Part shown: in pieces, positions 1 through 64,000 of the stretch
How the letters are laid out: each line of letters begins with the position of its first letter
Numbering within the stretch: position 1 is the stretch's first letter
Source: Myxococcota bacterium
GTDB taxonomy: Bacteria; Myxococcota_A; UBA9160; UBA4427
Length of the DNA: 64,000 nucleotides
Reading direction: 5' to 3'
Assembly: GCA_965250285.1 (NCBI GenBank)
Contig: OZ252299.1
Location: forward strand, 2,816,001 to 2,880,000
The notes under the pieces: generated by a model
Told to the model about the DNA's origin: nothing
Databases searched by the model: none
What the model saw: the letters and a program-made list of their open reading frames with translations, nothing else
Position numbers and translations under genes: made by a program

Positions 1-537
1 GCAGACCCGAATACCGAGGGGGCCCACCTCCTTCGACAGCCCCTCGGTCACGGCCTCGAGCGCGAACTTCGAGGCGCTGTAGTAGACGTTCGGGGGATTC
101 GCGACGAGCCCGGTCATCGACGAGACGTTGATCACGTGCCCGCGACCCCGCGCGCGCATGCCGGGCAGGACGGCCTTGATGAGGTCGACTGCGCCGAAGA
201 AGTTCGTGTCGAACATCGCGCGCACGCGGTCGTCCTCCCCCTCTTCGAGCGCCGACATGTAGCCGTAGCCCGCGTTGTTCACGAGCACGTCGATCTGACC
301 GAACGCCGCCTCGACGTCGGCGACGGCATCGCGCAGGGCCGCTGCATCGGTCACGTCGAGCGCGAAGGCTCGGGCCGTTTCGGGATGCGCATCGACGAGG
401 TCAGCGACGACCTCTGGGCGACGGGCGGTGACCGCCACCCGGTCGCCGTGCTCGAGGGCGGCGCGGGCGATCTCGCGCCCGATGCCGGTACTGCAGCCAG
501 TGATCAGCCAGACGCGCGATGCCGCTGATTCACTCAT
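1..537 (-). CDS. Short-chain dehydrogenase/reductase (3' end runs off the window)
   Basis: Manual translation from ATG 537: MSESAASRVWLITGCSTGIGRE (TGxxxGIG), NNAGYG, YSASK (YxxxK). GGAGG RBS upstream. Not in the ORF track because it is truncated. Confidence 0.9.
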   Translation of the reverse strand, partial: MSESAASRVWLITGCSTGIGREIARAALEHGDRVAVTARRPEVVADLVDAHPETARAFALDVTDAAALRDAVADVEAAFGQIDVLVNNAGYGYMSALEEGEDDRVRAMFDTNFFGAVDLIKAVLPGMRARGRGHVINVSSMTGLVANPPNVYYSASKFALEAVTEGLSKEVGPLGIRVC

Positions 538-574
538 CGAGACGCCCCCTCCGACGAAGATTCACCGACCCGGG

Positions 575-1822
575 TCATGCCGTCACCTCGGGCAGACGGC
601 GGTGGTAGCCCGCCGCGCGATCTGCGAGCTGCTGCGCCCGCTCTTCGGCCGTGACGAAGCGCGTCTCGTCGGGCAGTGTCTCCTTCAGCTTCGACATCGA
701 CACCAGTCGGCTCTGCGCCGACAACCCGGGCTCGGGCCGCGAGTCGGGAAACTCGGCCATCCGCAGCGTCAGGATGCCCTTCGAGAAGTCGCAGGGATCG
801 ATCCAGTTGTAGACGCCCGGATCATGTTTCGAGAGCACGAACGTATAGGTGCCGTCGACGTTCGGGTGCGCCTGCGCCTTGTTGAGCGTGCTGGTCCGGT
901 GCGCGATGTCGAAGGTCGTGCCCCAGATGTTGCCCGTCGGCACGACGAAGTAGGCCGCGCCACCGTCGTTCACGTCGATCACGAGCGCATCGTCGTCCTC
1001 GAGCTCGAAGTGCCCGCCGACGTAGATCTGCTTGCGCAGCGCGCCACCGGTGTCGGCGCTCCAGGCGAGCTGCATCTGATTGACCGGGCCGCTCGTCATG
1101 CCGCGCGCGATCTTCTGGGTGAACTCGGCGAACCGGTTCATGTACTCGACCGTCAGCTCGGCCTGCTCGTCGATCGTGCGCGCCGGCGTCGTCGGCGCGT
1201 CGCCCAGGCGCTCGATCTCGAGCTCGTTCGGCTCATCGAGGGCCCAGTCGAGCATCACGTCGCGAATGTAGAACTCCTGCGCGCTCGCATTCGACCGGAT
1301 GTGGTTCGGTCGATCTCCCGCCGGCTCGGCATCGACCGAGATCTCGAAGCGACGATCGTCGTCGAGCACGAGGTCGTGCCCCGAGAGCACGTCGATCGTG
1401 TTCATCTTCGGATCCCAGAGCGTGAAGTAGTTCTCGGTCATGCGGCGCTCGGCGACGCGGCCACGGATCACGTAGCGCTCGCTCCCCGAGATCGGAATGA
1501 CGCGATAGATCGAGTCGGGGTTGTCGATGCCCCACCGCGAGCCGGGCACGTCGACGCCCTGCACCGGGTGCCCGAGGCGCGTGATGCACGTGACCTTCGG
1601 TCGCAGCGGATCCTGATTCGAAGACCAGACGGCCGCCGAGAACATCACCTCGTGCGAGGCCCAGTCGAAGCAGCTTCGAGCATCGGGATCGGGGTCGACG
1701 GCGGCGAGCCAGCGGTCGCGCACGTCGTCGAAGGCCTTGGCCACCGTCGGATGGCGCATGAGCTCGACGGCTTCGAGCTCGTGCGTGTGCTGCTCGGCGG
1801 TGGCGATCGGGTGCTCGGGCAT
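575..1822 (-). CDS. Conserved hypothetical protein, DUF1214-like, sulfotransferase-associated
   Basis: 415 aa. Motifs WGIDNPDSIYR and DGTYTFVLSKHDPGVYNWID are typical of DUF1214-type proteins. Co-oriented with the sulfotransferase. Confidence 0.7.
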   Translation of the reverse strand: MPEHPIATAEQHTHELEAVELMRHPTVAKAFDDVRDRWLAAVDPDPDARSCFDWASHEVMFSAAVWSSNQDPLRPKVTCITRLGHPVQGVDVPGSRWGIDNPDSIYRVIPISGSERYVIRGRVAERRMTENYFTLWDPKMNTIDVLSGHDLVLDDDRRFEISVDAEPAGDRPNHIRSNASAQEFYIRDVMLDWALDEPNELEIERLGDAPTTPARTIDEQAELTVEYMNRFAEFTQKIARGMTSGPVNQMQLAWSADTGGALRKQIYVGGHFELEDDDALVIDVNDGGAAYFVVPTGNIWGTTFDIAHRTSTLNKAQAHPNVDGTYTFVLSKHDPGVYNWIDPCDFSKGILTLRMAEFPDSRPEPGLSAQSRLVSMSKLKETLPDETRFVTAEERAQQLADRAAGYHRRLPEVTA

Positions 1823-1853
1823 GGTTCCTCCGTGGGCGCGTGGGCGCCCTGCT

Positions 1854-3068
1854 CTAGTCGGCGTTCGATCGAGGCTCGCTCGGGGCGGCGTCGAGGGTGC
1901 CCTCGAAGGCCGATCGAATCTGATGCTCGCTCAGCCCGAAGTCCTCGGGCGCGTAGCGGTGCTTCGGCCGACGCTCGGCAGCATCGGCCTCGAGCCAGCG
2001 ACGCATGGTCGCGCGCGTGTCGGCCGCGGGCGACAGGCCGAGCGCTTCGAGCACGCGCTGCGCTTCGGAGACCGGGTCTCGCACGAGATCTCGATAGTCG
2101 ACATCGACGAAGCGCGAAGCGGTGTCGTCTCGGCCCGCGCGCGCCGCAGTCGCTCGCTTCGCCGCCCACGACGTCCGCTCGAGCCACTGGCGACCGACGA
2201 CGGCCGGGTCGACGTGATCCGAATACATGCGCCAGAGCGTCGCGTTCAGGCTCGCCCCCGATGGCACCGTCTCGACCGGTGTGCGGTGCACGTGGACGAT
2301 CTGCGCGCGCGGAAAGACGGCGAGCAGGGTGTCGAGATAGCCCAGGTGAGCAGGGGTCTTGAGCAGCCAGCGCGCAGCGGCTTCGCCTCGGGCCCGCTTC
2401 TGCCACTGCAGCAGCTGCAGCATGCGACGCAGGTGCTCGTAGGCCGGCACGAAGCTCTGTGCGTCGAGCCAGGCGCGATAGCCGGGCACGTCGCACGACG
2501 CCTCGGGCACGTGCGAGAGGAACGCATCGGCGAGAAAGACGATCTCTTCGTCGGGTTCGAGGGCGTCGGTCGGGTGGATCGCCTGCAGCTCGGGTGCGAA
2601 CGCGCGCATCTGCTCGTCTCGACGAATGCCATCGGCGATGCGGGGGTCTTCCGGGCCGGTCGCAGCGCCGGGCCGGGGGACCGGCTCGGCGATCTCCCAG
2701 CCGAGGGCGCAATGAAAGCGCGCGTCGCGCGCCAGCAGGCGCTGCAAGAGGGTCGTGCCCGATCGCATCAGCCCGACGATCACGACCGGGTCGTCGACGA
2801 CTTCGGTCGCGATCTCGGGATGGGCCGCGAAGCATGCCTCGGCGGCGAGGCGCTGGGTCAGGCTGCGGCGGATCGACGTGCGCAGCACCGTGGTCCCGAC
2901 GCCATTGAGCGGCGCCTTCGCGAGCGCATCGAGCAGCACGCGCAGCGGCGCTCGAAACGGCGCGTCCCCGAAGTCGTCGAGGCCGGTGCGGCGCCGCGCG
3001 GCCTCGAGCAGCGCGGCTTCGTCGAAGGGCGCGGGCGTCGCCGCGGTGTCTCGTTCCGCTTCGCCCAT
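1854..3068 (-). CDS. Sulfotransferase family protein
   Basis: PAPS-loop IVGLMRSGTTLLQRLL, WLLKTPAHL, HVHRTP. Confidence 0.88.
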   Translation of the reverse strand: MGEAERDTAATPAPFDEAALLEAARRRTGLDDFGDAPFRAPLRVLLDALAKAPLNGVGTTVLRTSIRRSLTQRLAAEACFAAHPEIATEVVDDPVVIVGLMRSGTTLLQRLLARDARFHCALGWEIAEPVPRPGAATGPEDPRIADGIRRDEQMRAFAPELQAIHPTDALEPDEEIVFLADAFLSHVPEASCDVPGYRAWLDAQSFVPAYEHLRRMLQLLQWQKRARGEAAARWLLKTPAHLGYLDTLLAVFPRAQIVHVHRTPVETVPSGASLNATLWRMYSDHVDPAVVGRQWLERTSWAAKRATAARAGRDDTASRFVDVDYRDLVRDPVSEAQRVLEALGLSPAADTRATMRRWLEADAAERRPKHRYAPEDFGLSEHQIRSAFEGTLDAAPSEPRSNAD

Positions 3069-3227
3069 GACCCGAAGAGCGCCTCCCGACCGGGCGCCGC
3101 GAGGTCACGGCGCGCGCGGGTCATGATCGCCGACCGACTCGCGAACGTCACGCCCCGCGCGCGCGAGACGGAAGCTGAACAGGGACGGAACGTGGCGACC
3201 CGGCGGCCAGGCCTCTAGCCTCGGTCC

Positions 3228-3680
3228 ATGGCCGACTCAGCGCGCGCGATCGAGAACCTGCTTCACACGTACGCCGAACGGATCGACCTCGGTGACCTCG
3301 AGGGCGTGGCCGACCTGTTCGCGCACGGTCGCATCGCGCCCGCGACCGATGCGCCCGTCGATCAGGGCATCGTCGGGCGCGACGCGGTGCTCGCGCTGTA
3401 TCAGGGCTCGACGCGTCTGTACGACGACGGTACGCCGCGCACCAAGCACGTCACGACCAATACGATCGTCGAGGTCGCCGACGACGATCAGACGGCCACC
3501 GCGCGCAGCTACTTTACGGTCTTCCAGCAGCTCGACGATTTTCCAATGCAGCCGATCATCGCCGGGCGCTACCACGACGCGTTCAAGCGCGTGGGTGGGG
3601 TGTGGTCTTTCGATTCGCGCGTGATGCTGGTCGACCTCAAGGGCGACCTGAGCCGGCACCTGCTCTACCAGCTCGATTGA
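3228..3680 (+). CDS. SnoaL-like / NTF2 family protein
   Basis: 150 aa. IENLLHTYAERIDLGD..., ATARSYFTV, GRYHDAF..VGGVW pattern. Confidence 0.85.
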   Translation: MADSARAIENLLHTYAERIDLGDLEGVADLFAHGRIAPATDAPVDQGIVGRDAVLALYQGSTRLYDDGTPRTKHVTTNTIVEVADDDQTATARSYFTVFQQLDDFPMQPIIAGRYHDAFKRVGGVWSFDSRVMLVDLKGDLSRHLLYQLD

Positions 3681-3707
3681 GCGGTCGCACGCACTTCTCC
3701 ACCGCGC

Positions 3708-4205
3708 CTACATCGCGTCGACGCCCTCGCGCACGACCGCCTCGGCGAGCTTCATGCCGTCGTAGCTGATGCGCTTGACGGGCTCGAGCTCGATCACGAC
3801 CCGGCGCGGCGTATCCATCATCGCCTGCATCCCCGCCGAGGCTTCGGGGGCACCGGGATGCAGCGCATCGCAGAAACGCGGCAGGAACCACTCGAGGGTC
3901 TCGCGGTCTTCGTGCACCGTGGCGCGGGTCTTGAGCGTGAGCGTGCGCTCGGGGCCGAGCTCGGTGCCTTCGCCGCCGATCACCACGCAGCTCTCGGGTC
4001 GACGGATCAGCGCGTTCACGCGATGGCGTTGGCGGCTCGTCGTCACCCAAACGCGGTCGCGATCCCAGAGGTAGCGGTGGTGCACGCCGACGGGCCAACC
4101 CTCGGACGTCGTCCAGCACACGATGCAGAGGCGCTGCACTTCGAACAGCTTGTTCTGCATGTCGGGGTCGAGCGGGTAGCCCGAGATTTCTTCGAGGTTG
4201 GCCAT
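3708..4205 (-). CDS. Pyridoxamine 5'-phosphate oxidase-like (split beta-barrel flavin/F420-binding) protein
   Basis: Start MANLEEISGY at 4205 (RBS GGAG). WTTSEGWPVGV..., RVVIELEPVKRISYDG pattern. Confidence 0.7.
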   Translation of the reverse strand: MANLEEISGYPLDPDMQNKLFEVQRLCIVCWTTSEGWPVGVHHRYLWDRDRVWVTTSRQRHRVNALIRRPESCVVIGGEGTELGPERTLTLKTRATVHEDRETLEWFLPRFCDALHPGAPEASAGMQAMMDTPRRVVIELEPVKRISYDGMKLAEAVVREGVDAM

Positions 4206-4262
4206 CGGTCGTTCCTCCACGCGATCGACCGGGATCGAAGCGCGTTCGCTAGCCTCCGCGCC

Positions 4263-5756
4263 ATGTCCGATGCAGCCGGCGCGATCGAGAATCTGCTCCA
4301 GGCCGGCGTCCGCTGCATCGCCCTCCTCTCGGTCGCCTGCCTCGCCGCCGTCTCCGCACTCGGCTGCGGCGGCGACCCGCCGCATCGCAACGTCGTGTTC
4401 ATCCTGGCTGAGGATCAGGGCGAGCAGCTCGGCGCGCTCGGCACCCCGGGCCTCGAGACCCCGCGTCTCGACGGGCTGGCCGAACGGGGCGTGCTCTTCA
4501 CGCGCGCGTACACCCCCTACCCGGTCTGCTCCGCGGCGAAGGCGTCGATCTACACCGGGCGCTGGCCAAACGGCCACGGTCTGCTCGGCAACACGGCCAA
4601 CTTCTTCAAGCCCGCCGCCGAGCTGACCGACGACGACCGCGCCCACCCGCTCTTCGAACGCAGTCGGATCCAGGCGGGCGTGCCGACGCTGATCGAGGTG
4701 CTCGACGACGCCGGGTTCACCACGGCCGTGACACACAAGCTGCACGTGCTGCCCGTCGAGAAGCTGCCGTACGACGTCCGCGTGCAGAAGACGACCGTCG
4801 AGAGCGTCGACGCGCTGGTCACCGAGCTCGCAGCCAGCGACCGGCCCTTCTTTCTCATGCTGAACGTCAAGGGTTCACACCGGCCGTTCCGTGACAGCGA
4901 ACACGACGACATCGGCGTCGATCCGGGCGCCGTCCGCCTGCCCGGGCACCTGCCCGACACCCCGGTGGTCCGACGCGACTGGGCCGAGTACCTCGATTCG
5001 ATCGAGCGCACCGATCAGATCGTCGGCGCAGCCCTCGACGCGCTCATGCGCGCCGGGGTGTCGAACGACACGCTGGTCGTATTCACGAGCGATCACGGTC
5101 CCGCCTTCCAGCGCGGCAAGCTCGCCCTGCACGACCTGGGCACCCACGTGCCGGCGATCGTCGCCGGACCCGGCGTCGTGCGCGGCGTGCGATCGGATGC
5201 GCTGGTCAGCCACGTCGACTGGATGCCGACGATCCTCGACTGGCTCGGCCTCGGCTCGGAGCCAGGCCCTGAGCCGGGCTTCGATGGGCGCTCGCTCCTG
5301 CCGCTGCTCGAAGGCGAGCGCGACCCGGCCCCCCGCGCCTTCGTATTCTCTCAGATCGACCACGAGATTCAGCAGCACGATCGCGGCATGCGAGAGCGCT
5401 CGGTGCAGGACGGGGATTGGCGTCTCATCTGGCGGGACGATGGCCGCAAGCCGCGCACGTTCAACGCCGATCTGTGGCGCAAGTCACGCTGGCGCAACCT
5501 CACGTACGAAGAGACGATCGAGCAACGCTCGGATCACCCCGACGCGTTCCGCCGCCTGCGCCAGGTCGACACCCGGCGGTTGCGGGGCGTCGCGCCCCCG
5601 ATCGAGCTCTACGATCTGAGCCGCGACCCCGACGAGCTGGTGAACCGGGCCCAGGATCCCGCGGCGCAGGCCGAGCGCGCGCGGCTGCTCGATGCGCTCC
5701 GCCAGTGGATGCAAGAGACGGGGGATCCGGCCGCCCCCCTGCTGCCGGCGAGCTGA
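4263..5756 (+). CDS. Sulfatase (sulfamidase-like), probable lipoprotein
   Basis: NVVFILAEDQG, signature region CSAAKASIYTG, FTSDHG, ELYDLSRDPDELVN. Hydrophobic N-terminus ending SALGC. Start is uncertain. Confidence 0.85.
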   Translation: MSDAAGAIENLLQAGVRCIALLSVACLAAVSALGCGGDPPHRNVVFILAEDQGEQLGALGTPGLETPRLDGLAERGVLFTRAYTPYPVCSAAKASIYTGRWPNGHGLLGNTANFFKPAAELTDDDRAHPLFERSRIQAGVPTLIEVLDDAGFTTAVTHKLHVLPVEKLPYDVRVQKTTVESVDALVTELAASDRPFFLMLNVKGSHRPFRDSEHDDIGVDPGAVRLPGHLPDTPVVRRDWAEYLDSIERTDQIVGAALDALMRAGVSNDTLVVFTSDHGPAFQRGKLALHDLGTHVPAIVAGPGVVRGVRSDALVSHVDWMPTILDWLGLGSEPGPEPGFDGRSLLPLLEGERDPAPRAFVFSQIDHEIQQHDRGMRERSVQDGDWRLIWRDDGRKPRTFNADLWRKSRWRNLTYEETIEQRSDHPDAFRRLRQVDTRRLRGVAPPIELYDLSRDPDELVNRAQDPAAQAERARLLDALRQWMQETGDPAAPLLPAS

Positions 5757-5806
5757 GCGTCCACCGGGACGGGTCGCTGACGACCCGGCGCGGTATCGTC
5801 TGCGCC

Positions 5807-6784
5807 ATGCTCGAACGACCCCGACGACTCCGTGCCTCGGCCGGCCTGCGCCGGATCGCGCGCGAAACCGTGCTGACGACGAGCGATCTGGTGCTGCCCG
5901 CATTCGTCTGCGAAGGCGAAGGCGTCTCGGATCCGATCGTGTCGATGCCCGGCCACGCCCGCCAGTCGATCGATCGCCTGCTCGAGACCGTCAAGACCGC
6001 CGCCGAGCTCGGGATCCCGGGCGTCGCGCTCTTTCCGGTCATCGACGATGGGCTCAAGGACTCGACGGGGACCGAGAGCACGAACCCCGAGGGCCTGCTG
6101 CCCCGCACGATTCGCGCGATCAAGGACGCCCACCCCGAGCTGCTCGTCATCACCGACGTGGCGCTCGACCCGTACTCGAGCGATGGACACGACGGCGTGG
6201 TACGCGACGGCGAGATCGTGAACGACGAGACCCTCCCCCTGCTCGCCGCCATGTCGGTGACGCAAGCCGATGCGGGCGCCGACATCGTCGCGCCGAGCGA
6301 CATGATGGACGGCCGCGTGCGCGTCATGCGCGAGGCCCTCGACGAGGCCGGGCATACCAACGTCGCGATCGGCAGCTACTGCGCGAAGTACGCCTCGGCC
6401 TTCTACGGCCCCTTCCGCGAGGCCCTCGACTCGGCGCCGCGGGGCGGCGACAAGAAGACGTACCAGATGGATCCGGCCAACGCGCGAGAGGCCCTGCGCG
6501 AGCTCGCCCTCGACGAGGCGGAAGGCGCCGACTGGGTCATGGTCAAGCCGGGCCTGCCCTACCTCGACGTGATCAGCCTGCTGCGCGACCACACGACCCT
6601 GCCCGTCGCCGCGTATCACGTGAGCGGCGAATACGCTCAGCTGAAAGCCGCCGCCGAGCGCGGCTGGATCGACTTCGACGCGGGCCTGCTCGAGAGCCTC
6701 ACGGCGCTCAAGCGCGCCGGCGCCGACGTGATCTTCACGTACGGGGCGATCGAAGCGGCTCGACTCCTGGCCGCCCAAGCCTGA
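5807..6784 (+). CDS. hemB: Porphobilinogen synthase (ALA dehydratase)
   Basis: RPRRLR, APSDMMDGRV, KYASAFYGPFREA, YQMDPAN, MVKPGLPYLD, AYHVSGEY. Confidence 0.97.
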   Translation: MLERPRRLRASAGLRRIARETVLTTSDLVLPAFVCEGEGVSDPIVSMPGHARQSIDRLLETVKTAAELGIPGVALFPVIDDGLKDSTGTESTNPEGLLPRTIRAIKDAHPELLVITDVALDPYSSDGHDGVVRDGEIVNDETLPLLAAMSVTQADAGADIVAPSDMMDGRVRVMREALDEAGHTNVAIGSYCAKYASAFYGPFREALDSAPRGGDKKTYQMDPANAREALRELALDEAEGADWVMVKPGLPYLDVISLLRDHTTLPVAAYHVSGEYAQLKAAAERGWIDFDAGLLESLTALKRAGADVIFTYGAIEAARLLAAQA

Positions 6785-6830
6785 GACGCACCCGCGATTG
6801 AACTGACCTCTCGAATCGAACCTCAAACCA

Positions 6831-7439
6831 ATGACGGACCTGCGCCCAACCATGACCCGAACGCTCTCGACTGTCCTTCTCTCGTGCCTCGCCTTCTCGA
6901 TCGTCGCGCTGCCCGCAGCCGCCGAATGGTTCGACGACCCCGCGCCGCGCAAGGGCATCCCCTGGCGCCACAAGGCGGGCAAGCTCGGCGCGATGCTGAT
7001 CCTCACGGAGGACGAGAAGGCCTTCATCGAGGAGTGGCAGAACCCCAAGGATCGCGACAAGGGGCCCAACGTGCAGATTGCCGAGACCGCTCGCATCGGC
7101 GACACGGTGACCGCATTCGTCGTCTTCTCGGGCTGCGACCCGATGGAGGACATGCGCTGCCGCACCCTCGTCGACTTTCGGCTCGTCGGACCGAATGGCG
7201 AGATGCACGCCATTCACGACGAGGCGCCGCTGTGGCGACGCGAGCCCGCGCCGCCGGACGAGATGCTGATGGGGGAGGCCCGCGTGCGCACGAAATTCGG
7301 GCCCGATGATCCGCTCGGGGTCTACACCATGAAGGTGCGTGTCCGCGACATCGGATCGAAGACGACCGTGATCCTCTGGCGCGAGATCACGCTCGAGCCC
7401 GCCCTCGATCAGACGCCGGTGCCGGCCCCGGCCAATTGA
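6831..7439 (+). CDS. Hypothetical exported protein
   Basis: 202 aa with Sec-type signal (…IVALPAAA|EW). Stop overlaps the next start (TGATG). Confidence 0.7.
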   Translation: MTDLRPTMTRTLSTVLLSCLAFSIVALPAAAEWFDDPAPRKGIPWRHKAGKLGAMLILTEDEKAFIEEWQNPKDRDKGPNVQIAETARIGDTVTAFVVFSGCDPMEDMRCRTLVDFRLVGPNGEMHAIHDEAPLWRREPAPPDEMLMGEARVRTKFGPDDPLGVYTMKVRVRDIGSKTTVILWREITLEPALDQTPVPAPAN

Positions 7440-8056
7440 TGGGCGACTGGGTCGGTCCCTTCCTCTTTCTGCTCACGACGATCGACCCGATTGGCACCCT
7501 CACGCTCTTCGTCGGGCTGACCTCGCACGCGACCCCCGCCGAACGACGGCGCATTGCCCTGCGCGCCACGTTCTACAGCGCGATCGTGCTCGTCGGCTTC
7601 ATTCTCGTCGGGCAGATCGTGCTCGGCGAGCTCGGCGTGCGGCTCGAAGCGTTCCAGCTGGCGGGCGGCCTCATCTTCTTCTTGTTCGGCGTCCAGATGG
7701 TGTTCGGCATCGGGGCCGCCGGCATCCAGGCATCGGGCGAGGCTGGCCACGACGTCGCGGTCTTTCCGATCGCGGTGCCTTCCATCGCGAGCCCCGGCTC
7801 GATCCTCGCCGTCGTGCTGCTGACCGACAACCGCGAGTTCACGATCGCGCAGCAGGCGACCACCACGATGCTGCTCGCCGTCGTGCTCGCCATTACGTAC
7901 GCCGGGATGCTGCTCGGCAACCGGGTCTATGGCCTGATCGGCAACGCCGGTGCGAGCCTGCTCGTCCGCGTGATGGGCCTGCTGCTCACGAGCCTGGCCG
8001 TCGAGATGGTGCTCGAGGCCGTGGCCGAGCTGATGGGCAACGTCGGCACCGGCTGA
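7439..8056 (+). CDS. MarC family integral membrane protein
   Basis: IDPIGTLTLF, AFQLAGGLIFF, VAVFPIAVPSIASPGSI, RVMGLLL. About six hydrophobic segments. Confidence 0.92.
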   Translation: MGDWVGPFLFLLTTIDPIGTLTLFVGLTSHATPAERRRIALRATFYSAIVLVGFILVGQIVLGELGVRLEAFQLAGGLIFFLFGVQMVFGIGAAGIQASGEAGHDVAVFPIAVPSIASPGSILAVVLLTDNREFTIAQQATTTMLLAVVLAITYAGMLLGNRVYGLIGNAGASLLVRVMGLLLTSLAVEMVLEAVAELMGNVGTG

Positions 8057-8065
8057 GCCGGGCGC

Positions 8066-9565
8066 TCAATTCGCCGCGTCGCCGTCCCCCGCGTCGAGGC
8101 GCACGCGCCAATCCACGCGATCGGGTCGGTCCATGATCACGATCCCGCGCGCCAGGAGCGCATCGCGGATCTCGTCGGCCCGCGCCCAGTCCTTCTCTTC
8201 CCGGGCGCGGCTGCGCGCGTCGAGCTCGGCGTCGACCTCGTCGGCCGTGATGCCGAGATGCTGGAGCCGCTTGGCCTTCACCTCGGACTGGAAGTCGTCG
8301 CTCGACATCGTCATCAAGTTGATCGCGTCGCCGACCAGCCCGAAGGCCTCGAGCGCGGGGGCCACGACCGGACCACCGCGTTTCTTCGCCTTCTTGTGGT
8401 TGCCGAAGCGATTCACCGCGCGGGCGAGCTCGAAGAGCTGCCCGAGCGCCTTGGCCGTGTTGAAGTCGGCATCCATCGCCTCGTGGAAGCGCGCCTCGAA
8501 GCCGCGACCGAGCTCGAGGACGGTCTGCGCGTCCTTGCCGAGATCCCCCGCCACACGTTCGGCGTCTTCTTCGCCCTTCATCTCTTCGGCGACCTCGCGC
8601 GCCTCGTAGAGGCGGGCGAGCATGGCGAGCGCATCGACGAGGGCGCCCTCCCCCCACGGCAGCGGCGACCTGTAGTGGTTCTGCAGGTAGTAGAGCCGCA
8701 GCGCCTCGGCGGGGAAGTCGGCGAGCGCGTCGCCGACGTTGATCACGTTGCCGAGGCTCTTGCCCATCTTCTGACCGCCCGACATCGTGAGCAGACCGTT
8801 GTGCATCCAGTAGCGGGCGTAGGTCGCATCGTGCGCCGTCTCGCTCTGGGCCACCTCGTTCTCGTGATGCGGAAAGACCAGATCGAGCCCCCCGCCGTGA
8901 ATGTCGATCGTCTCGCCCAGGCAGTCGCGCGCCATCGTCGAGCACTCGATGTGCCAGCCGGGTCGGCCCGGCCCCCACTCGCTCTCCCACGCCGGCTCAC
9001 CGGGCTTCGACGCCTTCCACAGCGCGAAGTCGGCGGGGTGTCGCTTGCCCGACTCGGGATCGGCGCTGCGCAGCTCGTCGACCTTCTGGCCCGACAGCTT
9101 GCCGTAGGCGGGGTCGCTCTCGACCGAGAACCAGACGCTGCCCTCGGCGGCATACGCGTGCCCCTTCTCGACGAGGCCGGCGATCATCCCGACGATGGCG
9201 TCGATGCACTCGGTCACCCGGGGCTCGTCGTCGGGTCGCATCAGGCCGAGCAGCTCGGTCTCGTCGTGGAACGCGTCGATGAAGCGCTGCGCGAGCGCCT
9301 CGGGCGCCTCTCCGTTCTCGGCCGCGCGCGCAATGATCTTGTCGTCGACGTCGGTGAAGTTTCGGACGAAGCGCACCTGCCACCCGCGGTGGCGCAGGTA
9401 ACGCACGAACGTGTCGAACACGACCATCGCGCGCGCATGCCCGATGTGCGCGTGGTCGTAGACCGTCATGCCGCAGACGTAGAGCCCCACCCGGCCCTGT
9501 TCGATGGGCTCGAAATCCTCGACCTTGCGGGTGAGGGTGTTGTAGATGCGAAAGGGAGCCGCCAT
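8066..9565 (-). CDS. cysS: Cysteine--tRNA ligase
   Basis: YVCGMTVYDHAHIGHAR, GRPGWHIECS, DIHGGGLDLVFPHHENE, KMGKSLGN. Confidence 0.98.
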   Translation of the reverse strand: MAAPFRIYNTLTRKVEDFEPIEQGRVGLYVCGMTVYDHAHIGHARAMVVFDTFVRYLRHRGWQVRFVRNFTDVDDKIIARAAENGEAPEALAQRFIDAFHDETELLGLMRPDDEPRVTECIDAIVGMIAGLVEKGHAYAAEGSVWFSVESDPAYGKLSGQKVDELRSADPESGKRHPADFALWKASKPGEPAWESEWGPGRPGWHIECSTMARDCLGETIDIHGGGLDLVFPHHENEVAQSETAHDATYARYWMHNGLLTMSGGQKMGKSLGNVINVGDALADFPAEALRLYYLQNHYRSPLPWGEGALVDALAMLARLYEAREVAEEMKGEEDAERVAGDLGKDAQTVLELGRGFEARFHEAMDADFNTAKALGQLFELARAVNRFGNHKKAKKRGGPVVAPALEAFGLVGDAINLMTMSSDDFQSEVKAKRLQHLGITADEVDAELDARSRAREEKDWARADEIRDALLARGIVIMDRPDRVDWRVRLDAGDGDAAN

Positions 9566-9638
9566 CGAATTCGCGGGAAGGTACCCTGCGCGAGCCGACT
9601 CGCCGGCCCGCGCTCGATTGTCGTCTGGTCACCGAACG

Positions 9639-11660
9639 TCAGCTACGCCCGATGGTCTCCTGAACGGTCTTGCAGACGGCATCGGCGGTGAAGCCGAAGT
9701 GGTCTGCCAACGCCTTCGCCGGCGCCGAGGCCCCGAAGCGATTCATCCCGTGGATCGCACCGCGGCGCCCGACCCAGCGCCCGAAGGCCTGGCCGCGACC
9801 CGCCTCGACAGCGACCACCGGGACGTCTTCGGGCACGACGTCGGCCTGCACCGAGGCCGGCTGCTCGGCGAAGATCTCGGTACACGGCGCGCTGACGACG
9901 CGCGCCGCGATGCCCGACGCCGTCAGCTGCTCAGCGGCCGCGAGACACAGCGAGACCTCGCTCCCCGACGCCATCAGCACGACGTCGGGCGCACCCTCGA
10001 CATCGCGCACGACGTAGGCGCCCTGGGCGATGTCGGCGGGCTCGAGCGCGCGGGCCCGGTCGATCACCGGCAGCCCCTGGCGCGTGAGCGAGAGCGCGGC
10101 CGGGCCGGCGCTCTGCAGGATCTCGGCGTACGCGAGCGCCGTCTCGGGGCCATCGGCCGGCCGCCACGTGCGTAGCCCGGGGATCAGCCGCAGCGAATCG
10201 ACCTGCTCGATCGGCTGGTGCGTCGGCCCGTCTTCGCCCACGAAGATCGAGTCGTGCGTGAAGACGAAGAGCGTCGGGATCTTCATGAGCGCGGCGAGCC
10301 GGATCGCCGGCCGGACGTAATCGCTGAAGATCAGGAAGGTGCCGCAGTAGGGCAGGAACGTGCCGTCGAGGGCCATGCCGTTGGCGATCGCGCCCATCGC
10401 ATGCTCGCGAATGCCGAAGTGGATGTTGCGACCGCGGAAGTCGCCGGGCGCCACGATGCCGACGTCCTTGATGATCGGCGGCGCCGCGCTGCCCGCGAGG
10501 TCAGCCGAGCCTCCGGCCATGTAGGGCACCAGGGTCGAGAGCTTCTGCAGCACCGCGCCCGAGTGCTGGCGCGTCGCCTTCTCGATGGCCATGCCTTCGC
10601 TCAGCTGGGCCGCGAGGTCGGCCGGCATGGCGCGCCCGCGCGCCGCATCCCAGGCCGCCCCGGCATCGGCGTTCGCCCCACGCCACTCGGTGTGGACCGA
10701 GTCGCGGGCCTCTCGCTCGCCGCGCTTCTCGGCGCGACGCGCGACGAGGTAGGCCTCGACGTCGGACGGCACGAGAAAAGTCGGCTCGTGGGGCCAGCCG
10801 GCTGCGTCCTTCGCGTTCGCGATGAAGCCGTCGTCGGTCAGCCCGGCGCCGTGCGCCTTCGGCGTGTCGATGATGTCGGGGCTGCCCTGCCCGATCTTCG
10901 TCTTCAGCACGATCAGCGTCGGGCGCGCCGTCTCGGCTCGGCCCGAGGCGAGCGCCTCGGCCAGACCGGCCGGATCCTGCCCCTCGATCGGGCCGAGCAC
11001 CTGCCAGCCCTGCGCTTCGAAGCGGGTCGGCACGTCGTCGCTGAAGGCGACCTCGGTGCGTCCGTCGATCGTGATCTCATTGTCGTCGTAGATGTAGATC
11101 AGGTTGCCGAGCCCGAGGTGGCCGGCGAACGAGGCGGCCTCGTACGAGATGCCCTCCATGAGATCGCCGTCGGACACGAAGCCGTAGACGAAGTGATCCC
11201 CCGGCACGCCGTCGCCCGACGCGTCGCCGCCGAACTGAGCGCGCGTCATGCGGCCCGCGAGCGCCATGCCGACGCCATGGGCGAAGCCCTGACCGAGGGG
11301 GCCGGTCGTGAGTTCGACGCCCGGCGTGTCGCCGTACTCGGGATGCCCCGGGGTCGCGGCGCCAAGCTGCCGGAAATCCTTGATGTCTTCGATCGAGACG
11401 TCGTAGCCGAAGAGGTGCAGCATCGCGTACTGCAGCATCGACGCGTGGCCGTTCGAGAGCACGAAGCGGTCGCGCAGAGGCCACTCGGGGTCGGTCGGAT
11501 CGAACCGGAGATGGTGGTCGAAGAGCTCGAGGGCCGCCGCAGCGAGCGACATGGGCGCGCCCACGTGGCCGCTGTTGGCCTTCTTGATCGCATCGACGGC
11601 CAGGAAGCGGATCGTGTGCTCGATCTGCTGCCGAAGCTCAGGGGGGCACTCGGTGGACAT
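9639..11660 (-). CDS. tkt: Transketolase
   Basis: ANSGHVGAPM, RDRFVLSNGH, TTGPLGQG, DGDLMEGIS, THDSIFVGEDGPTHQPIE. Start MSTECP at 11660. Confidence 0.97.
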   Translation of the reverse strand: MSTECPPELRQQIEHTIRFLAVDAIKKANSGHVGAPMSLAAAALELFDHHLRFDPTDPEWPLRDRFVLSNGHASMLQYAMLHLFGYDVSIEDIKDFRQLGAATPGHPEYGDTPGVELTTGPLGQGFAHGVGMALAGRMTRAQFGGDASGDGVPGDHFVYGFVSDGDLMEGISYEAASFAGHLGLGNLIYIYDDNEITIDGRTEVAFSDDVPTRFEAQGWQVLGPIEGQDPAGLAEALASGRAETARPTLIVLKTKIGQGSPDIIDTPKAHGAGLTDDGFIANAKDAAGWPHEPTFLVPSDVEAYLVARRAEKRGEREARDSVHTEWRGANADAGAAWDAARGRAMPADLAAQLSEGMAIEKATRQHSGAVLQKLSTLVPYMAGGSADLAGSAAPPIIKDVGIVAPGDFRGRNIHFGIREHAMGAIANGMALDGTFLPYCGTFLIFSDYVRPAIRLAALMKIPTLFVFTHDSIFVGEDGPTHQPIEQVDSLRLIPGLRTWRPADGPETALAYAEILQSAGPAALSLTRQGLPVIDRARALEPADIAQGAYVVRDVEGAPDVVLMASGSEVSLCLAAAEQLTASGIAARVVSAPCTEIFAEQPASVQADVVPEDVPVVAVEAGRGQAFGRWVGRRGAIHGMNRFGASAPAKALADHFGFTADAVCKTVQETIGRS

Positions 11661-12027
11661 CCACGTCTCCGTCGGGTTCGAGCCGGTTGTGGCGTGCGTC
11701 CGCGCGGACCGCCCCGCCGGCGCCTGGGGGAGCGCGGGGGCACGACGGGCCTGTCGGACATCGAAGCGCCAAGAGTAACGGCGAACGCCCCGACGCGGAA
11801 GCGCAAGCGCGCGACACAGCACAATCAGCGTCGACCAAAGCGAGATGCCGGCGCCCCGGCGAAGGACGAGGGGCCGAAGGGCAGCGCGACCGCGTTCGGC
11901 GACACGGGCTGCCCCGCACCCCCGAGGATGGAGCGCCGACGCGACCCGACTGCGCACGCGGCAGCGCGACCCGGAAACTAGTCAATCAAAAATCAAGATC
12001 AGGGAGCGGGCGCGCAGGTGCGCTGCG

Positions 12028-12102
12028 TGGTCGGGGTGGTGGGATTCGAACCCACGACGCTGAACCCCCAAAGTTCAGGCTCTACCACTGAGCTACACCC
12101 CG
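12028..12102 (-). tRNA. tRNA-Pro(TGG) with encoded CCA
   Basis: Reverse complement CGGGGTG TA GCTC AGTGGTA GAGC C TGAAC TT-TGG-GG GTTCA GCGTC GTGGG TTCGAAT CCCAC CACCCCG A CCA forms a full cloverleaf. Confidence 0.97.
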
Positions 12103-12157
12103 ACGGTGCGCGCAACCGGCGCGACCAAGGCTACACCAGCCGCGCCGGGCCCCGGCC

Positions 12158-12829
12158 TCAGCCGGCGCGGCGCTGCTCGGCGACGCCGCCGAGCCAGCCC
12201 ACCATGTCCCGCAGACTGTGCGGATTGATCTCGTGCCCCATCGGGTACTCGGCATGAGCGACCGACACGCCCAGCCCCTGCAGTCGCTCGATCGACTCGC
12301 GCGCGCGATCGACCGGGATCATCTGATCCTGTTCGCCGTGGATCACCAGCGTCGGCAACGCCTCGAGCTCGGGCCCCCGCTCGGCGCGCTGCACCAGCTC
12401 GGCCGGGAGCCAGGTCGAGAGCGCGATCAACGCCGCGAATTCGCCCGGACTGCGCAGCACCAGGTCGTACGCCATGACCCCGCCCTGGCTGAAGCCGAGC
12501 ACGTAGATCTCGTTCGGATCGACGGGGTACGCCGCCTTGGCGGCGTCGATGAAGCTGCGCAGCTCGAAGCTCGCCGCGACCATGGCGGACGGATCGGGGG
12601 GCCCGCCGCCCGTGATCGGAAACCACCCGTAGCCGCCGGGCCCGGGCTGACCGGGCGGCATCGGCACCTGCACGGGGCCCTGGGGACAGATGACGAGCGC
12701 CTCGCCGCCCAGCAGGTGCGGCGAGAGACCGAAGAGATCGTGCGCGTTCGCGCCCCAGCCATGCAGAGCGAAGATCGTGGGATGCGGACCCTTGCCCGCG
12801 GGGTGCTGCACCGTGTGAAAGAGATCCAT
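12158..12829 (-). CDS. Phospholipase/carboxylesterase (alpha/beta hydrolase)
   Basis: LHGWGAN, GFSQGG nucleophile, HGEQDQMIP, MGHEI. Start MDLFHT at 12829. Confidence 0.9.
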   Translation of the reverse strand: MDLFHTVQHPAGKGPHPTIFALHGWGANAHDLFGLSPHLLGGEALVICPQGPVQVPMPPGQPGPGGYGWFPITGGGPPDPSAMVAASFELRSFIDAAKAAYPVDPNEIYVLGFSQGGVMAYDLVLRSPGEFAALIALSTWLPAELVQRAERGPELEALPTLVIHGEQDQMIPVDRARESIERLQGLGVSVAHAEYPMGHEINPHSLRDMVGWLGGVAEQRRAG

Positions 12830-12943
12830 GGGGCGGCAACGTAGACCATGCAGCGACCCGTGTGGCGCGCGAAGGGGCCGGGTGCCCGCGCGCACACGCC
12901 CGGGCCGGACGAGGCGCGAAGCCGACGCCATCCGTGCTATCCA

Positions 12944-13136
12944 CCGGGGGCTCGGAGAGCAGGACCGGGCGCTTCGCCGGCGCGCTTTCGGCTCGAGGCG
13001 AACCCAGGTGGCTCACCGCCGTATCTAACCGGAATCGAATGGTTTCCGATCTCGTGGACGGGCTGGCTTCGGCCCCTTCGCTTGACACGGCGGCAGCGGG
13101 CCGACCATTCGGAAGCTCTCGAGCGCAGACCCCCGG
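12944..13136. ncRNA. Candidate structured RNA, unassigned family
   Basis: Nested complementary segments plus a possible 8-bp pseudoknot in the divergent intergenic region (see findings). Confidence 0.4.
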
Positions 13137-13191
13137 GCCCTGCGCCCGACCACGCCCCGCCCCGAGCGGCGGGCTCTGAAGTGAGATCGCC

Positions 13192-14595
<1,404 letters not shown>

Positions 14596-14597
14596 CC

Positions 14598-15197
14598 ATG
14601 TCAGAGCTCACGAAGATCCACCGCGTCGAAGGCCGTGCCACTGTCGTGCGAGGCGACGACATCGACACCGATCGAATCATCCCCGCCCGGTACATGAAGG
14701 TGACGACCTTCGACTCGATGGGCGAGCACCTGTTCAAGGACGCACGCCTGCAGGCGAAGGGCGATCACCCGCTCGACGACGAGCGCTTCGCCGGCTCGAA
14801 CATCTTGATCTCGGGCCAGAATTTCGGCTGCGGATCGTCGCGCGAGCACGCACCCCAGGCGCTGATGCGCTTCGGGTTCGAGGCGTTCATCGCAGGCTCG
14901 TTCGCCGAGATCTTCGCCGGCAACTGCGTCGCGCTCGGTCTCGTGTGCGTGACGCTCGGGCCCGACGAGCTGGCGATCCTCTCCGACTCGGTCGAGCTCG
15001 AGCCGGCGCAGAAGATCACGATCGAGGTCGAGACGGGTCGCATCACGTACGCCCACGGCGAAATGCAGGGTGACATCCCGCACGGGCCGCGCACGCAGCT
15101 GCTCGAAGGCACCTGGGACGCCACGCGCGTGCTGCTCGCGGCGGGCGATGAGATCGAGTCGACGGCCGCCGGCCTCGCCTACGTCAACGGCTACTGA
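14598..15197 (+). CDS. leuD: 3-isopropylmalate dehydratase small subunit
   Basis: IDTDRIIPARY, NFGCGSSREHAPQAL, SFAEIFAGN. Starts 2 nt after leuC. Confidence 0.97.
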   Translation: MSELTKIHRVEGRATVVRGDDIDTDRIIPARYMKVTTFDSMGEHLFKDARLQAKGDHPLDDERFAGSNILISGQNFGCGSSREHAPQALMRFGFEAFIAGSFAEIFAGNCVALGLVCVTLGPDELAILSDSVELEPAQKITIEVETGRITYAHGEMQGDIPHGPRTQLLEGTWDATRVLLAAGDEIESTAAGLAYVNGY

Positions 15198-15257
15198 GCC
15201 AGCGAGCCACGGCTTCTCGCTGGGGGATCGGCGCGTGACCGCGCACCCGGCCCTCGG

Positions 15258-16340
15258 CTAGAGCGTCGGGCTCTTGCGGCCGCTCGCGGCCTCGGCCTGC
15301 TGGCGGCGCTTCGTGAGTGCGCCGCCCGAGCGCCACATCCAGCAGCTGTCGATCATGCCGCCCATCATCTCGACGTCGCCTGTCTTGGCGCCGCCGGTCT
15401 TCTCGCCGCTCGGCGACTTGGGCTGCACGTAGAAGCGTTCGCTGATCGCGGCGAGCACCTGGATGAAGCCGGGCGCGAGCTGCAGCAGAAGATCGCGCAG
15501 CTCGAGGCGGCCCGAGTCGTCGCCGAACGTCGTCAGCACCCGCTTCGCCATGCCCGGCATGATCGGGGCCCCTTCGAAGCCCTCGAGCTCGGGCAACCGG
15601 TCGTGCCACGGCGCCGATCGCAGGGTCTCGCTGTCGCGATCTCGCTCGGCGACGCGCAGGTCGCGAAGCCGCCGCGTCCCCGACTCGACGGTCACCTGAA
15701 TCCGCACGTCGTGCTGGTGGGCCACGCGCGCGATCGGGCTGAGCCCCGCGCTGTTCGGCTTGGTGTAGAAGTCGCCGAGCTGCGCGACGAGCTGAATGCC
15801 GCCCTCGTCGGGCGCTTCGTAGCCGTCGACGAACGCACCGCGCCGAAACGGTCGCTCGCCCACGTCGCGGGTCGCGCCGTCTTCGGCGCGCGCCCTCTCT
15901 TCCCAGTCGAGCGCCGCCGGCAGCGCGTCGGCCATCATCTGAAAGAGCGTGAGCAGGTGCGAGCAGCCGAGCGCCCCGCCGAAGTGCGCCGAGAGCCGCT
16001 TGTGAAAGCCATCGTCGAGGGTCTCGCCCGAGAGCGCGACGAGCTTCGGGCCCGGGTCGCGGCAGCACTCGCCACCGGTGAGCGCAGACGGCTCGACCGC
16101 CACGTGGGGCTGCTCGACGCGGATGTCATGGATCACACGCGTCTCGGGGTCGAGCACGCCGAGGATCGCCATCTGGTGGATGATGCCGGCCGGCTGGATG
16201 TCGTCGATCATCGGCACGAAGCTGCACTTGCGCAGATCGTTGACGTCGCCTCGAAAGCGCCAGCGGCCGTCGTCGAGCACCTCGGTCTCGATCGTCAGCG
16301 CGCGCGTGTGCAGGGGATGACCGCTCGCCTCGAGCTGCAT
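15258..16340 (-). CDS. DUF2889-like protein
   Basis: Start MQLEASGHPLHTR at 16340. HTR motif, GGALGCSHL, C-terminal IDSCWMW as in DUF2889 proteins. Confidence 0.65.
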   Translation of the reverse strand: MQLEASGHPLHTRALTIETEVLDDGRWRFRGDVNDLRKCSFVPMIDDIQPAGIIHQMAILGVLDPETRVIHDIRVEQPHVAVEPSALTGGECCRDPGPKLVALSGETLDDGFHKRLSAHFGGALGCSHLLTLFQMMADALPAALDWEERARAEDGATRDVGERPFRRGAFVDGYEAPDEGGIQLVAQLGDFYTKPNSAGLSPIARVAHQHDVRIQVTVESGTRRLRDLRVAERDRDSETLRSAPWHDRLPELEGFEGAPIMPGMAKRVLTTFGDDSGRLELRDLLLQLAPGFIQVLAAISERFYVQPKSPSGEKTGGAKTGDVEMMGGMIDSCWMWRSGGALTKRRQQAEAASGRKSPTL

Positions 16341-16399
16341 CGTCGTCTCTCGTCCTTCTTCCTCACGGCGACCGCGATCGCCGGCTGACGGATCGGCGG

Positions 16400-16828
16400 T
16401 CAGACCCGCTCGCGTTCGGCCTGAGCGATCGTGTCGGTGATCATGAAGGTGCCCGACGAGCGCGCGAGCTCGTTGCCCTCGTCGTCGACGATCACGCCCT
16501 CGGCGTAGGCGGTGCGCCTCGTGGTGCGGGGCACGGTCGCCCGGGCAACGATGCGCCCGCTCTGCACCGGCCTGAAGTAGTTGATCTTGGCCTCGAGCGT
16601 CGCGCAGCCCTTGCCCTCGGGCAGCTTCGAGATGACCGCGCGCCCCATCACCGTATCGAGCATCGTGAAGAGCACGCCACCGTGGGCGCGGCCCGCCATC
16701 GACTGGTGCAGGTCGCCGATCTCGAGCGCCATCTCGCACACGCCCTCGCTCATCGACAGCGTCTCGCAGCCGAGGCGCTGCGTGAAGTCGCCGTTGTCGA
16801 TCGGGATGTCGGCTCGAATGTCTGCCAC
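16400..16828 (-). CDS. PaaI family hotdog-fold thioesterase
   Basis: AHGGVLFTMLDTVMG, TLEAKINYFRPV. Confidence 0.9.
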   Translation of the reverse strand: MADIRADIPIDNGDFTQRLGCETLSMSEGVCEMALEIGDLHQSMAGRAHGGVLFTMLDTVMGRAVISKLPEGKGCATLEAKINYFRPVQSGRIVARATVPRTTRRTAYAEGVIVDDEGNELARSSGTFMITDTIAQAERERV

Positions 16829-16834
16829 GCTCGC

Positions 16835-17611
16835 TCAGCGCCCCTCGAACTTCGGATCGCGCTTCTCGAGGAAGGCCGCCATGCCCTCGGTGCGATCGTC
16901 GGTCGCAAAGACGAGGCCGAACGCGTTCTGCTCGAGCGCGTTGGCCATCGCGAGGTCGGCATCCTGGCCCTGCTGCATCACGCGCTTGGCGAGCGAGATC
17001 GCCACCGGGCCCTTCTTCGCGATCGTCTCGCCCATCGCGACCGCCGCCGGCATGAGCTCGTCGGGCTCGAAGACCCGGTTGGCGAGGCCGATGCGCAGCG
17101 CCTCATCGGCCTTGATCGGCTCGCCGCCGAGGATCAGCTCCTTCGCCCAGGCGACGCCGACGCGACGCACCAGCCGGCTCGTCCCGCCGAACCCGGGCAA
17201 CAGACCGAGGTTGACCTCGGGCTGACCGAAGCGCGCCTTGCTCGACGCGTAGATGAAGTCGCACGCCAGCGCGAGCTCGCAGCCGCCGCCGAGGGCGAAG
17301 CCGTTCACCGCGGCGATCGTCGGCACGGGCAGCGCCTCGAGCGCGGCAAACGTCTCGTGGCCGAGCCGGCCGAAGGCCTCGCCTTCGAGCGGGGTCAGCG
17401 CGCTCATCTGCTCGATGTCGGCGCCCGCCGCAAACGCCCGTCCGGCGCCGGTCACGACGACGGCGCGCACCGTCGCGTCGCCGCTCAGCGTGGCGACCGC
17501 GTCGCGCAGCGCCTCGAGGGTCGCGCGATCGAGGGCGTTCAAGACATCGGGGCGGTCGAGGGTCAGCACGGCCAGGGGGCCTTGCCGCTCATGGCTCACG
17601 GGGCTGCTCAC
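16835..17611 (-). CDS. Enoyl-CoA hydratase/isomerase (crotonase)
   Basis: AFAAGADI, NGFALGGGCELALACD, FGQPEVNLGLLPGFGG. Probable GTG start at 17611. Confidence 0.93.
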   Translation of the reverse strand: MSSPVSHERQGPLAVLTLDRPDVLNALDRATLEALRDAVATLSGDATVRAVVVTGAGRAFAAGADIEQMSALTPLEGEAFGRLGHETFAALEALPVPTIAAVNGFALGGGCELALACDFIYASSKARFGQPEVNLGLLPGFGGTSRLVRRVGVAWAKELILGGEPIKADEALRIGLANRVFEPDELMPAAVAMGETIAKKGPVAISLAKRVMQQGQDADLAMANALEQNAFGLVFATDDRTEGMAAFLEKRDPKFEGR

Positions 17612-17910
17612 GAAGGGATCCTTCTTACGCGGTCGCACCGTGCCGACGGGCCAAGGGCCGGGTGGGCGCATGCGCGCTTCTCAACGGAGCGAGCACTCTA
17701 GCCCGATTCGCGAGCGCCGCCGAATCCCCTCAGACGGCCCCGCGAGACGACACGATTCGCGTGGTACGCTCCGGCGCCGCACGCGCGGCACGCATCGGAT
17801 GCGATCGTCGTGCATCGAAGCGCGCACGCGTTTAGCCGCGGCGCGAAACCACACGCACTCGCATGCGACCGAGCATCGACTCGCGATCGTCGCGACCAGG
17901 GAGAGCCCAG

Positions 17911-18672
17911 ATGGCCGAGGATCAGCCCGCACCGACGAGCCCCGAACCCGCCCGCACGTCCGTCGTGGCCGGCATCGCCCAGCGCATCGCCATCTTTGGC
18001 GGGCTCTCGATCGTCGTCGGCATCGGCATGGCGCAGGCGGGCGTCCCCCCGATGCTCGGCTTCATGGTCTTCGTCGCGGGCGGGCTCTTCGGCGGGCTCG
18101 CAGCGTTCACGCTCGGCGCCATCGGTTTCGTGCTGACACGAGGCGGGCAGGATCCGCTCGGCCGCAAGAACGCGATCATGGGCATGCTCGCCGGCATCGG
18201 CCTCTTCGCGATCGTGATGGTGCCCTCGCTCCGAGCCGGCGATCTTCCGCCGATCAACGACATCACCACCGACCTCGCCGATCCGCCGAGCTTCGCCGCG
18301 GGCCCCGACGCCCCCGACTACGGCGGCCGCGACATGAGCTACCCCGCCGAGTTCGTGCCGCAGGTGCGCGAGGCGTACCCCGACCTCAAGCCCATCGAGA
18401 CCACCCTCGACCCCGCGGCGGCGTACACCAAGGCCATCGAGACGGCCGAGTCGATCGGCTGGTTCATCACCTACAAGGATCCGAAAGACGGGGTCTTCGA
18501 CGCGACCGAGCGCACCGCCCTCTTCCGCTTCGTCGATGACGTCGCCGTGCGCGTGCGCGCCACGCCGACCGGCAGCCAGATCGACATCCGCTCGAAGTCG
18601 CGCGACGGCCGGGGCGACCTCGGCGCCAATGCGAACCGCATCCGCCGCTTCGTCGCGGCGTACGAGAACTAG
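17911..18672 (+). CDS. DUF1499 domain membrane protein
   Basis: Three N-terminal TM segments, PPINDITTD, FRFVDDVAVRV, IDIRSKSRDGRGDLGANANRI. Confidence 0.85.
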   Translation: MAEDQPAPTSPEPARTSVVAGIAQRIAIFGGLSIVVGIGMAQAGVPPMLGFMVFVAGGLFGGLAAFTLGAIGFVLTRGGQDPLGRKNAIMGMLAGIGLFAIVMVPSLRAGDLPPINDITTDLADPPSFAAGPDAPDYGGRDMSYPAEFVPQVREAYPDLKPIETTLDPAAAYTKAIETAESIGWFITYKDPKDGVFDATERTALFRFVDDVAVRVRATPTGSQIDIRSKSRDGRGDLGANANRIRRFVAAYEN

Positions 18673-20669
18673 CGCGAAGCGGTGTCGCCCGCGGAAGCGG
18701 GTTTCTCAGCGAGGTGCTCGTCGAGGAACGCGCCGATGCGGGTGAGCATGTCGATGCGCGAGGCGTGTCGCCAGATCGAGTGCTCGTCGTCCTCGTACTC
18801 GATGTACTCGACGGTCTTCCCCGCCTTCTTGAGCGCCTTGGCGAGCTTGCGCCCGTGCTCGACGTAGACGTTGAGATCTTCTTCGGGGTGGAAGATCAGC
18901 ACCGGGACGGTGAACTCCTTCGCTCGCTTGAGCGGGGAGCCGTGCTTGAGGACTTCGGCTGAGGTGCCGACGAACTCCTCGACGTAGTCGTTGTGATGGT
19001 ACTGGTCGATCAACTCGCCCGGGTCGCTGACACCCGCGATGTCGACGACGCATCGGTAGCGCGCGGGATGCTCGATGACACTCAAGAGCGACGCGTATCC
19101 GCCGAAACTCCAACCGACCGCGCAGACCCGGTCGGGGTCTGTGACACCCGCCTCGATCAGGTGCGTGAGCCCATCGTCGATATCCGACACCACCCGGCGC
19201 CATTCCTTGTACGCGCCATCGCCGATCCAATCTTCGCCGTATCCGAATGAGCCTCGATAGTTCGTCTGAAATACGACGAAGCCCTTGGCCACGAGGAACT
19301 GGGTCAGATAATCGAACCCCCAGGTATCCCGACTCTGTGGGCCTCCATGCGGCAGAACGATCGTCGGCAGGGGGCCCTCTGCAGCCTGGACCGGTCGTGT
19401 GACGTAACCGGGGATCTCCGTTCCATCCGCAGCGCGATATCGGATCGGTTTCATCGGCGACATCTCGATGTCACTGAGCGCCGGCCGATACGACTGCACG
19501 CGGTCGAGCTTTCTCTGGGCGACGTCGAGCCTGTAGTAGGTCCCGGGGTCGACGTCGCTATCGGCGAAGATCAGGTAGATCTTTCGATCCCAGCTCTCAT
19601 CGGTGACTGTGATAACTCGACCGGGGAGCGCGGCCCCGACCGCACGCACGACCCGCTCGACGGCCGGATCGAAGTACTCGACGTGCGGCCGATCGATCAC
19701 GTACTCGGCACCGACCAGCCGGCGATGGGGGCCGAGACGGCTGATGCTCCCGACGTCGATCTCGTCGTGCGCGAACATCACCTCGCGGTCGCGATCGCCC
19801 ACCTGGTCCTCACGGACGAGCGCCATTCGCCCGTCGATCCGCCGGACGGCGTACAGCAGATCTCGATCGTCCCCGAAGCCGATCGGGCTGAAGTCGTCGT
19901 GGTCGTCGCCGGGGCGCTCCTGCCAGATCTCTTTCCAACGCACCGCGCCGGGCGCCCGATGCTGCCAGGTTCGCACGTCGTTTCGAACCTTGAGCCGTAC
20001 CCTCGGCTCGGCATCGGCGTCCGTGATCCAGTGAAAGATGTGCGTCCCCGTCCGCTCGACCCGATCGAGCTTGCCCGTATGGATGTTCATGCGGCTGAGG
20101 CCCGTCCCGCGCTTGTCGGGCTCGCGAATCAGAACCCAGTCGGGTTCATCGGGAAGACGATCGATGATCTCGCCCTGGTACTGTCCGAGCGTGCCCGTCC
20201 CGACGAGCTTGCGGCGCATCCGCGCCTGCATCAGAACTCGCATGTCCGAGCCGTCGGCGTTCACGGCCACGACGCGCGAGTTTCCGTAGCGCGTGCCCTG
20301 AATGCGGCCGATCCCGTAGAACCGGCAGATGAGCCGATCGTCGTTCGCCCAAAGACAGCCTCGAAGGTCGTACTTGTCCTTGCGGCTCGCGAGAACCATC
20401 TTGGCCTTGCCGGTGCGGAAGTCGTGGACCATCGCAACGGGCAGATCGAGACCGCGCGGCTGCGCCACCATGACGGCGCGGGAACCGTCGGGGGACAACG
20501 AGGGCTCCCAGAACGACGGCAGTGCACCGAACGCCTCGGCCAGCTGCTCGTTGCTGAGCGCGGGGGCGGCCGCATGACCGGAAGGCGCCGTGGCGAACGA
20601 CGCGAGCACCATCAGCGCCGCGGTTTTGCACGCGAATGCGCAGACCTTCCGAACGCGCGCAGAACGCAT
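18669..20669 (-). CDS. Exported S9 (prolyl oligopeptidase family) peptidase, copy 1
   Basis: Signal peptide, LPHGGP, NYRGSFGYG, GWSFGG (Ser), D..V, EH triad residues. Confidence 0.92.
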   Translation of the reverse strand: MRSARVRKVCAFACKTAALMVLASFATAPSGHAAAPALSNEQLAEAFGALPSFWEPSLSPDGSRAVMVAQPRGLDLPVAMVHDFRTGKAKMVLASRKDKYDLRGCLWANDDRLICRFYGIGRIQGTRYGNSRVVAVNADGSDMRVLMQARMRRKLVGTGTLGQYQGEIIDRLPDEPDWVLIREPDKRGTGLSRMNIHTGKLDRVERTGTHIFHWITDADAEPRVRLKVRNDVRTWQHRAPGAVRWKEIWQERPGDDHDDFSPIGFGDDRDLLYAVRRIDGRMALVREDQVGDRDREVMFAHDEIDVGSISRLGPHRRLVGAEYVIDRPHVEYFDPAVERVVRAVGAALPGRVITVTDESWDRKIYLIFADSDVDPGTYYRLDVAQRKLDRVQSYRPALSDIEMSPMKPIRYRAADGTEIPGYVTRPVQAAEGPLPTIVLPHGGPQSRDTWGFDYLTQFLVAKGFVVFQTNYRGSFGYGEDWIGDGAYKEWRRVVSDIDDGLTHLIEAGVTDPDRVCAVGWSFGGYASLLSVIEHPARYRCVVDIAGVSDPGELIDQYHHNDYVEEFVGTSAEVLKHGSPLKRAKEFTVPVLIFHPEEDLNVYVEHGRKLAKALKKAGKTVEYIEYEDDEHSIWRHASRIDMLTRIGAFLDEHLAEKPASAGDTASR

Positions 20670-20848
20670 CGATCACCCCCCGAATCGAAGAGCCGCGGCA
20701 GCCCATGCTCCGCGTGCGATCGCGACATTCTCTCAGGTCGCGCCGGTCGAGTCACTTCGATTTCGGATGACATTCGGCCACCCGCTGCGGGGTGTTCCGA
20801 AGCGATACGTCGGCGCCGACAGGTCCGAATCCGGCACACCCAGCGGCG

Positions 20849-22870
20849 CTAGTGCGCTGCAGTCTGGGGCTCGGGCGGGGCTGCCAGGTGCTCGTCGAGA
20901 AATCGACCTATGCGCGTCAGCATGTCGATGCGCGATTCGTGGCTCTCGATGCCGTGTTCATCGTCTTCATACTCGATGTACTCCACATGCTTTCCCGCCT
21001 TCTTCAACGCCTTGTGAAGCCGCCGGCCTTGTCTCACGTCGACGTTCTGATCCTCCTCCGGGTGGAAGATCATCACGGGCACAGAGAACTCCTTTGCTCG
21101 CTTCCGGGGAGAACCCTGGCGCAACAGATCCTTCGAGCGCGAGACCTGCTCTTCGATCCAGTCCGCGCTCAAGAAGTTCTTGGCCTCGTTGATCACGTCC
21201 CCTGGATCGGTGACACCTGCGATCTCGACCACACATCGATAGCGATCGGGATACTCGAGTGCGGAGAGCAGCGCGGCGAAACCGCCGAAGCTCCAGCCTA
21301 CGGCGCAGACACGATCGGGGTCGGTAACGCCGTTCTCGATCAGGTATTGAAGGCCCGAGTCGATATCGGCGAGAGCCAGACGCCAGCCCTCGAAGGCCCC
21401 TGATCCTGCCCAGTCACGCCCGTAGCCGGCTGAACCACGATAGTTCGACTGGATGACCACGAACCCCCGTGCAGCGAGGTACTGTGCCAGCCAATCGAAG
21501 CCCCAGACGTCGCGACTGAAGGGGCCGCCGTGGGGCAAGACGATCGTGGGGTGAGGGCCGTTGCCCTGCCCCACCGGCTTCGTCACGTATCCGGGGATCT
21601 TCGTTCCGTCACCCGCTACGTGCTCGATCTTCTCCATGCGAGCGAGTTCTACCCGACGAAGCACAGGACGATCGTCCTCGATGAAGTCGAGATTCCGGTT
21701 CTTCACATCGAGTCGATACCAGCTCCCCGGATCGACGTCGCTCTGGGCAAGGATGATGTAGAAGCGACGATCCCAGCTCTCGTCTTCGATCACGATCGTC
21801 TTGCCGGGCAGCGCTTTGCTCACCGCTTCATGGACGCGCTCGAATGCGGGATCGAAGTACGTCACGTGTGGGCCATCGACATACCACTTCGCGCCCACGA
21901 CCCGGCCATGCGGGCCCATCTGGATAACGCTTCCCAGGTCGACCTCGTCGTGTGCAAACACGACTGTCGTGCCGGCGTCCCCGACGACGTCGTTCGCGAT
22001 CAGCGCAATGCGACCATCGATCGACTTGAAGCCGAGGAGCAAGGCGGGATCGTCGCCGAACCCAACAGGCAAGTAGCCCTGACTTGCCCTGTCCGGCTCA
22101 TCGCGAGTAACCGTTTCCCATCGAGCTTCACCAGGCGCTCGATGCTGCCAGACCCGCTCGTCGGGTGTCCACCTGAGCCGGACCCTTGGCACGCCGTTCC
22201 CGTCCGTCATCCAGTCTTGCACGTCGCTGCGCGGCCGAATGACCCGACTGAGTTTCCCGCTGTAGATGTCGAGTCTGCTCAGCCCCGAGCCCTGGCCTTC
22301 GGGCTCCTCGATCAGCACGCGCTTTCGATCGTCGGGGAGCAGATCAACGATCCGATCCTGGAACTGCGCAAGCATGGGCACGCCGCCCAGCTTTGCATCG
22401 CGCTCGGCCTTGCTATGCAGCCTACTCTGCATCAATACGCGCAGATCCGAGCCGTCTGCATCGACCGCGACGAGACGCGTCGTCGCAAAAGACGTCCCGA
22501 GGACTGCATCGACCCCGCGGAAGCGACACAGGATCCGCTCTTCGTTCGCCCACATGCACTCCGTGAGATCCCATTCGTCCTTCTTGCTGGCGACCACCAT
22601 CCGCGACGTCTGCGCCGAGAAGTCATGAACCACGGCAATCGGCAGATCAAACTTGGGATGCTGGACGATCATCACGGCACGCTGGCCATCTGGCGAAAGT
22701 CGCGGATCGCGGAGGGCAGGAAGCTGACCGAACGCAACGGCGAGCTCTTCGGGGGTCAAGCGGCGTGGAGCCGAGTCTCCGGCCGCGAGCCGGGCCGGCT
22801 CCACGGAGGCAAGGGACGCGACCAGCACGCCCGCCACGATCCCACGAGCCGCCCTGCGAACGAGGCCCAT
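20849..22870 (-). CDS. Exported S9 peptidase, copy 2
   Basis: Signal peptide, LPHGGP, NYRGSAGYG, GWSFGG. Collinear paralog of the adjacent gene. Confidence 0.92.
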   Translation of the reverse strand: MGLVRRAARGIVAGVLVASLASVEPARLAAGDSAPRRLTPEELAVAFGQLPALRDPRLSPDGQRAVMIVQHPKFDLPIAVVHDFSAQTSRMVVASKKDEWDLTECMWANEERILCRFRGVDAVLGTSFATTRLVAVDADGSDLRVLMQSRLHSKAERDAKLGGVPMLAQFQDRIVDLLPDDRKRVLIEEPEGQGSGLSRLDIYSGKLSRVIRPRSDVQDWMTDGNGVPRVRLRWTPDERVWQHRAPGEARWETVTRDEPDRASQGYLPVGFGDDPALLLGFKSIDGRIALIANDVVGDAGTTVVFAHDEVDLGSVIQMGPHGRVVGAKWYVDGPHVTYFDPAFERVHEAVSKALPGKTIVIEDESWDRRFYIILAQSDVDPGSWYRLDVKNRNLDFIEDDRPVLRRVELARMEKIEHVAGDGTKIPGYVTKPVGQGNGPHPTIVLPHGGPFSRDVWGFDWLAQYLAARGFVVIQSNYRGSAGYGRDWAGSGAFEGWRLALADIDSGLQYLIENGVTDPDRVCAVGWSFGGFAALLSALEYPDRYRCVVEIAGVTDPGDVINEAKNFLSADWIEEQVSRSKDLLRQGSPRKRAKEFSVPVMIFHPEEDQNVDVRQGRRLHKALKKAGKHVEYIEYEDDEHGIESHESRIDMLTRIGRFLDEHLAAPPEPQTAAH

Positions 22871-22896
22871 GCTCCGCCCCTCCCGGCGCTCGCGCC

Positions 22897-23691
22897 CTAC
22901 CGCCCCTCGAACTTCGGCGGGCGCTTCTCGAGGAACGACATCATGCCCTCCTTGAAATCCTTGCTGCGGAAGAGCGGCAGCAGCTGGAGGAAGACGTGGT
23001 GCACGTTCGCTTCGAACGTCTCGTTCTGGCCCATACGCATCATGCGCTTGGTCGCCTGCACGGCGAGCGGCGCGTTGGCGGCGATCTTGCCGGCGAGCTC
23101 GAGGGCGGCCGGCAGCAGATCGTCAGCCGCGACGACGCGGCTCACGAGCCCGGCCTCGAGGCAGGCCTCGGCGTTCAGCGTCTCGCCCGTGAACATGATC
23201 TCGGCGGCCTTCGACCAGCCGACGATGCGCGGCAGCAGCCAGGTGCCCCCGCTCTCGGGCAGCACACCGCGCTTGGTGAATGCGGGTGCGAGCTTCGCGT
23301 GCTCGCTCGCGACGCGAATGTCGCAGCCGAGTGCCAGATCCATGCCGTAGCCCGCCGCACCGCCGTTGAGGGCGCAGATCGTCGGCGTGTCGCACTCGTT
23401 CAGCACGATGGGCGGCGCCTCGCGCAGGTCGAACTTCTGCGTGACGGCCCCGACGCCGTCGCCGCTGCCGAGCCCCTGCCCGCTCGCCTGATCCTGCAGA
23501 TCGAGCCCTGCGCAGAACCCGCGGCCCGCGCCGGTGATCACGATCGCGCGCACCTCGCGGTCGCGATCGAGCTCGACGATCGCCTTCGCGAAGGCGTCGA
23601 GCATGGGCCCGGTGATCGCGTTCAGCCTCTCGGGGCGGTTCAGCGTGACGATCGCCACGCCTTCGTTCTTCTCGACGAGCAGCTCACCCAT
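22897..23691 (-). CDS. Enoyl-CoA hydratase/isomerase family protein
   Basis: Start MGELLVEK at 23691. GFCAGLDL, NGGAAGYGMDLALGCD, FLEKRPPKFEGR. Confidence 0.92.
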   Translation of the reverse strand: MGELLVEKNEGVAIVTLNRPERLNAITGPMLDAFAKAIVELDRDREVRAIVITGAGRGFCAGLDLQDQASGQGLGSGDGVGAVTQKFDLREAPPIVLNECDTPTICALNGGAAGYGMDLALGCDIRVASEHAKLAPAFTKRGVLPESGGTWLLPRIVGWSKAAEIMFTGETLNAEACLEAGLVSRVVAADDLLPAALELAGKIAANAPLAVQATKRMMRMGQNETFEANVHHVFLQLLPLFRSKDFKEGMMSFLEKRPPKFEGR

Positions 23692-23750
23692 GGTGCACTC
23701 CCTTCGTGGTCTCGCCGCGCGGGGGCTTGGCGCCGCGCGCAGCCGAATGA

Positions 23751-25382
23751 TCAGTCTTCGATGCCCAGCGCCTCGTACGCCGTCTGCTTCGCCCAGCGAT
23801 AGTCGGCCTTGCCGCTCGGTGCGCGCGTGACGTGATCGACGTAGACGAACGCCTTCGGCAGCTTGTACTTGGTGATGTGCTCGTTCGCGACGGCCTTGAG
23901 GTCGTCTTCGCTCGGGCGCTCGCCCTCGCGCAGCTGCACGATGGCCGTCACCTGACTGCCCCAGCGTTCGTTCGGCGTGCCGCAGACGACGCAGTCGTAG
24001 ACGGCCGGATGATGCTTGAGCGCCAGCTCGACCTCTTCGGCGAAGATCTTCTCGCCGCCGCTGTTGATCGTCACCGAGTCGCGGCCGAGCAGCTCGAGCT
24101 CGCCGCTCGCCGCCACGCGCGCGCGGTCGCCCGGCACCGAGTAGCGGGTGCCGTCGATCACGGGGAACGTCTTGGCGGTCTTCTCGGCGTCCTTGTAGTA
24201 GCCGAGCGGCACGAAGCCTTCGCGCGCCAGCCAACCGGTCTCGGCGTCGCCGGCCTCGAGCCTTCGGCTCAGGTCTTCGGAGAGCACGATGTTGCCGTCG
24301 ACCATGTTGAAGTGGCCGGTCTGCACGTCGCCCTTCGTCGAGAAGTGCGACGCCTGGGCACCCGACTCCGACGAGCCCAGCGCATCGAGGATGCGGATGT
24401 CGGGCAAGAGCTCGAGCAGCTCGTTCTTGAGCCCCGCGGTGAAGATCGCGCCGCCCGACGTCACCATGAAGAGGCTCGAGAGGTCGTACGACTTCTCTTT
24501 CAGCTGGTCGATGAGCGGGCGCGCGAAGGCGTCGCCGACGATCGTGATCGTGTTGGCCTTCTCGCGCTCGACCGTCGACCAGATGTCGTCGGGATCGAGA
24601 CGCTCGGTGTTCGACTGCACGAGGATCGTGCCGCCGACGTGCCACATGCTGAACGCCGCCCAGTGCGCGGCGCCGTGCATGAAGGGCGCGGTCGGCAGCG
24701 CGCGGATGCCTTCGCGGCTCTTCGCCCGCTCGACCAGCGGCTCGACCGACTCGGGGTGGCCCTGGGTCAGGGCCGAGTAGAAGATCTCTTCCTGCCGCCA
24801 CAGCACGCCCTTCGGCATGCCCGTCGTGCCGCCCGTGTAGAGGATGTAGAGGTCGTCGCCCGAGAGATCGTCGGCGGGCGGCTTCGGCTCGGCGCCCGCG
24901 AGCGCCTGCTCGTAGTCGAGGGCGCCGTCGAGCAGCGGCTCGCCGCTGCCGTCGTCGACCTGCAGCAGGAGCTTGAGCCGCGGCAGCTTCTCACGAATGC
25001 CTGCGAGCATGGGCGCGAAGCGCGCGTGGTAGATCACCGCCTCGGCGTCGGCGTTGTCGAACAGATAGAGCAGCTCGCCCTCGACGTAGCGGTAGTTCAC
25101 GTTGAACGGCGCGCACCGCGCCTTGAACGCGCCGAGCATGCCTTCGAGATACTCGTTGCCGTTGTAGAGGTAGAGCCCGACGTGGCTCTGCCCCGACTCG
25201 AAGTTCTCGAGCTTCTCGCGCTCGGTATGGCAACCGAGGCCGTGGGTCTGCAGCACGTGGGCGAGTCGCCGGGTGCGATCGGTGACATCGGCCCAGCTGA
25301 GGCGGCGATCGCCATAGACGATGCAGTCGCGATCGGGGATCGCCTCGGCGATCGCTTCGTGAATGAGGGCGAGGTTCATCAT
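23751..25382 (-). CDS. Acyl-CoA synthetase (FadD19-like)
   Basis: YTGGTTGMPKG, PFMHGAA, GYYKDAEKT, INSGGEKIFAEEVE, RAPSGKADY. Confidence 0.93.
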   Translation of the reverse strand: MMNLALIHEAIAEAIPDRDCIVYGDRRLSWADVTDRTRRLAHVLQTHGLGCHTEREKLENFESGQSHVGLYLYNGNEYLEGMLGAFKARCAPFNVNYRYVEGELLYLFDNADAEAVIYHARFAPMLAGIREKLPRLKLLLQVDDGSGEPLLDGALDYEQALAGAEPKPPADDLSGDDLYILYTGGTTGMPKGVLWRQEEIFYSALTQGHPESVEPLVERAKSREGIRALPTAPFMHGAAHWAAFSMWHVGGTILVQSNTERLDPDDIWSTVEREKANTITIVGDAFARPLIDQLKEKSYDLSSLFMVTSGGAIFTAGLKNELLELLPDIRILDALGSSESGAQASHFSTKGDVQTGHFNMVDGNIVLSEDLSRRLEAGDAETGWLAREGFVPLGYYKDAEKTAKTFPVIDGTRYSVPGDRARVAASGELELLGRDSVTINSGGEKIFAEEVELALKHHPAVYDCVVCGTPNERWGSQVTAIVQLREGERPSEDDLKAVANEHITKYKLPKAFVYVDHVTRAPSGKADYRWAKQTAYEALGIED

Positions 25383-25566
25383 GGGGCGGCGGGGGTCTCC
25401 GGGAGCGTGGGGCCGACGGGGTCATGGCGGCGCGCCGCGCCGGCCATCGCCCCGCGCGTTTCGACCGCGCGCCGGGGCGCCACCGAGACTGCCGCACCTG
25501 CCCGGCCCCCCGCAATCGGGCGAAATGACGCTGGATGTGTCGCGGGCAACGGGTGCCGGCGCGGGT

Positions 25567-26484
25567 TCAGAAGAGCCGACACAGCGACACGATGGCGTGG
25601 ATCGCGTCGATGGTCGGCGTGATGCGCGCGGGGCGTCCGCCAGCAGCCAGCTCGTCGAAGCCACCGTCGCCCGCCTGCTCGCCGACCAGCCGATCGAGCA
25701 GCTCGATCGGATCGAGCTGCGCACCGGGCATCGCGAGCGCGTCGCAGTGCAGCAGCGCGCGCGTCGTGAGCCCTGCGTCGAAGCGGCCGGTGCGGTAGCC
25801 GCGCTCGAGCTCGCGCCCGCACCACTGCAGGGCCTCGTCGGATCGGTCGTGGTCGACGTTGCTGAAGAAGACGGCGAAGGTCGTGATCGCCGACCAGCGC
25901 CCGCCCTCGACCGCTTCGGGTGAGAAGCGCGGGCCGAGCCATTCACCGGCGCGCACGAGCAGCTCGGGGCGCACGGTCTTCGTGTGCCCGAGCAGACCGG
26001 CGAGCATGCCGGTCACGAAGAGCTTCATCGGCTCGGGCAGATCGGCGGCGCCGAAGCTGCCGTCGTCGTTCTGGATGCGCAGCAGGTACAGCCCCGCCGG
26101 CTCGACGCACGGCGACTCGAGCGCGCCGGCGTCGGCGAGCACGAGCAGCGATTCGAGCGTGCCGAGCAGCTCGTTAGGGGGCGCCTCGCCCGCGAGGTCT
26201 GGGCCGGCGGGCGCGCCGCCGGCGAAGAGCCCGTGCGCGGGCAGCGCACCTTCTTCGGTCTGCTCGCCGGCCCACGACTCGACCCAGGCGCCGACCGGGT
26301 CGACGCCCATCACCACCCGCGCCCGGTCGAGCTCGGTGCGCCCCGCCTCGCGCTCGAGAAAGCCGAAGCCGCGCTCGAGGGCCTCGGCCGAGCGCTCCTT
26401 GAGGCGCACCAGGTCGTCGTCCCCGCCGCCGCCCCCGTCTCCGACATCGAGCTTCACGATCGTCATGCGCGAAACATCGGGCAT
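25567..26484 (-). CDS. Hypothetical protein with prenyltransferase/QW-like repeats
   Basis: 305 aa, helix-rich. QNDDGSF, QAGDGGF and QTEEGAL motifs. Start is uncertain. Confidence 0.55.
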
Positions 26485-26540
26485 GTCGCGGCACCGAACA
26501 AGCGCGGTCGAGGGCTAGAATGCCGGCCGAGGAGGCCCCC

Positions 26541-28600
<2,060 letters not shown>

Positions 28601-28604
<4 letters not shown>

Positions 28605-30601
28605 ACGACGCGGGCGCGGCGGCGGCGGGCGAGCAGCGCGAGCCCGGTCACGACGAGCAGGGCGGTCGTCGGCTCGGGGATCACGCGGACGTCGATCTCG
28701 GAATTGAACTCGGCGCGCCCTCCGGTCTCGGCGAACGAGACCTGCAGGATGAGAAGCTCGGCCATCTCGAGCCCAGCGGCCCCGAGCAGATCGGCCAACA
28801 GCAGCTGCGTGTCGCCGAAGAAACCATCGATCTCGTCCGGGCCTTCGAGGTCGACGTCGAGCAGATTCGCGCCATCGGCGAGCAGCAGCACAGCCATCGC
28901 GGTGCCTTCGAGATCGCTCCCGCGATAGCTGAAGTCGAGCGCGAGATCCTGGGCCGCAATCTCGCCGCTCGACGGCATCGAGAGCTCGAAGGTCGTGGTG
29001 GCCTCGAAGGGACCTGACTCGGCCGGGAGACGCCGCCAGAGATGCACCCCGAGCTCGACGATCGTATCTGCGGCGAGGAACCGCGTCGACGTCGTCGTCG
29101 CCAGATCGTTCAACCAGATCTCGCCGCGGTACGGCTGGTCATACCCTCCTGAGCTCAGAGCCCGTACGCGATGCGCGAGCTGCACAGCTTCGTCGTCGTG
29201 CGCAACGAACTCGGCGAAGTGACGCAGACCGATCGGGCCATCCTCGACCTCGCTGGTGGCGAGGGCCTGGCCCGTCTCGGACCAGATGCCGGCTGTGACT
29301 TCGGCAAACTCGCCCCACTGACTCACGGCGAGAGCCTCCGCCTCGGCCGACCACGGCGGCGAAGGATCGGCCCCGCTCCCGCCGCTCGATCGCGGTTCGT
29401 GCCAGGCGAAAGCGCCGGCCACGGTCAAACCGCGCCCCGCGTTGCGGGCCTCGGCATAGCTGGTGGCGCTGTGCGGTGAGAAGGTCTCGTCGAAGCCGCC
29501 CACCGCTTCGGCAATCGCCGTGACTCGCCCGGTGAAGAGGTCCCCATCACCGGCCGACCCGCCGTTGCCCGACGACTTCGCCACGGCCCGGGCCGCGCCG
29601 AACCGGAGCGGAAGCGTCGCATCGAGCGAAGTGGCCGAGCCCCCGGCGGCATATGCCTCGGTATCGATGGCCCCCGTCTGGTTCGAGCCGATCACTTCGG
29701 CGATCGCGTTCCCGCCCTGGTTCGCACCCGGAGCCGCGAGGGTCGTCACCGTCGTTTCACCCGTCGCCGAGACGGACAGACGCAGGTCATCGACCGACTT
29801 GTGACGCTCGAGCCGACTGACCGAGTCGCCGCCGATGTGAGCCGGTCCCGCGAGCCCTCGGTTGCCGGCTCCGACATTTTGAATGAGGTGCAAGGAGCCG
29901 GTCGTCTCGCCGTCGACTGCGTCGACGAGACTGAGATCGGAGCCCATCGAGATGAACTCGTCGATCGGGACGAACGGCTCGAAGTCGTCGGTGTACTCGG
30001 CGCTCCAGTCCCGGATCGGCCCGACGCCGCGCTCGAGCAACGCGAGCGCGCGCACGTTGCCCCCGCCCGTCGAGACCCCGCGCACCGATTCGACCTCGGC
30101 CGCGCCCGATTGCCCCCCGCCCCAGGCCGCGCCGGAGATCGCGCGCCCGATCACCTGGACGTCGCCCGCGCCCTGGGCGAAGGCCGAGACCCGCGCATCG
30201 CCGGCGCTGCCCCCGCGACTCGAGCCGTGTCCGCCCTCGGCTTCGGCGAGGATCGCGAGGGTTTCATTGCCGACGAACTCGTACGAAAGCCGCGAGACCG
30301 CATCGCCGCCGTCGCCAAAGTCACCCGGGGCACCCCCCGCGTTCTCGGGGATGCCGCTGTCACCGCCGATCGCCCGCTGCTCGAGCTCGACGAGCTCGGT
30401 CGCTTCGACATCGACGAAGAAGCTGTTCTCGACCGTCACGCTCTCGCCGTCACCGGCGTCGGCGCCGCTCGCGCCCGGCGCGCCGTCGGCGCCCTCCTCG
30501 ACGATCGTGCCGCTCACGACCTCGCCGGCGAGGGCGGGCGCCGTCGTGAACGAGAGAACGACCGTCATCAGAAGACCGAGCGTGACGATTCGAATCGGCA
30601 T
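28601..30601 (-). CDS. PEP-CTERM surface protein, Gly/Ala-rich
   Basis: Signal peptide [26 protein letters not shown]-terminus [27 protein letters not shown]. Confidence 0.88.
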
Positions 30602-30868
30602 CGAACTCCTTCTCCGATGTGGCGGCGCGAATCCACGCAACAGACCGCGCGTCCGCCGCGGCCGAACCAAGCGGCCGCGAGCCGACGTCCGCTCCGTTGA
30701 CGCACGAGCCCACCCCGCGACGCGTAGCTCCCCCCTCCAAGGTGGTGGGATTGCTCGCGATGTGGCACGCAATTGCCCGAGGCGCCGATTTCCCGCCCCC
30801 TGCGAGACCGGCTACCTGTATCCGCCGACCCATGGCCCCGATCGGGCCCGACGAGGACGCTCCGCTCG

Positions 30869-31912
30869 ATGAAGACCCGCGACCCCAAGACCTTCGGCAC
30901 CGGCCACGACGATGGGCTCGAGCCGCTCACCGCCCTCGACGTCGCGGCGAGCGACAGCGTCGATGCACTGCTGCGCGGGATGAGCCGCACGGCGTTCGGC
31001 GGGCGCACGCTCGGCGAGGCCGCCGACGCGCTCGAGGCGATGGTGAACGACACGAGCTGCTTCAAGGTCGTCACGATCTCGGGCGCCATGACCATCGCGA
31101 AGCAGGGGCTCGTGCTCTGCGAGATGATCGATCGCGGCTGGGTCGACGCCATCGTCTCGACGGGCGCGCTGATGACCCACGGCCTGGTCGAAGGCGCGGG
31201 CATGCTGCACTTCAAGCACCGCCCGGGCATGAACGACGAGTCGCTCTACGACCGCGGCTACAACCGGGTCTACGACACGATCGAGCTCGAGCAGAACCTG
31301 GACGACACCGAAGAGCTGCTGCGCGCGGCCCTCGACGGCCACGACGCGAGCGAGACGCTCTCGAGTCGACGGATCATGGAGATCCTCGGGGCGCATCTGA
31401 CCGAGCTGACCGAGGGACGCGCGATCTTGAAGAGCGCCCACGCGAAGGGCGTGCCGATCTACGTGCCGGCCTTCACCGACAGCGAGCTCGGGCTCGACGT
31501 CGCGATCTTCAATCGGCTGCGCGAGCGCGCAGGGCGACCGCGGCTCGCGTTCGACCCCTTTCTCGATCTCGACGATTTCGCCGAGCGGGTGTCGCAGCAG
31601 CAGACCCTCGGCATCTTCACGATCGGCGGCGGCGTGCCGCGCAACTGGGCGCAGCAGGTGGCGCCCTACCTCGACATCCTGAATCTGCGCCTCGGCCGCG
31701 AAGACGAGGTGAAGCGCTACAAGTACGCCGTGCGCATCTGCCCCGAGCCGGTGCACTGGGGCGGGCTCTCGGGCTGCAGCTACACCGAGGGCGTGTCGTG
31801 GGGCAAGTTCGTGCCCGAGAGCGAGGGCGGTCGCCACGTCGAGGTCTTCGCCGACGCGACGATCGCGTGGCCGATCGTCGTGCGGGCCGTGATCGAACGC
31901 ACGAGCGCGTAG
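30869..31912 (+). CDS. Deoxyhypusine synthase-like protein
   Basis: TISGAMT, VSTGA, PAFTDSELG, IGGGVPRNW, GGLSGCSYTEGVSWGK (catalytic Lys motif), DATIAWP. Confidence 0.92.
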   Translation: MKTRDPKTFGTGHDDGLEPLTALDVAASDSVDALLRGMSRTAFGGRTLGEAADALEAMVNDTSCFKVVTISGAMTIAKQGLVLCEMIDRGWVDAIVSTGALMTHGLVEGAGMLHFKHRPGMNDESLYDRGYNRVYDTIELEQNLDDTEELLRAALDGHDASETLSSRRIMEILGAHLTELTEGRAILKSAHAKGVPIYVPAFTDSELGLDVAIFNRLRERAGRPRLAFDPFLDLDDFAERVSQQQTLGIFTIGGGVPRNWAQQVAPYLDILNLRLGREDEVKRYKYAVRICPEPVHWGGLSGCSYTEGVSWGKFVPESEGGRHVEVFADATIAWPIVVRAVIERTSA

Positions 31913-31934
31913 CCGCGCCGAACGGGGAGCGTCG

Positions 31935-32963
31935 ATGAGAGCCGTCACCGCGACATCGCCCCACGCCCTCGAAGTGCGCGAGCGTGCGCCGCTCGAGCCT
32001 GGGCCGGGCGAGGTGCGCGTGGCCGTCGAAGCGTGCGGCATCTGCGGCAGCGACCTGCACTTCTATCACGACGTCGGCTACGCGCCCGGGCACGTCCCCG
32101 GGCACGAGATCGCGGGCCACGTCGATGCCTGGGGCGAAGGCGTCTCGGGGTTCGCCCAGGGCGAGAAGGTCGTCGTCGAGCCGATTTCGAGCTGCGGTGA
32201 GTGCCCGGCGTGCAAGCGCGGGCAGCCGCTGTGGTGTCGTCAGGTCCAGCTCTACGGCGTGCAGCTGCCGGGGGGCATGGCCGACGAGCTCGTGGTGCCG
32301 GCCGAGCGACTCCACCGCGTCGACGAGCAGCTCGACGCTGCGGTCGCCGCGCTCGTCGAGCCCGTCGCCGTCGGCGTGCACGCGCTGCATCGCGTGGCGC
32401 TCGAGCCCGGCGAGCGGGTGCTCGTGCTCGGCGCCGGTGCGATCGGGCTGCTCTGCGCGTTCGCCGCGAAGGCGCTCGGCGCGGGCGACGTCTGGATCAC
32501 CGCCCGCCACGCGCATCAGGCCGCGATGGCCGAGGCGCTCGGCGCCTCGCGCGTGTTGCCCGCGAACGAGACCGACGTGGCATCGCTCGATGCTCTCGGG
32601 CGCCGCCACGAGATCGACGTGGTCGTCGAGACCGTGGGCGGCGCCGCCGACACGATCTCGCTGGCCGGTGCCGCCGTCCGACCGGGCGGACGCGTCTCGA
32701 TCACCGGCCTCTTCACGACGCAGCCGACCCTCGAGACCTGGCCGCTGCTCATGAAGGAGGCCTCGCTCGTCTGGTCGAACTGCTACGCGACGCCGCCCGG
32801 CGAGCCCGCCGAGTTCGAGACCGCCGCGCGGCTCGTCGAAGCCGAGCGCGAGCGCCTCGCCGCGGTCTGCACGCACAGCGTCCCCCTCGACGACGCGGTG
32901 CGCGGCTTCGCGCTCGCTGGCGACAAGTCGAGCGGCGCCATCAAGGTCACCCTGACGACATGA
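31935..32963 (+). CDS. Zn-dependent alcohol/polyol dehydrogenase (MDR)
   Basis: CGICGSDLH, GHE, CGECPACKRGQPLWC, GAGAIG. Confidence 0.92.
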   Translation: MRAVTATSPHALEVRERAPLEPGPGEVRVAVEACGICGSDLHFYHDVGYAPGHVPGHEIAGHVDAWGEGVSGFAQGEKVVVEPISSCGECPACKRGQPLWCRQVQLYGVQLPGGMADELVVPAERLHRVDEQLDAAVAALVEPVAVGVHALHRVALEPGERVLVLGAGAIGLLCAFAAKALGAGDVWITARHAHQAAMAEALGASRVLPANETDVASLDALGRRHEIDVVVETVGGAADTISLAGAAVRPGGRVSITGLFTTQPTLETWPLLMKEASLVWSNCYATPPGEPAEFETAARLVEAERERLAAVCTHSVPLDDAVRGFALAGDKSSGAIKVTLTT

Positions 32964-33466
32964 GCCGACGCGACGACCGCGACATCATCCGCGTGTGCTT
33001 CGTGTGCCTCGGCAACATCTGTCGCTCGCCCACCGCCGAGGGCATCATGCAGGCCCTCGTCGTCGAGGCCGAGCTCGACCACGCAATCGAGGTCGACAGC
33101 GCGGGCACCGCGGCGTACCACGTCGGCGAGCGCGCCGACGAGCGCAGCCGAGAAACCGCCAAGCGCCGCGGCGTCGAGCTGCGCAGCCGGGGGCGTCGCT
33201 TCGAAGATCACGACTTCGAGCACTTCGACTACGTGCTCGCGATGGATCACGACAACCTCGCGCGCCTGCACGACAAGGCGCCCCACGACGAGGCCCGCGA
33301 GAAGACGATGCTGCTGCGCGCATTCGAAGGCGAACACGCGGCCGACGAGCCGGTGCCCGACCCGTACTACGGCGGCGCGTCTGGCTTCGAAGACGTGTTC
33401 GACATCTGCGAGCGCGCGTGCCGCGGCCTGCTGGCGCACCTGCGCGCCGAGCACGAGCTCGACTGA
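32960..33466 (+). CDS. Low-molecular-weight protein-tyrosine phosphatase
   Basis: VCLGNICRSPTAE, DSAGT, VPDPYYG. ATGA overlap with the upstream gene. Confidence 0.95.
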   Translation: MSRRDDRDIIRVCFVCLGNICRSPTAEGIMQALVVEAELDHAIEVDSAGTAAYHVGERADERSRETAKRRGVELRSRGRRFEDHDFEHFDYVLAMDHDNLARLHDKAPHDEAREKTMLLRAFEGEHAADEPVPDPYYGGASGFEDVFDICERACRGLLAHLRAEHELD

Positions 33467-33471
33467 GCGCG

Positions 33472-34326
33472 ATGGATCTCGCGCGCGTCGTCGAGCGCGT
33501 GACCAGCGAGGCGGTTCGCCGGGTCACACCCATCGGCGGCGGCGACATCGGCGAGAGCGCCCGGGCCGAGCTCGCCTCGGGCGAGCGCGTCTTCGTGAAG
33601 CACTACCCCGCCTCGCCGCCCGAAGCGGTGCAGCGCGAGGCCGAGGGGCTCGCCTGGCTCGCCGAGCCGGGCGCCCTGCCCGTCGCGCGCGTCCGCGGCT
33701 TCGACACCGCCGCACGCGTACTCGTCCTCGACTGGATCGAGCCGGGTCGCCCCACCCAGGCGGGCGACGAGGCGTTCGGCCAGGGCCTGGCCGCTCTGCA
33801 CCGCGCTCCCTGCGACGCGTTCGGCGCGCAGCCCGACAACTTCATCGGCTCGCTCGCACAGTCGAATCGCAGCCACGCGACCTGGCCCGCGTTCTTCGCC
33901 GCCGAGCGCATCGCGCCCCAGGTGAAGCGGGCCGTCGACGCCGGGCTCTTCTCGAGCGCCGACGCGGCGAAGGCCGACCGACTGATCGCGCGGCTCGAAG
34001 GCGTGCTCGGCCCCCCCGAGCCGCCGGCCCGGCTACACGGCGATCTCTGGGGCGGCAATCGGCTGTGCGACGAAACGGGCCGATCGTGGCTCATCGACCC
34101 GGCCGCGTATGCGGGTCATCGCGAAATCGACCTCGCCATGATGCAGCTCTTCGGCGGCTTCTCGGCTCGGGTGTTCGATGCGTACGCCGAGGCCCATCCG
34201 CTCGCTCCCGGCGCCGCCAATCGCACCGGCATCTATCAGCTCTACCCCGTGCTGGTGCACGTGAATCTCTTCGGCGGGCACTACGTCGAATCGGCGCGCC
34301 GCATCGTCGACCAGTACGTCGGTTGA
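33472..34326 (+). CDS. Fructosamine/ketosamine-3-kinase family protein
   Basis: GGGDI, FVK, LHGDLWGGN, IDPAAYAGHREIDLAM, YQLYPVLVHVNLFG. Confidence 0.93.
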   Translation: MDLARVVERVTSEAVRRVTPIGGGDIGESARAELASGERVFVKHYPASPPEAVQREAEGLAWLAEPGALPVARVRGFDTAARVLVLDWIEPGRPTQAGDEAFGQGLAALHRAPCDAFGAQPDNFIGSLAQSNRSHATWPAFFAAERIAPQVKRAVDAGLFSSADAAKADRLIARLEGVLGPPEPPARLHGDLWGGNRLCDETGRSWLIDPAAYAGHREIDLAMMQLFGGFSARVFDAYAEAHPLAPGAANRTGIYQLYPVLVHVNLFGGHYVESARRIVDQYVG

Positions 34327-34499
34327 CGGCGCGCCCGGGCGCCTCGCCTCCGGGGCAGCGGCGCGACTCGACCGAGCGATCGCCAAGTGCCCGTTGCTCG
34401 CCGCTTGTCCCTGGGCTACCTGGACAAACACATCAACGTCGAGGGTGACCTCGGCCGTATCGCGCTCCGGGCATCTCCAGGCAGAGAGCCCCGGAGGCA

Positions 34500-34695
34500 A
34501 GACACGCGAAACGGTCCGAGGCGGGGCAAACGCCGTATACCGAATACAGGCGTGCGCTCCGCGGGAAACCGGTGTGAATCCGGTGCGAGCCCGTCGCTGT
34601 AACCGGGGACGACCCGCAGACCAATGCCACTGGCCGAAACGGCTGGGAAGGCCTGCGAAGTCGGTTGATCCGGAAGCCAGAAGACCGGCCCTCGA
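34500..34695 (+). promoter_or_regulatory. Cobalamin (B12) riboswitch
   Basis: Conserved blocks in order: GGGAA-ccGGTG-tg-AATCC (34563-), GCTGTAA (34596-), GCCACTG (34626-), GGGAAGGC (34645-), B12 box AAGCCAGAAGACC (34674-34686). Lies upstream of a TonB receptor operon. 5' edge is approximate. Confidence 0.95.
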
Positions 34696-34915
34696 GCGGC
34701 TTTGCGGTTCTCCGGTGCAGAGAACGTGAAGCGTGGGATGTGCGTCGATCCAGGGGCCCTGCCTCTGGCTGCGTGCTGCGCGCGCTCGACCACCCCCTCG
34801 TTTCCGACATCGACCCGAAGACCTGCATCGCCGTGACGTCGAGCGGCGGTCCGCAGGGGATCGTCGTCCACCCTCGACGCGCGCTCGGCGCAGCGCGCAG
34901 AAGGGAGCGATCCCA

Positions 34916-36523
34916 ATGCGGACGCACGCGCAATGGCTGGGGATCGGCATCGCGGCCGGTCTCATGCTCTTCTTGGCCCAGGCGACTCGACCGACACCGG
35001 CGCTGGCCGGCCCCTATGCGGGCCCGCCCTATCTCGCCGGCGACATGGTGGCCTGGGCGACCTCGGTGGCCTCGTTCGATCGAGGACCGGTCGACATCGC
35101 GGACCCGACCGGTCCGCTCGCCAGTGTCGGCACCGCCTCCGACGCGCTCGGCGCGCAGGATTCGTCGGTCGTTTCGCTCGGTGATGCCGGATCGATCACG
35201 GTGACGTTCGATGACGTGATCGGCGACGGCGCCGGTGACGACTTCGCCGTGTTCGAGAACGGTTTTCTCGCCACGGGAAGTGGCGAGATCTTCGCCGAGC
35301 TCGCACACGTCGAAGTCTCGAGCGATGGCATTCAGTTCGTTCGCTTCGCCTCGATCACGCTCGACGCGCCTCCGCCCGACGAGCGTGGCGGCTTCTCGAC
35401 CCTCGACCCCACCGACATCGACAACTTTGCGGGCGACCAGCCCGCGCCCTTCGGCACGGGGTTCGACCTCGGCGAGCTGAGCGCGCATCCGCTCGTGCTC
35501 GACGGTCAGGTCGACCTCTCTGCCATCTCACACGTGCGCCTCGTCGACGTGATCGGCGACGGCTCAACAGAGGATTCCCTCATGCAACCCATCTACGAAC
35601 CCTATCCGACCCCCTTCCCCTCTGGCGGCTTCGATCTCGACGCCGTCGGCGTCATCCACGTGCCCGAGCCGAGCACCGGCGCCGGCCTGCTCGCGGGCCT
35701 CGGCCTGTTGCTCGGCTTGCGCCGGCGCCGCACGGGCCTGGCGGCGCTCGCGACCCTCGCCTTCATGACGACGGCCATGGCCACGCCTGCGAGCGCCATC
35801 TTCGTCGACTTCGAAGACCAGGGCCTCGTGGTCGGCGAGTTCGACAACGGCTCGGGCGGCGAAGGCGGCTTCGTCTCGGGCGGCCAGACCTTCGAGAACA
35901 CCTTCACCGATACCGGCACCTTCACCTTCTGGAGCGGCTTCTCGTCGTCGGCGGTGCGCGACGTCACGACCGCCGGCTTCGGCAACCAGTACGCGGCGTA
36001 CAAGCTCGACGGCATCCCCGGCAGCGGGGCCGATGACAGCGTGGGCTACGGCGTGTACTTCCAGGGCTCCGAGCGCCTGGTGCTCAGCGAGGCGGCGGTC
36101 ATCGAGAGCGCGTTCATCACGAACACGACGTATGCCGGGCTGTCGATGCTGAACGGCGACGCGTTCGCCAAGAAGTTCGGCGGCGAGACCGGCGACGACC
36201 CCGACTTCTTCACGGTGTCGTTCATCGGCTACGACGCGCTCGACGAGATCACGGGCACCGCCGAGTTCTTCCTCGCCGACTACCGGTTCGCCGACAACAG
36301 CCTCGACTACATCATCGACGAGTGGACCGAGTTCGATCTGTCCGGACTCGGTACGGTGAGCTCGGTCGGCTTCGCGTTCGCCGGCAGCGACATCGGAGAC
36401 TTTGGCCTGAACACGCCGGCCTACTTCGCGATCGACAACATCTCGATCGTGCCCGAGCCGTCGACGGCGCTGCTGGTGGGGCTCGGCCTCCTCGGACTCG
36501 CGCGCCGGAGCCGCACCGCGTAG
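34916..36523 (+). CDS. Two-domain surface protein with internal and terminal PEP-CTERM anchors (second domain DUF4465-like); putative B12-capture polyprotein
   Basis: Signal peptide …PTPALA|G. Internal [24 protein letters not shown], then a second signal-like [26 protein letters not shown]4465-like motifs ([37 protein letters not shown]). Terminal [24 protein letters not shown]. Confidence 0.88.
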
Positions 36524-36530
36524 CGGGGCC

Positions 36531-38594
36531 GTGCTCTGGGTCTCGCCCGGCATGCGCCTGACCGGGGCGGCGGCGCTCGCCGTCGTCCCGGTCCTCGCGT
36601 TCTCGGTGGTGTCGGTCGCGACCCCCGCCAACGCGCAGGATCGGGTGCAGCCCGACGACGACCCCGAGATGGAGGTCGTGCGCGTGACGGGCATCCGCAC
36701 GGGTCGCTTCCTCGACGCGCCGAGCGCGTCGGTCACGCACATCGACCTCGAATCGGTGCGCGCCGAAGGCAAGACGATCGACGAGCTGCTGGGTGAGCAG
36801 GCGGGCGTACAGGTGCGCCGCTTTGGCGGCGCAGGCGAGCCGGCGACGCTGTCGATCCGGGGCAGCAGCGCAGCGCAGGTCGACGTGACCCTCAACGGCG
36901 TCAGCATCAACAGCCCGCTCACCGGGGGCGTCGACGTGTCGGAGCTGTGCATCGGCAACGTCGACGGTGCCTCGCTCACCCGCGGCGGTCGCGACGCGAT
37001 CGGCGGCCGCGTCGATCTGTCGAGCCCGCTCTCGACCGGCGAGCGTCAGATCATGGCCGGCGGCTCGTTCGGCTCGTTCGGCACCTGGCGGGGCGAGACC
37101 CATTTCTCGGACACCCTCGGCGTCGACGATGCGAAGCCGACAACGACCGGCGTCGATCTCGCGCTCGGCTACTGCGGCTTCAAGACCGACGGCGACTACA
37201 CCTTCCAGCGACCGGTGCAGGACAACGGCGACCAGGTCATCGAGCCCGAGCCGGCGAGCGCGAAACGCGTCAACAACGATCGCCAGAAGCACGCGGGGCA
37301 CGTCGGCTTCGGCCTGCCGATCGGCGAGCGACACCGCATCGAGCTGCGCGACTACGTCGCGTGGAAGAAGGGCGGCGTGCCGGGCCTCGACTCGGCCATC
37401 GACACGAGCCCCTTCGCCGGCCAGGATCGCAATGCGCGCGGTGAGCAGCTGACCAACGTCGCCATCCTCGACTGGCGCAGCGCCGAGGTCGGCTGGCTCG
37501 GCGACGAAGCTGCGCTCGGCGTCTACCACCACTATCAATCCGACGACTACGACAACCCCGCCGAGCCCGCGTCGGTCGAACCCGACGTCTCGATCGAGAC
37601 GCACATGCACCGCGGCGGCGTACGCTCGCTGCAGCGCTGGGTGCGCGACGCGTTCGGAGGCGTGCACGAGCTCGGCGTGCGCTTCGATGCGAGCCGCGAC
37701 GCCGTCTATTCGGACGCGGCGCTCACGGGCGACCGCGCGCGGACGAACGTCGAAGGCGACGCGACGGTGTCGTCGACCTTCTTCGGCGATCTGCTGACGG
37801 TGGCCCCCGGCCTGCGCGTCGCCTGGACCCAGGGCTTCGATCCGGCCTGGCTGCCGAGCCTCGGCGTCGTCGTGCAGCCCCTCGACTGGCTGCGCCTGCG
37901 CGGCAACGTCTACCGCAGCTGGCGCCCGCCGAGCTTCGACGAGCTCTACCACCCCGACCGCGGCTTCATCCGGGGCAACCCCGACCTCAGCGCCGAGCGC
38001 TCGATGGGCGTCGATGGCGGCCTCGACCTGATCTTCGACGCGGTCGGTCCGCTCGAGCGCCTGCGCTTCACCGTCGGTGGCTTCTACGACGAGCGCGACG
38101 ACGAGATCGTCTGGACGCAGGTGAGCCCGTGGGTCGTCGCCCCGGTCAACCTCTCCGATACCCGCTACGTCGGGCTCGAGCTCTCTGTCACCGGTGAGAT
38201 CACGCGCTGGGTCGGATTCGCGGCGAGCCACACCGAGCTCGACGCCACGCTCTCGTCGACCGATCGTCCACCGCCCGGCCGCGCCGAGCGGCAGAGCTTC
38301 GCCCGCCTGCGGATCGGCCCCGACGACGTCTGGAAGCTCGTCGGCGAGTGGCACTACACGGGCGAGATCGGCGCCTCGCTCGGCGGGCGCGTGATCTTGC
38401 CGGCACGACACGTCGGCAACGTGACCGCTTCGCTCGACGTCGCGCGCGTGGTGCCCCGGGTCTTCGACCGGGTCGTCGATTCGCTCTGGACCTACGTGGC
38501 CGTCGACAACGTCGGCGACGTCACGGCCCGGGATGCGCTGTTTGCGCCGCAGCCCGGCCGTTCACTCACGATCGGATTGGAGGCACGTTGGTGA
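36531..38594 (+). CDS. TonB-dependent outer-membrane receptor, probable BtuB-type cobalamin transporter
   Basis: Signal peptide, plug motif DELL..QAGVQVRRFGG..ATLSIRGSSAAQV.V.LNGV, RPPSFDELY, GNPDLSAERS, terminal aromatic W. Under the B12 riboswitch. Alternative start ATG 36552. Confidence 0.9.
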   Translation: MLWVSPGMRLTGAAALAVVPVLAFSVVSVATPANAQDRVQPDDDPEMEVVRVTGIRTGRFLDAPSASVTHIDLESVRAEGKTIDELLGEQAGVQVRRFGGAGEPATLSIRGSSAAQVDVTLNGVSINSPLTGGVDVSELCIGNVDGASLTRGGRDAIGGRVDLSSPLSTGERQIMAGGSFGSFGTWRGETHFSDTLGVDDAKPTTTGVDLALGYCGFKTDGDYTFQRPVQDNGDQVIEPEPASAKRVNNDRQKHAGHVGFGLPIGERHRIELRDYVAWKKGGVPGLDSAIDTSPFAGQDRNARGEQLTNVAILDWRSAEVGWLGDEAALGVYHHYQSDDYDNPAEPASVEPDVSIETHMHRGGVRSLQRWVRDAFGGVHELGVRFDASRDAVYSDAALTGDRARTNVEGDATVSSTFFGDLLTVAPGLRVAWTQGFDPAWLPSLGVVVQPLDWLRLRGNVYRSWRPPSFDELYHPDRGFIRGNPDLSAERSMGVDGGLDLIFDAVGPLERLRFTVGGFYDERDDEIVWTQVSPWVVAPVNLSDTRYVGLELSVTGEITRWVGFAASHTELDATLSSTDRPPPGRAERQSFARLRIGPDDVWKLVGEWHYTGEIGASLGGRVILPARHVGNVTASLDVARVVPRVFDRVVDSLWTYVAVDNVGDVTARDALFAPQPGRSLTIGLEARW

Positions 38595-40222
38595 TGACGA
38601 GACGATCCCTTCCCACCTTCGGCAAGCGACCGGGCGGGCGACGCCTCGTCGCGCTGTGCTGCCTCGTCCCCCTCTTGCTCGGTGGCCTCTGCGAGGGCAA
38701 GGGCAACCGCGGCGGACGGGCCGTCATCAACGAGGGCGGCGACTCCGAGTGCGCACCGCTCTTCGGCCCATTCCCGCCGGGCCTCGGTCAGCTGCCCCTG
38801 TCGGGCCGCGCGGTGATCCCGACGAGTGGGCCACAGACGCTCATCCCGTTCGAGCTGGGGGCGGCTTCGCCCGTGAACGTCGGCCCGGCCACGCCGACTT
38901 CGCTGCCGGCCGACAGCGACGGCGACGGCGACCCCGACTTCCTGCGCAGCATGGATCTCGGGTTCGGCGTCCGCACGCCGATCTTCGGCCGGCTCTCGGT
39001 GGTGCGTGAAGACCTCGTGCTGGTCAGCGCGAGCAACTATGAAGAGGTGCTGGCCTTCGATCCGGCGACGGCGACGCTCGAGACCCTGCGCGTGACCAAC
39101 CCGGACGCCTCCGGCGCGCACGATCCGGCCGATCATCCCTTCCTGCCGCCCGCCGGCACGACGGCGGACCGCACGGCGATCTCGACGCGCGTGTGCGTGC
39201 GGTCGCGCGATCCGGTCGACTCGCGCGGCGTCGCGATCGAGGCGACGTGCGACCCCGACGTGCCCAGCTTCTACACCGCCTTCACGGCAGGCCAGGCGGT
39301 GGTCGGCGATCTGCTCGTCGTCACGACGTCGAACCTCGCGCGCTCGGGCACCGGGCGATTCCATCCGGGCACAGTGCTGCTCTTCTCGTTCGACGACAGC
39401 GGCGCCCAGCCGGCCGTCGCGCCGCTCGTCGAGTCGCCCGTGCTCTTCACGACCGAGTACAACCCGACGAGCGTGACGCCCTTTCACACGGCGAACGGCC
39501 GCGCCCTCGCCCTCATCGGCAACACCGGCGCGATCCTGCTCGCGAGCGGCCCCGACTCGGTCGTGACCCCGGGCTCGATCGACGTCTTCGACGTCGCGAC
39601 GCGCCGCATCGCCGCGACGATCCCGCTCGGCCCGGCCGCGTTCGGGTTCGACGGCCTCACGATCGACCGGGCGACCGGCCTCGCGCTCGCAGGCTCTCCG
39701 ACCCAGAAGCAGATCTATGCCGTCGACCTCTCGCCACTCGACGACGAGTCGCTCTACGCCCGCACCGGGCCGCCGATCGTTCTCGACGGCAGTGACGCGA
39801 TCTACCCCGATGCGCGCATCTTCGATGGGGACACCCCCTTCGAGATCCCGCTGCTTCCGGGCGGACCCGATCCGGTCGTATGCGACGGGTCGACGAGCGT
39901 GCTCATCGGGCCCGATCGCGATGGCGACGCCGACCGGCGCGACGTGTACGTGACCGACAAGTGCGACGGCACGCTCACGATCGTCGACGTCGACCTGCGC
40001 AGCCCCGACGAGGTGCCGCTCTCACCGACGCGCTTCACCCTCGAGCGGCAGCTCGGCATCGCCTCGGCCAACGTGGCCTCGAATGCGGGCCAGGTGATGG
40101 AGCCGGGGCTCATGGTGCTCGGGCCGGCGGGCGAACAGCCCGGCGAGGACGGCCCGGCGCTCTACGTCACCATGAGCCGGCCATCCCCCGCCCTCTTCTG
40201 TGGGATCGCGCTCGACTTCTGA
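38594..40222 (+). CDS. Exported, possibly lipidated, beta-propeller-like (YncE/YVTN-type) protein
   Basis: TGATG coupling to the receptor. Hydrophobic N-region followed by Cys (LLLGGLC, atypical lipobox). SIDVFDVATRRIAATIPLG repeat-like motif, DxDxD motifs. Confidence 0.7.
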   Translation: MTRRSLPTFGKRPGGRRLVALCCLVPLLLGGLCEGKGNRGGRAVINEGGDSECAPLFGPFPPGLGQLPLSGRAVIPTSGPQTLIPFELGAASPVNVGPATPTSLPADSDGDGDPDFLRSMDLGFGVRTPIFGRLSVVREDLVLVSASNYEEVLAFDPATATLETLRVTNPDASGAHDPADHPFLPPAGTTADRTAISTRVCVRSRDPVDSRGVAIEATCDPDVPSFYTAFTAGQAVVGDLLVVTTSNLARSGTGRFHPGTVLLFSFDDSGAQPAVAPLVESPVLFTTEYNPTSVTPFHTANGRALALIGNTGAILLASGPDSVVTPGSIDVFDVATRRIAATIPLGPAAFGFDGLTIDRATGLALAGSPTQKQIYAVDLSPLDDESLYARTGPPIVLDGSDAIYPDARIFDGDTPFEIPLLPGGPDPVVCDGSTSVLIGPDRDGDADRRDVYVTDKCDGTLTIVDVDLRSPDEVPLSPTRFTLERQLGIASANVASNAGQVMEPGLMVLGPAGEQPGEDGPALYVTMSRPSPALFCGIALDF

Positions 40223-40240
40223 GCGGGCCGCTCAGCTGGC

Positions 40241-41056
40241 TCAACCGCGCCGCAGGCGATAGCAGACGAGCGATGCGGCCACGGCCGCGTTCAGCGACTC
40301 GACGTCGCCCTGCATCGGGATCGACACGGTCGCATCGAGCAGAGGCCGCACCGCGGCGCTCAGCCCGTCGGTCTCGTTGCCCACTGCGAACACGACCCGG
40401 TGGGGCGGCACCCAGTCGTCGATGTCGACGTCGGCCCGGGCGTCGAGCCCGACGCACGCAAAGCCGGCGCCCTGCAGCGTGGCGAGGCCTTCCCCCAGTG
40501 CGTGACAGCGCACGATTGGCGCGCGGAGCACCGTGCCCGCCGACGCCTTGACGACGAGGCCATTCACGAAGGGCACCCCGACGACCGGCCAGAGCACGCC
40601 ATCGATGCCCGCTGCCAGCGCCGTGCGCACGATCATCCCGATGTTCTGCGAGTTCGTGAGCCCGTCGAACGCGAGCAGGCGCGTGGGGGTTCGGGCCGCG
40701 CGACCGGTGCAGCCCGCGACGAACGCGTCGACGTCGCTCACGCCGCGCAGTCGCACGCGCATGGCCACGCCCTGATCGTGCCGGGGTGCGTCCGACAGGG
40801 CGCCGACCGCACGCGCCGGAACGACCTCGGCCTCGATGCCGCGCCGGCTCGCTTCCTGCCGAAGACGGTGCCGCTGCTCGCCCGGCAGCCGATCCGAGAG
40901 TCGCAGCTCGAGCGGCTCGACCGAATCGAGCGGCAGCGCCTCTTCGACGACGCGCCGACCGAAGATCACGATCTCGGTGCCGCTCACGCCGCCCCGCGGA
41001 CGCATCGGCGGCTCGGGCGCGGGGCGGGGTGATCGATGTCGAGGGGGGCGCGGCAT
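40241..41056 (-). CDS. TrmH/SpoU family RNA methyltransferase
   Basis: DGLTNSQNIGMIVRTA, VGNETDGL, IPMQGDVESLNAAVA. Start is uncertain (41056 or 41005). Confidence 0.9.
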   Translation of the reverse strand: MPRPPRHRSPRPAPEPPMRPRGGVSGTEIVIFGRRVVEEALPLDSVEPLELRLSDRLPGEQRHRLRQEASRRGIEAEVVPARAVGALSDAPRHDQGVAMRVRLRGVSDVDAFVAGCTGRAARTPTRLLAFDGLTNSQNIGMIVRTALAAGIDGVLWPVVGVPFVNGLVVKASAGTVLRAPIVRCHALGEGLATLQGAGFACVGLDARADVDIDDWVPPHRVVFAVGNETDGLSAAVRPLLDATVSIPMQGDVESLNAAVAASLVCYRLRRG

Positions 41057-41234
41057 GTGTCTCCAGCGGCCCGACGGCCGTATCCAGGCGGAGGATTCCC
41101 CACTTCGCGCGCCGTCGCCGCGGGCCGGCGCACGGTCGACGCGGCCTTCGCGGCCCTTGGCCGCGCAGGCGCCGCGAGTGTGCGACTCTCGGGAGCCCCG
41201 CTCGGCGCGGGATGCACTCGAGGAGCACGACACC

Positions 41235-42254
41235 ATGGCGAAGGATCTCAAGCTCGGCGTTCAGATGGGCTACTGGCAGGCGCAGCCGCCCGCCGACATC
41301 ATCGGCCCGGCCAAGGAGGCCGAGAACCTCGGCTTCGACAGCATCTGGAGCGCGGAGGCCTGGGGCAGCGACGCGTTCAGTCCGCTCGCCTACATCGCGG
41401 GGCACACCTCGAAGATCCAGCTCGGCACCAGCGTCGTGCAGCTCTCGGCGCGCACGCCCGCCGCGACCGCGATGGCCGCGCTCACGATCGATCATCTCTC
41501 GAACGGCCGCATGATTCTCGGGCTCGGTGTCTCGGGACCCCAGGTGGTCGAAGGCTGGTACGGCCAGCCCTTCTCGAAGCCGCTGGCGCGCACGCGCGAG
41601 TACATCTCGATCATCCGCAAGATCCTCGCGCGCGAGGAGCCCGTGGTGAACGACGGCCCCCACTACCCGATGCCCTACAAGGGTGAGGGCAGCTGGGATC
41701 TCGGCAAGCCGCTGCGCTCGATCACACACCCCCTGCGCGCCGACATGCCGATCTACATGGGCGCCGAGGGGCCGAAGAACGTCGCGCTGTCGGCCGAGAT
41801 CGCCGACGGCTGGCTGCCGCTCTACTACTCGCCCTTCCGCAAGGACGTGTATTCGGAGAGCCTCAAGGACGCGGGCCCCGACTTCGAGATCGCGCAGATG
41901 GTCATCTGCAACGTGAACGACGATCTCGAGCAGGCGCTCATGCCGGTCAAGAGCATGCTCGGCTTCTACATCGGCGGCATGGGCGCGAAGAAGCGCAACT
42001 TCCACATGGAGCTCATGAGCCGCATGGGCTTCGAGGCCGAAGCGCACAAGATCCAGGATCTCTTCATGGACGGGAAGCGCGGCGAAGCGGTGATGGCGGT
42101 GCCCGATCAGTTCGCAGACGAGGTCTCGCTCTGTGGCCCGGTCGATCGCATCCGCGAGCGCATCGACGCGTGGCGCGAGACACCGGTCACGAGCCTGCTG
42201 GTGCCGTCGGTCGACGTGGGCGTGATGCGCACGATGGCCGAGCTGGTGCTCTAG
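41235..42254 (+). CDS. LLM-class F420-dependent oxidoreductase
   Basis: WSAEAWGSDA, LGLGVSGPQVVEGWYG, GAEGPKNV, YIGGMGA..NFH. Confidence 0.9.
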   Translation: MAKDLKLGVQMGYWQAQPPADIIGPAKEAENLGFDSIWSAEAWGSDAFSPLAYIAGHTSKIQLGTSVVQLSARTPAATAMAALTIDHLSNGRMILGLGVSGPQVVEGWYGQPFSKPLARTREYISIIRKILAREEPVVNDGPHYPMPYKGEGSWDLGKPLRSITHPLRADMPIYMGAEGPKNVALSAEIADGWLPLYYSPFRKDVYSESLKDAGPDFEIAQMVICNVNDDLEQALMPVKSMLGFYIGGMGAKKRNFHMELMSRMGFEAEAHKIQDLFMDGKRGEAVMAVPDQFADEVSLCGPVDRIRERIDAWRETPVTSLLVPSVDVGVMRTMAELVL

Positions 42255-42290
42255 CGCCGAACCCCCTCCACGCACGCGCGAGGTGCCGCC

Positions 42291-43055
42291 ATGCCGATCG
42301 ACGACCTCTTCGACCTCTCCAACGACGTGGCGGTGGTGACCGGCGCGGGCCGGGGCATCGGCGAGGGCATCGCCCATGTGTTCGCCGAGGCGGGCGCGGC
42401 GGTCGTGTGCGCCGCGCGGCGCACCGAAGAGATCGAGCGCGTCGCGAAGGACATCCGCGAGGCGGGCGGTCGAGCGATCGCCGTGACCACCGACGTGACC
42501 AACGAAGCGCAGATCGAGGCGCTCGGCGACGCGGCGGTCAGCGAGTTCGGCTCGCTCGACATCTGGGTCAACAACGCCGGGGGCTCACCGGTCCAGTCGA
42601 AGCTCGTCGATCTGCCGATGGACGAATGGGAGGCCACGCTTCGCCTCAACGTGACCTCACCCTGGCTGTGTGCCCGCGCGGCCGCGAAGCGGATGGGCGA
42701 GCAAGGCGGTCGCATCCTCAACATCTCGTCGCGGGCCGGCTCCGACCCGGTACCGGGCAGCGGGCACTACTCGGCGGCGAAGGCGGCGATCAACAACCTC
42801 ACCGTCTCGCTGGCCCGCGAGCTCGGTCCGCGTATTCGCGTGAACTGCATCGAGCCGGGTGCCGTGCCGACCGAAATCATGATGCAGGCGCTCGGCCTGA
42901 AGGAAGAGAACCTGCCGAACCTCGAACGCAACCTGCGCCTGCCGGCCGGCCGGCTGGGCACGCCACGCGATCTCGGCGCCGCGGCGCTCTATCTCTGCTC
43001 GCCCGCGAGCGAGTGGGTCACGGGGGTCGTGATCCCCGTGAGCGGCGGCATGTAG
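42291..43055 (+). CDS. Short-chain dehydrogenase/reductase
   Basis: TGAGRGIG, NNAGG, YSAAK. Confidence 0.93.
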   Translation: MPIDDLFDLSNDVAVVTGAGRGIGEGIAHVFAEAGAAVVCAARRTEEIERVAKDIREAGGRAIAVTTDVTNEAQIEALGDAAVSEFGSLDIWVNNAGGSPVQSKLVDLPMDEWEATLRLNVTSPWLCARAAAKRMGEQGGRILNISSRAGSDPVPGSGHYSAAKAAINNLTVSLARELGPRIRVNCIEPGAVPTEIMMQALGLKEENLPNLERNLRLPAGRLGTPRDLGAAALYLCSPASEWVTGVVIPVSGGM

Positions 43056-43063
43056 CGCCGCGT

Positions 43064-44326
43064 TCAGGCTTCGTCGGGGACCTCGAAGCGCGCCTGGTAG
43101 TGACCGAGTGCCTCACGGCGCTCGCCGGCCTCGAGACCGAAGTCTTCGAGCCGGTAGTCGATGCGCCCCATGCGCCCACGCGTGCGATTCGCGAGATACG
43201 ACTCGAACTTCGCCTCGGCCGTCTGGCTGAACGGCTGGCCCGCCGCCGCGTAGATGCGCCGCAGCATGCCCATCTGATCGTCCATGAACTCGTGGAATCG
43301 ACAGTCGACGACCTGATCCTTCGGCACGCCGTCACGGTCGCTCACCGAGGCGTTCAGCATCAGCTCGATGCGGTCGGCCCAGTAGCGGCCGACGACGTGT
43401 GGGTCGATCGCGCCCACGCTCATGCGCAGGCCGTAGGCCCCGAGCGTCGCGAACGACGCCGTGACCCGCACGGGGTCTCGGTGGGTCTGCACGATCGTCG
43501 CGTCGGGGAACACCGCGAGCAGGGGCCCGAGCTGCTCGAGGTGCTGGGGTGACTTGAGAATCCACCGTTCGCCGCCGCGAAGCCACTGGAGCACCTTGAG
43601 CAGGCGCTTCAGGTACGCGTACGACGCCGTCTGGTCGGTCGCGCGATACCAGTCGCGATACGTCGGTACGGGATAGCTCGCCTCGAAGAGCATCGTCGAG
43701 AGATCGATGGCGAGCAGCTGCACCTCTTCGTGAATCTCGTGCGGCGCCATCTCGTGCATGAGCGGGAAGAGCGGAGCGACCCTGTGCAGAAAATCGCAGG
43801 CCTGCTGGCACGCTCTGATGCGGGGATCGTCCGGCGAGACCTCGCCGCGGGCGAGATCCGCCGGCACCGGATCCATGCTCTCCCAGTACGGCAGCGAGCG
43901 CAGCGCGGGATCCTGGGCGATCAGGTTGTGCAGATGCGTCGTGCCCGTGCGCGGCAGCCCGACGATGAAGATCGGCGCACGGATCTCTTCGCGCTCGATC
44001 TCGGGATGGACGCGGATCAGCGCTTCGACCCGCAGCCGCGATCGCAGCAGCTGCAGCAGCAGCTGGCGGGCACCGAAGCGGCCCAGCGCATGGAGCGGCA
44101 CTTCTTTCTCGAGCGCACTCGTCAAGACGCCCAGCGGCTCGAGGAAGCGCTCGTCGCCGAAGTCGTTCAGGCCGGTCTCTTTCGCGGCCGCGTCGAGCAG
44201 CCGCCCCGGCTCGAGCGAGACGAGGCCCCTCGCAAAGGGCGCACCGACCGCGTTCAGCGCCTTCATCGCGAAGGGCAAGCGGGGTCGGCGCCAGTCCTCG
44301 ATCACGTGCACGCCGGCTTCGTCCAT
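43064..44326 (-). CDS. Sulfotransferase family protein
   Basis: IVGLPRTGTTHLHNL, WILKSPQHL, THRDP. Start MDEAGV at 44326. Confidence 0.88.
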   Translation of the reverse strand: MDEAGVHVIEDWRRPRLPFAMKALNAVGAPFARGLVSLEPGRLLDAAAKETGLNDFGDERFLEPLGVLTSALEKEVPLHALGRFGARQLLLQLLRSRLRVEALIRVHPEIEREEIRAPIFIVGLPRTGTTHLHNLIAQDPALRSLPYWESMDPVPADLARGEVSPDDPRIRACQQACDFLHRVAPLFPLMHEMAPHEIHEEVQLLAIDLSTMLFEASYPVPTYRDWYRATDQTASYAYLKRLLKVLQWLRGGERWILKSPQHLEQLGPLLAVFPDATIVQTHRDPVRVTASFATLGAYGLRMSVGAIDPHVVGRYWADRIELMLNASVSDRDGVPKDQVVDCRFHEFMDDQMGMLRRIYAAAGQPFSQTAEAKFESYLANRTRGRMGRIDYRLEDFGLEAGERREALGHYQARFEVPDEA

Positions 44327-44520
44327 GACCGGAGGGCAGCCCAGGTCGGCGGCCGACGCAACCTCGACAGGCGGGGCTTCGGCATCGAGTGGGCGCCGCC
44401 GGTGCAGGAAAACGAAGAGGGGGCCGCCCCCAGGCAGCCCCCTCTCGATGCTCACAGATCCTTCACAGGTCTTTCCAGGATCTTCGTCGGTCTCGCATCC
44501 CCTCGACCGACGCGATCCCG

Positions 44521-44724
44521 TCAGACCGCGCGGACGTTCTGCGCCTCGGGCCCCTTGCGTCCCTGGGCCGCGTCGTACTCGACGGCCTGCCCATCCTGCA
44601 GATTGCGATAGCCGTCACCGACGATGTTCGAGTAGTGGACGAAGAGATCCTTGCCGCCGTCATCCGGCGTGATGAAGCCGTATCCCTTCTGCTCGTTGAA
44701 CCACTTCACATTGCCCCGTGCCAA
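44521..44724 (-). CDS. Cold-shock protein (CspA family)
   Basis: [15 protein letters not shown] (RNP1), DLFVHYS (RNP2). Probable TTG start giving 67 aa. Confidence 0.95.
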
Positions 44725-45115
44725 TTGCGTCTCCGTCTTCCCCTGGCCCCTGCTTCGCCCGGACTCGTTCTGCCTGGCGTGCTTGCCCTGGTTTCCCTTG
44801 CTGGCGTTGTGCCCCATCCGACCCGGTGGGTCACGTTGGCCGGCGAACCCGACCAGCATATGCGGAGAGAATCAACGAGTGGTGGCTTTTCTCGGCGCGT
44901 TCCGGCGTTTTCGGTCGCTAGAATCGGGTCGAATGACGCGCTCGCAGCACGCGCACAGCCTCGCCTCGCACCTCGAAGCCGCCTCGCATGAGACGAAGGT
45001 CACGGCGGAACCTCGCGATTTCGGGTCGGTTTCGGGTTCGCGCGTTCGTGCGCAACGCACGCGGCATGGGGCGATCACCGCGGCCTGCCTGAACGCGCGA
45101 GACAATGCGCGTCGC

Positions 45116-49743
<4,628 letters not shown>

Positions 49744-49809
49744 CGGCGCCCTCGGCGCCGTCGACCTTCCATCGCTCCATCGCTGTGGAGTCGGTTGCCT
49801 GGCGGGCTG

Positions 49810-49925
49810 GGTGGGCTCTCTCGGGCTGACCAGAAAGTGACGCCGGGGCGGCTGCGGCGGCTCGCCCCGGCGTCAGGCCCCTGGTCGCCGGACCCTGAAG
49901 GGAATGCGGCTCATAGAGACCCACC
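49810..49925. other. Nested inverted-repeat element / candidate structured RNA or terminator
   Basis: Perfect 13-bp stem 49838-49850/49863-49875 enclosed by two further helices. Confidence 0.4.
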
Positions 49926-50314
49926 TCGACTGCGACCGTCGCCCCGGTCGCAGCCCCTCGCGCATCGAATGCTGGTGCCGGCGACGCAAGCCGACGAATC
50001 CAGCGCCGACCCCCTGCCCGAGCACCGAATCGACCGCTTCACCCCGATACGCACCAGATCGGGTCGACGAGCGTTCTCACGCTCGAGGATGCGAAACGGC
50101 CTTCGGGTCGTTGGCCCCGACGGCAGACGGGGCGCGCGGCAAGAAGCCGGGAACCGATGGCCAAATCACCCTACAAAGCACCGAGAAAACGCACACCCCC
50201 CATACGGGGGGGAGCGACGCATTCCGGTGTGCAACTCGAAATCGAGGTCGCTTGAATAAGGCGAGAACCTGAATTCGCAGACTCTGGCACGCTCGTGGCC
50301 AGTATCAGGCGGAG

Positions 50315-51274
50315 TCAGGCGCGGGGTGCGAGGTCACGGACCGCCTGGCGCAGGTCGCCCGCATGCAGAATCGCGAGCGCGGGTGTATCCACACCGGCCT
50401 CGACATAGGCCTCGATCTGCTCTCGGCAGTGCCCAGGTGCGCCGTTGATGATCAGGGCGTCGACCACGTCTTCGGGGATCGCCTCGAGGGCGCCGGCGCG
50501 GTCCCCTTCCTTCCACAGCTTCCACATCCCCGCGAGCGCGTCGCCCCGACCGAGCCACTCGTGGAACGCCGCATAGACCGGCACGTTCAGGTAGGCCGCA
50601 ACCGCACGGCGGCCGATGGCGAGCGCCGTCGCGCGGTCTTCGATGGGCAGCACGAAGATGCGTGCCGCAATCTCCTTGCCCTCGCCGCCTGCATGAACGA
50701 ACGGAACGACCTGCTTCACGTCTTCGGCCGAGAGCCAGTTCAGAATCGCGCCGTCGCCTTCGCGCCCCGCCAGCTTCAACATGCCTTCGCGCAGAGCGGC
50801 GACGAGAATCTTCGGCTGCTGCTCGAGTGCAACGCCCGAGCGAAAGCCCCGCACGGTGAACGTCTCGTACTCGTGGTCGACCTTCTCACCGGCCAGCGCG
50901 CTTCGAAGGAAGCGCACCATGTCGCGGGTGCGCTGGTAGGGCTTCTCGAACGGGATCCCGTTCCAGCGTCCGACGATGACGTCCGAGCTCGTGCCGATGC
51001 CCATGACGAAGCGGCCGGGCGCCGCATCGGCCAGGCTCGCCACCGACTGAGCCATCAGCGCCGGGCCGCGGGTGAACGCGGGAATGATCGCGACGCCGAG
51101 ACGCGCCGTCGGGGCCCACGCAGCCGCCATCGAGAGCGGCGTGAAGCCGTCGTGCCCATTCGCCTCCGACGACCAGAAGTCGGTGTAGCCGAGGTCGACC
51201 ATCTCCTCGAACCACTCGCGGTGAGCGTGCAGGGGCACCCCTGCCATCGGGATCGTCATGCCGTAGCGAGCCAT
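50315..51274 (-). CDS. LLM-class F420-dependent oxidoreductase
   Basis: GYTDFWSSE...DGFTPL, GRFVMGIGTSS, AALREGMLKLAG. Confidence 0.9.
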   Translation of the reverse strand: MARYGMTIPMAGVPLHAHREWFEEMVDLGYTDFWSSEANGHDGFTPLSMAAAWAPTARLGVAIIPAFTRGPALMAQSVASLADAAPGRFVMGIGTSSDVIVGRWNGIPFEKPYQRTRDMVRFLRSALAGEKVDHEYETFTVRGFRSGVALEQQPKILVAALREGMLKLAGREGDGAILNWLSAEDVKQVVPFVHAGGEGKEIAARIFVLPIEDRATALAIGRRAVAAYLNVPVYAAFHEWLGRGDALAGMWKLWKEGDRAGALEAIPEDVVDALIINGAPGHCREQIEAYVEAGVDTPALAILHAGDLRQAVRDLAPRA

Positions 51275-51311
51275 TCGAGGTCTCCTGGTGAGCGGAGGCG
51301 CCGCGCGCCCC

Positions 51312-53054
51312 CTACTTCTTGGCGATCTTGGCCCAGCTGTCGCGCAGGGTCACGGTGCGGTTGAAGACGAGCGCGCCGGGCTTCGAGTCGGGGTCGAGGC
51401 AGAAGTAGCCCGTGCGCTCGAACTGGCAGCCCTGCCCCACCGCCCAGTCGGCCAGAGACGGCTCGAGCTTCGCCCCCGAGACGACCTCGAGCGAGTCGGG
51501 GTTCAGCAGATCGATGAAGGTCTGCCCCTCGGGCGGACGTGCCGGGTCTTCGACCGTGAACAGCTTGTCGTAGAGGCGCACCTCGGCGTCGGCTGCGTGC
51601 TCGGCCGAGACCCAGTGGATCGTCCCCTTCACCTTGCGACCATCGGGCGCATCGCCGCCGCGGGTCTCGGGGTCATAGGTGCAGCGCACCTCGACGACCT
51701 CGCCCGACTCGTCCTTCACGACGCCGGTGCAGGTGACGAAGTACGCGTAGCGAAGCCGCACCTCCCGCCCGGGCGCCATGCGGAAGAACTTCTTCGGCGG
51801 GTCTTCGAGAAAGTCATCGCGCTCGATCCAGAGCTCGCGGCCGAAGGGCACCGCGCGTTTTCCCGCCGACTCGTCCTCGGGGTTGTTCACCGCGTCGAGC
51901 GTCTCGCTCTCGCCCTCGGGATAGTTCTCGACCACCAGCTTGAGCGGCCGCAGCACCGCCATGCGGCGCTCGGCGTGCTTGTTGAGATCCTGTCGAATCT
52001 CGGCTTCGAGCCGCGCCATCTCGATGGTCGCGTCGCTCTTCGTGACCCCGATGCCTTCGCAGAACGATCGGAGCGCCGCCGCCGTGTAACCCCGCCGCCT
52101 GAGCCCCCGCAGCGTCGGCAGACGCGGGTCGTCCCAGCCCGTCACGTGCCCGCCCTCGACGAGCTGCTTCAGCAGGCGCTTGCTCATCACCGTATAGGTG
52201 AGCCCGAGTCGAGCGAACTCGATCTGGCGCGGGCGCGCCGGCGTCTCGACGTGATCGAGCAGCCAGTCGTAGAGCGGGCGGTGATCCTGAAACTCGAGCG
52301 TGCACAGCGAGTGCGTGATGCCTTCGATGGCGTCCGAGTAGCCGTGGGCCATGTCGTACATCGGGTACACGTGGTAGTCGTCGCCCGTGCGGTGATGCGG
52401 CGTGTTCACGATCCGGTAGAGGATCGGGTCTCGGAACACGAGGACCGCCGACGCCATGTCGATCTTGGCGCGCAGCACCTTCTCGCCCTCGGCGAACTCG
52501 CCCTTCGTCATTCGACCGAAGAGCTCGAGGTTCTCTTCGACACTCCGGTCGCGGTAGGGGCTCGGCGTACCGGGCTGGGTGAGCGAGCCCTGGTTCGCTC
52601 GAATCTCGTCGGCGTTCTGATCGTCGACGAACGCGAGCCCCTTCTCGATCAGCTCGACCGCCCAGGCGTGCAGCTGGTCGAAGTAGTCGGACGTGAACTT
52701 GAGATCGCCCTGCCACGAGAAACCGAGCCAGCGGACGTCTTCCTGAATGCCCTCGACGAACTCGTTCGACTCGGCCGCCGGGTTCGTGTCGTCGAAGCGC
52801 AGATTGCACGTCGCGCCCGGATACTCGCTTGCGATGCCGAAGTTCAGGCAGATCGACTTCGCATGACCGATGTGCAGATAGCCGTTCGGCTCGGGCGGGA
52901 AGCGCACGGCGACTCGGTCGTGCTTCGCGCTCGCGAGGTCTTCGTCGATGATCGTCCGGATGAAGTCCTTGCCGCGCGCGGGCCCTTCGCCCTCGCCGGC
53001 GTCGTTCTGCTGCGCAGCGGCCTGCTTCGCCTTGTCGTCTTGGCGGTTCGACAC
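51312..53054 (-). CDS. glnS: Glutamine--tRNA ligase
   Basis: [62 protein letters not shown]. Confidence 0.98.
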
Positions 53055-53110
53055 GGGATCCTTCGTCAGCCGGCGCGTGGTCCGGCGGGGGCGCGAGGTT
53101 CGGGGCTTCT

Positions 53111-54079
53111 TCAGGGGCGCAGCAGCACCCTACCAAATGCGGCGCGAGACTCGATGTAGGCATGGGCCTCGGCCGCTTCGGCGAGCGCATACTCACGGTC
53201 GATCACGATCTCGAGGTCGCCGCGCGCGACCGCGGCGAGATGCCGCTCGATCATCGGGTGCACACGGTCGGGCGCGAAGAAGAGCTCGGCACCGAGGAAC
53301 ACGCCGACAAGCGTCTTGTTCGCCGGCCGGAGCCCGGCGACCCGAGGCGGATCGACGTCGCGGCCGGCGTCGCCGACGGTCACGATGCGGCCCCGGTAGG
53401 CCGCGCACTCGATGCTGCGCTCGAGGGTGCGGCCGCCGACGCTGTCGACGACGAGATCGGGCCCGCGGCCGCCGGTGGCTGCTCGGGCCGCCGCCACGAA
53501 GTCGTCCTTCACGTAGTCGATGCCGTGGTCGAGCCCGAACGCCTTCAGCCGATCGAGCTTCTCGGCCGACGAAGCCGTGGCCAACACGGTGGCGCCGGCC
53601 TGCTTCGCCAGCTGGATGGCCGCCATGCCGAGCGCGCCCGCGCCGGCCTGCACGAGCACCGTCTCGCCGGCCTGCAGTCGTCCGAACTCGAACAGGCAGT
53701 CGTCAGCCGTGCCCACCGGGATCGGAACGGCCGCAGCCTTCTCGATCGCAAGGCCGCCGGGCAGCAGCCAGGTCGCGCCGGCCGGCACGGCCCGGCGCGC
53801 GGCGTGCGACCCGTGCACGTCGATGCACACGACGCGATCGCCGACCTCGCGGTCGTCGACCTCGGCGCCGACCTCACGGATCGTCCCGGCGCTCTGGTAG
53901 CCGACGATGTGCGGCCGCGCAGGCATCTCGCCGCCGCGGCGATTCAGCGTGTCGCCTCCCTCGATCGAGATGACCTCGACGTCGATCACGACGCCGTTCG
54001 GGGCACACACTGGATCGGGGACGTCCTCGTAGCGGAAGACGTCGGGATCCCCGGTTTCGTAGTAGACGGCGGCCTTCAT
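53111..54079 (-). CDS. NADPH:quinone oxidoreductase-like MDR protein
   Basis: Start MKAAVYYE at 54079. [28 protein letters not shown]. Lacks the structural Zn cysteines. Confidence 0.9.
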
Positions 54080-54237
54080 GCCCCCACGATATCGCAGGCG
54101 GCGAGGCCGAGACGACGCACCGGCCGAGCGTCGGACGAACCGGGACCCAGACGAAAGAACGCCCGCCGGGTTGCGACGGGCGGTCGAATGAGCTGCCGCC
54201 GGGCCACCCACAGGCGGGGCGGCCCGGCGGCGCTGGA

Positions 54238-54786
54238 TCAGCTGGCGTTGCGGTGACCTTCGCCGCCCTCGAACGCGTCGAGCAGCAGCCCGAGCGCGCG
54301 GGCGATCGTCGACCGCTCTTCGTCGTCGAGGTGCGCGAGCAGTCCCCCGTAGAGGGACAGGCCGACCTCGAAGATGCGCTCGGCCTTGCGGCGCCCGCGC
54401 TCGGTCAGCGTCACGAGCACACCTCGACCGTCGTTCGGGTCGGGCGAGCGAACGATCATGCCGTCCGACTCGAGCCGGTCCACCGTCTTCGTGATGCCGC
54501 CCGACGAGAGGCCGACCCACTCGTTGAGCTTCGACGGCGACATCGAATACGGCGCGCCGGCCATCACGAGCGCGTGCAGAGCCGCATACTCGGAGTAGTT
54601 CGTCCGCAGCGTGCGCAGGTCGTTCTGGTAGTTCTCCTGCACCTGCCGGGAGAGCCGGGCGAGAGTCATCATGATGGTCGCGACATCGAGGTCGGCGTCG
54701 CCCATCTCGTCACGGTACCGCTCGGGCACGGCCTGACGGCCGGTCTGCGGCACCACCTTCATGGGAGTACGGAGGGGAGCTGTCAT
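54238..54786 (-). CDS. MarR family transcriptional regulator
   Basis: SPSKL...LSSGGITKTVDRLE..G...R.PDPNDGRGVLVTLTERG. Confidence 0.92.
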   Translation of the reverse strand: MTAPLRTPMKVVPQTGRQAVPERYRDEMGDADLDVATIMMTLARLSRQVQENYQNDLRTLRTNYSEYAALHALVMAGAPYSMSPSKLNEWVGLSSGGITKTVDRLESDGMIVRSPDPNDGRGVLVTLTERGRRKAERIFEVGLSLYGGLLAHLDDEERSTIARALGLLLDAFEGGEGHRNAS

Positions 54787-54972
54787 GCGGAGCACCTTAG
54801 CGAGGACGGCTGCGATTGTCTTCTCAGGAAGGTAAATTTTCAGAGCAACTGCAGGAAGTTGCGGGAATCAGTCTGCCAGATTGCGCGCCCTCGGGGCGAC
54901 GCGCGGTTGGCGCGGCGCCTCAGCGGCGCGCGCAGGCGCGCACCGCACCGGCCCCGGCCGCGCATTCGCGGC

Positions 54973-55941
54973 TCAGCTGCCCTCCGAGAAGAACTGGGCG
55001 TACCACTTTCGGTACTGCGTGACCGGCCCATCGCCGTCGCAGAGTCGCGGTCGACGCCAGCACGCCTTGTTCTCCCAGATCGTCCGGTCGTTCTCGAACT
55101 GGTGGACGAGGTCGGCCACGATCTTCGTGGCGAGCTTCTCCTTGCGCGGGTCGCCCTCGGTCTTGACCGAGTAGGCGAACGACACGTCGGTGTAGTCCTC
55201 GTCGATCGGCGTGGCGGTGTTCATGAGCAGCGAGTCGATGACGCCGCCCTGGGTCACGTGCTGAAAGCCCGGCCCGTGCTCCATCGTCGTGAGCTCGCCT
55301 TCGGCGGTCGCGTCACCGGGCGCCTTCTGCGTGAAACGCGACGTGACCTTGAACGTGTGGCGATCTTCGACGACCTCGGCGGTCGGGATCGTCAGAACGC
55401 CATGAACGTACTTGAAGTGCGCTGCATCGACGCAGTTCTCATTCATGTCGAGCCAGCGCGCGCGCATGTGCCAATGGTGCACTTCGAGCGGACGCCAGTC
55501 GGCGTCGTCCACGCCTTCGAGCGCCGGGATCTCGTACGTCGGCGCGGCGTCGTCGGCGTGGTACCAGACGAAGACGATCCCATTGCGCTCGAGCACGGGC
55601 CAGCTCTTGATCTCGGCGTTCGGCGGGATGCGCTTCGCGTAGGGAATCTCGGTGCAGCGTCCGCTCGCGTCGAGCTTCCACGCGTGGAACGGGCAGCGGA
55701 TCGCGCGACCTTCGACGCGGCCGCCGTAGCCGAGGTGCGCACCGAGGTGCGGGCAGTAGGCGTCGAAGACGTGGGCTTCGCCCGCCTCGTCGCGCCAGGC
55801 GACGAGGTCTCGGCCGAAGTACGAGAGCGGCTGGACCTCGCCGGGGGCGAGATCCGCCGAGTACACGACGCGGAACCAGCCGTTCGGATAGGCGGGGAAG
55901 GGATAGCGGTCGCCGTCGGGGCTGCCGTCCGTCGAGATCAT
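54973..55941 (-). CDS. Rieske 2Fe-2S oxygenase alpha subunit (KshA-like)
   Basis: CPHLGAHL…CPFHAW Rieske ligands, ENCVDAAHFKYVH mononuclear Fe site, D..IWENK, CDGDGP. Confidence 0.9.
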   Translation of the reverse strand: MISTDGSPDGDRYPFPAYPNGWFRVVYSADLAPGEVQPLSYFGRDLVAWRDEAGEAHVFDAYCPHLGAHLGYGGRVEGRAIRCPFHAWKLDASGRCTEIPYAKRIPPNAEIKSWPVLERNGIVFVWYHADDAAPTYEIPALEGVDDADWRPLEVHHWHMRARWLDMNENCVDAAHFKYVHGVLTIPTAEVVEDRHTFKVTSRFTQKAPGDATAEGELTTMEHGPGFQHVTQGGVIDSLLMNTATPIDEDYTDVSFAYSVKTEGDPRKEKLATKIVADLVHQFENDRTIWENKACWRRPRLCDGDGPVTQYRKWYAQFFSEGS

Positions 55942-55993
55942 CGACGCGTCTCCTCGGCCCAGCGCGGGGCGCCCCCGAATTCAGCCCTATATC

Positions 55994-56007
55994 TGACGGG
56001 GCGTCAA
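55994..56007. promoter_or_regulatory. Palindromic TGAC-N5-GTCA putative operator overlapping a TTGACG -35-like hexamer (minus strand)
   Basis: tcTGACggggcGTCAag about 55 nt upstream of the Rieske gene start. Confidence 0.4.
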
Positions 56008-56210
56008 GTGTAGAGCGTGGAACCGTTTTTCGAGGGTTTCGGCTATGGTCGAGGCGCACGCCGCCCCCGTTCGACCGCTCGGCCGGTGCGTCTGCGTCCC
56101 CGCTGCCGACCCCCGGCCCGTCCCGCGGCCGGGCCTCTCTTCGGCATGCTGCGCGGGGCCGCCGCCGCGAGGCCGCGCGCAGCATCCAAGCCCCGGAGGT
56201 TCCGCCCCCG

Positions 56211-57461
56211 ATGTCCTTTCTGAGCGCCGAGCAGATCCAGCGGATCCGCACCGACCACGGCACCCCGGTCTACGTCTACGACGAGGCCACCCTGCTGACC
56301 CAGGCGCGCGCGGCGCTGGCGTTCCCGAACCGGTCGGGCCTGACGGTGCGATACGCGATGAAGGCGCTGCCGACCGGCGGCATCGTGCGCCTGCTCAACC
56401 GAGCCGGTCTGCACATCGACGCGAGCAGCGGCTTCGAGGCCGAGCGCGCGATCGCCGCGGGCGTACCGCCCGAGCAGATCCAGATCACCGCGCAGGAGCT
56501 CCCGAAGGATCTCAAGGGGCTCGTCGACCGCGGCGTGCTCTTCAACGCCTGCAGCCCGAACCAGCTCGAGGCCTACGGCCGGCTCTTTCCCGGCACCGAG
56601 GTGTCGCTGCGCATCAACCCCGGCCTCGGCTCGGGGCACAACAACCGAACGAACGTCGGGGGGCCGAGCTCGAGCTTCGGCATCTGGCACGAGAAGCTGC
56701 CCGAGTTGCTCGAGATCGCGAGCGAGTTCCAGCTGAAGCTCTCGGGCATGCACACGCACATCGGCTCGGGGGGCGACCCCGAGGTGTGGAAGCACTGCGC
56801 CACGCTGTCGCTCGACATCGCCGCGCGGATGCCCGACGTGACACGGCTCTCGCTCGGGGGCGGCTTCAAGGTCGCGCGCCTGCCGAGCGAAACCTCGGCC
56901 GACCTGCAGGAGATCGGCGAGGCGGTCCTGCCGATGTTCGAAGACTTCGAAACGCGCCAGGGGCGCAAGCTGCACCTCGAGATCGAGCCCGGCACGTTCC
57001 TGGTCGCGAACGCCGGCGTGATCCTCGCCAACGTAATCGACGTCGTCGACACCGGGGAAGGCGGCTACCACTTCATCAAGGTCGACAGCGGCATGACCGA
57101 GCTGCTGCGACCGAACCTGTATGGTGCGCAGCACCCGATCGACCTCGTGCCCGCCGACGGGGACACCGCGCGGCCCGTGCGCGACACGCTCGTGGCTGGG
57201 CACTGCTGCGAGAGCGGCGACATGCTGACCCCCGAGCCCGGCAACCCCGAAGGTCTGGCCCCGCGGCGCCTGCCTGCGGCTCGCCCCGGCGACACGCTCG
57301 TGATCGGCGGGGCCGGTGCCTACTGCTCGGGGCTCCAGGGCAAGAACTACAACTCGTTCCCGGAAGCACCCGAGGTGCTGCTCACCGAGCGCGGCGAGCT
57401 CAAGCTGCTGCGTCGGCGACAGAGCCTCGATCAGATCACCCAGAACGAGATCCTCGACTGA
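56211..57461 (+). CDS. lysA: Diaminopimelate decarboxylase
   Basis: YAMKA (PLP Lys), DASSGFE, HTHIGSG, LGGGF, EPGTFLV, GHCCESGD, GAYCS, YNS. Confidence 0.9.
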   Translation: MSFLSAEQIQRIRTDHGTPVYVYDEATLLTQARAALAFPNRSGLTVRYAMKALPTGGIVRLLNRAGLHIDASSGFEAERAIAAGVPPEQIQITAQELPKDLKGLVDRGVLFNACSPNQLEAYGRLFPGTEVSLRINPGLGSGHNNRTNVGGPSSSFGIWHEKLPELLEIASEFQLKLSGMHTHIGSGGDPEVWKHCATLSLDIAARMPDVTRLSLGGGFKVARLPSETSADLQEIGEAVLPMFEDFETRQGRKLHLEIEPGTFLVANAGVILANVIDVVDTGEGGYHFIKVDSGMTELLRPNLYGAQHPIDLVPADGDTARPVRDTLVAGHCCESGDMLTPEPGNPEGLAPRRLPAARPGDTLVIGGAGAYCSGLQGKNYNSFPEAPEVLLTERGELKLLRRRQSLDQITQNEILD

Positions 57462-57590
57462 CCGGAGGCGCCTTCCTCGGGCAGCCGAGCCCCGTCGCCC
57501 CTTGACGGCCACGAGGGTACGCGGTGCCATCGGGAGCCCGCGCGCGCACGTCTGCACGCGCCGGCGGCCGACCGGAGGAGCGAGCGCCCG

Positions 57591-58376
57591 ATGATTCTCG
57601 AAGGCAAGACGATTGCGGTATCGGGGGCCGGCCCCGGCCTCGGCAAGGAGGTCGCCGCCTGCGCGCTGCGCGACGGGGCCAACGTCGTGCTCGGTGCACG
57701 CACCCAGGAGAAGCTCGAGACGACGGCGGCCGAGCTCGACCCCGACGGCAAGCGCGTCGCGATCTGCCGTATGGACGTCACCGATGCCTCGACGTGTGAG
57801 GCCTTCGCCCAGACCGCCACCGACCGCTTCGGCGCGCTCCACGGCGTGGTGAACGTCGCCGCCTTCGACACCCTGTTCGGCACCCTCGAGAGCACTTCGA
57901 CCGAGGACTGGACGACGGCGCTCACGACCAACGTCATCGGCAGCGCGAACGTCGCGAAGGCCTGCACGCCGCACATCGAGGCCGCGGGCGGCGGGGCCGT
58001 GATCCTGGTCGGCTCGCTCAGCATGTGGCTGCCGCCGCCGAACAAGCAGATCGCCTATGCCTCCTCGAAGGGCGCGCTGATCTCGGCGATGTATCACATG
58101 GCCGAAGAGCTCGGCCCGAAGAAGATCCGCGTGAACATGGTGATCCCGACTTGGATGTGGGGCCCGCCCGTGCAGATGTACGTCCAGTGGCAGGCCAGCG
58201 AGCGCAAGGTCGACGAGCAGACCATCATCGACGAGATCACTTCGAACATGCCCCTCGGCGAGATTCCGCGCGACGACGACGTCGCCGAGATGTGCACCTT
58301 CCTCTGCTCGGACCGCGCGCGCATGGTCACGGGTGAGACGATCCAGGTGAACGCCGGCGAGTTCATGCGCGGCTGA
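57591..58376 (+). CDS. Short-chain dehydrogenase/reductase
   Basis: SGAGPGLG, YASSK, IPTWMWGPPV. Confidence 0.9.
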   Translation: MILEGKTIAVSGAGPGLGKEVAACALRDGANVVLGARTQEKLETTAAELDPDGKRVAICRMDVTDASTCEAFAQTATDRFGALHGVVNVAAFDTLFGTLESTSTEDWTTALTTNVIGSANVAKACTPHIEAAGGGAVILVGSLSMWLPPPNKQIAYASSKGALISAMYHMAEELGPKKIRVNMVIPTWMWGPPVQMYVQWQASERKVDEQTIIDEITSNMPLGEIPRDDDVAEMCTFLCSDRARMVTGETIQVNAGEFMRG

Positions 58377-58448
58377 TCACGCGGCCCGCCCACCCCGCGA
58401 TCACCGCCCCGCCCTTTCGAAGCGCCGAGGCAGGCGCAGGGAGCCCCC

Positions 58449-60935
58449 ATGCCCGCCCGATCGATCACGGACGAGACCACCGAGAAGCGCATCGACGAGC
58501 TGGTGGCGCAGCTGACCCTCGAAGAGAAGGTCTCGATGTGCGACGGCAGCGGCATCTGGCACTCGACCGGCGTCGAACGCCTCGGGATCCCGCCGATCAA
58601 GGTGACCGATGGCCCGAACGGTGCACGCGGCGATGGCGTCTCGGGCGCGACCGCACTCTGCTTTCCCGTCGGCAGCGCCCTGGGCGCGACTTGGAACCCC
58701 GAGCTCATGCGAGACGTCGGCCGCGCCCTCGCACACGAGACCCGGAGCAAGGGCGCCCAGGTGTTGCTGGGGCCGACCGTGAACCTCCATCGCCACCCCG
58801 TCGGCGGGCGACACTTCGAGTGCTACTCGGAGGATCCCCACCTCACGTCGCGGATCGCCGTGGGCTTCATCGAGGGTCTCCAGAGCGAGCGCGTGTCGGC
58901 CTGCATCAAGCACTACGTCTGCAACGACACCGAGTTCGAGCGCCACACGATCTCGAGCGACGTCGATGAGCGCACTCTGCGCGAGCTCTATCTGCCGCCG
59001 TTCGAGGCCGCCGTGCGTGAGGCCGGCACCGGCTCGATCATGTCGGCCTACAACCAGATCAACGGCACGTTCGCATCGAGCCACGCCGAGCTGCTCCGCG
59101 ACGTCTTGAAGGCCGAATGGGGCTTCGAAGGCTTCGTCGTCAGCGACTGGGGCGCCGCGAAGGAGACGGTCGAGAACGCGCGCGGCGGCCTCGATCTCGC
59201 GATGCCGGGCCCCTGCCCGACCCGCGGCGAACCCCTGCTCCAGGCGGTGAAGGAAGGCGCGGTCGACGAGGCGCACATCGATGACATGGTGCGTCGCCTG
59301 TTGCGCGTCACGTTCTGGTCGGGGCGCTTCGACGCACCCGACGAGGTCGAGGAGCGCAGCGACGACCGCCCCGAGCATCGCGCGCTCGCACGGCGCGCCG
59401 CCGCCGAGGCGATGGTGCTCGTGAAGAACGACGGGGTCCTTCCCTTCGGCGCGCCCGGCCTGCGCAAGCTCGCGGTGATCGGTCCGAATGCGAAGACCGG
59501 GATCATCCAGGGCGGCGGCAGCTCGGGCGTCAAGCCGCATCATGTCTCACATCCGCTCCAGGCCATCGAGGCCGCGCTCGGCGACGACGTCGAGGTCGAC
59601 TACTCGGTGGGCACCCACATCGACAAGTACCTGCCCGGGATCCCGCCCGAGATGCTGCGCCCCGCCGATGAGAGCGACCGGCCCGGCCTGCTGGTCGAGT
59701 ACCGAAACGGGAACGGCTTCGACACCGACGTCGTCGAGACGCGGGTCGTCAAGCGCTGCCAGGCGCTCGTGATGGGCCAGTTCTCGGAGGCCGTCGATCC
59801 GAACGCCTTCACGATGCGATACACGGGCACCTTCACCCCCGACGTCTCGGGCACCCATACCTTCGGCCTGCTCTCGTTCGGCAAGAGCCGTCTCTATGTC
59901 GACGACGAGCTGCTCATCGACAACTGGGATCACCAGGAGCGCGGCGACGCGTTCTTCGGCATGGGCTCGAAGGAGAAGCAGGGCGAGGTCACGCTCGAAG
60001 CCGGCGAGCAGCACCTCTTTCGAGTCGACTACCAGACCCCGGGCGCCGGGGGCGTGTGCGGGCTGCAGTTCGGCATGCGGCCCCCCGAGCCCGACGATCT
60101 GATCGGTGAAGCCGTCGCGGTCGCCGCCGATGCAGACGCCGTCGTGCTCGTGATCGGCACGAACAACGACTGGGAGACCGAGGGCAACGATCGCACCGAC
60201 ATCGCGTTGCCCGGCGATCAGGACGAGCTCGTTCGGCGCGTGATCGAAGCGAACCCCGACACCGTCGTCGTGCTCAATGCCGGCGCGCCCGTCACGATGC
60301 CCTGGCTCGACGATTGCCGCGCGCTGCTGCTCACATGGTTCCCCGGCCAGGAGTTCGGCCACGCCCTCGCCGACGTTCTCATGGCGCGATGCTCTCCCGG
60401 CGGTCGCATGCCGACGAGCTGGCCGAGGCGCATCGAGGACACGCCGGCGAACGAGAGCTACCCCGGCAGCGATGGCCACGCGCCGTACACCGAAGGTCTG
60501 CGCATCGGCTACCGCCACTACGACACGAGCGGCATCGAGCCAGCGATCCCGTTCGGTCACGGGCTCGGCTACAGCGAGTTCGTGTACTCGGCCCTGACCG
60601 TCCCCGAACAGATCGACGCGGGCGAGCCGTGCACGGTGTCGCTCGAGATCGCCAACGCCGGCGAGATGACGGCCCAGGAGGTGGTCCAGCTCTACGTGCA
60701 TCGCATCGATGACGACGGCGTGTCTCGCCCCGACCAGGAGCTGCGCGCCTTCGCAAAGCTCGAGCTCGGTGGGCACCACCGCAGCGACGTCGAGCTCGAG
60801 GTCGACGCCCGTGCGTTCTCGTATTGGGATGCCGAGGCCCACGCCTGGCGCGTCGCACCCGGTCGCTACGAGCTGCGTGTCGGTGGCTCGAGCCGCGACA
60901 TTCGGTCGACCGCCGAGGTCGAGGTGCGGGGCTGA
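58449..60935 (+). CDS. GH3 beta-glucosidase with PA14 insertion and FN3-like C-terminus
   Basis: TDGPNGARG, ECYSEDP, KHY, VVSDWG (nucleophile), IGYRHYD, PFGHGLGY. No signal peptide. Confidence 0.93.
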   Translation: MPARSITDETTEKRIDELVAQLTLEEKVSMCDGSGIWHSTGVERLGIPPIKVTDGPNGARGDGVSGATALCFPVGSALGATWNPELMRDVGRALAHETRSKGAQVLLGPTVNLHRHPVGGRHFECYSEDPHLTSRIAVGFIEGLQSERVSACIKHYVCNDTEFERHTISSDVDERTLRELYLPPFEAAVREAGTGSIMSAYNQINGTFASSHAELLRDVLKAEWGFEGFVVSDWGAAKETVENARGGLDLAMPGPCPTRGEPLLQAVKEGAVDEAHIDDMVRRLLRVTFWSGRFDAPDEVEERSDDRPEHRALARRAAAEAMVLVKNDGVLPFGAPGLRKLAVIGPNAKTGIIQGGGSSGVKPHHVSHPLQAIEAALGDDVEVDYSVGTHIDKYLPGIPPEMLRPADESDRPGLLVEYRNGNGFDTDVVETRVVKRCQALVMGQFSEAVDPNAFTMRYTGTFTPDVSGTHTFGLLSFGKSRLYVDDELLIDNWDHQERGDAFFGMGSKEKQGEVTLEAGEQHLFRVDYQTPGAGGVCGLQFGMRPPEPDDLIGEAVAVAADADAVVLVIGTNNDWETEGNDRTDIALPGDQDELVRRVIEANPDTVVVLNAGAPVTMPWLDDCRALLLTWFPGQEFGHALADVLMARCSPGGRMPTSWPRRIEDTPANESYPGSDGHAPYTEGLRIGYRHYDTSGIEPAIPFGHGLGYSEFVYSALTVPEQIDAGEPCTVSLEIANAGEMTAQEVVQLYVHRIDDDGVSRPDQELRAFAKLELGGHHRSDVELEVDARAFSYWDAEAHAWRVAPGRYELRVGGSSRDIRSTAEVEVRG

Positions 60936-60966
60936 GCGGGCGCAACGCCCGCAGGCGCAGCCGGGA

Positions 60967-62301
60967 TCACTCGTTCGCGGTCGCGAGATCGGCGCGCAGA
61001 TTCTTCGCGGCGAGTCCGTAGTGAACCGCCGACCAGATGTTGCCGCCGACGACGAGGATCACGAGCGCGTAGCGGAGCGATTCGTCGCCGAAGCGGGGCG
61101 CCAGCGCGTCGCTCAGCGCACCCGTCGCCGAGGGCCCGAGACCGAGGCCGATCAGGTTGATGATGAAGAGCAGAACGGCCGAGGCGAGCGCCCGCATGTG
61201 CGGCTTCGCGATGCTCTGGGTCATCGCGAATGTCGGCCCTAGGTACATCGCCCCGAGAACCGCGGCCGGGAAGAGCAGCACCATCGCGACGTACGGATCA
61301 CCGAGCAAGTAGATGCAGCCCGCGATCGGCGCTCCGAGCAGCGTCGAGATGCCGGGCACCCAGACCGCCCATCGCACGTCTCGGTCTCGAAGGCGGTCGA
61401 CGAGCCAACCGCCGCCGTAGACCCCGACCGCACCGATCAAGCCGACGAAGAACAAGAAGCTCGACACCTCGGGCTTCGTCATCCCGTGAATGCGCATGAA
61501 GAAAGCCGCGTTGAAGAATGCGACGCCGTAGCCGACGAACGAATGCAGCGCGGCGGCGAGCGACATCTGGATGAAGGAGCGCCGCGCGAGCATGTAGCGG
61601 ATGACCTCGCCCGGCGACGAGCCCGTCGTCGGTGCCACGACGGCACGGGCAGCTCGAGCGCCCCCCTCGTTGCGCCCATCGACCCGCGGCTCGGGTAGCG
61701 TCGTCGCGACGAGCACAGCGAGCGCGACCCCGGGCAGACCGACCACGAGGAACGCGACGCGCCAGCCGAAGTACTGGCCGACCCAGCCGCCGATCAGCGT
61801 GCCGAGTGCCCCCCCGATGTAGATGCCCGCCGAGTAGATCGACAACGCGCGCGCGCGCTGCGAGACCGGGAAGTAATCGGTGATGAGCGAGTGCGAAGGC
61901 GGTGAGCCGGCCGCCTCTCCGATGCCGACACCGATGCGCGCCGCGATCAAGCCGGCGAAGCTCGACGCCCGGCCAGTGATCGCCGTCATCAGGCTCCACG
62001 TGGTCAGCCCGATCGTGATGATGAGCCGGCGCGATCCGAAGTCGGCCCAGCGCGCGATCGGGATGCCGGCAAAGGTGTAGAAGAGCGCGAACGCGATGCC
62101 GCCCAGCAACCCGAGCTGCGTGTCGGAGAGGTCGATCTCGCGCTTGATGTCCTCGAGCAGGATCGAGAGGATCTGGCGATCGATGAAGTTGAAGATGTAG
62201 ACCGCGAGAAGCAGTGCGAGGGCGTACCGGGCTCGGCCCGGTGACACGAGCCCCGGAGCCTCCTCGGCCTCGGCGCCGGTCGGCGTCTCTGCTTGGCTCA
62301 T
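60967..62301 (-). CDS. MFS transporter (spinster-like)
   Basis: FNFIDRQILSIL, GIPIARWAD..SRR, RIGVGIGEA, GWRVAF. Start MSQAET at 62301. Confidence 0.92.
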   Translation of the reverse strand: MSQAETPTGAEAEEAPGLVSPGRARYALALLLAVYIFNFIDRQILSILLEDIKREIDLSDTQLGLLGGIAFALFYTFAGIPIARWADFGSRRLIITIGLTTWSLMTAITGRASSFAGLIAARIGVGIGEAAGSPPSHSLITDYFPVSQRARALSIYSAGIYIGGALGTLIGGWVGQYFGWRVAFLVVGLPGVALAVLVATTLPEPRVDGRNEGGARAARAVVAPTTGSSPGEVIRYMLARRSFIQMSLAAALHSFVGYGVAFFNAAFFMRIHGMTKPEVSSFLFFVGLIGAVGVYGGGWLVDRLRDRDVRWAVWVPGISTLLGAPIAGCIYLLGDPYVAMVLLFPAAVLGAMYLGPTFAMTQSIAKPHMRALASAVLLFIINLIGLGLGPSATGALSDALAPRFGDESLRYALVILVVGGNIWSAVHYGLAAKNLRADLATANE

Positions 62302-62509
62302 CGCGCTTCCCCCTCGCGTCGGCTCGGCCGGCCGACCGAGCATAGGCGAGGCGACCGCGAACGGGCACGAAACAACGGCAGGTTCACTGCCTCGGAATCC
62401 ACCCGCTCGCGCCCGGTCACCCCCCGCGCCAGACCGCCCGCGTGGGTCTTGTCGCATGCCCGCCGGCCGGGGATCATCGTGGGCCCTGCCGAACACGAGG
62501 AGCGCGCCC

Positions 62510-64000
62510 ATGTACCCCGGGAACTACGTCGAAGAGCAGCCGGACAAGCCCGCCGTCATCATGCACGGCTCGGGCGAGGTCGTGACCTACCGAGAGCTCG
62601 ACCGGCGATCGACCCAGCTCGCCCGACTGTTTCGCGATGCCGGGCTGAGGCGCGGCGATCACATCGCGATGCTGATCGAGAACAACGCGCACTTCCTCGA
62701 GATCGGCTGGGCGGCGCTTCGCTCGGGCCTCTACGTCACACCGATCAACAGCTATCTCACGGCCGAAGAGGCGGCCTACATCATCGACGACTGCGGCGCG
62801 CGGGCCTTCGTGGGCAGCCGGGCCAAGGCCGAAGTGGCCGAGGGGCTGCGCGGCGAGTTCGCCGTCCCCGCCGTCGAGACCTATCTGATGGTCGGCGGCG
62901 CGATCGATGGCTACGACGACTACCTCGAGGCCATCGCCGATCAGGACACCAAGCGTCTCGAGGACGAGACGATGGGCGCCGTCATGATGTACTCGTCGGG
63001 CACGACGGGCCGGCCCAAGGGCATCATGCGTCCGCTGCCCGACGAGACGCCGGCTGACAGCCTCGCCCCAGCACTCATGGGCATGCTCTTCGGCTGGCGC
63101 AAGGACATGGTCTACCTCTCACCGGCTCCCCTGTACCATGCAGCGCCCAATGCCTTCTGCAACGCGACGCTGGCCTTCGGAGGAACCGTCGTCGTGATGG
63201 AGAAGTTCGACGCTGCCGAGGCGCTGCGCGCGATCGACATCCATGGCGCGACCCACAGCCAATGGGTGCCGACCATGTTCAGCCGCATGCTGAAGCTGCC
63301 CGAGGACGATCGCGCGAGCTTCAGCGGTTCTTCCCTCGAGATGGCGATCCACGCCGCCGCCCCCTGCCCCGTCGCCGTGAAGCACCAGATGATCGAGTGG
63401 TGGGGCCCCATCCTCTCCGAGTACTACGCGGGCAGCGAGGGCAACGGTGCCACGATCATCCACAGTGAAGACTGGCTGAAGAAGCCGGGCTCGGTCGGCC
63501 AGGCGATCGGCGAAGCGAAGATCGACATCATGGACGACGAGGGCCGCGTGCTGCCGCCGGGAGAGCCCGGGACCGTCTACTTCAGGGGCGGCGCCGAGTT
63601 CGAGTATCACAACGACCCGGGGAAGACGGCCGACAGCCGACGCGACGGGGGCCGCAGCACACTCGGCGACATGGGCTACGTGGATGAGGACGGCTACCTC
63701 TTCCTCACCGACCGCAAGGCGTACATGATCATCTCGGGCGGCGTGAACATCTATCCGCAGGAGATCGAGGACTGCCTGATCACCCACGAGCTCATCGCAG
63801 ACGCTGCCGTCTTCGGCGTCCCGAACGAGGACATGGGCGAAGAGGTGAAGGCGGTCGTTCAGCTGATGCCCGGCGTCGACGAGAGCGACGCCACGCGCGA
63901 AGCCCTGCTCGCTCATTGCCGCGAGCACCTGGCCGGCTACAAGATGCCGCGCTCGATCGACTTCGAAGCCGAGCTGCCGCGGCTGCCAACGGGCAAGCTC
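62510..64000 (+). CDS. Acyl-CoA synthetase (3' end runs off the window)
   Basis: Manual translation from ATG 62510: MYPGNYVEEQPDKPAVIM…, MYSSGTTGRPKG, PAPLYHAAP, EYYAGSEG, GDMGYVDEDGYLFLTDR, LPRLPTGKL. Confidence 0.93.
   Translation, partial: MYPGNYVEEQPDKPAVIMHGSGEVVTYRELDRRSTQLARLFRDAGLRRGDHIAMLIENNAHFLEIGWAALRSGLYVTPINSYLTAEEAAYIIDDCGARAFVGSRAKAEVAEGLRGEFAVPAVETYLMVGGAIDGYDDYLEAIADQDTKRLEDETMGAVMMYSSGTTGRPKGIMRPLPDETPADSLAPALMGMLFGWRKDMVYLSPAPLYHAAPNAFCNATLAFGGTVVVMEKFDAAEALRAIDIHGATHSQWVPTMFSRMLKLPEDDRASFSGSSLEMAIHAAAPCPVAVKHQMIEWWGPILSEYYAGSEGNGATIIHSEDWLKKPGSVGQAIGEAKIDIMDDEGRVLPPGEPGTVYFRGGAEFEYHNDPGKTADSRRDGGRSTLGDMGYVDEDGYLFLTDRKAYMIISGGVNIYPQEIEDCLITHELIADAAVFGVPNEDMGEEVKAVVQLMPGVDESDATREALLAHCREHLAGYKMPRSIDFEAELPRLPTGKL

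Follow-up and report, generated by a model that had tools for sequence, protein, structure and literature searches.

How does a bacterial cell handle a single open reading frame that carries two complete sets of surface-sorting signals, one of them in the middle of the chain? Export through Sec, the positive-inside rule, the −3/−1 preference of signal peptidase I (SPase I) and the sorting of PEP-CTERM proteins by exosortases are established. The accessible text of Haft et al. (2006, PMC1569441) places the PEP-CTERM motif near the C-terminus "virtually without exception" and considers that the few copies with long tails may be non-functional. Positions 34916-36523 (+) of the window (the whole 64,000-nucleotide stretch of Myxococcota DNA that we analysed) contain such an internal motif in a single stop-free frame of 535 aa. 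An original prediction made from this sequence had described the frame as uninterrupted and had assigned coordinates to each of its elements; sequence and translation agree with it on every point.

The frame begins with a start codon, preceded by GAAGGGAG, and a first signal peptide (34916..35008) with a predicted cut at ALA|GPY. Unit 1 (35009..35659) is predicted to be a BtuH-like, B12-binding domain from a structural model, Foldseek and a profile match. It runs into an internal PEP-CTERM consisting of VPEP and a transmembrane helix (TM1, 35660..35719), and then into an RRRR cluster (35720..35731) that, as judged from the sequence, would serve both as the cytoplasmic tail of this PEP-CTERM and as the n-region of a second signal. 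The h- and c-regions of that signal (35732..35797) end in a predicted SPase I site, ASA|IFVD, which is supported by register conservation and a matrix test; an alternative cut, AMA|TPAS, lies five residues earlier within the same stretch. Unit 2 (35798..36448) is a DUF4465 (BtuJ family) domain with an NTPAYF B12-binding loop, and the frame closes with a canonical C-terminal PEP-CTERM (VPEP-TM-RRSR) and the stop codon (36449..36523; PF07589 at residues 512-533). All of these features lie on the forward strand.

The PEP-CTERM models TIGR02595 and PF07589, proposed as a check in the original prediction, each match two stretches, the internal and the terminal motif, with whole-protein scores above the cut-offs. 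The best TIGR02595 stretch is the internal one (residues 249-272). This motif has the order of PEP, transmembrane helix and basic cluster found in PEP-CTERM substrates, but it is not at the extreme C-terminus: 286 residues follow, counted from the V of VPEP, and it would become near-terminal only once SPase I has cut. Kyte-Doolittle hydropathy peaks at 1.75-2.15 around residues 7, 254, 275 and 515, and the GC3 of the junction codons is 0.98. Contigs from three runs, all of one study, span the junction without a single difference; the X1 contig, which may be the source of the window, covers the whole stretch, X2 covers 35076-36643 and X3 35631-36250, while run X5 does not reach the junction.

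Related proteins retain the junction. From 3520 matches among 8000 scored candidates we listed the best 120, the query included; the names of these homologs point to Myxococcota/Deltaproteobacteria. Among them, 106 have the order unit 1-unit 2, 10 the reverse order, and four are multi-domain proteins without the junction. The in-frame succession of PEP, TM, basic residues, TM and AxA, whose conservation the original prediction had proposed to examine, is kept in 106/106 same-order homologs and, by eye, in 10/10 reverse-order fusions, although such counts overstate universality because homolog and profile searches favour query-like proteins. Parsing succeeded for 104 of the 106; in the remaining two, inspection by eye reveals the junction. 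The parsed homologs contain a hydrophobic TM1 in 101 cases, at least two basic residues in 103 and a second hydrophobic stretch in 104. In all 106 proteins, the conserved F-E-D with which unit 2 starts is preceded at a distance of 4-6 residues by the end of an [AVSTG]-x-A motif. Counting only strict AxA at offsets 4 and 5 leaves 89/106, compared with 17.2±3.6 (maximum 31) in 1000 shuffles. The peak of AxA at offset 4 comprises 63/106 junctions, compared with 17/30 N-terminal signals of stand-alone DUF4465 proteins. Median identity to the query is 32% in the second signal and 53% and 51% in the two domains. The sequence of this signal thus drifts while AxA stays in register, which argues that its properties are kept rather than its sequence.

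The putative cleavage site was assessed with a home-made weight matrix, not SignalP, trained exclusively on 151 signal peptides taken from the N-termini of domain-1 proteins. In the query, ALA|GPYA scores highest (14.9), followed by AMA|TPAS (14.1) and ASA|IFVD (13.3); the next best site scores 2.6. The junction site ranks best from residue 60 onward in 90/106 homologs, and the median score of junction sites is 11.1, as opposed to 2.1 for terminal PEP-CTERM helices. With a basic n-region, an uncharged h-region and small residues at −3 and −1, the second signal has the features of a signal peptide, except that its position is internal instead of N-terminal.

Genome loci give a similar account of how the two units are joined. 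We took the best 80 of 190 loci found by domain words: 11 encode fusions with both the internal PEP-CTERM and the second signal, 22 encode fusions with neither, and none encodes a fusion with one alone; the remaining 47 hold split, single or tandem DUF4465 versions. Of 61 related genomes, 11 have the pair in fused form and one has it interrupted by a contig end; a further 11 loci that we examined there hold split or single versions. Several of these loci duplicate the 80-locus set, so the two sets of counts are not additive. Since both units exist as stand-alone genes, the frame has the make-up of a polyprotein: one ORF made of independent units that each bring a targeting signal.

The genetic context suggests what the two units do. 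A cobalamin riboswitch aptamer (Rfam RF00174, 95.9 bits, E 1.5e-23) lies upstream of the gene at 34507..34707 (+), and such a riboswitch is present in 14/14 related loci scanned. Unit 2 matches PF14717 (DUF4465) over residues 336-509 (E 3.7e-47, 161 bits against a cut-off of 25) as well as solved DUF4465 structures, including PDB 9HMU (E 1e-16). It also contains the HI-loop motif (N/G)TPAY of BtuJ proteins, NTPAYF in the query; a regular expression for this loop finds it in 87/106 homologs. Loops of the NTPAYF type are described as a conserved B12-binding loop in section 15 of PMC13398666, within its accessible portion. Family membership and riboswitch together suggest that unit 2 binds B12.

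Unit 1 has no match in Pfam. Its predicted structure (pLDDT 91.8) is closest in Foldseek to 8BLW_B (BtuG1; E 9.4e-5, TM 0.51) and less close to 7BIZ (BtuH2; E 0.021, TM 0.45), and its profile matches residues 382-477 of 8BLW_B (E 0.0066). This chain is the top match in both structure and profile searches, though remote (TM 0.45-0.51), and according to the accessible text of PMC10404256 it bears a C-terminal BtuH domain. We therefore read unit 1, from model and profile, as BtuH-like by remote match. BtuJ1 is stated to load B12 onto BtuH2 in vitro in the part of a review available to us (PMC13616437). Immediately downstream, 36531..38594 (+) encodes a TonB-dependent receptor with plug and barrel domains that is probably a cobamide importer with a BtuB-like role, scoring below the TIGR01779 cut-off. 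A receptor homolog adjoins the fused gene in 9/11 junction loci, with none in the flanking DNA examined of the other two. The next gene, 38594..40222 (+), encodes a conserved 542-aa protein with a signal-like N-terminus and homologs in 14/80 loci. Pfam, NCBIfam and the PDB return nothing for it; among its look-alikes in the Atlas are Lactonase/YncE clusters (0.91-0.92) with sub-threshold recognition, and a BtuG/YncE-like propeller is a possible lead only.

We consider it likely, with a probability of roughly 0.65, that the chain of BtuH-like and BtuJ units is cut by SPase I and exosortase into two separately sorted exported proteins. Signal 1 would export unit 1 through Sec, TM1 would stop transfer with RRRR staying cytoplasmic, and translocation would resume for unit 2 at the second hydrophobic stretch. 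Cleavage at ASA|I would fall to SPase I and the removal of each PEP-CTERM to exosortase, as for stand-alone proteins under the sorting model in the accessible part of PMC12188702. With the riboswitch controlling expression, both products would serve the neighbouring TonB receptor by capturing cobamides. The genome contains six exosortase matches (PF09721) above cut-off and one SPase I-like ORF by motif. The uncut chain after removal of signal 1 has a predicted mass of 52.1 kDa; SPase I would yield 26.7 and 25.4 kDa, and both cuts about 22.5 and 23.3 kDa, if exosortase cuts near PEP. Because either cut alone still yields two products, the formation of two products by some route is very probable.

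The best surviving alternative is that SPase I cuts at ASA|I while the internal PEP-CTERM stays unprocessed, so that unit 1 is kept in the inner membrane on the hairpin of TM1 and signal (~26.7 kDa) and only unit 2 is sorted by exosortase. Exact PEP occurs in 92/106 internal motifs, compared with 105/106 terminal motifs and 83/85 stand-alone domain-1 proteins, and a hairpin might hinder an intramembrane exosortase. The internal variants (FEP, AEP, VEP and others) come with longer linkers (median 68, compared with 55 residues), which suggests that some lineages may no longer undergo cutting by exosortase. Against this scenario, Glu is retained in nearly all internal variants, the window's own motif is an exact VPEP and the best TIGR02595 stretch of the protein, and a 2500-aa protein with several junctions (P0241) has exact PEP at all nine internal joints. 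For the gene in the window, we therefore consider retention of an unprocessed unit 1 unlikely.

Alternatively, SPase I may not cut at all. The chain would then span the membrane with three helices and hold both domains outside, or exosortase alone would cut and leave unit 2 with an N-terminal hairpin. The topology is self-consistent without cleavage, the direct BtuH-BtuJ fusions of the 22 loci show that tethered domains can work, and, to our knowledge, internal cutting by SPase I is little documented in bacteria. However, AxA is in register far more often than in shuffled sequences (89 against 17±4), and the junctions reach matrix scores close to those of genuine signal peptides. If the helices served only as a tether, losing both would be the simpler course, and the direct fusions indeed do without them. 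Escape from SPase I is thus improbable, and cleavage at the junction remains our preferred explanation.

It is less probable still that unit 2 derives mainly from an in-frame internal start, with the long chain as a read-through form. The original prediction had named TTG 35717, without an obvious ribosome-binding site, as such a start. It would yield a 27-aa signal peptide; the old Met, and even a translated ribosome-binding site, persist in some fusions (P0106, L189), and in two of the 11 junctions from the 61-genome set a start codon is accompanied by a Shine-Dalgarno match of 4 bases. TTG 35717, however, indeed lacks a Shine-Dalgarno sequence, whereas GAAGGGAG precedes ATG 34916. Among 12 junctions examined as a separate set, none has a Shine-Dalgarno match of at least 4 bases, three offer no in-frame ATG, GTG or TTG that would give a signal of at least 15 aa, and the positions of potential starts are not conserved. 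No conserved internal start was found in the 12 plus 11 junctions, and TTG 35717 shares this lack of conservation. Since no stop follows TM1, unit 1 can only be produced as part of the long chain, which the cell must handle in any event. Finally, although two-base changes at gene overlaps readily create such fusions in sister pairs, neither an assembly error nor a stop-codon loss that is recent, non-functional and confined to this genome is tenable, because the three runs match exactly across the junction (which also settles the consensus error that the original prediction had wished to exclude) and because 106/106 same-order homologs at ~42-65% identity, as well as 11/61 related genomes, keep the junction, which removes the stop-codon loss named there as an alternative.

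Several observations indicate how the fused genes arose. Split versions overlap at ATGA (L012, L112, L182, L188, L192), GTGA (L020) or TTGA (L181). Within one genus, fused L189 differs from split L188 by a 2-base gap just before the ATGA that brings the old start Met into frame. Similarly, L112 (split, with GGAGG followed by ATGA) is sister to the fused P0106, the linker of which retains the translated Shine-Dalgarno sequence and Met. On a 48-row tree of DUF4465 (unit 2), AU tests reject a single clade for all junction fusions (p 4.8e-6), for forward fusions (2.4e-4) and for reverse fusions (1.8e-10), and the minimum numbers of label changes on the unit-2 tree are at least 9 and 4. A single origin is thereby rejected; the result implies repeated gain and/or loss or domain exchange without telling which. 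Fusion appears to be easy and recurrent, and reversions are possible. The layout would arise by small indels at the overlapping stop and start codons of adjacent PEP-CTERM genes and would survive because both signals keep working. Such ease and recurrence favour a tolerated arrangement with two functional signals over a selected 1:1 ratio. The fixed 1:1 stoichiometry proposed originally does follow from synthesis as a single chain; as a selected function it is unsupported because split operons are common among relatives.

The same junction occurs in proteins other than the predicted B12-capture pair. The genome itself contains 68 terminal PEP-CTERM motifs and seven ORFs with an internal motif and a second signal, that is, six besides 34916-36523. 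The best downstream matrix site lies 40-84 residues past PEP in 7/7 of these ORFs, even in a frame of 4732 codons. One of them (L091, C1:1404321-1410746(+)) joins a small PEP-CTERM unit through the junction to a ~1900-aa transglutaminase-like/DUF6531/RHS protein. A second (L087, C1:960376-962082(+)) has two near-duplicate PEP-CTERM units in frame, with an unusually long basic linker (~60 aa) before the second signal, and a third (L089, C1:4479517-4482480(+)) joins a PEP-CTERM unit to a beta-helix protein without a terminal anchor. A possible eighth case (C1:1043570-1045510(-)) has a degenerate PVP-TM-RR, a long linker, a hydrophobic stretch and a Cys; its upstream unit seems short or frameshifted.

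A profile of the junction, 52 positions long, matched 731 cluster representatives at E<=0.001. The full-junction rule was passed by 128 of the best 150 profile matches, none of which is homologous to unit 1 or 2. With the junctions masked, these 128 proteins form 67 single-linkage families; the set was selected for the trait, and three members appear to be training proteins from the genome itself. P0241, from a Planctomycetales MAG, carries ten PEP-CTERMs, nine of them internal and each of these followed by an AxA-type site. Chains of 10, 6, 6 and 5 PEP-CTERM matches are seen in P0241, P0245, P0252 and P0244, respectively, with a signal-like stretch after every internal unit shown. At L170:1024-2019(+), in genome G045, an internal PEP-CTERM is followed by a lipoprotein-type signal ending, by eye, in a lipobox. 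This lipobox suggests that SPase II can serve as the second cutter; a lipobox regular expression found no case among the 128 junction proteins.

Three of the other ORFs in the genome share a different composition: L090 (C1:2966888-2970121(+)), L088 (C1:4460853-4462736(+)) and L092 (C1:456539-470737(-)) each combine a cohesin-fold PEP-CTERM leader with a large secreted cargo that has a Cys-rich dockerin-like end. The first unit of ~150 aa and the C-terminal tail of ~85 aa are common to all three and, within this genome, found only there. The modelled leader (pLDDT 93.9) has cohesins as its top Foldseek matches (E 1.1e-4, TM about 0.5). Profile comparison of the tail leads to type I dockerins (E 8.3e-6), with Pfam Dockerin_1 recognised in 1/7 members, and such a tail ends 10/10 full-length homologs. 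We see no membrane anchor at the C-terminus of the cargo. An anchored cohesin-fold unit ahead of an anchorless, dockerin-tailed cargo suits a chain that is cut. The leader is present in 42/151 genomes of the order; among 30 leader loci, 21 are fused through the junction (by eye), eight end at the PEP-CTERM and one is unclear. The cohesin-dockerin pair also occurs in split operons, so it may be inherited and is not proof of cleavage. Genomes G039, G056, G045 and G104 have 10-28 dockerin-like matches each, and three of the four are without a profile match to the cohesin-like leader, implying another anchor family in these dockerin-rich genomes.

The junction is therefore real, conserved, general and built from known parts, and its cutting into products is predicted from sequence. 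Going beyond the original prediction, the two domains become predicted B12-capture proteins and the junction a general, recurrent device. We lean towards the reading that PEP-CTERM bacteria use a general, repeatedly evolved polyprotein code. The PEP-TM-Arg tail together with the h- and c-regions of a signal would form a portable module carrying the instruction "cut here and re-export", recognised by exosortase and by SPase I or, in at least one case apparently, SPase II. Operons for surface proteins would thereby become single ORFs of up to ten products, annotated as single proteins and including modules of cohesin anchor and dockerin cargo that deliver their own tether.

Comparable logic is known from other systems. 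In the envelope polyproteins of flavi-, pesti- and bunyaviruses, an anchor helix is followed by an internal signal that is cut by the signal peptidase of the ER. The topological logic is the same as at the junction described here, which differs in belonging to bacterial chromosomal genes, in its predicted use of Sec/SPase I and exosortase, and in having arisen repeatedly from overlapping operon genes. FbcH, the cytochrome b-c1 precursor of Bradyrhizobium japonicum, is reportedly encoded by one gene and cut by signal peptidase at an internal signal sequence into two proteins. FbcH is a single fused respiratory complex without a sortase tag, whereas this junction recurs across unrelated families with up to ten units. 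As in cellulosomes, the sister polyproteins pair a cohesin-fold unit with a cargo that has a dockerin-like tail; unlike in cellulosomes, the cohesin is PEP-CTERM-tagged, occurs in a diderm and is co-translated with its presumed cargo. With PEP-CTERM/exosortase (EpsH, Xrt) sorting the gene shares the tripartite PEP-TM-basic motif, the N-terminal Sec signal, many paralogs and the exosortase genes, and it differs in that one motif lies far from the end and leads into a second signal of cleavable type. With Bacteroides BtuJ1/J2 (DUF4465), BtuH and the BtuG1-H fusion it shares the domain families, the cobalamin riboswitch and the neighbourhood of a TonB receptor (accessible parts of PMC13398666, PMC8941943, PMC10404256 and PMC13616437). 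As far as these parts describe them, BtuJ and BtuH of Bacteroides are lipoproteins encoded by separate genes or a direct fusion, in contrast to the PEP-CTERM-tagged units chained here by a sorting junction.

The openly accessible articles searched (PEP-CTERM polyprotein, fusion and cohesin-dockerin, exosortase, and bacterial internal signals) contain no description of this junction, in line with the original statement that none was known. The word "internal" is absent from PMC1569441, PMC3237569 and bioRxiv 2023.06.07.544157, and "polyprotein" from the latter two; by title, the literature retrieved on bacterial polyproteins and internal signal peptidase sites covers viral or eukaryotic cases only. 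If the chains are cut as predicted, secretory polyproteins of the kind known from viruses would be far more common in bacteria than FbcH, the one bacterial precedent known to us, suggests. The rule of a strictly C-terminal PEP-CTERM would then need revision, and many entries annotated as "large PEP-CTERM proteins" would in reality comprise several proteins each. The exosortase reaction is poorly defined as to where it cuts and whether it requires a free C-terminus, and the junction would allow it to be assayed sharply. It would likewise be a ready-made cassette with which one ORF could export several proteins in equimolar amounts. The BtuJ/BtuH cobamide relay of Bacteroides would extend to versions sorted by PEP-CTERM.

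Two further observations concern the surroundings of the motif and of the domains. The window also encodes an ordinary C-terminal PEP-CTERM protein of 723 aa at 28601-30772 (-). In L027, L031, L035, L039 and related planctomycete loci, DUF4465 and BtuH-like domains are fused directly and end, by eye, in a dockerin-like repeat instead of a PEP-CTERM.
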